NCBI RefSeq assembly: GCF_031769215.1
Contig: NW_026782152.1
Span: 496,001-560,000 of the forward strand
DNA from: Ylistrum balloti
Taxonomy: Eukaryota
Direction: 5' to 3'
Length of the DNA: 64,000 bases
The translations under genes were made by a program, and so were the position numbers. Of this stretch, positions 1-64,000 are shown piece by piece (position 1 is the first letter of the stretch; every line of letters begins with the position of its first letter). The notes under the pieces are model-generated. The model made no database searches. It saw only the letters and a list, made by a program, of their open reading frames with translations, and had not been told where the DNA came from.

Positions 1-1999
1 AGGACATTGAGTAATATAATGACAAGTGAGATGATTTTAGATTTTGAGTTTTTAAATAAGTAGTAAATCTGAAGAAAATAATTTATATCATTATTTTATA
101 CACAGTATGATTGACATTAGAGTTGTGAGCATGGTGAACATGGTTGTCATTGATTTTGATAGTATGTAAGGGAGTGTATTTTTATTGATCTATAATACAA
201 TAGATCAGTAAACATTGCAATGAAAGTATTTCTAGATAATTGCTCAATAAAGTATTTCAAATTGTCATCGTTTTATTCAACTCTTTACCTTATACTTGCT
301 ATTGGTAACAGTACAGTACCTTGCATGTATGAATTAAGATCCAATGGTGTCTTTAAAGTGAGAATATAGATCTATAACTAGTAGTGATTTATGACACATC
401 ATTTCATGACAGGACAGTTTTATCAATACAAAAGTAAAAATGTGATTTTACCAAATAGTGCCAATACACTAGAGATAATAAATGTAGGTTGAAAATATCA
501 TATGTAATTTGTTGTAAAAAAAAACACTTCTAGTTGATATGTAATAGAATATTTCAAATTCTATCATAAATATTAACTAAGTATGGTATGAAATCATTCA
601 TGTGTATATCTTGTTAAGGAGAAAACATTATTGGATCAAAATATGGAAATGTAGCTGTCCAAGAATAAAAAGTTGAAAAATAGCAAAAAACTCCAACAAA
701 ATCTTTCCATTTAATTAGATGCCATACACTTGATTAATCACAACTACATATAATTTTTTGGGGGAAAAAAAATTACTAAACCTACTTAGTCTCAAAGAAT
801 GCACATGAACAGAGAGGGGCAATTTCTAGGCAGGATAAAATAATGAAAATCCACGAGCAATAACTCTTCTGAAAAATATGTTATTGATTTTTTTTTTAAA
901 CATGTCAAATCATAATGCTATAGAAGAAAGCACCTCCACTGCTGATATGATTTTTAAAGGCTTTATGAGTGATCTGTCAAAAACAGACTTTCAGACAAGT
1001 TAAAAGTTTTGAAAATAGAGAAGAGCAATAATTCTCCAAAGCATTGATAAATTGAAATGCTATGAAGAGAACTACAACTTCACATCATGTAGTATAAAGA
1101 ATTGATCAAGTTTCAAATAGATTAAAATGTAGTTAAAACTAAGCACTGACAGTTGGAGTGACAAATGAGCAATGCCATACAATAATACTTCCAATTAAAA
1201 AAGTTATTTTGGAGTTAATGGACTTGAAATGTCACTACAGAAAAGAACTGTACTTACACTGTAAGTAAAAGTAATATTGTATTATGCAGTCTCATTAGGT
1301 TTTGCCCAATTATCTTGGACCGATTAAATATCTCAATAACTTTACAATATGAGGACATCATTACACATTTATTAATAAAGTGATTTGATTCAATTCTTAT
1401 ATTCTTGTGGTAAAAATATTTTGTCTATATATTTTCTTGTGATTACAAACAAGTTTTTTAAAGAAATGAAGAATATCCACTTTTACTTCAATAACACATT
1501 GTTAAAAAAGTCTTTAATTCAAGCTGGGAGACTAATGTCCGTCAGTTATTTCTGCTATTTTTAAAGCCAATAAATATACATTTCTGATTCTCTTTTAACA
1601 TCAATGCAGTGAGATAATATACATTCAAATAATAATCCAACACAGAGATGTACAAAATTCGTGGACATGAAACAATGTGCGTTGATTAAATTTGACCCTT
1701 ATCTATTATTTGAACTGTTTTAGAATTATTCTTATTATCATCTAAATCAAATGAACTTACAACCAATATCACAGCTTTAATTGTTAAACTCCAGATCCAT
1801 AAATTGCAACTCGTTTGTGTAACTAGGAAATAATTTAGTGATCGCAGCCACAAACGCGCGTTCATCAATAGTTATCTCCCGTATTCTACATCTTGTATGT
1901 TGAAGGCTCAAAACTTGACATGTGTAGTCGTGATTAAACAAAATCAGAAATAGACTGAAGTAACGTTCTTTATAGCGAACTTGTGAAAACGGTTTAGTT

Positions 2000-4900
2000 A
2001 TGGCGTCATCAGCCGATGTCAATATCCTAATGGAGATGGGGTTTTCAAAAAACAAAGCGTAAGTCAAATGGAAATTATACAAATCGAGCTATGTATCAGT
2101 TGGACATAAATTCAGCGTTGGCGTTGTAACAGCTGAACAGGGCTACTTCGTCTTCATTTCTGTGTGTTTGTGGAAATATGCCGTATTTGACGACGGAATA
2201 AACATTATTTTCACAGTGTCCATATATAACAATAATGTTTTGGTTCTATGTTGATTATCTATCAGCAACTCTTACATATATAACTGATAACGGGTTTTTT
2301 TGGTAAAAATAGACCTAGATCAACTTTCATTAAGGACCGAGTCAGTATCATGACGTAATACTGTTACATCATTGTTAATTATATGTAAGATGTAACAAAA
2401 AATACACAAAAACAAAAATAGAAATGGAGATCAAAAGAGGGAGAACACCCACAGATAAACTATTTACTTTGAATAGCTTCGAGTGAAAAACTTGTCCAGT
2501 TCCCAGTAAATTTAATAATCATTGGCCTTTCATTGGTCAGAAGGGTTCTGACTATCTGCCTATTACCGTGAATACATAAAGATAAAATTATATGAGTAAT
2601 GATTATTTTCAGGGAAAAGGCACTTGCAAAAACTAGATACCAAGGAGTACAACTGGCAATGGACTGGTAAGCATTTCTGATAGGTCATACAGTGTACTTA
2701 CACACTGATTTTTGGGACTCAGATGTTTGAGTCCTGGGCTCATAATATTCCTATAGAACCCTCTAATTTTGAGGACCCACTATATGTAATGAGGCTCATC
2801 ATAATTTTTGGAAATAGTGTTTTGAACTTGCCTGAAAAAAAAATCTACAAAAAAACATTTTTCGTTTAAAACTTTATGAACCTGTTTATTTTTTGTCCAT
2901 GCCTCAATGGCGAATAATTTCTAATAATTGATGCAAGAAAATATAGTGGTGCACAAATAATGCTATTCAGAAAAGTTATTCTTTACCACAATTTGTGACA
3001 AGAATTAGAAGCAAATGTCATTGTGGTATATAAATCCTGATGTAGTGAGTGCAGATACTTGTATATGCACAAGAGGATTTAACGGATGGAGATATTATTT
3101 GATTCAGATGTATTACAGATAATTGTGAAAAAAAAGATGGCAGCAGCTCCTATTACTGTTGTATTCTGATGATATATACAAGTGATGGTCTTTTACAGGT
3201 TGTTTGCTCATGAAGATGATCCCGATATCGATGAACCATTTGAAGCACCACAAGGACATGTACTTGGAGGTAAATTCAAATACATTGATTCTGATAGTTT
3301 GTTTCTCTTCAGGTAAAAAGCCATTTGATGGCAATTGCTATTTAATATGCAACTAGCTTTAGGTTTTAATTTAGATTTTTAGGTCACCTAAGATACAGTC
3401 TCAAGGTTACTTATTGCAATACCCTTTGTCCAGCATCATCCATCTGTAAACTTTTTACATTTTTGACTTCTGCTGGAAACCCCCAGACCCAGAATCGATT
3501 TCTATGAAATTTGGCAGAAACCTTCCATAGATAAAAGGTTAACCAAAATTGTAAATAAAATGATAACCCCTACCATCAGGGGCCTGGAAGGCAGGGATGG
3601 TGAGTGTCAAATTAACTAAAATTTCCTTCTCAATACCAAAACATGGTAGAAACAGATACTTTTCATAGATGAAAGGGCCTTAAGCTGCTTTACTAAAATT
3701 GTAAATTTTATGACCCGAGGGTTGCTTTTCCCTCTGGGGAGGGAATATATTTAACTACAGTTTGAATAGGAAAAAAACACATTTTTTAGCATAATTTGTT
3801 TATTTACAGATATCTCAAAAATCTTCTTATTAATACCCAAATATAGCAGAATCAAGTACTGTACATGGATGGAAGAATTACTAAATTGTAAATTTCACGA
3901 CTCCAAGACTTTCATTTTCCAGTATTCAAAATGAATATAAAGGTTTTATAAGCTGATTTAAATAATGTTTATAATGTTAAACTAAACATAAACAATAAGT
4001 GGTTCCAATACGTTAGTTTTCCATGTCACTCACTTGTCACTTGTCAATCACAATGTATATGTTTTACAAATGAACATCGGCAAGGGATCTTGATTACTAT
4101 GTCCTTGTTTTCTATTAGAAATAGATCAAACTTGGTTAGTATTGTTAGTATAGAATAACAGTTTGATGAGATGCACATATTGTCCCTGGCTGACCCCGAG
4201 GGACTAATTCATGGGCCAAAAGATCAAATTGACAGAAATTTCAAAATCTTCTTATCAATACATAAATATTGTAGAATCAAATACTCTTGATGGTTGGAAG
4301 GGTCTTTTGGTGCTTTACCCTGCTTGTCTCACAGGGGCTGATGGGCAAAAGGAGCAAATTGACAGAAATTTCAAAAACTTTTCTCAATATCCAGTTATGA
4401 TGGAATCAAAACACTCTTCATTGATGGAAGGGTGTCTACTGCACATTCATTTTCATTGTTTCCATTTGTGATTTTTCTCAGATGACTGTTTAGACCTCCT
4501 TGATCTATTCTAATAATTACCAGGTACTAAAATACAAACTGTTACAGAGAGCATCATCATATTAAAGTAAATTGAGCGTAATTTCATTGACTGGATATTG
4601 TTTGGTTAACACTAACTTGTAGATTTGGCTTGATATATTGTACATGTTCAAAACAGTTATTGCAAATGCAATGTATTTTATGTTCTGGACCTGTATTCAT
4701 GAAACCATTGTCATGCTCAGGTATGAATTTTGTGCTCAAGCCTTATGTCTTGTTTGAATTAAGAATTGATAAATAAGGCTGATTTTGCCAAAGATTTAAA
4801 AATAATTTTGAAAGGACTTCAAGTCAAAGCTATATTCAATGTTTTTATATTTGACATTTGTATTATTTTATATGATTTAGGCGAATTATGAAAAAGTTTG

Positions 4901-7900
4901 CTTGAGCACAAAATCTATGCTTGAGAATGAGAATGGTTTCGTGAATAAGGGCTCTGGTGTTTGACATTAATGTTTTTGGTAGAATAAAATTGATGCGTTT
5001 TTTCTCTTTGTTTTTCGGCAAGGAATATTTCCCTTAAATGAAACTTGTAATACCATCTCCACATTTAAGTCATCAAGAACCTAATACTTCTTTTTCAGCT
5101 GCCACAGTTGCCACGGTTGCCACGCCTCAAACAGACGGCAGTGGTGATGTAAACATGGATGGTGTAGGTGAGCCTGAAGTGTCAGGGGAAACAGGAGAGA
5201 CTGTACAGCAGGCAAAATCTGTCAAATGTGATGAGTATGTTATAAATTTTGGAATATCTGTTAATTGTCAAATACCTGATAGCTACTAAAAAAAAAAACA
5301 ACAATACAAACACAATGTTTTTTAATTGGTGCCATATTGTGAAAATCTTCTTATGCATGTTTACTGGCTCTATCTTCCTGAGTCAGGATGAAATTTTATT
5401 TCGTGTTCATTTCATATAGAAATATATACTTACTTAACTACTTGTTTGGTTCAGTTGTGGGAAGTTGCTCAAAGGAGAGATGGATGCCCAAGCACATGCA
5501 GCCAGAACACAACATTCTCAGTTCTCAGAGTCAGTAGAAGAAATCAAACCATTGACGGCTGAAGAAAAGGCAGAGCAATTGCGAAAGTAAGTTTTTCATC
5601 GAATGTTTCTTAGGTATGGTATATTCAAGACTCTTTAATACCTGGGTATGTATGTATATGTAGGACAGGGTTATTCCACCCTAGGATCATAAGAATTGGT
5701 TAAGTCTGAGGTTTTACATACATCTTTTTTTTATTTGTTTTTCTTTTTAAAACTAAATTTTCATTTGTAAATAAAAACATTTTATATGTACTTGAAATCT
5801 TTCTGAGGTGTTTCCTGTAAAAAGTAACCATTGGATATAGTTCTTTTATTATTGTGCATGTGAGACTGTATTCCCACGTCAGATATGTAATACACAGCTT
5901 GTAGACATTGGTGTATTGTCTTTTATAGGCTTATATTACACAGGTGGAAATAAGATGAAATCTTTATTCTGTGTAAACATTTCTAGAAAGACAAGGGGAT
6001 GGAAAAGACTATAAAAATTGTAACTGAACTTTAGTGAAACAGAAGTGATGAAAAATGTGACCACTGAGGTCACAATTCATATGTGTGAAAAGGAGATTTA
6101 GTTGTGATAAGCATTTTGATTAAAGGTTACAGGAGAGAATGAAGAAGAACAGACTTGAAAGAGAAGAGAAAGAAAAACAAGATGCACTGGCAAGGGAAAT
6201 ACAGAGGCGACAGTCTGGTAAAATGATTGTCAACACTAAACAAAAGTAAGTTGTTGTGAGAATATATAACATAAACACACATTAAAATGACAATCATATC
6301 CAGGGCTTTGGAGAGGGGACAGAAATTCCATACCAGTTTTTATTAAGTTAACTTGCTTGATGAGCAACTGAGCTTATGCTGTTGTGTGGTATGAATCAAA
6401 ATATTTTCCTTTGCCTTGAAGAAATGATATTGGACCTGCAGCAAGCTGAAGGGCTACAATGTTGTTCAAATAAATGACATTGACCAACCTTCAAGGTCAC
6501 AATGGCCAAATGTTTTAAAATCTTTAAATGACTTCTTTTCAATAACCAACATGCCAAGGGTCATAATTGGGACAGTAACATGTATGGATGAAGGCAACCA
6601 AATTTCTTTGTTCATAAAATACAAAATGGCTTCCAGACGACCATTTTAGATTTGGCATTGTTTCTTCAAAGGAATGTTAAATTTTTTTATCATTAAGAGC
6701 AAAAACAAAGAAATGAAATGAAGGTTAAGATCCAACTTTCAAAGAGCAAATAAGATCAAACAATAGTAGGCACCAAGATCCCTCTGGGATCTCTTGTTGT
6801 AATTCCCAAAATATTTTGATTGGGAATATATGTACGCAGTGCTGGTCTGTCTCAGTTCTGATAAGGTTAAAGATAAAAATTGTATTGGAAAAAACTTTTA
6901 AGGTCACATTAGATTGAAGGTCAATTTTGTTATCTGGTCCGTGAATTCTGCTACACTGAAAGTTTTTCATCAGAATTTTTTGAAGGATGACTTAGCAGTG
7001 TGAGATGTATCATAAAGAAATTATGTCTGCACTTTCTTATTGCAATGCTTTTCCATGAAGATTATTCAATCAGTTTTAGTAATTTTATCTTCTTTCATCA
7101 TAAAGATAATATATCTGAAGAAATTGGAAAATTGTACTTCATCCTATTCATTTATTTTGCAAAATGGTTTTCTACTGGAAAGTGTTTTCAGAGGTAGAAC
7201 ACTAAATGAAGTAAGTCAATAAATACAGATGTCCAATGTACCTGTGTTTCAAACATTTAGATCCATATTGTAAACTGAGAGTGACGCTGTGATAATGTTG
7301 TTACACACTGTCACTTTGACTGATGATTTCCATCTTATACAGCACAGGTCTACATCTCTACTTAATTTAACATTTTCTTCCAATATAAAATCATAGTTAT
7401 TAATAATAGGATAGAGGAAGCAGAGATGAAAAAGATCGCAGAACAGCGACAACGAGAGAAAAGAGAAGATATGGAAGCAAGGTTGGTACCATACACTCTA
7501 GTTTCGATAAGTTCTTGACTGTTTTTATTCTTAAAATTTAGGAAGGCAAAACGATTATTACTTTTATTATTAAAGTGATCGCCTATTGTCAGACATCTGT
7601 CATGCATTGTAGACAAATTATATTTTCAACATCTTCTCAATAACCAAAAGGCACAGGATGCTTGAATGAAGGCCTATCATGTTTGTGTTTAATGGATGAC
7701 CTTGTCCTTCATTCAAAGTCACAGTTATCGTTTCTATGTAATCAAAAATTAAGTCTTCAATCTTAGAAACAATAAAAACTTTGTAAGTATGGATATATCA
7801 GTTCAGTCGTCTGTGCCAATGCTGGGACTGATGGACAGGTTCTAAAACTGTCCAAAGACCGAAAGACCTCGGGTGACTGTTAAGACCCATGGGCCTGTTG

Positions 7901-10853
7901 TCATAGATTATCTTACATCCTGTTTATATGGATGTCATTTTGAGAACTATTCTTCGTTAATATGATTTATAATTTTGATATTATTTTTTCATTAATATGG
8001 CTTAGGATAATCACATGATTAACTTGTAATAATCAAGATAGAAACATTTTCTGTATTGGTTAACTCATGTGCTATCCACTCTCCAACCATTCATTGGTTC
8101 ATAATGATGATAGACAGACATAACTGCTAGTGCTAGCATCATACTTTGCATGTTACTGAAAGTTTGAAGTTGATATTACTGTAGAGAATAAAATCAGTTT
8201 TATACATAGTTAGAAGCCAAGTGGAAAACTGAATCATGCAACCCATTAAGATGAGGTGAAGAAATTTTGTTATGTTTGATAAGAAATTGTGCACAAGTAT
8301 TATTGTTATTATTTAATATCATACTTATGGAATTTCAGTATATATTGGTTTTATTGAATTTCAGACGGAAAGTGAAGGAAGCCATAGAGCGTGATAAGGC
8401 TGAGAGAGCAGCAAAGGTAACCATCAATATGATTTCTGCCAAAATCTACTGCTTGTACACACTCTTCTTGTGTTATTGAGGGAGAAATAACATTAATTGT
8501 CATAAACATTCCTCAGTCACAACTAACTAACATTTAGTTTTACTGATTCTATAATAAATTCAGCATTCCTGATATTGTTTTACCAGGAAACCTTTTTACA
8601 AGACAATCACCTGATTAGAATTACCAATTATAGTAAAGGTAACTGGTCATTAACTTACTATGTGGTTGGAATAATAGCTCAAAGTCAGAAAAAGTGCCAA
8701 ATAAACTCATCTCCATTGAAGACACAACACAGAAGCTGTAAATGACTATCTCATTGGTTTTAGAAATAATGTTTAATTTCAGAAAGCAGGACTTCTTTTT
8801 CATTTTAAGAAATAACATTTCTTTTTCATAGTTGTATATAGTTATATCAGGATGTGGTTCTCAGAATACTGGTAAGAAATGAACAATTTTCAAGCATTAA
8901 AGTCTGTGAATGAGACACCTGTCTCTACTGATTAACCTTTATTTTATTATTAGAAAAACAAACCAAATGTGTCTCAGACAGCAGCTGCACAACCTACACC
9001 TGCTGCACCTGCGGAGAAAAAAACCTACAATGATTGTCAGCTCCAGGTAAATATACCTGTACTGAATGTCAAATATACAGTGAAAAATTCTCATAATACA
9101 AAACTGCTCCAAGTCAATACATCTGTACTGAAAGCTAAGTAATATTGCAACATTTCTAGGTACTTGTACTGAATGTCAGATAAAAGATTTTTGTAACATC
9201 TACAAAGTGTTTTCCATTTTTGATGTTCAAGTACCTCTTATAATAAAGGATTTTGAGCAGCTGGTCATTGATGTCATTCAAGTACAAGTGCTATTATAAT
9301 CAAACCTGGAATATAGTTATATTGTAGTATGGACATTTAAACTAACCAAATAGATTACACAATTCGTTTTGTGTTTTTTTTTCTTTGGGAGGTGGGGGGA
9401 CATTTAGCTTAAAAATCACCTTACTAAGTGGAACAGGCAGAATACATGAAAATGGGTAACGTTTGTTTACATTTTTTATTTACTATCACAAGGACAGTAG
9501 AGAATTCTATGATTTCTTCTTTCACAGATTCGACTTCCAGGTGGAGACACCATGAACCACACCTTTTCAGCCAAGGAGCCCCTAGCAGCTGTACGCTTAT
9601 ACATCGAAATGAACAAACCAGAATTTGGAGCTTTTAATTTACGCCAAAATTTTCCACCAAAAGTCTATCAAGCAGAAGATTATGAAAAACCATTAGACCA
9701 ATTGGGTAACTAAATGTGATGTTTTAAAACCATTAGACCAATTGGGTAACTAAATGTGATGTTATAAAACCATTAGACCAATTGGGTAACTAAATGTGAT
9801 GTTTTAAAATTTTCTGTTTTCTCTTATTCAACTTCCTTTGTTCAAGTCATCCTTCAACTAGGGTCCTTCATCCATCCATTTGGTTTTAAACAATACCTGT
9901 TGTCATTATTTCTTGAGAAGTACTTGATGGATCATTTTGAATTTTATTTGAAGGTTTCCCTCGGTCCCTAGTTTTGCATCGTCTTGTTATGGGACTGATC
10001 TGAGATGCCAGCCTTGAATTTTGGCAGTAATGGTTTTTAATCATTTTCTTGCATGGATCAATTTCTAACTTCACATGTAGGTTCCCCTTGATTCCTAGTT
10101 GTGCATTATCAGATGGTGGGCTTTTCAAATCATCCTTCATCCATTGTCAATCTTCTGTCCATTTATCTGTCTTTAACTTGTTCTTGTTGTCACTTTTCTT
10201 GAGAAGAACTGGATAGATCATTTTCAAATTCTCTATGTAGATTCACCTTGGTCCCAAGTTGTACATCGTCCCAACTTGGGACAGATCTGAAAAACAAAGT
10301 GGCCAACAGGTTGCCATTTGGATTTTTTTTAGCTTACCTGGTCCAAAACCTTGTTGGGTCTATAGCAGAGGGACATGGCCCAGTAAATGAAATATGGCAA
10401 ATAATTAGAATCCTACTCCTCCTGTAGGAATGATTGAATTTTGCCTTAATTTGGTCTAAAGCATCGTTGGGTGAAGGGGGAAATAATTTTGAATAAACAG
10501 TGAGTCTTGGCCCCTTTGTGGGATAAGACCCAATAGGGGAAAAAACTAATTCATTAAATCCTACCCCTTGTGTAGAGAAAGTGAGATACATCTTCAAACC
10601 AAACTTGACTGAAATCCTTTCATATTTAGGATGAAACCAAAGTAGGAGGGATGGCCACCCCAAATTGATATCCCCCTTATTCTTAGAAAAGCAAGGAGAG
10701 AAAAACTTCTTTGACTTGGTCAGAGCTAATGAAAATCCTCCTGGGATCAGCCATTTTACCTGTAGCTACCCTTTTATTAAGCAAATCAGTTTTGTTTTCT
10801 CTGTTTTTCCAGGACTTGTACCAAGAGCTAATCTACTGGTGGTGAAGAAGTGA
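2000..10853 (+). CDS. UBXN1: UBX domain-containing protein 1 (UBA, C2H2-like finger, coiled coil, UBX); 11 exons, 335 aa
   Basis: Exons 2000-2058, 2613-2666, 3199-3269, 5099-5234, 5455-5586, 6126-6245, 7410-7481, 8365-8416, 8954-9046, 9528-9705, 10813-10853. All introns are GT-AG with matching phases; total 1008 nt. N-terminus [51 protein letters not shown] is UBXN1-type UBA; C-terminus [26 protein letters not shown]...[29 protein letters not shown] is UBX. Confidence 0.95.
3378..3905. mobile_element. Interspersed non-autonomous repeat in UBXN1 intron 3, with a related sub-repeat at about 4150-4500
   Basis: Starts TTTTTAGGTCACCT. Internal motifs recur (AAATTGTAAATTT several times; CAAAATCTTCT..ATGGAAG blocks at about 3820 and 4240-4430). 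No coding potential; boundaries approximate. Confidence 0.5.
4685..4957. mobile_element. MITE of about 270 bp with about 57-bp imperfect terminal inverted repeats
   Basis: Left end CTGGACCTGTATTCATGAAACCATTGTCATGCTCAGGTATGAATTTTGTGCTCAAGC matches the reverse complement of the right end GCTTGAGCACAAAATCTATGCTTGAGAATGAGAATGGTTTCGTGAATAAGGGCTCTGG. No ORF; superfamily not assigned. Confidence 0.75.
9686..9805 (+). repeat. 40-bp tandem triplication containing the UBXN1 exon 10 end and 5' splice site
   Basis: AAAACCATTAGACCAATTGGGTAACTAAATGTGATGTTTT x3 (one T/A difference); donors at 9706, 9746 and 9786. Confidence 0.95.
9800..10350. mobile_element. Copy of a modular interspersed repeat family (related blocks at about 6400-6800, 12740-13560, 13860-14180, 26030-26340, 48230-48300)
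   Basis: Shared sub-units such as TTTCTTGAGAAGTACTTGATGGATC, GCCATCTTGGATTT and GATCCCTCTGGGATCTCTTGTT recur at these positions (the last at about 6777, 13526, 14158, 26307, and reversed at 48262). Boundaries approximate. Confidence 0.6.
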
Positions 10854-11806
10854 AGCTGTGATATATTTTTAGATACCAACATGACCCAGTACATTTCCAA
10901 ACTTACTCTCATGGAAGAAGTGGCAGATATAACGCATCAATTGTGTAAAGGACTCTGACATTTGTTCAATGCTGATAGTACTTTCTGTGAAAGTTGTTTT
11001 TATGTTTATCTAAAAATTTATAAAATCCTTGTTTGTCACAACTGTGTCTGTACTAGCAGTATGATAACTGAACATATGTGTCTAATAGTGTATACATCGA
11101 CACATGTATATCATAAATTATACATTATACATGTGTTTGTTGAACTGAGAGAATCATCCATCATATGTGTCGATGCCCATGCGTATTGCTGTGATTGTGA
11201 ACAAATTATGTATTCAAGAAAATGTGGCTTATTTGGTCATAAATAAAATGCTTCTTCTGTACTGTATGAATTAAGCACTTTTTCTTCACATTTAATAAAA
11301 AAAAATTATGTTGTAGAAATGAAATCCTATTTATCTGTATTTGGAGAAGAGAATTTTTTCACAAATACATGTGTATTGTACTAAAAGAATACTTCAGAAA
11401 TTTGCCTTTGTCTCCAGTAACATTGATTGCCAAAACATAACCAATGATCAGCATAAATTTAAATGCAGAAGTACAGTGATAAATCGATAAATTTTGTGAG
11501 AGATCTCTCACCACTCTTCTGCGCAAGTTTTAAAGAGGAAGGCCATTGCTGCCAACCTCTAGTCATTTAAGGTCTGGCTATAGTCCTTCAAAATCAAGGA
11601 TGATAGAGTGCTTTAAGTAAATAAATAGACCTTAAAGTGTTATAAATTTCTTTATGTACAATGTATGTATTAAGATGAAGTTTAAGATTTATTTTAACTG
11701 TAATAGATTCAAAAATTGATCTTGATTTTCCAGCTCTCCTGACTCAGTATACATGTACCAGTGTCTGGTGTCTGTCTGTCAGCTTCCAATCACTATTAGT
11801 CAGTCC

Positions 11807-11877
11807 CCACAGGTTATCTAACCAGACTCTGAACAACCTTGCTCCAGTTGTTCAAAGGCTGGTTAGATAACCTGTGG
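11807..11877. repeat. 71-bp inverted repeat (31-bp arms, 9-nt spacer)
   Basis: CCACAGGTTATCTAACCAGACTCTGAACAAC-cttgctcca-GTTGTTCAAAGGCTGGTTAGATAACCTGTGG; arms match at 29 of 31 positions. Confidence 0.9.
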
Positions 11878-11939
11878 TTAGTGAAAATTTTCAAATAGGA
11901 ATTAATAGAATTGGGAATATCATTTATCATTTCACAGCA

Positions 11940-12765
11940 TTGTGTATGGATCTGCTAGACCTTCACATCTCAAGTTATTAGACATTGTTCAACACCAAGG
12001 TCTCAGGCTTACTCTCAGAGCTTTTAAGACCACACCTACAGCAAGCCTTTATGTAGAGGCTAACGAACTATCACTATATAGCCGTCAAAATGAATTTGCT
12101 TTGAAACACACCATTCAGCTAAAGTCAAATCCTTCGAATCCTGCTTTTTCACTTGTATTTGATCCAAAATATAAAACCTTGTTTCAAAACAAACCAAAAA
12201 CCATTCCATCTTTCGATATTTGAATTTCTGCTCTTTTACAAAACACAAATATTGATATTGACCATATTCAGTCATTTGGAATGATAGAAATTCCACCCTG
12301 GCTCTTGAATCCACCTGAAGTTGACTTTTCACTTCATGAAATGGTTAAATCAGACACAGACAGTTACAACTTTCGTTCATCCTTCTCGAAATTGCAGTTA
12401 AAATATAAAACATTTCTTCATTTATATACCGATGGTTCAAAAGATAATGATTAGGTTGCCGCAGCCATGGTTACACAAGATGAAACCTATGGATGCCGGC
12501 TACTGTACAATGCCTCAGTATTCTCGACGGAAGCGTGAGCTATCTACCTCGTCCTTGAATATATTCAAAGAAACAAAGTAATGAGAGATGTTATCCATTC
12601 AGACTCTCTTTCTGTTTTACAAAGTCCTAGCAAAAGAAATATCGAAAATATTTTCATTCATAATATATTAATACTATAACATGAACTTGCCTTTAACTTT
12701 CGTATTGCTTTTTGCTAGGTTCCTGGGCACATGGGAATACCAGGCTATGAAAAAGCAGATCATGA
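11940..12765 (+). mobile_element. Decayed non-LTR retrotransposon ORF2 fragment (RT C-terminal region plus RNase H; I-group-like)
   Basis: One frame reads VYGSARPSHLKLLDIVQHQGLRLTLRAFKTTPTASLYVEAN...PPWLLNPP...LYTDGSKD...SVFSTEA*AI...HSDSLSVLQ...C*VPGHMGIPGYEKAD, the RNase H motifs of non-LTR elements, with about five in-frame stops. Confidence 0.9.
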
Positions 12766-14702
12766 AAACAAAATTGTTGACAGGCCATTTTGGATTTTGA
12801 CTGAAAAGATTGTTATTGCTATTTCTTGAGAAATACTTGATGGATCTTTTTTAAATTTCATGTAGTTCCCCATTTGTCCCTAGTTGTGCCCATTTGATTT
12901 TGGGTCTGGTGAGAAAAAAAGGCTGACATGCTGCCATCTTGGATTATGACTTTGCAAGTTTGTTTCTGCACTTACAGTGCAAAAAGCAAATAGATCTTTC
13001 TCAAATTTCATGTATGTATTTCCCTTGATCCCTAATTGTGCCTGTTTGATTTTGGTAGTGATCAGAAAAAAAATTGCCTACAGGCAGCCATCTTGGATTT
13101 TGCTTAGAAAATTTGTTATCGCTTTTTCTTGAGATATACTGCATAGACCTTTCTCAAATTTCATTTATAGGTTCTTCTTGGTCCTTAAGAGGTGTCTGTT
13201 TAAGTTTGGGACTGATCAGAAAAACAAAATGGCTTACAGACAGCCATCTTGGATTTCGCCTTGTAAAGATTGTTATTCCTATTTCTTAAGAACTACTGAA
13301 TGGATCTCTCAAATTTCATACGTAGGTTTCTTTGGCCACTGCTTATGCCCATTTGATTTAGGGACTGATGCGAAGAAACAAAATGGCTTCCAGACAATCA
13401 TTTCAGATTTGGTAGGTAAATGTTATCATTGCTATTTCTGCAAAGGGATGTTAAAATTTCATATCATTAAGAGCAAAAACAGAGAAGAGAAAATAAAGAG
13501 CAAATAATGATCAAACAATGTTGGGCACCAAGATCTCTCTGGGATCTTTTTTCTGATGGTATTGTTCCTGAACGAAGAAAATTTCAAGATATATTTAGTA
13601 TGTAAGGCAAATTTTTCACTCAATTCCATGCTTTCTCTATACTTTGTTACCAGAAGTGGCATTCATGATGCACAGGCACATCTAGGTTTTTAGCCTACCA
13701 TCATCAGGACCCAGCTGTTCAAAACTCTGTTTTAAACAACCAGGTCTTGATGTTGGCCCAATTCATGTTGCCCTACATCTGTGGTCAATCTGTCCATAAA
13801 CAATTTGTTATTGATGGATCTTACTCAAATGTAAGTTCTCCTTTGTCGTCTTTGTATCTTTGACTTTGTATCAAAAATTGTTGTTGCTATTTCTCGAGAA
13901 GTACTAAATGGTGATTTTTCTTATTTCTTATGTACATTTTGGTTCATAGTTGTATCCTTTTGATTTTTGGACAGGTTAAAAACACAAAAATTCCTGAAAG
14001 CAACCATCTTGGATATTGCAGTTAAAGATTATTATCGCTAGCTATTTCTTAAAAGCATTTTTAAATTTCATAAAGTTAAGGGCAAAAACCAATGAAAGAA
14101 AAGACAAGTAAATTCAACGTTTGAGGGGCAAATGAAGATCAAATAATAGTTGATGCAAAGATCCCTCTGGGATCTCTTGTTAAAAGCAACTAGAAACACA
14201 TTCATGTAATTTGTGTTATGTTGGTGTCTTTAATAATGGAAAAATGAAAATAGTAACAATATGTACATTGATATGTTGACAAGTGAAAATGCAAGAAAAT
14301 AGTTATTGAAATAACATGTTTTAACACAATTTTTTGTGAAATGTGAGGGTAAAAGACAAAAACAGGTTATATAAATATATGTTCCTTCAATTTCTGAACG
14401 GAAACACTAAGAACCAACTCTTACATCACATATATACAAACAAATAAATGATATGGATTTCTGATCATCTTAACCGTGGAACTCATTTACAGGAAGTCAA
14501 GCATTCCAAGTATTGTGCATGCTGCTGGCAAATGCATGGCACTGTCCTGTTATTCATTAGCTCATAGGGTTTTGTTCTCAAAGTTCTGTATGATAAGTGT
14601 CTTATAATAAATAAAGTCTGTATTTACAGTAATCTATCAACTATAATTAATTAGACAGAATGAGTATTGCATAGAATTTTAAAATCAGTTTTACAGAGTT
14701 GT

Positions 14703-15832
14703 TCATTGATATTTAACAGTCTTTGAATGAATTTTCCACTCCACACCATTTCCACACTGGTCAACACGGAATGGAAAAAGTAGTTGAAAGGGGATTTTCC
14801 AAATGGATCCAAATACTGAGCGAACATTCTCTAGAGACGTCCTTCTGTACCAAGGAATTCCTTTCCAAGCTTCATAAGATGTCAAACCAGCACAAGCCAA
14901 TATGATCTGCCAACCCAGGAAAAATATGCCGCCACACAGACACATGAAGCAAAAGAAAACATGAACAATAAGTAACAAATTGAAAAAGGAAATGTGTCCC
15001 ATTAACATATATGCGAAACCTATCATAGGAATGTATGCTAATCCATCCCAGGAGAATACTGGAATGGTTTGTGTGGTATAGGACAGTTGTAGAAACAGGG
15101 CATACAGGTTGCCCCACACCATGTATGCACAAAACATGACGAAGAAACGCTGATTGTAAAAACCAACACAAGAGTTGGTGAAGAAACAATGATGATCTCT
15201 CTTGAGTACACAACGGTTACATAGGCGGCAGTGATGGGATCTAGGAGGAGCATCAACCTGTGAATAAAATCCAAGACTTTTTTTAGTAAATCGATCATAT
15301 ACCAGATAAATAAATATATAATACTTGCATATAATAATTGTATTAAAATATGGCTTACCATAATTATCTTTACATTTTTTAGTAAGAATATGACAGGAAG
15401 TTTAATCAGTTATTGCTCTATGGGAAAATTTATTTCAACTTGCTGGTTAAATTTTAGACAACTCACCTGACATTTGAGACAGTTGATCCAGCCGGGCGGG
15501 GTCTCTGATACCCCAGGAAACGTTTCCTCTTTGATTTCGCTCGTCACGAAGTTATTTTGGCCAAAAAAGGTACCCATCCAATTGATGGAACACTCAAATA
15601 GTGTAAACCAAACCAGGGCTGAGGCTATTACCGTTGACCACACGTCTCCCCAGTACAACATTGGCACGAGAAAAAATTGACTTTCGAAAAACAAGGAAAC
15701 GACCATCCCCCAGAAGAACATCTGTCCATATCTACTTGCATCTTTTTCATCTGTTTGAAAATTACGATTGTGATAATGTGTCTTTAACTTTTCTTTTAGA
15801 GTAGATCCTGTATTCCTCTCTCTGAGCTCCAT
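14703..15832 (-). CDS. ZDHHC22: DHHC palmitoyltransferase, ZDHHC22/24-like; 2 coding exons, 306 aa
   Basis: Exons 15832-15467 and 15257-14703, phase-0 intron (CAG|GTGAGT ... TTCACAG|GTT). Joined sequence CLKCQVDAPPRSHHCRLCNRCVLKRDHHCFFTNSCVGFYNQRFF is an intact DHHC cysteine-rich domain flanked by hydrophobic segments. The family is certain; the paralog assignment is less so. Confidence 0.85.
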
Positions 15833-16127
15833 GGTGTCCACGCTTACTTGGAAGGCGAAAGTCTCAAGTGAAACCGGAAAGTATGGTTACTGCGCAACTT
15901 TGTCAACACGCTAAAGGGAGCAGTCGTTGATAAATTTCACCAGAGCACACCTATAAACATTCTGGATGATCTGCTCATGAATATATAACATGACTTTAAA
16001 AAAGATACATATAAGCATATCTTTCATTTTCGAATGAAAATGTGGCTTTGAAACCAGTCATAGAAATATCGGTAATATGTGTGGTATTTATTGGCAATTA
16101 ACCTATCCCGCTGTAAACAAACTTGGC

Positions 16128-16516
16128 GAGATAAAACACGTGGAAACATGATATTTCGCCTGATTCGGTTCGGTTCGGCGCGCAGGCCGTGACTAGCCAG
16201 ATCAGCGTACCCTTAAGTCCGTGATACTGATTTTACAAATAATAAGATACGATTTCACACCTAGTGACATTATTCTGTTATTTGTCCATACTGGATAAAG
16301 CGGTTTTGAAGTGAAAATGCCAAGGCCACGCACATCAATATCATTTCAACACGTGTTGAGAAAAAAACATAAGACGCTAAATACCTAAAAATGATATTAT
16401 TTACATACAGGTTGATATTTTTAATTACAAATACAGACATAAGTGAGAGAAATCTAAGACACGTGTGAATAAAACCAATTATACCCAGCAAACGTACACT
16501 GATTCACGTTACAAAA
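16128..16516 (+). repeat. About 390-bp dispersed repeat, copy 1 (copy 2 at about 20963-21335)
   Basis: Colinear similarity, e.g. GTGATACTGATTTTACAAATAATAAGATACGATTTCACACC versus GTGATACTGATTTAACAAATAATAAGATACAATTTCACACC, continuing to GATTCAC(G/A)TTACAAAA. Confidence 0.9.
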
Positions 16517-17893
16517 AACATCAACAAATATGTATTCAGATATCTATAACGTTAAATAGTCAGGTTTTTTAAAACTACCCAGTCTGTCTACAAAGAAAAA
16601 GGCTAGCAAGTACGAAAAACGAGGCCATGAAAAAATATTAGTCTAAATGAATACCTTCCGGTCCCATTGAAACCCTATATAAGAGGTTTTAACCAAAGAT
16701 TGTATGCCAACGAGGGACTTTTTTCATTCAAGCGATGATATCATAATTTTTAAATGAATGAGGACATGCATGCATGCATATGGTCAAGATATTGTTGCGA
16801 ACAGTTACAGAAAATTCTAAAGTCAAAGTCTGGGATATTCAAAATTTTATTGTTAAAATTCTTAAAATTTACACCTGTTTTTTATATCAAAGGGAAAAAA
16901 AGAAAAACAAAACACACACAGTTCTAAAGCTTCTATAAACCAACACCATAATCAGTTATAATCTGTACACGACAAGTTCCCGGAAAGGGTCAGGGTGCCT
17001 GATGACAGGGCTCCAAAGGGGTCACAAAGTGCATGATCGACCACTGACATTTTGAGAAAAACATTTTTTTTCCAACTGATGTTATTGAGTTGAAATTTCG
17101 TGAGGATCTTTAGAAACACGAACAAGAAAATGTGTTTTTCGTCTTTGAACATCTGATAGTTCAACAAAATAAACAGTGATTATTACATGTACAACATACA
17201 CAAGTTATTCATACAAAATATAATAAATTAAAGTAAGATACACCTCGCCGCAGCAACCGTGAGCGTGCCCAAACAGGAATCCATTCCTAGACTGAGATTC
17301 GTGATGGGCGGTTATTGGCGAATTCTGCTTACTACTGGATAAGTACTATAACTTATAGTATAAGATTTCACTGGAGTGTGCACGAGAAAACTAATAACAA
17401 CGCAGATCATTAACAAAGTACAATAAACATAACTTCAATCTAATATACTGAGTCAAGTCCGACTTAAGGTACGTTTTTATAAGAAATCAAAAACAGGAAC
17501 TGAAATTTTACAGATTTATTCACTAGTTTGTTAAAATTGCAATTAAACAAAATGTGGCTAGATTTCATTTAATAAAATTCACAGCTTCTATTAATCTATA
17601 ATTCAGCCTTTAACTATACACCAAACGAAAATCATATTTACTCAAAACTACCACTTGGAACAACTGAAAACTATATTTACAATTGTATGGTTAAATAAGA
17701 GACGTATATATAATGTTATATATGTCCCTATTTAAATGCGTGACAAGTTTCATTATATAATATTAAGAAGTTACCTCCCTTGCCAGAAGTTTTCTGAAAA
17801 CGTGCGTTCGTTGAACGAAATGCGGAAGCCATGTTGAAAATTTAAGCGGCACAAAGATATATAACAAAGGAAAAAAACTGACTTACTGGAAAT

Positions 17894-18976
17894 ATGTTGC
17901 CAATCGGTAAGTCTGTCGATAAATTTGACGAGGGAAATATATGTGACCGTGATGACTTTGATTCTTCCTCTTCGAACATGGATTTTTTTGAAGAGGACGA
18001 AACTGACTCGTTTGATTTATTTGACGGTCTGTTAGACAAGGAAATTGACAACAAATGTGCGTCGAAAAAAGCCAACGATAAGGTGCACTCAGTCGTCCGT
18101 GTGTTTCCTAATGGTGACATTGAGGAAAAGCAAATAAATTTTGCCACTCTCAGGACATACGAAGAAAAAGAACTGGTCAATTATTTAGGCAACGGAAGTC
18201 GGGGACGTCATAGTTCGATTTCCAGTGCAAGCAGAAAACGCATGCGATCAGGCTCGGATACAAAAGACGATATGAACACAAGTTCTGAAGTTTTTTTAAA
18301 GTCGACCGAAGGTGCATGTATGTCTAAGAGTGCTATTGCAGCTCGCGAGAATCGTAAAAAGAAAAAGATGTATACGCAAGAATTGGAAACAACAGTAGAA
18401 AAACTCCAGGAAGAAAATACAGGTCTCAAAACGAAAAACAGCGTGTTGCAGACGTCATTGGATCAGATGGAAACTGAAGTTCGATATCTGAAAAGTGTAA
18501 TTGCAAACCAAACAACATTGGCACATTTGATAAGCAATATTCAAAATACGCCAGGTGTTAAATTCCAGACTTCATTAGCAGTTGATAGATACAACAAAGA
18601 AAATATTAAAGATGTCAATGAAAATAGTGTTGAAAAGACTGTTAGGGTTCCAGTAGAAACGAAAAGCCGTCAAGAAGAATTTACACAAATAAGAAAAAAG
18701 AGTGCAAAGTATGGACAGCTGAAAAAAGATGCTAGTACATGTATGTCAACAATAAAGTCGGGGAAGAAAGATGACCAGTGTACGTCGTGTCCCTCTTCAA
18801 CAATACTGGAATACAGTTCCAGTGAAAAGGAAGGTCCAACACCAGCTGGTGTTTGTCTTCATGTTTCTGATGGAGCTGTGTCTTTTGAATTTTGTGCAAA
18901 ATGTGCTTCAAGTGCTGCATTTGCTAAGGCTATCACCTGTGACCATTCCTATGGAAAGGTTCAGGGAGAAGGATGA
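17894..18976 (+). CDS. CREBZF: CREB/ATF bZIP transcription factor (Zhangfei-like), intronless, 360 aa
   Basis: Uninterrupted ORF with bZIP SKSAIAARENRKKKKMYTQELETTVEKLQEENTGLKTKNSVLQTSLDQMETEVRYLKSVIANQTTLAHLISNI and the CREBZF-type C-terminal motif GVCLHVSDGAVSFEFCAKC. Confidence 0.9.
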   Translation: MLPIGKSVDKFDEGNICDRDDFDSSSSNMDFFEEDETDSFDLFDGLLDKEIDNKCASKKANDKVHSVVRVFPNGDIEEKQINFATLRTYEEKELVNYLGNGSRGRHSSISSASRKRMRSGSDTKDDMNTSSEVFLKSTEGACMSKSAIAARENRKKKKMYTQELETTVEKLQEENTGLKTKNSVLQTSLDQMETEVRYLKSVIANQTTLAHLISNIQNTPGVKFQTSLAVDRYNKENIKDVNENSVEKTVRVPVETKSRQEEFTQIRKKSAKYGQLKKDASTCMSTIKSGKKDDQCTSCPSSTILEYSSSEKEGPTPAGVCLHVSDGAVSFEFCAKCASSAAFAKAITCDHSYGKVQGEG

Positions 18977-20962
18977 ATTTTTACCTTAAAATATGGTCGG
19001 TAATTTGACTACTAGTAATTTTGGTGATTTGTTCATGTCATAAAATGTTTGTGGAGGTAATTTGATTACTCACTTCAGTATGATAGAGTCAAATGAAAAC
19101 ATTGTTGAAACTAAAATTCATTAAGAAGAACTGAAAGACTTTGCTTTTTGATGTCAGAAATTGTGTTAAAGAAATGCAATGCAGTAGAACATTTAAGAAC
19201 AATTATAATATTATGTTTATCTGCAGGCTGAAAATTAATGTTGTTTGCAAATCAAACTAATTAATATTTGCATATGGATGGGGTGACTACATTTTTGATA
19301 CATTTTTCCTTCTTTTTTGATGATTATTTATTGGAAAAAATTCTATACAATTATATTTGCATTTCCAGCATTACCAGTGCTTGGTTTGAGAAAAATGAAA
19401 AAGTCAACATGATTAGGAACAGTCTACTACTAAGCAGATTGCTTTGGTGGAGTATACTATACAATGAAAATGGTCGGTGTCTTTTTGAAAAGAAAAATCT
19501 TGCATCACCTTTGATTAACTTGAACATTTAAACTTTGACTGCAATTTGAAATAAAGAATATTGATACATGAATTTCAGGAATTTTCTGAATTTAAGAAGA
19601 AAAAAAGAAAATTACTTTTCACATTGCTAGGAGTGAAACAAGTTGTTATGAACAAGATTATTTACTTAAGCTTGCTCAGAGTTTGTGTATGTTTGAAATT
19701 AATGTCAATATAAGATAGAGATTTCAACATAACATTGTATAGCTAATCAAATTGGTATCCCCATAGCATTAAATTCTCCATACATAATTGATAATACTTT
19801 GTGTATCAGTTTCATAATTACCAGTATGTATGGAAAAATATTTTATTCCTTACCTTTCTAGCTTCCCTTCTTTCTTTCTTTCTCGCTTACCTTCAATCTT
19901 TGATCTAAAGAAAAAATGGGGGATGGGGTGGAAGTCATCATCTGAAATGAATGAATTGGCATTATTTTCATCATTATTGAGTTTTGATTTTTTTCATTTT
20001 TCTTAGTAATTTTGAATGAATTATCAGGGTTTTAAAAAAAATGTAAAAACATCTTATTGTTTTTCGAAAATTAGAAATGATTTCTGTAAAACTTGACATA
20101 CTAATTACCTTTTAATGCAGATATCTTATTAAAAAAAAAAGAAAGAAAATAATGCGGGAAAAATACTGTACATTTCAGGTGATGAGCTACAATATTACTT
20201 AACATGATTTGTACTAAAATGTGATTTCAATTTTTGTTTCAGTTGATGTCTTTATTCTCTGGTCAGAGAAGCGATTCCTATATACTTCCTTACTGTAAAA
20301 AAGATACTGAATGAAAATGGTAAGGTGTTTTAAAAACTTTTTTTATGCAAAAATTTAGTCACCCCAAAAACTTAACATTATTACATTTTATGTACTTAAT
20401 TCATTACTTTGCACAATTTTGAAGCAACATGCACTCATAAAAAAAGAACCATGTGAATGTGCATTAGGAAGCAGAAAGGGATTCAATTGAAAAAACACAA
20501 ACTGACAATGTTTTTATTGATCATTAATGAAAAAATAAGAAAAAAATGGAATTACAAGGTTTTAATTTACAAAGTAAAATTAATTTTTAGCCCAGGAATC
20601 ATCTGTTTTATTTGAAATGTATAGGGCGTTTCAGAATTTTCTTAACTCAGTGGTTCTCTTAAAACAAAACAAACAAATATTTTGTACTGTGATCAAAATT
20701 CTTTGTTCAAATGAAGTACTTATCTTCACATGTAACTTGTTGAGATTCACATGACAGTCAGATAAACCATAAAAATGATTTATTTGGTTCTTCTCATCAT
20801 CATAAAATATTCATTTTAATTATTCATAACTGCACTTAAACAAGTAGGATTATCAATTTGAATATCGGAAAGTTTTCATAGATACTGGCTGAGATAAAAT
20901 GAGGTGTTGTAACTGATACGTTTTTCTCTAGAATATGTATTATGCACATTTGCTTTGTTGGC

Positions 20963-21335
20963 AAGATAAAACACACATGGATACAAGATATTTCATCTTA
21001 TTTGGTTCCCATTTCAATGCGGAGGCAGTGACAAGCCAGATTAATGTACCCATAAGTCTGTGATACTGATTTAACAAATAATAAGATACAATTTCACACC
21101 AACTGACATTCTATTATTTGTGCATACTGAATAAAGCAGTTTTGACGTGAAAATGCCAAGGGTACACACATCATTTCAACAGCATTCCTGTTGCGAAAAA
21201 AACATAAGAAGTTAAATACCTAAAAATGATGATATGTATATACAGGTTGAAAATTTTAATTACAAATATAGACAGAAGTGAGAGAAACCTAAGACCATTT
21301 ACGCCCAGAAAACGTGCACCGATTCACATTACAAA
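20963..21335 (+). repeat. About 390-bp dispersed repeat, copy 2; local partial tandem duplication (20890-20965 versus 21340-21412)
   Basis: Aligns with 16128-16516. GAGATAAAATGAG.TGTTGTAA..GATAC.TTTT recurs on both sides of this copy. Confidence 0.85.
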
Positions 21336-24300
21336 AGCTTAGATAAAATGAGCTGTTGTAATAGATACTTTTTCTATAGAATATTTGTTATGCTCATTTG
21401 CTTTGGTGGCAAAGGCTTACTGTGCATCTCTAATTTCACATGTAAATATATGCAGTTGAGTGAAAATGAGCCCAAAGTATTTCATCTGATCATGATTGCT
21501 ACATTTGTGTTTTGCTGTAAATATTTTTGTCTATGATTATATAATGAATGTATTGCATTGTTTAAATATCATTCCCCCTACTATCAGTTTTTCATTTCAC
21601 CACAGTAAATCATGCATTTTAAATGATTGTTTTGTAAAGAAAAATGTATTGTTTGGTATTAGTTAATTTTGTTGGCATTTTTTAAAAGACTTGTACACAT
21701 GTCATTACTGAATATACTAGATATAATTAGACTGGTACACATTTGAACTTTTGATAGCAGTTTAGTTTGTACTTTTTCATGGTGCTGAACCAGCAGTGGA
21801 GAGACAGAAACAGCTGAACTTGTAATGAAAAGCTGGGTAGTAAGTATGCAGAATGACTGGATGAAAATAGCAGAGGAAAAAAACCAAAATCAGCATTGAT
21901 GGGGAAATTGCATTAAAATTGTAACTTTAGTTGGACTGCATTGTAAACAAATCAAGTTTTTGTCAGTTAATGAAGTAACAAAAAGATCATCAAATGGTCA
22001 GTGATATATAACACAGGTTTTGAGGGATACAGAATTGGCAGTAAAACAAGGGTTTGATGACCTACAATTGTACAGGATATGGAATATAGAACACATTTTG
22101 ATACTAGATGATAGGATCCAATATATTTATTTTCTGGTGTATTGTAATGGTTGGTAAATGTTGATAATAATAGTTGTATAAAAATTAATATTGTGTTTGT
22201 TTTGTTTTTTTTATCCTAGTACTATGTATTAAAATTACTCCTATTGTTGCCTGATCTGGACTCCATTAGGTAGTTTTGTACCAACGTTGCTTAAATGTAT
22301 GTTTTATTGACTTAGATAAAAAGAAAGAAATGTGTACACTTCAGTTATATTTTTTCGCAATGGAAAAACGATTCTGAAAATTCAAGGTCCAATATATGAT
22401 AAAGCTTCCTAAATTTGTTTTGTTAGCATTCAAGAATCTTTTGACACCAAATACATATGTATGATGGAGAAATCCAAGTTATGATGGAGTATTACACATG
22501 TGTAAATGTAATACATATGAATACATTTGCATAAATGTGGTAGTGGTGCCAAATGATTTTGGACTCTTCATTTTATGCTTGTGGTTCAGAATTTTGTAAT
22601 AGAAAGACCAAAAGCCCTTGACATGTGTATCAAGGCTCATTAGGCCTGCCTTGCTCTCCTAGTATTCAATGATTCTTTCAAAACATTTACATTTCTTATT
22701 ATTTATCATCGACGAGAGTCTAAATTATATTCTTTAGACTATTAGTCATTTAGACTGTTGGATCCTTTGGAAAACAAATTTGCTCCAAGAGATGGGTTAA
22801 GGTAATTTCTTTCAGCAAAATCTGTCTTGACTTCATCATAGGAATCTACCAATGAAAATATATCCTGACCTTGAATTTAAGTCAAGGATATCTCTTCCTT
22901 ACTTTTCCTTTTCCTTCTTTCAAAGAATCTATCAGTCAAATACCAGGCCCTGTACATTTTGATTAAGTTATTAAGTGTTTTAACTAATTTAACCCATGTG
23001 GATTTAAATATTGGTCAAGGTCATTATGTTGACTTTGTCAGTCTTCGTCCTAATAATTTTTTAGTCGAATATCGTCATCCTCAGCAAAATAATTAATTAG
23101 AGGTGTTTTGAAGAGGATTGACTCCTATGACTTTGAATATAGGTCAAGATAGTATCTCACTTTAAAGTTAGGAAACTCTTTTCAAAACATCATTATTTCT
23201 TGCCCTTTGAGTTAAAAGTAAAAACTACTAATTTGACCCCTGTTGACCTGAATGTGGGAGAGTCATTGCAATTGCAATTCACAAATTTTGTCTGGTTTTA
23301 TCCCAGAAATTACCAAGGACAGATCCTAATTCTAGGCCTTTAACATAATCAGAATTTGCTACAGCACTCCTGACAGCAGGATTCATCAGATGATTACATT
23401 GTATCGATTAGACCCTACTCAAATGTCTATGAAAAACATTGAATACCAAGTGGGCAATCCAGGTCCCTTGCACCCAAAAATTTTGTTCTCAAAAATAATG
23501 TCAATATTCTAGAATGAGCATAATCAGTTAGAATGTAAATATTAACAACAGCATGATAACTGTGAATATTGACCTTGTATTATCATTTTGGATTGTAACG
23601 TAACGTTCTAATGAGCTCCATGTTGGTCAGGAAGGCAGAGACGTCAACTTGTGCAAGAGATGAAGATTGTGAAAATTGTTTGAAATTTCTTTACAATTTG
23701 GCAATAATAGAGCTGGTAGGGAAAGGAAATTAGAAAATTCAATTTATAGTAATAGTGACATGGCGCGATAAAGGCCCACGAGTAAGTGGTGTGAGGACAC
23801 TGGAAGTCTATTTACAGTGATTTTATTTTAGAACTTTAACCCTAGGCAGTTTAGATGTGAATTCATAAGATGATGGTTTAAATGTCAGAAGTTTCATAAC
23901 AATTGTATAAATATGAAGTCGGAGTGAAGATTATGAAAATCTATCGGGATTGTGTGCTTAAGAGGTCAAGACCTTGTCACAAACTCTTAAGAAAAAGAAA
24001 ACAAAGGAAATGAAGGTACTGAGTACCTCTTGCCTTTGAATATTCGATAAGGTTTAAATTAGACCGAAGAATTCTGCCTCTGAAATGATAATCCCAATTA
24101 TTAGCAGTAAGAATGTAAATATCAATAACAGCTTAATGAATGTAAGTATTGACATTAGATTATCATTAGAGACAGAAACTTTTCTGTCAAGGGTGAAAGC
24201 TGAAGTGTTATGTTTAAAGGACAATGAGAGAAGTCTATGATGATTAGATGATGCTGTAATAAAACCAATATAATACTACAGGAAACAAATTGATGGTCCT

Positions 24301-27300
24301 AGTTTTTCAACCTTCCTCTTTGTCTTACAGATGTTTAATGATGTGACCACTGGAGATAGATGTTATGTATATAGATTATATGGGTGTTACAAGATCACAA
24401 TTTTTCTTATAGGTCAGGAACAGTAATCTCCAAATGTTGTTATTCCTGTTTGTTGTATTTCTTTTGATGTTGATGTTGATATATATACATAAATTGGAGA
24501 ATTAGGTTGAAATTGTATTACAATAATCACTTAAGATTTATGTTTGTTTTAATATGCTACTGACATATTCCCAAATATGGCATTACATATTTCAAGTTTT
24601 ATTACAAATAGATGATAATTTTTATTATTTGCTATTTTCAGTGGTTGCAATGGAATAGCATTTATTAATTGCTCTGTAAATGAGTGACACATAATTTGAA
24701 ATAATACATAAAGGTATTTTGATTTCAACATTTTTCAAATAAAATTTTTCACATTTCTTTACTTATGATGGTCACAAAGTACATATGGTTTACTACTATT
24801 CCTAGTATTTACCTGATTCAGATACTCCATTTACATTTTCATTTTCATTTTTTATTGTAATCTTGTACACCCATGGTAAAATTGTGTATTCCCAATTTTA
24901 TTTTGTGGGCGGAGATGTGTATGTAGGTTATATGGGACTAAAATAAATAGTTCAGAGGAGATCATCTAATTCAAAATATAAGTACGAGTCATTTCCCTTC
25001 GTTCTAATTATTTTGATATACGAGATAATTTTGAGGATTCTGATGAATCGACAATCGCTACCACAGTTATCTTTCCTTAAGTCACAATACACCTCTGCAA
25101 ACGGCTCGTGGACTTCAAAGAGTTGACCTCAGGGTAAGGACCAAAGTTTGACGTCGGCCAAAACCAACGAAGGACACGACTGTAGACTGTTGTGTAGCTT
25201 AAAAAAACGTCTGCGTTTATTGAGAGGTTATGTGCCAGTATTCTAGGCAGAATACCACCAGTTATCAATGATATTACATGGACATGTCGGTAGCTGAAAA
25301 GTAAAAATACACGATGGTAATACGACGGTTGTGACTGTTTACTCAAAATTAATCTTCCGCGATATAATCCATAACAACCCATATAAGTCAATGTAGTCAT
25401 TTTCCAAATTAACAAAACATCTATTTTCAAAATCATGATACTAATAACAAAAAGAAAAAAATAATCAAATGCTTTATGAGTTGACACAAATCCGTTTTTC
25501 AAGAATCTTGAAATGGCATGAGCCATTTACAGAGATGTATTGGGATACTGCAATGCACTCTGGGAGAGATTGATTAAACGACTGGAATGATACGGCTGTT
25601 TGAGATTTTGTCTCCTGATGATGGGGAAAGTGACTTTATCCTTATTTCTCAATCAGTACACGGGGCCCAGAAGGGGAGATCGAGGGAAATGTTCCAAAAC
25701 AGGATACTTCTATCCATATTAGTCCTGAAGCGTTCTACAGTCATAAAGAGTAGATTTTGTATATGGTGCAGCAGTCCTGTCCTAGATTGATGCTTTTGTT
25801 AGAATTAGATAAGGTGTGGGTACGGTTTCCTCCGTCAGAGCAGTCGGGAAATGTATTGGATTAGCTCTTGTTACTTGCAAGGATCATAGCAGTACTCGAT
25901 TGGCGTTTTGATTGTAAGTCGAATCAAATTATACATGGATTGCTTAAAAGGCACTCTTTATCAATAAACCTTGTTTATTTAAACAAAACATAAGCTTATA
26001 TTAATCAATCTTGTAGGCAAGGATGAAAGCCTTGTTGTTCGGGGGAGTACTGAATGGATGTTTGTAAAATTTCATATGTAGTGTCACCATGGTCCATTTT
26101 TTGAGCCCGTTGGAGTTTAGGACTGGTCAGAAAAAACACAATGGTTGACATGCGGCCATCTTGAATTTTTTCAATGACGTATGTTATGCGACCATCTTGG
26201 ATTTGGCATTTAAAGATTATCTTCGCTATTTCTGCCATGGAATGCTCAAATTTTTGAAGAGCAAAAGTAGAAAAAAAAGGGAGAACAAATGTCCAAAAGC
26301 AAATAAAGATCCCTCTGGAATCTCTTGTTTGGCATGATCTGCCATAGAATTTGAACAAAGGAACCTAATTAATAATAAGTTATCGTAGCAAATTGCAAGC
26401 GGTAGATCAGGAACGTACAGAAAGAGGAGTATGGATGGAGATTAGTCTTAGTTGGTCTAGAAATGGAAACGGCAGGATAAAGTACTGTGTATTACCATCA
26501 ACAAAAGTATACGCTTCCTTGTTGCTCTGAATGTCGAGAATTCCGACATGTCAACAAAATGAAACTGAACATCGATAAAAACGCCAACAAAGGAAAGTAC
26601 TAGAAGTGTGAATCTCGTGCTTTGGAAAACCGCATTTTCTGCCCTTGAACAACAGCCGTCTGGTCAAGTGACATTACTGTACTTCAAATGAGCAATTTGC
26701 AGTCGGTGTAATTTCCTAATTTCGCATTTCTCGTAAGTCTCGGTTTAATTTCTTATTTCATACTTCTTGCTAACTTCTTCATGTTTTTGTGCGGCCTTCA
26801 AACACTGGCATCTGTCTGTATGAAAACCAACTGAATTGTTTTCCGTGAGAACGTAATTGACAAACTTCAGTACAAAATGACAATGTTATATTTTTATAAA
26901 GAAGTTATTACTAAATGCTTCAAAATCTGTATATTATGAATTGGTGCTAGTATTAGCTATGACTGTTTTCTGCAACGAAACAGAATTTTATAGATTTCCA
27001 TACATCCGAAAGAATAATTCAGTCTTGTCAAAACGAGAACGATGTAGTTAGAACGAAATCGTCAGGCATACTATCGAGCACCAGTTGAACTTCGTGAAAA
27101 TAATTGTCTCCAAATGATACATTCTCCTAACAAGACTACCTATTGATGATGTCCAAGAAAATTGTAAATTAACAGTCCGATAAACATTTTCTCATTGTAA
27201 AGGAGCGAAAGGGTTAGATCCTACTTTGCCGTATGTACCAGTAGACTCCAAACATTAGTTGCACAATAAAATGAGTGTCTTCCTACCTACGTAGGAATGT

Positions 27301-28509
27301 TTGCAAACTAAGGATTCATCATTTCCAGCTGGTTACCAGATTTAGAGAATCCAACTAGGAACATCAAGCTAGTAAAGAACTAATAATAATTCAGTGTTTC
27401 TTCCCAAAGATCCAGAGTCGTTTACAGGTTTCTGGTTTCATTAGGTATGGCGATGTGTTTTTGCATTTAGCGAAATCTTTTGGTGTACACGTATTATTGA
27501 ATTGTATTATGTTAACATTTCTCCCTTCTTCAGCTTGGTGTAGTCTGACCACGAATAAAGTAGCATATACGCAGTGAAAAAAGGCTCGGCGCATTGATTT
27601 AGTTTCCAAAATTGGCGCCGGACCACTACTGTGTTTACTTCACGCTTCAGCGAGATTGCATTATCACATTTTACACGGGTTTTCAACATGTACACATTAA
27701 AGTACAAGCACATAAATATGCAGAAATAAATTTTAAAAATTCACAAAACTCTATATTTTATGGATGCACTTTTCATTCCCCGAAGTGAACACACATAGCT
27801 TCATCGGACTTCTAAACCATAAAATTGCATAATTTTCCGAACAGTGTGGATATGCGCTGATGCATAACAACTGATTAAATGATTAAAAGAGATGTCGAAT
27901 TTTTACCAAATTAGATGTTATACGAAAATAAAAAGTGGTGTTCACTTTAATTTCCTTTGGGCGTTTCATATGTTGATTTAGATATGCAGGAAAAATTATT
28001 CCTACCAACTCTCCCTGGTACATATTTTCTTCATGAAGTTTGAAATCATAAGTGGGATGTCAATCCTTAGACATATTGAAATATCAAGCGATTCTAAATA
28101 ATTACATTAATGGATAACACATTAGAAATTACGTCACAATTCTGTATTTTATGTTTTCTACACTCTCCAGGGAGGTGTTAACACATGCCTGAGTTCTATC
28201 TATAGTACCATAGGGAGAAGGGAAATAGAAAGTCATTCTGTAGGTAAAACTAGTAGCATTGGGGTTAACATGACAAAATAGAAAGTCTGTCTATATGGAT
28301 AGCAGCCAACTTAAAGATTTGACACAGAAGTAGAAAGTCCGTCTATAGACACTAGCTTTAAAGTTAACATGAGATAGTCGAAATTAAATGTTGAACATAA
28401 TTTATAGTTTGGAAACTATTATTATTTGTAACTATAACAATAATAATATGTTAAAAATGAGTTTTGGAGAGATATAGCAGGATCACATGTAGTTTAGATT
28501 TAATTTATG

Positions 28510-30745
28510 TGGACGTGGGCAAGGAACAGTGTATAAGGGAGGTGGGCAATGAACAGTGTATAAGGAAGGTGGGCAAGGAACAGTGTATAAGGGAGGTACA
28601 CAATGAAGAGTGTATGAGGGAGGTAGGCAATGAACAGTGTATGAGGGAGGTAGGCAATGAACAGTGTATGAGGGAGGTAGACAATGAACAGTATATAAGG
28701 GAGGTAGGCAATGAACAGTGTATGAGGGAGGTAGGCAATGAACTGTGTATGAGGGAGGTAGGCAATGAACAGTGTATGAGGGAGGTAGGCAATGAACAGT
28801 GTATGAGGGAGGTAAACAATGAACAGTGTATGAGAGAGGTAGGCAATGAACAGTGTAAGTGGGAGGTAGGCAATGAACAGTGTAAGTGGGAGGTAGGCGA
28901 TGAACAGTGCATGGGAGAGGTAGGCAATGAACAGTGTATATAGAAGGTGGGCAATGAACAGTATATAAGGGAGGTAGGCAATGAACAGTGTATGAGGGAG
29001 GTAGGCAATGAACAGTGTAAGTGGGAGGTAGGCAATGAACAGTGTATGAAGGAGGTAGGCAATGGACAGTGTATGAGGGAGGTAGGCAATGAACAGTGTA
29101 TGAGGGAGGTAGGCAATGAACAGTATATAAGGGAGGTAGGCAATGAACAGTGTATGAGGGAGGTAGGCAATGAACAGTGTATGAGGGAGGTAGACAATGA
29201 ACAGTATATAAGGGAGGTAGGCAATGAACAGTGTATGAGGGAGGTAGGCAATGAACAGTGTATGAGGGAGGTAGGCAATGAACAGTGTATGAGGGAGGTA
29301 GGCAATGAACAGTGTATGAGGGAGGTAGGCAATGAACAGTGTATGAGGGAGGTAGGCAATGAACAGTGTATGAGGGAGGTAGGCAATGAACAGTGTAAGT
29401 GGGAGGTAGGCAATGAACAGTGTAAGTGGGAGGTAGGCGATGAACAGTGCATGGGAGAGGTAGGCAATGAACAGTGTATATAGAAGGTGGGCAATGAACA
29501 GTATATAAGGGAGGTAGGCAATGAACAGTGTATGAGGGAGGTAGGCAATGAACAGTGTAAGTGGGAGGTAGGCAATGAACAGTGTATGAGGGAGGTAGGC
29601 AATGAACAGTGTATGAGGGAGGTAGACAATGAACAGTATATAAGGGAGGTAGGCAATGAACAGTGTATGTGGGAGGTTGGCAATGAACTGTGTATGAGGG
29701 AGGTAGGCAATGAACAGTGTATGAGGGAGGTAGACAATGAACAGTATATAAGGGAGGTAGGCAATGAACAGTGTATGAGGGAGGTAGGCAATGAACTGTG
29801 TATGAGGGAGGTAGGCAATGAACAGTGTATGAGGGAGGTAGGCAATGAACAGTGTATGAGTAAGGAAGGCAATGAACATTGTATGAGGGCGGTAGACGAT
29901 GAAGAGTGTATGAGGGGGTAGACGATGAACAGTGTATGAGGGTGGTAGACAATGAACAGTGTAAGAGGGAGGTAGGCAATGAACAGTGCATAGGGGAGGT
30001 AGGCAATGAACAGTGTATATGGAGGTAGACAATAAACAGTGTATGAGGGAGGGAGGCAATGAACAGTGTATATAGAAGGTAGGCAATGAACAGTGTAAGT
30101 GGGGGGTAGGCGATGAACAGTGCATGGGAGAGGTAGGCAATGAACAGTGTATATAGAAGGTGGGCAATGAACAGTATATAAGGGAGGTAGGCAATGAACA
30201 GTATATGAGGGAGGTAGGCAATGAACAGTGTAAGTGGGAGGTAGGCAATGAACAGTGTATGAGGGAGGTAGGCAATGAACAGTGTATGAGGGAGGTAGAC
30301 AATGAACAGTATATAAGGGAGGTAGGCAATGAACAGTGTATGAGGGAGGTAGGCAATGAACTGTGTATGAGGGAGGTAGGCAATGAACAGTGTATGAGGG
30401 AGGTAGGCAATGAACAGTGTATGAGTAAGGAAGGCAATGAACATTGTATTAGGGAGGTAGGCAATGAACAGTGTATGAGGCAGGTAGGCAATGAACAGTG
30501 TAAGTGGGAGGTAGGGATGAACAGTGTATGAGGGAGGTAGGGATGAACAGTGCATGAGGGAGGTAGGGATGAACAGTTTATGAGGGAGGTAGACAATGAA
30601 CAGTGTATGAGAGAGTTAGGCAATGAACAGTGTATGAGGCAGGTAGGCAATGAACAGTGTACGAGTAAGGTAGGCAATGAACAGTGTATGAGGCAGGTAG
30701 GCAATGAACAGTGTAGGAGGGAGGTAGACATTGAACAATGTATGA
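28510..30745. repeat. 27-bp minisatellite, about 80 units, with higher-order structure
   Basis: Consensus GAGGGAGGTAGGCAATGAACAGTGTAT; the lines at 28861 and 29401 are identical (540 bp = 20 units). Confidence 0.98.
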
Positions 30746-31695
30746 GTGACAAAATCTGAACGACTTACAACATGAACATCCACTCTAATCATTGTTACGA
30801 AGTAGACATGTTATAGCGCCTGTTACCAAAAGAACACAATACGAGAAAGGAGCGAATGACGAATTGGAGTCGGAAACTGGGCTCTGTAACCTCCATAACA
30901 AACCGTAGCATGAAAACATAGCTAAAGATGTTTACTTAACGTGTGTTTGTACATGTTTATACCTAGTCGAATGGTTTATTTTTGAATACATATGTAGGTC
31001 ACTAAGGTTGTCTGGAAATTAGGTCAATCTCAATTGTTTCCAATAAACATGTATATAAATGTGTTCCTTGTCTTAAGAGTCCATAGTATTGTACTATAGT
31101 ATTTCGGTGCCTTACACAAACTACTCAATCGATCTGGATCGATATTTTGAATTACACGTGTGTATTATTTAGAGCAAGTCGCGGTGTCACAAGTCACGTT
31201 TATGCCTTATACACATACTACACAGGATATCAGAATCTACCTATCAATCCTCATATGTATGTATCAAAACGTGACTGTGGTCATTGTGTCGTCATCATCA
31301 TCAGCATTTTATCACCAACTGTTTGTATATATAAACACATCAGCACATATACATTGTTTGAATCCCACCACATGACTTAATTTATTGTTGTCATGTGACC
31401 TAGATACCCACGAGTGTATACCTGTATATAACTCTTGCCTTATTCAGGTTATGGACCGCCTTGAAATCAGTGCAGTTGAAATGATAATTGTACAAACCAG
31501 TGACAGTTTGTGATAACGTATCTAATATGATATCAACCTGCTATGTTTGATTACATCCTTGTAGTGACACAATGAGGACTGGGTGTATTCCGTGTCATAA
31601 GCCCTGTACAAAAAGGCATTGATACGTAGCTAGCCATTGGTGATGGTCAGTAGTCACTTGGTTTTCATCTAGCAGTCGAAGTGAGTTATCAAAAA

Positions 31696-34600
31696 ATGAG
31701 GTCCTCAGTCCTGCTGGTGTTTGTCTTCTCTGTATATGTGGGTAAGTATAATGTTTGTACACTCGACCCAGATGGTAACAATAAAACATTTATGTACATT
31801 AAGCCTTAATCTGGTGACCAGCTTAACAGAGGCCAACGGATTTGGTGACGTGAAAAATAGCTTTAAAACACGTTATACATGATTTCTGTTATTTTATCAG
31901 TATGAATAGCCATGCCATATATAAATAACATGAAATATCAGAAGGAAATAGTTAAATGTACGAGGCATGTTTAAAATATATGGTATGACGAGACAACTTT
32001 AACATTGATTCAAGGAACAAACCCCAAACCAATACTTCAAACATAGCCTGTGTTATGCACTTTGCTATGCTACAATCTTTTTAACAGGAAATAAACTTAC
32101 TTTTTTAAATCGGTTATCAATGACATTCCTTTCTAGATCTAATATTAACTGCCTGTACAACAACTTGAAATCAAAAATTTTTCAGAAGAAATGTAAATCG
32201 TATCACATTTCATGTTTTAATATCAGAAAACTCATTTTTGTCGTCACGTTTTATAAAAAGGTAACCTGCTATCACAAGCATAGTTATGTGAAAAATAGCT
32301 TTAAAAAATAAATTAAGATAAACCATATTTAAATAGTGAAATATATATATGCAGTAGCTATATTTAAAATATATGGTATGACGAAACAACTTTAACATTG
32401 ATTCAAGGAACAAACCTCAAACCAATACTTCAAACATAGCCTGTCTTATGCATTTTGCTATGCTACAAACATTTTAACAGGAAATAAAACGTACTTTTTT
32501 AAATCGGTTATCAATGCCATTCCATCCTAGATCAAATATCAACTGACTGTTCAACAATTTAAAATCAAACAATTTTCAAGAGAAATGTAAATCGTATCAC
32601 ATTTCATTTCTTAATATCAGAAAACTCATTTTTGTCGTCTCGTTTTATAAAAGGTAACCTGCTATCACAAGCATACCTATAAATTAAGATAAACCATAGT
32701 GATAATGTAGAAGGGATATATTTCGTTGTTTTCTAACGAGAACTCATTAAATTTTGTTTTATTTGTGATTATTTCTTGTGTGCTCTTAATCCATGAATTC
32801 ATGTCTACGAACTGTTAAAATTAGTATAAATAGACGTTTTTACTATAATTATCCACGAAATCAATCTTTTTATCGAATAAGAAGCCCACGAAAATACAAC
32901 ATTTAACGTTATATTGTATATGAAATTAGGTGTATCTAAAAGATTGCATGGTAGACGAAATGAGGAGATTATCATATGTTTCCAGTATAAAGGATGATGT
33001 ATGCTGTATTAGTAATGAATTAAATAAAGCATGGTGATCATACTTACATTTATATTAGAAAAGAAGGAAATATGTTATTGCATTATATTCCGATGAAATA
33101 ATTTTGGAAAATGCTACCGTTTTGGAAAAGAATGACGTATGTTATAATAAAGCAAAAAACTACAAAACATTACGTCATTTTATACATGAAAAGAAGAGCA
33201 CACCCCAGGAAGGGAGCTCATGGACACTTACTATGTTTATTTCCGAAAACTGGTCACATCTTCAATATCATATTCACATATGGAAAATGATTTAAGCATT
33301 AAAAGACGTTTTTGATGTTTTTAATGTTTTTCCCTCGGAAAAAAGGTTCTAAGATCATAGTTGAAAAAGGTCACGTACATAGGATGCAATTTAGCGAGAT
33401 ATATCTTCATATATGTCTAGCACTCTGTTTGATATATAATGTAAATTATCCTTTTTTGACACATGGGATATTCTGCTTGATATATCATACACCACGGACA
33501 TGAATAAGTGTTATATAAGTAGAATCTTTAATACAATGTACATCTAAATCAGAGTAAACTATAATATTCCTTATAACCGACCTATGTTCTTTGTATTTCT
33601 ATACAGCTGCTGATTTTTCACAATACAGAGATTTCCTCCTCAAGCAAGAAAACAATGAAACTTTCCTCCGTGAGTTCGATGACCACATGAAGTCTTGGGT
33701 CAACAGACAGTCGGTAAGGACAAATCACATCTTTGTGTCGTCAATAGGGACTCATTTGGTCAGCATCAGTCGTCACCGCTTACACGATAACTTGTCCGTT
33801 GAGTCTTTCAAGTTAAACTTTCCTTTCATACGGGGTTTCCTTTTAGAAGTTTAAGGGTCAAGGGTACTTACTTCTACCGATTGTACCTTATACATAATAC
33901 AATGTCTCCTGAATGAAATAACTTCCTCGGAATTACTTTCATTTTCTACTGGTCAAAATAGAATGTCGCGTACCTAAAAACGGTTGCTATGCAACTTGAG
34001 TTTCATTGACTTTACATATTCAAAATTCAATACTTTCTTATTAAAAGAGCTGGCTTGAATTCCTTCAACATCAAAGTTAAGGATTGCATTTCAATTCAAT
34101 TGGAATTTGGTTTGTACATAATTACTTTCAGATATCACTTTATTTGGACACACCCAATCAGCCATTTTGTCTTGTAGATGATATATCCCTATTATTTTTA
34201 ACGGTAATACGATAACGGTGAACGAACCTCGATCGCTTCAGTTCCCATACGTTATTAATGACTTGACTTAATCGTTTTAGGTTTCATTTTGAATTTTTGA
34301 GACACATAAAAAAACAGCAGCATTACCTAATACGCATTGTTAATGTTATGTACACACTGATTATCATCAGCAAATGCGACACACTTGACTACCGTCACCA
34401 GGCTGTCCATTATCATCTACAGTTTGTCTACTTCGTTAGGTTCTAGCTGCCAGACAGGATTTCCCATGTGAGGTACTCGAACCACTGAGCCCAGCTACAT
34501 CAGGTGAGTCACCTGGTCTACTTACATGCCTATAATGAAGAGTATATCTTATTTTTCTTCACATTTGCAGCCCATTGAACTTGCATAATGTTATTTTGGT

Positions 34601-37600
34601 TACGACCTTGTAATAAACAATTTAAAGTGATGTGTTATCATTACATGTTTATATTCTTATCAGTAAAGATAATCTTGAACATGGATTTGTATAAACATAT
34701 CTTTACAATTTGTGCTTATTCATTTTTGTATCGGGTACATAATTAGAGAATTTATTTTCAGTGAACAAGTTAACACCCTCAGATATCAAGGTTGTAGCTG
34801 CTATTGGTGATTCTATCACAGTAAGTACTTTTGTATAGCTGTTCAGCAGACTGTAATGCTAGTTATTAATTTTCTTTTCGCTTTTGAAAAGGGTGCATGT
34901 GCACTATGTTGATATATGAACCGCTCTTTGAGATGTCTTGCGATTTTCACTTTGTATTATTCACATCAATTCAAAACGCGTGCGGGTTTTTCCTGTATAT
35001 TGATATTTTCAATATCTATCTATATACAAATGTTTGTGGATAATTTTATTTCTATACCAGCATTATGTGATTTGCATTAAAATTTGTTTTTTTATTCTAT
35101 CATCATTTCTATTAAACAGTATAAATATGAAATAATTCCATATTGTCGATTTTACATATTTATTTGGCAGCGCTTTCCCTAGAAGATTCTGTTAAAGTAA
35201 TTCAAAGGTATCACTCCTAAAAAACACACATAAAATAATTTATGCAATATCGTTTGCGTGAAAAATTAATTAAAAAGTTATAAAACTATTCAAGGGCTGA
35301 AAGTGCTTTTAAAGGGTTGAAATCATTGTGTGGTGTAGAATCGTGTTTTATAATTTTCGGCGACATTTGCAGGCAGGAACTGGAATCAAGGCCCTCACAC
35401 CTATAGGGTTGCTGACACAGTGGCGGGGACTGTCATGGAGGTGAGCTGCCATCTATTACAGGTCTAGTGGTTCATCCAGAGCGCTCTGTCGGTCTATATG
35501 TTGTTAGTCAATTGAAATCCATTGGTTAATAAAATCAGGGACATATAATTCATATATCAATTATACGTCCCTGATCAAATATAAAGGTAATACTTAAGTA
35601 AGATCTCGTCCTGGAGTTGTTACGACGAAGGTGCAATAGATAGCTAATCTATCATTTTCATTTTAAGCGTGGGAGGCGACGGTAACTTCGAAGAGGAGAT
35701 AACAGTCCCCAGTAAGTTTTTATTCCTCTTTAATATTAAACAGCATAATGAATCCACGCTTAAAGTCCACATCAATGTTATGACCAATCGCTATTAAGAT
35801 CACTACAGTACCAAATATTCTCTACATGTCCCTGTATTGTGTGCCTCATATTATTAAGTTCGCCTCATTATTAATACTACCTTGCAATTAAAACAAGCTT
35901 TGATAAATCCGAAAGGCTCACTTTGCATTGAACAGCACCTCACTAATCGGACCAGGTATGACCAAACACAGCAGCAACGCTATTCCCCATAGCCGTCGAT
36001 CGTTTCTATATTAAAGTTTACTTATAAGTAACATGTTTGTGCTGATCTATTTCATAGACATCATAAAGAAGTATAACCCGGATGTAAAGGGGTTCTCAGT
36101 AGGGACGGGAGGAGTTCATAGCAGAAATGCAAGGCTCAATGTGGCTGATCCTGGTGCTAAATCAGAGTATGTTATTGAAATCGACTGTTTTTAACAAATT
36201 GTAACATATCAACACAAAAATCGTGAATTTCTTGCGAGTAAAAATATCAGTTACATAAAAACATTATTTACAAATGTTGTGCATAGTATGAAAGAAATAT
36301 ATGTTTATGTTTGGTGCAAAAGATAGCCATGTCAATTTATCACACGTTACCTACCAATTCTATATCAGAAACGCTTATTTGTTTGGTGTTAACTGATGAC
36401 TAAATATTCTATCCCTTTAAACATGATCTAAATAAAACCAGGCGGACATTTACGAATGTATGTCTATATATTCGTGTTTAAGCGAGATACAAGCGGAGGC
36501 AGAAGACTTGTTAGAACGCATGAGAAACGATCCTGATGTTGACATGGAGAATGACTGGAAACTTATCACTCTGTTTATTGGGGGAAACGATTTGTGTAGC
36601 TACTGCAAAGATGAAGTAAGAGGAAATCTGTGAAATAACAGACGCGATGAGTTTGATAAGAAACCACTGTTATGATGATATAAGGAATGATTGTCATTGT
36701 GATGATATAACTTTTACACTATTGATCACAGAATAAACACGAACACGTGTCGGTTAAGATTAATCCTGTTTCAATTCCCGTTGAAGTATCTAACTTTTCC
36801 TCAAAACAGTGAAAGTCAACCTCATCAATATAATATTGTTATTTCGGATAAAGTTATGTTATTTATAAAAGTAACTTTCTCTATCATTTCCGTTATCCTT
36901 CCTTGTTCATGTAATGATATGCAATATTGATGTCTTAAATTCGGGCATTAAGTGGCATATTATCAACGGTAACCATGGTAATATGACTTTGCTGAACTTT
37001 GTATGCAAACTTCCCCAAACCAGGCAATCAACATAACGTTCGTGTTTACAGACAAAATATGCCCCCGAGAAATACGTGGACAACATTAAGCAGACATTGG
37101 ATATTCTCTACCAGCACGTACCGAGAGCTTTCGTAAACGTCGTCCCCGTCCTCAACATCAATGTCGTCAGAGAGCTGAACCAAAACCTTGTCTGTGACGC
37201 ACTCCATCTGTAAGCAAACGATGAATATGTTACTGGTAACCTATAAAACGACTACAAGGATAGAATATGTACTACATGGAATAATGTTACACGCGTATTG
37301 AAAAGTATTGAAAAACAGCTTGAAGTGCAATATATAGCTGCACTTTCACAAAATAAGAGACAGCCATTAACCTCGACGGTTAAATAGAAATCGAGAACTA
37401 TTTTCTCCACTTTATATGTTAACCAACTGACGTATGTTTCATGGAGAATGCGAAATGAGTCACAATTTTCCTGTGTAAATTTCACTTTCAAAGAATTTTT
37501 TCGCGTACTTTTGAAATAGTGTGATACTCAGTATTTTATTATTCTTAGTTCTTTATGATGAAATATTAAAATATAAACCACCTTCAGTTGTAAAGCATAA

Positions 37601-39298
37601 ATCTTCAACATTACCAGGTATCTGTGTCAGTGTGCAGCTTATCCGCGCAACAGTGACGAGGAAAACAAAATGCAGTTGGCAGTACATGCTTATCAACAGC
37701 AACTCACCGACCTTGTCATGTCCGGGCAGTTCGAGAAGGACGATTTCGCGGTCATCATACAACCATTCTTCACAAACACCGAACTTCCAAAGCGGGTTGG
37801 TGACAGGAAAACTATGTCAAGCAGTAGTAATGTTCTGCAATGAATAAAACTATCTACTTTTGTGAAATGATGGGCTCGATGATAAAACACTTCATTTCAA
37901 CTGTAAATTGAGTGTAAAACCGTTTATGTTGTAGGATGGGGGCGAACCGGATTTGGCATATTTTGCACCTGACTGCTTTCATCTGAGTAGAGATGGTCAC
38001 CAAGCTGCTGCCACAGCTCTGTGGAATAATATGGTAGGTTGAAACATCCAGGCCTTTACGACATGTAAGACACGACACTGTCTGCGAAGTATTGAAATAA
38101 CAATATGATGCATTTTCATTCATTATTCAACAAAATACGCATATGAACTAAATTCAACACAATCCGCATGTGAACTTAATTCGAAGTAATATGTGCTAAC
38201 CGTTGATGCTCTTTCTATCCTATTTGATACGTTTGATCAAAAGATTCGAAATATGGTTTATAAAACGAGTCTTCGGTGATAACATCACAATTTCACGTTT
38301 TATCACTTCGCGATTAAAACCAACCGCCATGCATCATGGACAATGCTCAAACAGTTTGTCAAGAGCTTTACAAAATGGAGTTCTGATGACCATAATGTGT
38401 TTATCCTAGAGTCAGAATGCAATGTCGGAAAGAGGATGAGTAAATATTTTCCGTTTTTGACACGACACATGTTGAAAATGAAACGACCGTTTGAACAAAC
38501 GGTAGATATTCTGGTTTTGTCCTTGCTTTCGTGAGGGAAATGCTTCATATTTGAATTGATTTAAATCTTCCGCATTAGATAGTATTGTTCTCATAGTACC
38601 GTTTCATGGGCTTTTTTCTTCAGATTATGCCCTAGTTTCGTGGAGTGGGTTTGAATATTAATTAAGATTCTGATCACGTCGGTTTTTCCTTTGCTTTACA
38701 CAGACATGTGTTTGTGGCAATTGCACTGACAAAACACAATTAACATTTACGATTTGAAGGGTATTCATCAACAATTCCGTTATTGTCAAATATAAACTTT
38801 GTTTACTATTCAGCTCGCGCGTGTGGATGAAAAGGATGATTTCTGGCAACCAGGGGAGACAATTAACTGCCCAACCAAGGTATGTATCTATATAAGGAAA
38901 TGTTCATGTCCTTATCCGTCACGTAGAAATATTCGACACAATGTTTAGATAATTTATGCCTTTGCTATTTTAATAAAAAGAAAGTCGTTGATTATTTAAC
39001 GAGAAATTGTTACAGATATTATCTTTTTCCACAGGATTATAGATACTTTGCTACCTACCAGAATAGCAATTCCAGGAAGGGCTTTGGTCAAACTTATCAA
39101 GACCAGGGTAAAAATGAACAGTCCAGCGAGCATTCCGTTAGTTCTCTGTCCACAAGCGGTCTCATTATTGGAGGATGCCTGTCAGTTTTGGTCTGTCTGG
39201 CTGCCTTGGCTGTTGCACTGTTCAGGAGAAATTCAAGAAACTCCGAGAAGCATAGTCTTATTGAACAAAATATAAAATTGTCCTACACGCAAATCTAA
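31696..39298 (+). CDS. PLB1: Phospholipase B1-like SGNH/GDSL lipase, single catalytic domain, signal peptide and C-terminal TM helix; 13 exons, 464 aa
   Basis: Exons 31696-31741, 33607-33713, 34440-34503, 34762-34820, 35373-35440, 35668-35711, 36058-36166, 36483-36615, 37052-37209, 37618-37795, 37935-38033, 38814-38879, 39035-39298; total 1395 nt with consistent phases. Motifs [28 protein letters not shown] and FAPDCFHLS are intact; signal-like [15 protein letters not shown]; [24 protein letters not shown]. Confidence 0.92.
31850..32675. repeat. About 394-bp tandem duplication in PLB1-like intron 1
   Basis: TATGGTATGACGA(G/A)ACAACTTTAACATTGATTCAAGGAACAAACC at about 31980 and 32373; AAGGTAACCTGCTATCACAAGCATA at about 32258 and 32651. 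Confidence 0.9.
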
Positions 39299-39547
39299 TA
39301 TGGTGGTTTAATAAGTAATCAAAATGGTGCCAAAGAAAATCTGTGTAACTGTGAATCAAGATGTATACATATCAGAATGATTTGAACACTGAATACATTA
39401 CTTTGTCAATGTTTGCTCAATTTCTTGTTGAAGTATTGACCAACATCCTGATGGATGAATACAAGGTCAATATTTTATTATTGTTACCTTCCGAAGTATC
39501 TACTGAAATGTTAATATTAATTCTGTGATTAAAAGTATTTTAATGAT

Positions 39548-40453
39548 GGTCAACTGATAGTTGGTAAAAGATCGTCCTCTCTCAGATGTTCAACTGACAG
39601 TTGATAAAAGATAGTCCTCTCTCAGATGTTCAACTGACAGTTGGTAAAAGACAGTCCTCTCTCAGATCTTCAACTGACAGTTGGTAAAAGACAGTCCTCT
39701 CTCAGATGTTCAATTGACAGTTGGGAAAAGATAGTCCTCTCTCAGATGTCCAACTGACAGTTGGGAAAAGATAGTCCTCTCTCAGATGTTCAACTGACAG
39801 TTGGGAAAAGATAGTCCTCTCTCAGATGTTCAACTGACAGTTGGGAAAAGAGTTCAACTGACAGTTGGGAAAAGATAGTCCTCTCTCAGATGTTCAACTG
39901 ACAGTTGGTAAAAGATAGTCCTCTCTCAGATGTCCAACTGACAGTTGGGAAAAGATAGTCCTCTCTCAGATGTTCAACTGACAGTTGGGAAAAGATAGTC
40001 CTCTCTCAGATGTTCAACTGACAGTTGGTAAAAGATAGTCCTCTCTCAGATGTTCAACTGACAGTTGATAAAAGACACTCCTCTCTCAGATGTTCAACTG
40101 ACAGTTGGTAAAAGACCGTCCTCTCTCAGATGTTCAATTGACAGTTGGGAAAAGATAGTCCTCTCTCAGATGTTCAACTGACAGTTGGGAAAAGATAGTC
40201 CTCTCTCAGATGTTCAACTGACAGTTGGTAAAAGATTGTCCTCTCTCAGATGTTCAACTGATAGTTGGTAAAAGATAGTCCTCTCTCAGATGTTCAACTG
40301 ACAGTTGGGAAAAGATAGTCCTCTCTCAGATGTTCAACTGACAGTTGGGAAAAGATGGTCCTCTCTCAGATGTTCAACTGACAGTTGATAAAAGATAGTC
40401 CTCTCTCAGATGTTCAACTGACAGTTGGTAAAAGATAGTCCTCTCTCAGATGT
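39548..40453. repeat. 40-bp tandem satellite, about 22 units, each with a CAACTG-A-CAGTTG palindrome
   Basis: Consensus TCAACTGACAGTTGG(G/T)AAAAGATAGTCCTCTCTCAGATGT; one truncated unit near 39850; no unique spacers. Confidence 0.98.
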
Positions 40454-43400
40454 TCTTCTGATAATTGATTAAAAGTAATACTTTACATGTTTAAATTACA
40501 ATCAGTTGAAGATATTTCTTTCTCCAATGATATACTGACAAGATATTTTTGTAATGAATAACTATATAGATGTCATCAATATTTACATACTAGCGAGTTG
40601 ATATAGTGATTCATGTACATGGTGGAAACACAGGACCTTGGCTTGAATTCCAATCCCACGGTTCATACTTATGTATTATAGTGACAACAACACATGGAGT
40701 TGGGAAATTGTGCCAAGTCCCTGTGAATGGAAGAATGAATGTTGTGATCCAAGTTCAGTGAAAATCAGATTACGAATAAACGGAAATTTTAATTTTGACC
40801 ATTATTAAATCTTGTAACTACCTCAGATGTCCTGTGCCAGTAGACATGAGAAATAAACATATTTAGACATTGATCCTCATTCTTTGACATTTATTGGAGT
40901 CAATTCTTATTTTCCTCAGTTGACATACATGTTTGAAAATTTAGGTCCTTGGCATCAATTACAAGTCCTAGAAGGACTACAGAGCTGTATAATGTGCATG
41001 TTGTTTAATTCATTTTTTGGCTCAACTGTATCTAACTCTAAATTTGTATTCAAAGGTGCTATTAACTTGTGTCTTTTGTACCATCTTAAAACTTATATCT
41101 CTTGTAGATAACTAACAGTTAAATATGTTTGAATATTCTGAATTCCTGCGTGAAAAAGTCTTTGTATCGTTCGGTTGTAATTTGAATTTGTAGATTGAAT
41201 TATCATGATGGAAGTAATCTTTTGCAAGCTTTGATATGATTTACATAATTGCACTATATGTCACTTTTTTACATGTAAATTTTTCCTGTTTCTGAAATGG
41301 TAATCAATTTTATGAAATGATTTGTTTAATAATGTTAAATATGTCTATGTGTTCTGCAAAATATGCAATATAAGATGAGTAGTCGGAGGGCTTCTGATTG
41401 TTCTAATCAGCTGCAGAGGAGACCAATTAGCATTTTCTAAGCCCTAGATTAATCAGCAATAGTGCCTATGTTTTAAACTATAAAAATCCATTCCTCGAGA
41501 TTATATACAAATGAACAATTTGTGTTTAAAACAAACTGCTTAAAACTGTGATACAATTGTACTGATATTTTATTTTTATCAATAAATATATATGCTTCAA
41601 TTCAAAACTCTCCTGTTTACTTTCAAGATGAAGAGCATAAAAAGGTATAAGAATGCCTGACAGTTTTGCAAGAAACATGAGAATATATGAATCCATAAGT
41701 TTTCTACTGAACAAAAAAAAAATGAAAAAAATATTTTTCAGTAGAACCAATGTCTGGTGTTAATTACCTGTACAGCTGTTCATATAGCCTTTGTTATGTT
41801 ATCCAAAGCTCCATTAACATGAATGAAAAATGCTAAACCAAAGTTTCAGTGACAAGATATTCATCATGTACGCAGAACTATATACATCACAGGTAAATTA
41901 TCCTGTGTTCTAGCAACATATCTAAACCCTTTCCTTATGCACTCTGAGCAAATTGACGTCTCCAGGAAGAATACAACGAAATGAAATTTCAGCAATCTGT
42001 TTACTGTTGAATTTGAGTGTTCTTCTTTTCATACAATATCAATGCTTATTCTCAACAAACATTAGATAAGCCTCTATTGACATATCAGCACCATTATTTC
42101 ATTTTCATGTTTGACAAGAATGTACCAGACAAATTTGATATTACACCAACATGTCATATAAAAACATTTAACACTATATATCATAAAGTGGGGCCAACTT
42201 TAATCAATTGCTTAACTCTCGCAATAATAACTTGAAATGATTTTTTCAATTTCAAAGTTCATTTTTACACTGTCACAGACTTAATATCAAAATGGCATTG
42301 AAATGCAACTAGAAATAATAAAAAGCACAATGAAGCCTACATCTTCAAAATAAACTGTAACACTGGATCATGTTTTTACAAAATCAAACTGTTGTGCACA
42401 ACACCTTACAGAGGTTACAAGCTGACTAGTCTGATCCTGCACATAGGATCTCTGATTCAAAATACAAGAATGACATTACCCATGTCAAAGATGTTAAAAC
42501 TTCAAAGATGACACACGATAAATGGGTACATGAACATACAAGATTTTTCACCTCATCAATACTGAACTAAATTCTAGCTAAAAGCAAACATTTCCTGGAT
42601 TTATGATGTTTTCATGATGTATTGTAGACATAAAGAAATAATATTCTATCTCTCTCTAGTAAAATTTTCAATTTTCAAGAATGTAGATAAGTTTTACAAT
42701 TACTTATGAGTTTTTTGCCATGACAGAACAACATAAAAGCCTTTACAATAACTGTATTTAACAAAAATACAAGTAAAGACACAGCAAACGAGTACTTCTT
42801 TTCTAAAACAATAAAGCAAGGCAAAATATGAATACAGGAAAGCTTTACAAGACAACACTTTGATAAAGGTAAGAGGTTCCAGATTGGTGTCTTTTTCATA
42901 ATTTTCCCCTTCAAGACCAAATAACCATTTCCTTTGTTCATATTTAACCCCAGCTTTATCAATTTTGAATTTTTCCACTGATGTGTTCTGGATGTTTATC
43001 GAAACATTCAATGGTAAAAAAATAATCAATTACTAGACCAAACAACATTCAAAATTTGGCATAATTAAGTTCAATCATTATTGAAAACCATCGAATTAAG
43101 AAATATTAAAAGTTCTAATATCAGAGGAAAAAAATCAAGCTACTGACATGTTAAGCCGATCAATAACATAACAATTACATAAAGATACAGTCAAAGTCAA
43201 CGGTTAAAAAACCAACTAAGTCCTATGACAAGTAAAAGATCTATTGCTGTGTGGTGTTGATTTAATAGCTGTGTCCCTGTTTTATATAAAGACACTATGA
43301 TGTCTTCTCAAATTTGTGCTTAAGATATCAGAGGTGCCTTTGTTATCAGAGTCATACATTGTGTGATATTCCCATGTCCTTTGAATTTGCTGTCAAGATA

Positions 43401-43981
43401 ATGAAAAATAATGCATTTGTGGAACTGAAATTGTTGACAACATTGAAACAAATCAGATTTTACCCTTCAAATCATAATGCTATATCAAGTTAATTTAACG
43501 GTCTAAGTTCGACTAGATACATTAATTTTGCACTTAAAAGTCAACGGCAACACACCAAGGACAATGGCTCCTCCTTTAAGGTTCTAATTTCTTACGTGAG
43601 AGTGCTGTACTAGTACACTGTGTAAAGTAAGCATCCTATCTCAATTTCAAACAATTAGTTGACTCTGAATCCAGTTTGTCTGAAGTTAACAGTTGATCTC
43701 CAGTTGTAACAATAAAATAATTATTTGTTGAATCCAGTTAGTCTGAAATCCTAAGTTTATCTTGAGTTTCAACAATAACAGACTTTATTTCCAGTAAGTC
43801 TGAAGTTCACAGATATTTTCAGGTTTAATAATACTAAGAGTTACAGCTGGACAGTTCACACTATACATCCACAGTGAAGAAGTACCAGTCAGCTGCCTTT
43901 GTATGACTTAAACAATAAAATTCCTAACTCCATTCTTGGCCTTTTCCAATAAATAACTTCAGTTTTCTTTTATGGCAGTGG

Positions 43982-46900
43982 TTATCTGATCTTTGTGGGA
44001 AACTGTTTGTCTACTGCTGGTGAATCAAATCTTCTTTCACTGTAATGATAAAGTGTAATTAACACTATAATTTCATTGGTCTTAAATCAGTGAAAATGAC
44101 TAGTGTGCACTATTATTAGCACACAACTAGGGGATATTGGTAGCTTCAATTGGGGAATCACATATTTCAAGGCCATTTTATTTCTAACAAGCTAAATTAG
44201 CATTCATTTTGAAGCCAAATATACCAACACATTTTCCCTGTGACTGATGTGCAAAAAGGGGTGTGATATGATTTAAGATGAAAAGGAAAATGCTTATCAC
44301 AACACAATCTCTTATGGAAACCTTTTGATACATACTTTGTTACATCCTAAATTGTGAAATCAGGAAAAAGCAACAATTTGTTACTGAACACTCAATATTT
44401 ACCAAAAGAAAACATAATAAATTTCTTGAGAACAGAACCCACCTTATATGGTCATCTGATGTTTTACAGGCTGTCCATTTAAGCTTGTCTTTAGTTGGAA
44501 GTGCAGGATGATAGAAAGCACACTGAGCCTTCTTCATACAGGACATACCAAATCTACAAGGCTAAAATCATGACAACAACTTATAGTCACAATTATACTT
44601 TAGGTATTTGTTCTAAACAAAAAGAATAGAAATCTAACAAACACAATATACATGTTATTGACAACTTCTATCAGTTTCATTACATGACAACATCTTACAA
44701 TTAATTCTATCATTATAAATTTGAAATCAAATAGCATAAGTCTTATGACAAAATTTGTAAATAATAAAATAGTTAAATATACTATATGATGACCAAATGA
44801 TCAAAGGTTTTCATGCCTCAAGAAGAATTACTAGGATGCTGTAATTGATATACTCACTGTTGGATGAGGAAATGGACAGGACATGTTTTTACAGTTAGGA
44901 TAAAATTTACAAGTGACTGCAGATGTAGATGGCATCTTTGGCATGTATGTTGGACGAATTGGAGTGGGACCTGGTGCAGGAATGGCTACTGGAACAACTA
45001 CAACAGAATGGTTACAAATTTTCCATATACTCAAGCAGATATCATGATTAGAGACTGAGGAAAAAACAGAGAGAGAAAGTGGAAAAAATAGAGAGAAAGA
45101 GGAAAAAACAGAGAGAGAAAGAGGAAAAAACAGAGAGAGAAAGAGGAAAAAACAGAGAGAGAAAGAGGAAAAAACAGAGAGAGAAAGAGGAAAAACAGAG
45201 AGAGAAAGAGGAAAAAACAGAGAAAGAGGAAAAAACAGAGAGAGAGAAAGAGGAAAAAACAGAGAGAAAGAGGAAAAAACAGAGAGAGAAAGAGGAAAAA
45301 ACAGAGAGAAAGAGGAAAAAACAGAGAGAGAAAGAGGAAAAAACAGAGAGAGAAAGAGGAAAAAACAGAGAGAAAGAGGAAAAAACAGAGAGAGAAAGAG
45401 GAAAAAACAGAGAGAGAAAGAGGAAAAAAAATAAAAAGAATTCATGGAACATTATATTGAATTTTTAATCTGCTGAAGAGTGATCACGGTTTTTTTTGTC
45501 ATAAAAACAGAAAAGCTTGGGTCTACATATCTATAACTGATTAAGGATAAACAGCTAGCATTATTTTTAACATTTATTTGAAAAGGTTCGCACACACAAA
45601 AAAAGAAGGATTAGCACAAAGTAAAAAGTGTACTTTTATTTTGAAAAAGAAAAAGTCACAAAGAAAATATTTCTTGATACATTGTACTTACTTTTTTGTA
45701 TAACTGTGGTGGCAATGGTACCTCGTTTACTAGCGTGGGTATAAGGACAGTCTTTTCGTGTACACTTTGCATCAAACTTACAATTCGGATGAATAAACAA
45801 ACACCGGTCACCAAATTTGCACTGTGGAAACATTCTGTAAATAAACAAGAATCGTGTTATGATTAATGACACTCTTCATGTGGTAAAGGTATGTCCAATT
45901 ATTCTGTTAAAACTCATTTCTGTCTATGGGCTGAGCACAAAAACAAGTAAGTCCAATAAAACCTGATAACTGTACTTACTTGCAAGGAACAGTAGGATGA
46001 TGATAGGTGCAGGCATTACCATTCACACAGGCTGGCCAGAATCTACATCTCTCTGTCATCTTAGCTTTCTTCAATGGGCTATCTTCAGCATCTTCAACTT
46101 CCATCTCTTCTTCCTCTGTTTAAATCATGCACAGATTATTATAAAAATCAAATCGATATTTACTTGTCAGTAGGGCAGATCTAAAGAATTTAAAATAAAA
46201 TGTATAGAATCATGCATTTCCTGTAAAACATCTATTTACAATCTGAGATACTGACCATCTGTGTCGTGGAGGTTGATAGAAATTGGCCCTATTGCAGGAG
46301 GTCTTGACTCTGGCTTTTTTGTTGCCACAAGGTTCACTTGTGGAGGTGTGACTAGCTTTTGTTTGTAGACGTTTGATAAAATTGGGTTCACACGTTGTAC
46401 GACGTTCACAGACTGTTCTGCCATACCCTGAGTAACCATATCAGACTCCTCATCCAATTTTTCCATCGCTATCTCGTACTTATCATGATCTACACCATCC
46501 AGTGTCACTATAAACTTTGTATTGCTAGCCATTTCTGGTGCAGTTCTACAACAGGCAAAACAAACAGGATTTTTTTTCAAACCACTACCAACTGAATAAA
46601 GATATTTTTGTAAGTTTCTTAGACCACATTCTTAGTACAGCTTTTATACATAGATTTACAGCATTTGATGATAAGAAGTCACTGTCTCTACTGCAACCAC
46701 AATTTTGCTATGTTGGACAAAAACATGATCTACGTCCATTTTTTAACGGATACTAAAAACAATATCTTTTTTTCTACTATATGTAAAGGTTTTATTTGCA
46801 GATTTACAACACAACCCAATTCAGTTCATCTATCTCAAAGCATCAATTTTTTGCAATTAATTCTATACTGAGATACAGGAATCAACTGCTGCTAAATACA

Positions 46901-49900
46901 AACCTCTGTTGTATAAACCTTCTTTTGTCCACTTGGCCCCTATCAACAGGTTCTGTCGTATATTCCACTTCCTCCACTAACAGATCAAGGTCATCGTTAT
47001 CCTCGTCAACAACCTGAGACATGTCTGTATTACCAATGATATTGCCATTTTCTTCTACATTCTGATCTGCAACCACATCTGGATTGCTCTCATACTCCTC
47101 AGCTTCATCCTCTGAAGTTATTCCAACTTTCCCTACAAAGATTTCTTCGTCTGAGTTAGTTAATGTTTCTTCCTTTTCCTCGCTTTCTACTCCAGTCTCC
47201 TCTTGCACAGGTACACATTGGACCCGTCGACTGTCCATCACTGGCGGGACGCGAGCTACTTCTGTAACACACAGTAAAATTACTAATCAGCAAAACTCAT
47301 ACAGAACATATGTTATAAGCTTTGTCTTTTGTGTTAACAACAAACAAAATAAAGTGTTAAGGAAACACTATGCCCCTGGGTGCAACAAAATTTGTTCAGA
47401 CCAAAAATCTGTACTGTGTAACACATGTGCTATTTACATGCACTAGTTGTAAAACACTTACGTCTTCATTGTGGTAATGATTTTTTTTAAACTTTCAAAT
47501 GTATATCAAAATCACATAGTGAAAAATGTTGGAACCACCAGAAAGGTCTTGTCACAAGGAACACACATGCCAAATATAAAAGCCGTATCTCTTATGGTGT
47601 AATAGTTATGGGCAAGGTTAAATTTGACAACACACAGCACAAAAACAATACCCCCTCAATATTTCAATCCGAGGACATAAAGAACCTGAGTAAGAGATGA
47701 TGAGGTCAGTACAGACAATTTGTAGGATCACCATAAACATACATTCTTTTTCATTACACATAACTAATATATAGTGTTCCTTTCCCATCGTCTGGAGGTA
47801 AGTATAAGTAAACTTCACCAGGCGGTTGGATAGGGTTCATATCGCACCAGCTACCAGGAGAGTAGGCAACACATGACAACCACCTGAGTTTTGTGCTTCT
47901 AATCAGATATCTTCTCAAACATACAACATTAATTTTCTTTACCATAGGAAAATTTGATCCCTGAAAAACAGTGCATTGTTCTTCCTATTATTTATTAAAG
48001 TAGCATGTTCCTTTTCCACTGTCTACTGTTAATTAAAAACAAATTAAACCAGACAAGTGTACAGGGTTTATATCGCACCAGCTACCAGGAGAGTAGGCAA
48101 CACATGACAACCACCTGAGTTTTGTGCTTTCTATCCATTATTTTATTGAATCACAAAGATACCTTTGCATATTGCGATGCAAGCAAGAAGTACCCTGTCT
48201 CCCTCTGAGAATCATGTTCATCAAATCATAGTCACTGGACATAATACAAAATAGAATAAGAGATCCCAGAGGTATCTTGGTGCCCACTATAGTATGGTCT
48301 TTATTGGTTCTTTGTATGTACTTTCCATTCAATCCTCTTTATTTCCTACCACTAATACGTTGTATTGACAGGGGTATTTATCTTATAATCAGCCATTTTA
48401 TTTCAGTCTAACAGTTAAAAGTGCAAAACATGGGGAACCAATATATGACATCTGAGAAAAATCCATTCCCTGCTTTTTTTAAGCTATGGAAATAAACTTT
48501 TGTTGTCAAACTCCTTGATGGCAATCTGTTAGCCATTTTGACATCAGATAAGTCCTAAAACTACAAGGGCACAACTAGGGAACAATGGACACCTTCAATT
48601 CTGATGATGGCTGGCTAAAAATCCCTAACATACATTTCTCCTGAATTGAACATTGGAGATTTTGAGATTACTTAAATCCAAGAACATGACAATACTTGAT
48701 ATAAACTTATATGACAGGTGCTGTTGATGAAGGTGCTTACCAATTTAAAGCATTCCTTGTATAATTTTTTTATAAATTTTTTCATTTATATTTTATATTT
48801 CAGATAACTATTACCGTTTCCTTTTCCCCATTCCACTGTTAATTAGCACAGATCTGCATCCATGAATATTTTGAGGTGCAATCCTAACATGTGATAAGAA
48901 TGCAGTATCATTCGCAAACTACCCAACCCTTGTATTACAACCAAAATGAAACAAGTCATTATATCTATAAATTCCTTCACATGAAATGATTAGATACTTA
49001 TAGGCAGGTGTTCCTGTTTCATCATTCAATGATCATTATGAGCAAACTTCACCAACTGAGAACACAGGTTTTATATCGCACCAGCTACCAGGCAAGTAGG
49101 CAACACATGACAACCACCTGAGTTTTGTGCTACTAATCAGATATCTTTTCAAACATAAAACATTAATTTATCAAATCATACAAAATCAATTTTTTATCAT
49201 ATTATCACATTAGAATAATTTGATCCCTCAAAAACAGTATTCATTACTAGTAGAATGTTCCTTTTCCATTGTCCGAAGATAATTATGATCGAACTTAACC
49301 AGACGAGAGCACAGGGTTTATATCGCACCAGCTACCAGGAGAGTAGGCAACACATGACAACCACCTGAGTTTTGTGCTTCTAATCAGATAATATCTTTTC
49401 CAGACATAAAACATTAATTTTTGTTATCATAGGGAAAGTTGATCCCTGAAAAACAGTTAATTGTTCTTCCTGTTATTCATTTAAGAAGCATGTTCCTCTT
49501 CCATTGTCCAATGATAATTAAAATCAAATTAAACCAGACAAGAATGTAGGGTTTATATCGCACCAGCTACCAGGAAAGTAGACAATATGTGACAACTACC
49601 TGAGTTTTGTGCTTCATTCCTGTCAATTTTCATATTGTTTGATACACTTTCCTCTATTAATGGACATGTACAATGAAAAGTAAGACATATATATGTTTGA
49701 AAAATAAAAACTAGTAACATGGAAATTTTGCTCATTCTTCAATGTAAACCCCATTCCAGATTGTCTTTTCATCATGTGTTGAAAATGGAGTTTTATTTGT
49801 TATCTCAGAAAGCTTATCATTATACTTATGACATACTAGTTTTATCAATGTATAAGATGTTTGAAATAACTTATAAATACATGTTCCTTTTCTATCATCT

Positions 49901-52900
49901 GCCAACAATTACAGCCAAACTTAACCAGATGAGGGCATAGGGTTTATATCGCACCAGCTACCAGGCAAGTAGGCAATATCTGACAACCACCTGAGTTTTG
50001 TGCTTTTCACTGTACAAATCATCGACTTCTTTCTTTCTACATTATAACCCTTCATTTCATACATGCAGAAATCTGATAGTGTCATGTCACATCAATTAAC
50101 TTTCCATATAACAACTGTCAATATGTTATTTCTTTATTTTTGCAGGAAAAATAAATTTGCACATTTACTCTCAATCACCTGATCTGAATTTAAAAGCATC
50201 AGCTACTAGGAAAGGAATTGATTATTGTTTTAATCTTTTGCCTTTTCAAAAAATTTGATAATCTTCCTTTCCCAGACCGCAGTGAAATTTGACCAAGTAT
50301 TTTGAGACTTGTCTGCTTCTATCCATCACTATGATCATAAAAACTAGGTCGCTCTTGTTCGGATACAATCTGTTTCCAAACACCAATATTGTGTAATCCC
50401 TTATATGTCTAGACAATACATTATTTCACATCTTACATAGCATGTTTTTGTCTTCTGAATTAAAATTAACCCCAGAGTACTCAGTGCTTTACCATAAAAT
50501 GAGGGCAAAGTATACTGTGTTTCTATCCTTTCATACCCAGTATTCAGAACCTAACAAAATAATTGTTGATGTTTTTTTTCACAATCATTTATTGATAAAG
50601 ACACCTTATTTTCACCCGCCAATAACACAGGATTTCTGTTGCCCAAGCTACCTTTCAAGAAGTTACAATATGAAAACTACCTCAGTTTGTGCATCTTGTC
50701 AATTATCTATCAAATCATACAATATCAATTTTTTTATCATATTATCACATTAGAATAATTTGATCCCTGAAAAATAGTATTCATTACTAGTAGAATGTTC
50801 CTTTTCCATTGTCCGAAGATAATTATGATCAAACATAACCAGACAAGGGCACAGGGTTTATATTGCACCAGCTACCAGGAGAGTAGGCAACACATGACAA
50901 CCACCTGAGTTTTGTGCTTCTAATCAGATTATATCTTTTCAAACATATAACATTGATTGTCGTTATCATAGGAAAATTTGATCCCTGAAAAAAAAGGTAT
51001 CGTTCTTCCTACTTTTCATTTAAATAGAATGTTCCTTTTCCATTGCCCAATGATAATTAAAATCAAATTAAACCAGACAGGAATATTGGGTTTATATCGC
51101 ACCAGCTACCAGGAAAGTAGACAATATGTGACAACCACCTGAGTTTTGTGCTTCATTCATGTCACTTTTCATATTGTTTTATACACTTTCCTCTATTTAT
51201 GTATATGTACAATAAAGGTAAAAATTGTCATTTTTCATCAGTAATTACCAGGTAATGGACACTTATATCTATGTTTTGAAAAGTGATTTTGGGAAATTTG
51301 CTCATTCTTCAATTGGTAATTTTAGGCAGTCTTCAATATACAACAAATGGCCTTTCCAGGGTGTTTTTCTATCAGTGAATATGGTGCCAATCTACATGTG
51401 AGCAGAAAATGCAATACTTGTTTTGTCTGTCAATAAGACAGGATTTCTGTTGTACATTTCAATAAGATATTCTATGAAACTATCTCAGTTTTGTGCAGCT
51501 TATCGATCATCTTATCTAATCATACAATATCAATTTTTTAAATATTTATCATATAAGAATAATTTGATCCCTGGAAACAGTATTCATTACTAGTAGAATG
51601 TTCCTTTTCCATTGTCTGAAGATAATTATGATCAAACATAACCAGACAAGGGCACAGGGTTTATATCGCACCAGCTACCAGGAGAGTAGGCAACACATGA
51701 CAACCACCTGAGTTTTGTGCTTATATTGAATTACCGAATATATTTTCATGTTTATTAAACAGAGTAATTTTTACTAAAACAGATTGCAGTCTATCAAGTA
51801 TTTATTCTTACCTACTACTAGAAAGCTTAATTATGATTCAGATGGAAAATAATTACACGTGTGCATTATGCATGTGTAGAGTATGTAGTAGTTTCAACGT
51901 AATTATAACAACATCAACTTTGTGTAAGACATTTTGAAAAGTTATATATACATATACCAATCGCACTTTGCTAAGGATTTCTTTTCTTTTTGGGCATGTC
52001 ATGAATGAATTTTTTTTATCAGATTTTGTGAGATGGCATTCCAGTAAGCTACCAAAGCAGGTCCCAGCTCTTGCCTGAATGTCACTTGCATAGAGCTGTC
52101 TACACCATTTCCCACAATGCTCAGAGGAATTTAGATTTAGTGAGTGGAATGGCCAATACATTTTTTGAATAATCTCTTGCTGTAGATACTTCTCAGTCAC
52201 TCATTAGTCTCAAACCTTGTAGGCAGTAATAGTAACTCATATGGCTGGTATACCTGGCCTTAACACAGCATCATGCAGACAGTTCCTAACTGAGTTGCTA
52301 GTTGGGTACTAGGAGATTTGAGGTCATTTTATAAAGTCTGAACCTGTGACACCATGCCTGTTTTAGCGAAAGTCAGTCTTTGTGCAGTGCTGTAGCCCTT
52401 TAACATCCTGAATTATGGAATTCTGTTAGTTTAGAAGTAATTACACTAACTCGATAAAACACTTATAAACATTCTAAGTCTGTCCGATAGCCAGCTTAGC
52501 TTTTGAAGGGGTTGTACAGGTGGAAAAGTGTGCACAACCTCCCATTGCTGACTCAACATACCCACACATGATGATGAACAGGTGGAAAAGTGTGCACAAC
52601 CTTCAATAGTTGACTGAACATACCCACACAGGATGATAAACAGGTGGAAAAGTGTGCACAACCTTCTATTGCTGACTGAAAATACCCACACAGGATGATG
52701 TACAGGTGGGAAAGTGTGCACAACCTTCAATAGTTGACTGAACATACCCACACAGGATGGTAAACAGGTGGAAAAGTGTGCACAACCTTCTATTGCTGAC
52801 TGAAAATACCCACACAGGATGATGTACAGGTGGGAAAGTGTGCACAACCTTCTATTGCTGACTCAACATACCCACACATGATGATGAACAGGTGGAAAAG

Positions 52901-55900
52901 TGTGCACAACCTTCAATAGTTGACTGAACATACCCACACAGGATGATAAACAGGTGGAAAAGTGTGCACAACCTTCCATAGCTGACTGAAAATACCCACA
53001 CATGATGATGAACAGGTGGGAAAGTGTGCACAACCTTCTATAGCTGACTGAACATACCCACACAGGATGATGTACAGGTGGGAAAGTGTGCACAACCTCC
53101 CATAGCTGACTCAACATACCCACACATGATGATGAACAGGTGGGAAAGTGTGCACAACCTTCTATAGCTGACTGAACATACCCACACAGGATGATAAACA
53201 GGTGGAAAAGTGTGCACAACCTTCCATAGCTGACTGAAAATACCCACACAGGATGATGTACAGGTGGGAAAGTGTGCACAACCTTCCATAGCTGACTGAA
53301 CATACACACAGAGAATGATTTGGCAGGTACACACATATTCACTTAAAACAGCGTAAAAAGAAAATATAACATCCTTACTATAGATTTCTCATTTCGGAAT
53401 ATAGATGATCCTTTGCAAAAAGTGAGGAGTATGTATTGTATGTACCTTTTCTATCACCTTGTGATATTTGCAAAGAAACTTCACCAGGCAGTAGGAGAGG
53501 GTTTATATTGCACCAGCTACCAGGCGAGTAAGCAATATGTGCCAACCACCTGAGTTTTGTGCTTTTCATTACACAAATTAAAGAATCTTTTTATCTCCTT
53601 TCAACAATCTACACTGTATAAAAAGAAAAACAATTCACTTCAGAAAACCAAATATTTTGTTATCGATATGCAATAATCTTTTTCTACTCTTTACATTTCA
53701 TTTTTTTTTATTTTCAGAGAGAAGATTTTACTTTTTTGTTCACAGTTTAATGATAATCACACTAGCTACAACTTAACAGCACATCATACAGCAGCAATCA
53801 GCCTGTTATGTTCATTTTTCCGTTGATTTTGAAATCAAAGAGTAACTGTTGCTTTTAGTATTGAATGTCTGTTATGTTTTTACCAGCGAACAATGACTGA
53901 GCATTCAAATCCAAGACAACTTAAAATAGAGTTTGTTTTGCTGATCATGCATTTCTTTTCCTTCACTATGTTTAAATATCTGCAAAGATTCTGTGTTTAT
54001 TCAAATCAACAACTTGAAAAAAAACAATCCTTTTCTATTAGCTCAAGATGATAATAACAGTGGGACAGGATTGATATCACACCACCTACCCAGCAAGTAG
54101 ACAAAGCATGACAACCACCTAGGTTTTTGTGTCTTTGGTACTTATTGTCAGATGAATACAGCAAGTTTGTAACAGTTGCTATGGAAGTAGTAATCACCAA
54201 CAGGTTAAATTTTGGTCAGACCACTTAACAGCTACAAACTCTCAATATCAATTAGAACTTAAGTCATCCTAACAAGAAACCAAAAAGCATTAAAAGTATT
54301 ACCTGGTACTTTCTTGACTTTTTCTGTGTCATTTTCAATGGTGTATCTCAGATCTCTGAACATTCTCTTCTCTCTCGATGCCTGAGACACCAGCTGTAAA
54401 TTAGACTTAGGCTTAAATCCACTGCTTAATGTTACTTTCATTGGGCTGACCATGTCCATGTGAGCCTCACTCTGGCGTGGCAATGCCCGAACCCCTACCC
54501 TACTTTTGACTCCTCCAGCCACCTTGGCCACAGGACTTGCCACCTCCCTACTCCTGTGTTTCTGAGGTCCAGTCCTAGATTTGACAGGGATCACTCCTGC
54601 AGTTTTACTTATGTGGGGTACACTGTCTCCAGGCCCACTGTTAGACCGAGATGTCCTTTGGAATGGTTGCACAGTAGCACTCTCTGAAATAGATTTACAA
54701 CAGTAAATCCAGGTAATCCTCTGGTGATAATGCCATCAAAGAATGAAATAAAAAGGCATGAATAAAATATCTATTTAATTTTTCTCAGGTTTTGCCCAAG
54801 CCTGAAAGTTTTGTGTGTGTCTAGAATAGAAATATCTAACAATTCCAGTGAATATCACAGATCTGTGGCTACTCGCCATGTTTAAAGAGCTATGTCAAAT
54901 AAAGCAATGTATACATATTTGGACACTTTACTTTTGCTACATTCTAATTTCCAAGTTGTGTTGAATGAAACAATTGTTTCCATGATGCTGTTGACAGGCT
55001 TTTTGTCCGAGTACCCATCATTAAAAAAAAATCATTTTCAGTGTTTACATTTTGCATAAATCTTTTTATTAATCAATGTAATGAAGACAATCAAGTATGT
55101 TTGTAGAGAGTTACTTATATTCATTTTAGTTTTAATTTGTTTCCCCTGTAATTTGATATTATTCACACAAACGAGACACACCAAGACATTTGAAAAGAAG
55201 CTCATGAAACCTGCATATTTCAAGCAGCTTATATGTTGACAAACGCAGATCTCTAAACTTTTAAGTGTTCTGATGTTGCAGATAGTTCTGTGATCTTGAT
55301 AAGAACAGATTTTAATAATTTTTTTTAATAAAATCAAATATTCACTATAAAATTTTTACCTGTAACATAAAAGTTAAATACCATTTTGGTATCTTTTGAC
55401 GTATACACTAAGAGTGCATAACTGCCTTTCAGCTTATTTGTTAGTATATATGAACGGACTGATTCATATCTTGTCCTCAGATCTAATCTACCATGATTAA
55501 GTACATCAAAACGGTTTGACAACAGGTAAACAAAGTTACTTAATATTCTAACATCCTTATTGCTATGACTTCCATGCTATTTTCATTTAAACTTGAAAAA
55601 AATATGAAAAGAAATTATTTCTTTAGAACCTCTACCTTTCTCACTATATAATTTCCGTTCTTGGAGTATTTCCTGCATTTTGGACGATACAGACTTTTCT
55701 GCTGCACTGACTGCTTTGACTAGAAGGGATTTGTTTGCCTGTAGAGCTGCTGGCACACTGGACCTGTAAACATAAAATATGTATACTTTACTGGTATCAA
55801 ACCAGGATCATATCTATAAAACACTAATGAAGACAACAATCTGCAGTAATAACTAATCTACATTACAATATATCAAGTAGATGAAGTGCATAGTGTGCTA

Positions 55901-58900
55901 ATCTAGATTTCAGATTGAAAGTATGCATGCAGATAAAGTGAATAGAGTGTCAGTCTAGAGCTAAGATTGAAAGTTTTCCAAAAGATCAATTAAATACTAT
56001 CAGTCCAGAGCTCAAATTAAATTTTGTCCAGTAGATAAATTAGAATGAATGTCGCCCAGTATATAATTGGATAGTGTCAGTCTAGAGATTGCAGGTGCCA
56101 CAATCATGTCTTACAGCTGAGTCAAAGTATTGCCCTCTCCTGTTATACAATTCAATATCAAAAGTGTTATTTAAAACACTTATCATGTACATGACTCAAG
56201 TAGGCAAATACTTCCTACTAAAGTTACATTCAAAATTCTTGTTATACTCACTTTCTGTCTGTGACTCTAATAACACTGGCCACACTACCCACAGCAGGAT
56301 TGTAGGGATCATATTCTTCCTCCTCAAACTCAGTAAACTTTCGCTTGACATTCCCCACAACTGACATAGGCTGCTTTCGCTTTACTGGAGACACCTAGCC
56401 AAATACACAACACTGTACAGTGGCTTTAACATCAAATACTGAAAAAAACTGATATCATCGATTAAACATTTACATATTGCTATGATATGTGTTACACAAA
56501 TGAAGACATATTACAAGATTTCCTTCTAGCATGTCTACAACTAGTTCTATGCTTTCTATATATCCTTGAAGATTAATCTGTGATTTGTGTCTAAGTACAA
56601 CTGTTACCTGTCTCTGTGTTTCTGATGCTGCCCGTTTCACTGGTACTGCCATGGCCTTTGGCACTTGTCCAATTCGGCTGTGCACTGACCCTAATCGTTT
56701 AGTCACTGAAGGCTTAACCATCACTGACCGAATGTAAGTTGTGTCTCCAGAAGACTTGACAGAAGGTTTGACTTCAGCACTGGCTGTTGACGTGGGATTT
56801 GTTTTTGTGGTAGGTGAGACTTTGGATGATGTCTTTATCTGACCAGTACTGGGTGTAGAAACCTCACTGGTCTTCTTATTACCCTTGATCTCCTCTGGCT
56901 TAAATTCCTCACTAAATTCATCTAAATGGAAAGATATTTTCACCATACTTTAAAATTTTTGGTATACTTATAGATCAAAGGACTACTTGCTTGTCCCTTA
57001 GAGACACTATAGGGCATTGCACTAAATCCTTTTTGTGCTAATTGCAAGTTTGGTATATAACTTTCTATAATACATCCTGGATTCATCAATTCACCTTTAT
57101 GATAATCTCAGAAAGTTTGATGTTGCAGTACCCCCAGAATATGATTTCACTACAACAATTTACATCTCGTTTAGACTGGCTAATATTTATTAGCATGTCA
57201 GACATTTTAATCACATTTCTGACATGCTAGAAAAATATAATACTTTTGTTTGAAATTATTCATATGAGCCCCAAGAAATGTTAAAAACAGGACAAGAAAC
57301 TAGAAAATTATTTTATATAACTTTCAGTGCTTATATATATGCCATAGTTTTAACATGCTGTACAATTGTACAATCTTAATCTTACCAGTTTCCGACTTGT
57401 CAAGAAGTAAAGGAACATATTCTTCATCACCCTTGATCTTTTTTGCATCTTTGATTGCCTTGTGCGTTTTTGCAGCAAAAGATTTTGGCCCTTTTGTAAC
57501 ATTTTTTTCCTTTGTAACAGTTTTTTCTGTGACAGATTTGTCAGTCTTTTCGGGAATTTTCTTTTTCTTCACAACATTTTGCTGGTTCATGCTTTCTGTC
57601 TCTGATTTCTCTAGCTCTTGACTTTTCTGTTTATCTAAAATGTTAAAGAATTCAACGTTATATTGAGATGGAATCACCAAAATATAAATAAATAGGTAAA
57701 GTTTTGGAGAAAAACACAATTTATACATGTTCAATGAAACCTCAGATCAAAAACATCATGATGATCATTCTTTTATCTGCTACTAATTCCACAATTATGA
57801 TCTGTAGTCAGATTGAAATGCTTTTATTAAATTTTATTAAGTTAGAAGCAAGACAAACATACCTGTTCCCAATGTTTGCAGTTTATCCAACAGTCCATTC
57901 AACCTGTCAGGATAAAAATAAACAAATATAAAGAAAAAGTCAGGATTTGATTTATCATAGTTTGGCTATCATGGTACATTTTAGGATTTCAGGAAAAACA
58001 TATCATCATTCATATGTGCACAGGTTTTAAATTCCATCTGCAATATCTACCTATCGTACTCTATCACAAACAATTTACATACCCAACAGAAACCTTTATG
58101 ATTCAAATTTTGACTACATATCTTTACAACAGACATATAAGTAAACTAAAATTATTGAAATTGCATCATATCGTACCAAGATGTGAATTTTTCTGTGTTG
58201 GAACTTAGAAAAAGACCCAGGTCTTCAGTCATCTGAGTCTGACTTTTCTTATTTGCCACCATTACCATGATGTAATCTGGCAATTCATCATCTACAAAAT
58301 AAGAAAATCTATTAAACAACTTATAATGTGTATACTTCAACTTTAAAAAAAATGAAGTGTGCATTTTATGGCAAGCTCACACATACTTAAAATACAATAG
58401 AACTTTTTTGATCAGATATCAATCACACTTTTTCATTCCACAATATCACCAATGAAAATGACTTAAGGTTTCATATATACCAATGTAACTAAAACATAGC
58501 AAACAAATATTAGCCCTAGTCATGAAGCATTCCCATTTACACCATTTAGAGTGTATTTACATTCAAATCTCATCTTTTACCCTCTACTTTCCAGATTAGT
58601 TGCAAAGTTTAAAAAAAATATCATTAATATATTCTTTTTTAATACCCAAATTTTAGCTACAATGAGAACTTTGTCAGGAATATGGAACTCCCATGTCTTA
58701 GTATTGTCATACACTTAACAAATTTTCTTACCAACATAAGCTCCAAGTTCGATCAGCTTAGCTTTAATTGCGGACTGAAAGGAAAATAACTGTAAGTCAA
58801 TTTCAATATCTTTTTACACTTAAAATAATTCCAGATATATTATATACAGATCATTCATTATCTTTAAACTTTCATAATTTGCTCATCAGTAGTGTTATAA

Positions 58901-60014
58901 GTACTGAACTCTGTGAGAAAAAAAATCTTACAAGTAAAATGGAAGTTTGTTATGAAAAGAATAATAATAATAAAGAAAGAAAGAAAGACAGAATAATCAA
59001 GTCTGTTAACCATGTAAATAAAATGATTAACAACCATATACCTGCTTCTCATGAATACACATCTTCAATGACCTCTGCAGAGTTATAGCTTTAAAACTAC
59101 TTGGCAAGATTACGTGTTTCCATAATAAATGCTTATCTTGTATAGACAACACAATGTGACAAAATCATAATGTTTCAAAATTACAACAATTTTAGCCATT
59201 TTCTGTGGATCCTCAAAAGTCAGTGGATGTTTTCAATTTTTTCAAGTAGTGTAGTTGCTTTTGGAAGTTACACACATTGAACATTTGTGTTTCTAACTTC
59301 AAAGAAAAAGAAAACAACTGAAAAGCAACAGCATCAGCTTTAGTAGTGCCAGGGACGTATAAAAGATAAAAAAAAACAGGACCAGTGGAGACTTCTCTGG
59401 CATTGGCTTTTATGTTTGTTCACTGGAGTCCCCCTCTCACCGAGCCCCCTCCATGTTGTCATCTAAACTTCATCTACAAACACTTTTCGGAAACTAAGAA
59501 GTAAATATCATTTTCAGAACAAAAATTAGAAAATTTAGATGCATTTTAATCTAAAATATTTAAAGATGACTTTCTTCATATTTGGGACTGAAAGTGGTAT
59601 ACATCATAGAATGGTGTTTCAGTTTTGAATAGCTCAACCTTGCGGTTTTTAATATCAAAGATGACAGAAATTATTTGTCTAACATGTTGTTACAGTCAAT
59701 TTGAAAATTCGTAAGCATTCTACTACTGTTTATTTTTAACGGATTTGTAAGGCATTTTTTTTTTTTTTTTTTAGAAAACTGCTTTAGTAACATACTCGGA
59801 TTTCTTTGCTACAGCCTAACAAAGAAATATAAGAAGTTTCTTATCTATCTGTATTATACGTCATTCCTTTCAGTAGTAGACGCAAACGATCGCCGACGTT
59901 CGAAGACCGACCGTTTCTGATGTTCAGCGCCGATTATAGATAGCATGCACGCTGATTTCATGTATCAGAAGCACGTACCCTGATTTTCTTGCTTATGTCC
60001 TTTCCAATATCCAT
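43982..60014 (-). CDS. ZC3H14: Zinc finger CCCH domain-containing protein 14 (Nab2 orthologue): PWI-like N-terminus and five CCCH fingers; 16 exons, 897 aa
   Basis: Exons (minus) 60014-59979, 58774-58732, 58291-58177, 57903-57863, 57634-57386, 56921-56608, 56394-56252, 55763-55636, 54683-54303, 47261-46904, 46545-46256, 46115-45980, 45834-45692, 44997-44858, 44561-44443, 44039-43982; total 2694 nt with matching phases. N-terminus MDIGKDISKKIRSAIKAKLIELGAYVDDELPDYIMVMVANKKSQTQMTEDLGLFL; fingers CRFWPAC, CKMFPQC, CKFDAKC, CKFYPNC, CRFGMSC. Confidence 0.95.
45050..45430. repeat. Purine-rich 18-22-bp simple repeat in a ZC3H14 intron
   Basis: (GA)n-AAGAGGAAAAAACA units on the + strand; accounts for the spurious ORFs 44831-45445, 45048-45452 and 45079-45468. 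Confidence 0.97.
49314..49378 (-). ncRNA. Candidate structured intronic RNA element of unknown class (representative copy)
   Basis: Sense sequence AGCACAAAACUCAGGUGGUUGUCAUGUGUUGCCUACUCUCCUGGUAGCUGGUGCGAUAUAAACCC. Helices GUGUUGC/GCGAUAU and CUAC/GUAG keep pairing in all ten intact copies. Function is inferred, not shown. Confidence 0.45.
52515..53310. repeat. 62-bp minisatellite, about 13 units, in ZC3H14 intron 9
   Basis: Consensus CAGGTGG(A/G)AAAGTGTGCACAACCTTC..TAGCTGACTGAACATACCCACACAGGATGATGAA; CCCACACA recurs at 52561, 52623 and 52685. Confidence 0.97.
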
Positions 60015-61281
60015 CTTGAAATCTTCCCTTTTCCTGTTGTTCCAATGTTGTGTTTTCTATGTATTTTCCGTGGAAAATTGTCAACCACTCGGCATCGCTG
60101 CAGGACCGGATATCAGTATTTATATATGGGAGAGAACTCTATATTACTTAAGTCTATCGACAGAAAATCGTCGGCCACCGTAAAGTTAACGGGAAGTGCC
60201 GACGATTCCCGACTGCACCAACTTGAAGTCAGTACATTTTTGTAATATTCAACAGAGCTCATCTTCTCTAGATTCAAAAATGATTAATTGTATCAGAGAC
60301 GTATATAACATATTGTGTTATGTACTTCTCTAAATCAGTAAATGTTAAGTTCGTTGTTACGTTAATTTGTCATATACTTACAATCTAATTCTTAAAGTAT
60401 ACTGCAAAACAACAGAGAAAATACCAACATGCTAATAGAGTCGTAATTAAAACTTTAGTCTGTGACAATACGAAAAATTTACACGGAGCCTGCTGAAAAA
60501 ATAAATGGAAAATAAGAACTGCTTTGTCGACAACACTCGCAATGAAACTCTTGGTCATTCCAAGTAACTTACGGTAATAAATCATGTTACATCACATCAA
60601 TGTAAACACGACAAAGGCGAACCAACTGCTATATCGACAATCATCAAACACATCCAACTTCAAATCACACAAGAAAATCAAATATAACCCAAAGTGGAAA
60701 ACTTCTCCGATGCATTTCTCTCTTCTCTTCTTCTTTTCTCTCTCTTACATACACTTTAAATGATTTCTTGCTGGTGAAGAATGGTCTGATCCACCATATC
60801 CTGGTTCAATTATAGATTTATTTACATTAGAAAGAAGATGTTGCGAACCAAGAAAAAAGTCCAATCAATCCTGTTTGATAGGGTTAGCTCGTCAGCACGT
60901 GTAGCGTCTAGTGTCTGGATGATGTTCCCTGGATATGTCAATTACAAGTACATTTCGATCTCCCAGTTACTGCCCTTCATTTCACTCGGTCATTACAGCC
61001 GAAGGAGGCCAAGACTGCTGCTAAGTTAATTAGACCAAATAAAATTTAAAAAAAAGATATGACTTTTTACTCCTTCAAGAGTTCTTTTTATACATCTTTC
61101 AGATAGATACTAACTTTCTACAATATCATAGCCTAAGACGTGCTGTCAAGAAATCATGTCATTTTAGAAAGACCCTCTCAGCCTGCAACTCAACTCCTCT
61201 TAGCATGTTTTTCTTAAATATTAAAGACTTAAAAGATTTCTGATTACGTCACTTGTCCGTGCGTGAACATATAACTACAAT

Positions 61282-61317
61282 CAGAGACGTATATAACACG
61301 TGTTATATACGTCTCTG
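61282..61317. repeat. Perfect 36-bp palindrome; member of a dispersed palindrome family
   Basis: CAGAGACGTATATAACAC|GTGTTATATACGTCTCTG; relatives at 17698-17729, 35534-35575, 60294-60331 and 61723-61765. Confidence 0.95.
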
Positions 61318-62778
61318 CTACAATGGTGACATAAAGAGCATACGTTGATGTTCACGCATTCCCACACAGTTCGACAATTCTCTTGAATTGTGCTTGAATC
61401 TTACTCTACGTTTTCCACAATTTATTCCGAATATTCCGAATAAGATTTTAAAATATACCTTATGAAGAAATTAAATATCCTATGTCAGATATCTATACAT
61501 AATGTAAGATATTTTATAAAATATATCATATCTATATGTAAATGTATTATGTTTTTCACAAAATAATAAAATAACACATACACATATATATACATTATTT
61601 TATAATTTTGTGAAAAACAAGATCAATATTGCACCTGGAATAACTGTTAACTTATTTTGCTGATGTTGTCAGGACTGTATATCTATATTGAAAGAAATAT
61701 AGAAAACCATTACCATCATACCCAGAGACGTTTATGACATGTGTATTTATGTTGTTATACGTCACAAATCAACTGATGTTTAGTTAATTCAATTTTGACG
61801 AGTCGGCCCAGGCTGTACACCATGTACCAGTTAGGACGTCGAGACATTATACACCCCTGGTTGCGAGTTCATATATATATATATATATATACGATAAATG
61901 GGGAAATATGTGTCAATGTTATAGCATCATGCATCTATCTAGTTATTTTCAATTTTATATATGATGATACATCGATCCTTATACGCATCTATTTCAAAAT
62001 GATCTCCAAATATAATATGTAACGTGGAAGTGGTAAACCATTAACATATGAACATCGTCAGTGTATATCTTTGTAGATATTGTTAAGAATAGATATCATT
62101 TAATACACCAGGAGGATAGACACAGCAAAGATTTTTTTTCACTGTCAATCCGTTTATCTATTCAAGGATATTCGATTTAATTTATATGAGTACTTGGCAA
62201 TCCGCAGAATATATATAAATACTCAAGATTCCATTGTGAGATTAAAAATATTTCCGCCAAAACTATAATGCCTGTGTCTAGTCCATACTTGTCAACAATC
62301 GTCTGCCGCTTGTCTTTCATTGACGCTTTAATTGATTCAATTAGCGGGTCTCAAGTTCATTGATTTGGTGCTTGCAATTCAAACTAATTTGCTCGTGATG
62401 TTTTCGTTACATAGCTAGAATGTCATCGCAAGAAACGTTAGATTTATTCTATATTCTTACACAGTATTTGGTAAACATGCAGAGTTTCTATAAATAGTCT
62501 GAGTGTTTAATGTCTTGATACTTTTAAATATTGTTGAGGCGATTGGCAAGTTTCAACGTGTTCGAAATAAATACCCGAATTATTTCCCTTCGGTGAAAAT
62601 TTAATGCACACAAGAGGTCGCCACAGTCGTAACCCTGGGAATTGACCAATCAAGAACTCTGTTATTAAAATGAAGAGGGAAGGGGAAAATTCAAAGATGG
62701 ATGATAATCAGCAATGTTCAACTTAATGTCAATGTAACTTGCATTGTATCTACAAAATCTGTCAATTATCTCATGTAG

Positions 62779-62870
62779 CCAAGAACGCGAAATGACGCTG
62801 ACGGCGTTAGAGAAGAGCAATAGGATGGAATGGGTAAAAATTCTCAGAAAATTAGTTGAAAGAAAGAAAA
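62779..62870 (+). CDS. Possible isolated coding exon of a gene continuing beyond the window
   Basis: CTCATGTAG| acceptor, open frame QEREMTLTALEKSNRMEWVKILRKLVERKK, then |GTAAGT donor. Resembles a PH-domain C-terminal helix; no partner exons identified. Confidence 0.4.
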
Positions 62871-64000
62871 GTAAGTTATGTCAAAAAGTGCGTCTGCAAA
62901 CGCAGATAATCTGCGTGGACATGTCTTTGTTATTATTACTTGTAGCTGTCTGTGTAAAGCCAGCGTCAAACAGCTAAGAAAATGCTATTGTCGATCCATA
63001 TGTAGATGCAATTATTTTGCAATTTTGTCGTGTATAATAATAGACCATTAAAAGACTTGCTCTGGTATATTAACTAATAACATAAAAATATTGAAATACG
63101 GTTACAAAAACTAATCTGACAGTCTGATTAGGGACATAGTACATTGAAAGGCGTTTGCAACTACATGTTTAATTAACGTTAGCAAGCAGGTAGTTATAAG
63201 TCAACTTTTAGTTAAACTAGCAGTTAAAATTATTATCTACACACATTTCCCATTATTTATGATATTGACACAAAATTTTCAATACAGTTACATTATCACT
63301 ATGAACCAGCCATTGTAAGCTTAAGAAAAGCCTATTAATGCATCCAACATTTTACTACAATTATTATGGATTAAGGTTTGACAAAAACTATTAAAATGAA
63401 AGGGACAGAGTTTTGCAAATAAGGAATTATATGCTGATGACTGAATGAATGCAACGTCTTTAGATTATATAATGTAGGAAAAAACATACATATACAATGA
63501 AAATTGATGTTCTCAAAATGAGATGTTAATTCATTAGTCAATGTCTAAAGTTGATAAATTTTAGAATTTTGAATATGGATGAAAAAGAAACAAATGTTTG
63601 GAATGTTTGTTTAACTAGTGCATTCTATACACTTAGTTAACTTATTGGGATTAGACATTTTAGCAGTGATGTTTGGTGTGAAAATTAACAATGATTCATG
63701 AAGTGGTTAATAAATATCAGGACATGTTTTTTTTTTTTTTTTGTACCACGGTTACTAGTAGGTAAATTTTCTTTGGAAGCAGACCAATAAAATTGAAGAT
63801 GTTAAATTTCATGATATAGATAAAACAAATTTATTTAATTTCATAATCATTTAAGCTCCATTTATTGTGTTTTATAAGGGAAACCATTATTGACATATGC
63901 ATTTCTGAAAAAAAGTTATTAATTGGAGCAGGCTGTGATTATAGTTAAAAGGCTAAGTGACAATATATACAGAGCTCTGCTCAAATTCACATATTATTAT

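What the first reader, a model, noticed from the sequence alone, without database searches (positions are those of the whole stretch)
47833..54133. Intronic array of a conserved, apparently structured 65-nt RNA motif in ZC3H14
Seen: ten copies are exactly 65 nt with no indels, while sequence just past the GTGCT end often diverges abruptly. On the host sense strand the motif folds as GGUU/AACC, an internal loop, helix P2 (G/A)U(G/A)UUG(C/U):GC(G/A)AUAU, a 5-nt CUGGU bulge, helix P3 (C/U)UAC:GUAG and a 7-nt loop U(C/U)(U/G)CCUG. All five variable positions in P2 and P3 swap G-U wobble for Watson-Crick pairs; the 53499 copy has a perfect AUAUUGC:GCAAUAU helix. On the other strand these would be A-C mismatches, which favours the ZC3H14 pre-mRNA strand. 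I found no conserved C/D or H/ACA boxes, tRNA cloverleaf, SECIS core, or hammerhead or twister core. Inference: a multi-copy RNA element of an undescribed class in an RNA-processing gene. Caveats: the changes are one-sided transitions, the copies are not independent, and one copy breaks the outer GGUU/AACC helix.
Basis: partly seen in the sequence, partly recalled or inferred. Interest (0 to 1): 0.85.

Follow-up and report, generated by a model that had tools for sequence, protein, structure and literature searches.

The report
Scallop intronic H/ACA-like snoRNA array
The repeated 65-nt motif is real, but it is the front half of a ~125-nt small RNA gene with the layout of a box H/ACA snoRNA, copied 10 to 41 times in the same intron of the ZC3H14 gene in three scallop genera and kept under strong selection.

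Summary
Ten 65-nt copies without indels lie at the stated places, all in one orientation, with none elsewhere in the window. The window is Ylistrum balloti (scallop) ZC3H14-like, with the gene on the minus strand.

The conserved unit is about 124-126 nt on the host-sense strand, not 65 nt. The same unit fills the orthologous intron of Pecten maximus (41 strong copies) and Argopecten irradians (38 strong copies, about 39 near-complete cores). It was not found in the ZC3H14 loci of an oyster, a mussel and a pearl oyster. Nothing outside the unit is conserved between genera, although four-fold sites of the host exons differ by 38-45%.

The 3' half is a hairpin with real covariation. Unconstrained folds give hairpin, hinge with ANANNA, hairpin, then ACA tail.

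Weak points: there are no RNA data, the pocket lies 11 nt from the H box (canonical 14-16), and no target beats chance. There is no Rfam match.

The scan has noted other multi-copy intronic snoRNA arrays in this genome, but not this family.

The parts
47772..47897 (-). unit 1 (strong copy; core 47833-47897), nearest the downstream exon
   Evidence: CM R1 129 bits; core
48003..48128 (-). unit 2 (strong copy)
   Evidence: CM R1 138 bits
49006..49131 (-). unit 3 (strong copy)
   Evidence: CM R1 129 bits
49253..49378 (-). unit 4 (strong copy)
   Evidence: CM R1 132 bits
49488..49613 (-). unit 5 (strong copy)
   Evidence: CM R1 131 bits
49879..50004 (-). unit 6 (strong copy)
   Evidence: CM R1 140 bits; MFE gives hairpin-hinge-hairpin-tail
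50793..50918 (-). unit 7 (strong copy)
   Evidence: CM R1 138 bits
51027..51152 (-). unit 8 (strong copy)
   Evidence: CM R1 129 bits
51596..51721 (-). unit 9 (strong copy, used as the example). RNA positions: 5' hairpin 1-54 = window 51721-51668; H box 56-61 = 51666-51661; 3' hairpin 64-119 = 51658-51603; ACA 121-123 = 51601-51599
   Evidence: CM R1 141 bits; MFE fold; boxes
53438..53563 (-). unit 10 (strong copy)
   Evidence: CM R1 140 bits; MFE fold, z -1.85
54017..54138 (-). decayed copy next to the upstream exon. ACA lost (GGAUUGU), lower stem and pocket strand mutated, deletion in the 3' hairpin
   Evidence: CM R1 68 bits; sequence
50564..50698 (-). decayed copy
   Evidence: CM R1 33.5 bits; 65% identity to the core
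51478..51500 (-). fragment of a decayed copy (5' end of the unit only)
   Evidence: (D5)
54304..54684 (-). host exon upstream of the array (ZC3H14-like aa 357-483)
   Evidence: tblastn with P0001, 100% identity
46903..47268 (-). host exon downstream of the array (aa 482-603)
   Evidence: tblastn with P0001, 99% identity

Best explanation
Each repeat is a gene for a small RNA of about 124-126 nt, made from the ZC3H14 pre-mRNA (host-sense strand), with the architecture of a box H/ACA snoRNA. In RNA numbering the parts are: lower stem GCAC/GUGC; an internal loop with strands AAAAC and UAGCUG; a middle stem; a small top stem and variable apical loop; a single-stranded hinge with the H box (AUAUAA, AUAUCA or AUAUUA) at 56-61; a long 3' hairpin closed by CCU/AGG; and a tail A-ACA followed by about 3 variable nt. 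Shown: the unit, its sharp ends, its conservation in three genera, covariation of the 3' hairpin, the strand, and the box pattern. Inferred: after splicing the intron is cut or trimmed, and only the stretches packaged by H/ACA proteins (dyskerin/Cbf5, Nop10, Nhp2, Gar1) survive as stable RNAs, so 10-41 copies raise the dose. The invariant loop strands most likely pair with a target RNA. Whether they guide pseudouridylation or act in another way, as snR30/U17 does, is open, because the loop lies closer to the H box than in canonical guides. The family arose or was amplified in the scallop lineage and evolves by birth and death, with intact and decayed copies side by side.
For: Same unit in the orthologous intron, same orientation: Pecten 41 strong copies and Argopecten 38 strong copies, about 39 near-complete cores. 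Sharp conservation limits at both ends in the three-genus comparison. The 15-nt end block is identical in Ylistrum and Pecten and lies exactly 59 nt from the core. Selection: host four-fold sites differ 38-45%, yet 45 of 55 positions of the 5' hairpin are identical in all three consensuses. Interleaved decayed copies score 25-77 bits against 100-162 for strong ones. 3' hairpin covariation: 31 double-change cells vs 18.1+-3.0, 0/500 shuffles; pair 83-115 is CG 27 / UA 18; 86% paired vs 24-56% when slid. Strand: 124 G.U cells on the sense strand vs 42 possible on the antisense. Boxes: ANANNA in the hinge of 84/89 copies (at position 56 in 82), with fixed A's and variable N's; ACA in 87/89, and the next 3 nt vary freely. 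Five of 8 unconstrained MFE folds, from all three genera, give hairpin-hinge-hairpin-tail. Only 2 of 19 variable columns fall in the helices of this 5' hairpin (expected 6.9, P=0.005); both are GC/GU changes and 1.4% of cells are broken. The loop strands are invariant columns. Not a dispersed repeat. Class definition from PMC2780460. Intronic H/ACA clusters are known in Drosophila and rice (PMC2780460; Huang et al. 2004, cited in PMC5932544). The scan's own notes list other multi-copy intronic snoRNA arrays in this genome (unverified).
Against: There are no RNA data at all: no RNA run held the stretch, so a discrete stable product and its ends are inferred from conservation only. The 5' hairpin has no compensatory changes because it hardly varies, and part of its fold (the top stem register) was chosen after seeing the variation. 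The top of the internal loop is 11 nt from the H box, and the small loop of the 3' hairpin is about 7 nt from ACA, whereas functional pseudouridylation pockets lie 14-16 nt away (rule from PMC7601244). The lower stems are short (4 and 3 bp). No target was found: the best rRNA match is at chance level. Fold z-scores for single units range from -3.4 to +1.7. No Rfam H/ACA family matches. ANANNA and ACA are short motifs in AT-rich sequence. Three of 8 MFE folds differ.
Confidence: 0.6

Rival explanations
1. A structured RNA of an undescribed class. The unit is a functional sense-strand RNA or RNA module, but the H/ACA resemblance is coincidental, and it works through other proteins or as a cis-acting part of the ZC3H14 pre-mRNA. 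Examples would be protein-binding platforms that regulate splicing or retention of this intron, or RNAs protected at both ends in the manner of sno-lncRNAs.
For: Selection, strand and 3' hairpin covariation fit any functional sense-strand RNA. The pocket-to-box distances are not canonical (fold against the PMC7601244 rule). No target was found. No Rfam family matches. The host is itself an RNA-binding protein gene.
Against: It would have to explain by chance an ANANNA with fixed A's exactly in the single-stranded hinge, ACA exactly at the conservation limit, two hairpins of the right size and a total length of about 125 nt. The genome seems to carry other intronic H/ACA arrays.
Confidence: 0.2
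2. A tandem repeat or satellite, or a TE-derived sequence, with no function of its own, kept similar by unequal crossing-over and gene conversion.
For: The arrays differ in period (about 235, 383 and 265-520 nt) and copy number between genera, and copies cluster partly by species, which shows array turnover. Sharp ends also occur in mobile elements. Related sequences can exceed shuffles without any structure (the tool's own caveat).
Against: Homogenisation cannot keep only 124 nt of each monomer alike across three genera while the rest of the monomer and the intron are unalignable and four-fold sites differ about 40%. Within Ylistrum some cores are 65/65 identical beside flanks at 54-55% identity. 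Decayed copies persist between intact ones. Depth shows no dispersed copies. Substitutions avoid helices or compensate.
Confidence: 0.07
3. Independent small RNA genes on the opposite (+) strand, antisense to ZC3H14. The upstream blocks would serve as promoter elements (PSE-like and TATA-like) and the invariant TTTT would serve as a Pol III terminator.
For: On the + strand a conserved block lies 59 nt upstream of the core, an AT-rich block at about -35, and TTTT at core positions 57-60 just before the sharp limit.
Against: These blocks are better explained as the complements of the ACA box with the lower stem, the 3' hairpin, and the AAAAC loop strand. G.U pairs favour the sense strand 124 to 42. 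The + strand folds worse than shuffles (z +0.8 to +1.3). The AT-rich block is not conserved between genera.
Confidence: 0.05
4. Self-cleaving ribozyme or retrozyme-like repeat (the scan's other note on this window), or a tRNA-derived SINE head on the minus strand.
For: Tandem monomers of a few hundred nt. CUGAUGA and GAAA strings occur in the Pecten 3' hairpin. There is a loose A-box/B-box resemblance on the minus strand.
Against: No hammerhead, twister, HDV-like or other ribozyme family was found, even at E<=10, in three species. The CUGAUGA string is not conserved in Ylistrum or Argopecten. The A/B box matches are at chance level (P 0.12 and 0.46), and no tRNA was found. The element is not dispersed.
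Confidence: 0.02

Closest known systems
Box H/ACA snoRNAs (pseudouridylation guide class)
   Same: Intronic and on the sense strand. About 125 nt. Hairpin-hinge-hairpin-tail fold. ANANNA in the hinge. ACA at the conserved 3' limit, followed by variable nt. An internal loop in the 5' hairpin with invariant strands. Stems that covary or tolerate only GC/GU changes.
   Different: The internal loop is 11 nt from the H box instead of 14-16. The 3' hairpin has only a 3x3 loop. Lower stems are only 3-4 bp. No target is identified, no Rfam family matches, and binding to H/ACA proteins is untested.
Intronic gene clusters of H/ACA snoRNAs in Drosophila and rice (Huang et al. 2004, cited in PMC5932544; PMC2780460)
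   Same: Several H/ACA genes or isoforms lie inside one intron of a host gene, which needs processing other than simple one-snoRNA-per-intron trimming.
   Different: Here 10 to 41 near-identical copies of one family lie in a single intron of a protein-coding gene, conserved as an array across three genera. From my own knowledge the fly clusters hold only a few copies; I did not read the primary paper.
Mammalian tandem snoRNA arrays SNORD115 and SNORD116 (PMC3413130; PMC4063771)
   Same: Tens of tandem copies of one snoRNA family that evolve by birth and death, with intact and decayed copies.
   Different: Those are box C/D and imprinted, and each copy lies in its own intron of a non-coding host transcript (my own knowledge). 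Here the layout is H/ACA-like, and all copies lie in one annotated intron of a protein-coding gene.
snR30/U17 (SNORA73), an H/ACA snoRNA that does not guide pseudouridylation (PMC7601244)
   Same: An H/ACA-class RNA whose strongly conserved internal-loop strands could pair with a target without modifying it. The core holds strings that resemble m1 and m2.
   Different: m1 (AUAUUCCUA) and m2 (AAACCAU) are not matched: there is an inserted G and a mismatch, and the majority Ylistrum copies differ further. They would lie in the wrong hairpin. U17 is over 200 nt. Rfam SNORA73 gives no hit. The unit is not a member.

Membership tests
Box H/ACA snoRNA class | [quoted passage not shown] | tested here: met
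   5 of 8 unconstrained MFE folds, from three genera, give it. 91% of cells are paired in 58 sequences vs 28-56% when slid. The 3' hairpin covaries. The 5' hairpin is supported only by the placement of substitutions.
Box H/ACA snoRNA class | H box ANANNA in the single-stranded hinge | tested here: met
   Present in the hinge of 84 of 89 strong copies (at RNA position 56 in 82), with A's fixed and N positions variable. It is single-stranded in the folds.
Box H/ACA snoRNA class | ACA box 3 nt before the mature 3' end | tested here: inconclusive
   ACA is present in 87 of 89 copies, and conservation stops right after it, with the next 3 nt varying freely. The mature 3' end itself is unknown because there are no RNA data.
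Box H/ACA snoRNA class | Stable RNA bound by dyskerin/Cbf5, Nop10, Nhp2 and Gar1 | not testable with these tools
   No RNA run holds the stretch, and no protein-binding data are available.
Pseudouridylation guide (functional subset of H/ACA) | Top of the pocket 14-16 nt from the H or ACA box (PMC7601244) | tested here: not met
   In the predicted fold the distance is 11 nt for the 5' hairpin loop and about 7 nt for the 3' hairpin loop. This depends on a predicted fold, not a probed one.
Pseudouridylation guide (functional subset of H/ACA) | Bipartite complementarity to a uridine-containing site in rRNA or snRNA | tested here: inconclusive
   The best site is a conserved 18S position with 10-11 bp in 12 non-scallop rDNA loci, and 6+3 bp in the form I take (from memory) to be typical of animals. 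Random guides do as well in 10-13% of trials. Scallop rRNA and snRNAs were not available.
snR30/U17 (SNORA73) | m1 AUAUUCCUA and m2 AAACCAU in the internal loop of the 3' hairpin; length over 200 nt (PMC7601244) | tested here: not met
   Only approximate strings occur, in the 5' half. The unit is about 126 nt. There is no Rfam hit.
Box C/D snoRNA | Conserved C (RUGAUGA) and D (CUGA) boxes near the ends with a terminal stem | tested here: not met
   UGAUGA-like strings in the spacer are not conserved among copies or genera. Rfam C/D hits have E values above 1 and are not systematic.
Self-cleaving ribozymes or retrozymes | Conserved catalytic core (hammerhead, twister and others) | tested here: not met
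   No such Rfam family was found at E<=10 in three species.
SINE or other dispersed TE | Many dispersed genomic copies; for tRNA-derived SINEs also Pol III A and B boxes | tested here: not met
   Contig depth at the cores is about 1-6x the single-copy level, against about 8000 for a true repeat in the same stretch. A/B box matches are at chance level. No tRNA was found.

The most novel reading that the evidence does not exclude
A scallop-specific, dosage-amplified H/ACA-like RNA that does not guide pseudouridylation. Its almost invariant 5' hairpin, with a loop too close to the H box for catalysis, would bind another RNA or protein. With 10-41 copies in one intron it could also yield RNAs capped by snoRNPs at both ends (sno-lncRNA-like), or could couple the output of the RNA to expression of the poly(A)-binding protein gene that hosts it.
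Probability: 0.2. Interest if true: 0.7.

Novelty: new variant of a known kind. Interest (0 to 1): 0.5.

Why it matters
If the RNAs are made, this is one of the largest tandem arrays of an H/ACA-type RNA in a single intron of an animal protein-coding gene, and it has been maintained across scallop genera whose silent sites are near saturation. It would give a natural system for two questions. First, how are many snoRNPs released from one intron, which is a processing problem in animals, where one snoRNA per intron is the rule? Second, why is the dose of one particular small RNA pushed so high in one lineage? The non-canonical pocket geometry and the missing target make it a candidate orphan H/ACA RNA with a function other than rRNA modification. 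For annotation, it shows that a striking conserved core can be half of an ordinary gene when the second half evolves by compensatory change.

Tried and rejected
- Rfam at gathering score on the whole window, and at E<=10 on the array and on the Pecten and Argopecten units: no family.
- tRNA scan: none.
- Exact-pattern scans of metagenome, viral and prokaryote collections: 0 hits.
- Protein-database search with an ORF that runs through a core, hoping to catch motif-bearing contigs: nothing.
- Paper search for the motif strings: nothing.
- SINE central domains (MetaSINE and others) were considered. I dropped the idea after the depth test showed no dispersed copies; I did not compare consensus sequences.
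- Coding or alternative-exon reading: one minus-strand frame is open through most cores. However, the substitutions are non-synonymous, one copy has a stop, there is no polypyrimidine tract before the AG, and there is no conserved GT. Rejected.
- miRNA hairpin: stems are too short and interrupted, and z-scores are about 0. Rejected.
- Minus-strand Pol III gene or SINE head: box matches are at chance level and T runs are inconsistent. Rejected.
- Plus-strand snRNA-type gene: rejected on strand evidence.
- U17/snR30 homology: rejected after checking the motifs in PMC7601244.
- rRNA target prediction: not significant. The primer string used to fetch rDNA came from my memory. The loci were not verified with Rfam, but they share the expected conserved 18S site.
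- RNAalifold on the MAFFT alignment missed the 3' hairpin because of loop gaps, so I wrote the structure by hand.
- Mizuhopecten locus: not on record.
- Search for exon fragments from further scallops: nothing.


Full report
OBSERVATION. The stretch 47.8-54.1 kb holds ten copies of a 65-nt block without indels, at 47833, 48064, 49067, 49314, 49549, 49940, 50854, 51088, 51657 and 53499 on the + strand. There are also two decayed copies and a fragment. Sub-patterns of the block are expected 0.00-0.01 times per window by chance and occur 10-11 times, all in one orientation and nowhere else in the 64 kb. Pairwise identity averages 93% in the block, 71% in the 65 nt upstream on the + strand, and about 57% elsewhere. 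Some pairs are identical at 65 of 65 positions beside flanks at 54-55% identity.

WHERE IT IS. A protein annotated as ZC3H14-like from the scallop Ylistrum balloti (P0001, XP_060070875.1) maps to the window at 97-100% identity over 13 exons on the minus strand. The window is therefore that species or a very close relative (Pectinidae). The array lies in the 7-kb intron between exons 54304-54684 and 46903-47268. Contigs of four public DNA runs laid on 47.7-52.4 kb at 80% likeness show no excess at the cores: summed depth is 15-95, against about 15 for single-copy sequence. This fits the local copies collapsing into shared unitigs. An unrelated repeat at 48171-48327 reaches about 8000. The tool warns that contig depth is a poor measure, but a difference of this size rules out a high-copy dispersed element.

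On the ten to twelve copies of the window, the proposed P1/P2/P3 fold is 93.9% paired. Shuffling the partners gives 93.8% (363 of 500 shuffles do as well), and no pair changes on both sides. RNAalifold prefers a different and weak fold. Single copies fold no better than shuffled sequence, with z from 0 to -1.1. Within the window, then, the fold is compatible with the data but not supported by them.

COMPARATIVE DATA CHANGE THE PICTURE. I fetched the orthologous gene of Pecten maximus (L001) and of Argopecten irradians (L005). In both, the same intron, between the exons for residues around 484/485 and 474/475, is filled with the motif. Pecten has 41 strong copies at a period of about 383 nt. 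Argopecten has 38 strong copies (about 39 near-complete cores) in a higher-order repeat of about 1115 nt. All are in the same orientation relative to the host as in the window. A profile search and a covariance model found nothing in the ZC3H14 loci of an oyster (Saccostrea), a mussel (Mytilus californianus) and a pearl oyster (Pinctada; its gene model is partial).

Aligning the consensus units of the three genera shows that conservation has two sharp limits. In host-sense orientation it starts at (A)AGCAC and ends at AGGAACA, 124 nt later. Nothing outside is alike between genera. The weaker upstream block seen on the + strand of the window is the far end of this unit. Its last 15 nt are identical in Ylistrum and Pecten and lie exactly 59 nt from the core, with no indel.

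As a neutral yardstick, four-fold degenerate sites of four host exons differ by 38-45% between the genera. In contrast, 45 of the 55 positions of the unit's first hairpin are identical in all three consensuses. Decayed copies (25-77 bits against 100-162 bits for strong copies) sit between intact ones. The decayed copy at 54017-54138 has lost the terminal ACA, carries mutations in stem and loop, and has a deletion. This is purifying selection on a 124-nt unit within arrays that otherwise turn over.

STRUCTURE OF THE WHOLE UNIT. On 58 distinct units (alignment A3), the 3' half forms a long hairpin with real covariation. There are 31 cells changed on both sides against 18.1 +- 3.0 in shuffles (0 of 500 reach it). 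Pair 83-115 is C-G in 27 sequences and U-A in 18. The hairpin is 86% paired against 24-56% when the partners are slid. The tool warns that related sequences can beat shuffles without structure. The slid controls and the C-G/U-A split argue that the signal is real, but the number of independent events is small.

The hairpin has 124 G.U cells on the host-sense strand, against 42 cells that would be G.U on the other strand.

The core itself varies too little for covariation under any fold, but the placement of its substitutions is informative. The alternative hairpin has lower stem GCAC/GUGC, an internal loop of AAAAC opposite UAGCUG, a middle stem, a small internal loop, a 3-bp top stem and an apical loop. 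In that fold only 2 of 19 variable columns are paired (6.9 expected, P = 0.005). Both are G-C/G-U changes, and 1.4% of cells are broken. One caveat: the lower and middle stems came from RNAalifold and MFE predictions, but I chose the top-stem register after seeing the variation.

WHAT IT LOOKS LIKE. Unconstrained folding of eight single units gave the same architecture in five cases, covering all three genera. It consists of a 5' hairpin with the internal loop, a single-stranded hinge, a 3' hairpin closed by CCU/AGG, and a single-stranded tail. The hinge carries ANANNA in 84 of 89 strong copies, at RNA position 56 in 82 of them. The three A's are fixed, and the second, fourth and fifth letters vary. 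The tail carries ACA in 87 of 89 copies, and the three letters after ACA vary freely, so conservation ends exactly there.

This is the published definition of a box H/ACA snoRNA: hairpin-hinge-hairpin-tail, H box ANANNA in the hinge, and ACA 3 nt from the 3' end (PMC2780460). The two strands of the internal loop are among the invariant columns of the alignment, as guide strands would be.

WHAT DOES NOT FIT. First, no RNA run held the stretch, so there is no evidence for a stable product. Second, in functional guides the top of the pocket lies 14-16 nt from the H or ACA box (PMC7601244). In the predicted fold it is 11 nt for the 5' hairpin, and the 3' hairpin has only a 3x3 loop about 7 nt from ACA. 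Third, the target is unknown. I fetched 120 eukaryotic rDNA loci from metagenomes, using a primer site recalled from memory, and scanned them for bipartite complementarity. The best site recurs at one conserved 18S position, with 10-11 contiguous pairs in 12 unrelated loci. However, random guides do as well in 10-13% of trials, and the form I take (from memory) to be typical of animals gives only 6+3 pairs. Scallop rRNA was not available. Fourth, no Rfam family matches. A resemblance to the m1/m2 motifs of snR30/U17 did not survive a check against the published motifs.

ALTERNATIVES. I tested or weighed each of the following and found it wanting: a coding or alternative-exon reading, a miRNA hairpin, a minus-strand Pol III gene or SINE head, a plus-strand snRNA-type gene, a self-cleaving repeat (the scan's other note on this window, s1-240815), and a functionless satellite. 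The reasons are given under the rivals and under what was tried. What remains open is whether the unit is a true H/ACA RNP or a different functional sense-strand RNA that happens to look like one.

CONTEXT AND NOVELTY. Clusters of H/ACA genes inside one intron are known from Drosophila and rice (PMC2780460; Huang et al. 2004, as cited in PMC5932544). The scan's own unverified notes list other arrays of three to six snoRNA copies in introns of this genome. The kind is therefore known. What is new is the family itself (no Rfam match), its size (10, 38 and 41 strong copies in one intron of a protein-coding gene in three genera), and its non-canonical loop geometry.

VERDICT. I rate the H/ACA-class reading at about 0.6 and any functional sense-strand RNA at about 0.8. 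I rate the interest as moderate.

Noticed in passing
window 52392-53435: About 15-17 tandem copies of a 62-nt minisatellite lie inside the same intron, between two units. It is unrelated in sequence to the unit (family D1).
   Followed up: no
window 48171-48327 and 48485-48641: Fragments of a very high-copy dispersed repeat (summed contig depth about 8000 and 230, against about 15 baseline, with dozens of different loose ends) sit in the 1-kb gap between units 2 and 3. This is probably a TE inserted into the array.
   Followed up: partly
window 44831-45468: A long CT/GA-rich low-complexity stretch gives 130-200-aa ORFs on both strands, between the CCCH zinc-finger exons of the host gene.
   Followed up: no
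L001 13.7-29.3 kb (Pecten maximus) and L005 15.0-30.3 kb (Argopecten irradians): The arrays are organised differently. Pecten has a ~383-nt monomer that in several places also holds a decayed second unit. Argopecten has a ~1115-nt higher-order repeat of three unit subtypes, with spacings of about 265, 352 and 495-520 nt.
   Followed up: partly
rDNA loci L008-L127, about 1610-1730 nt upstream of the 18S 3' end: The loop strands of the unit are complementary to one conserved 18S site in many unrelated eukaryotes (10-11 bp). The match is not better than random guides achieve in 10-13% of trials.
   Followed up: yes
L002 31755-32292 (Saccostrea echinata ZC3H14 locus): The oyster orthologue spans 50 kb and shows a pair of weak, identical hits 497 nt apart. 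This hints at some other tandem repeat in its introns, unrelated to the scallop unit.
   Followed up: no
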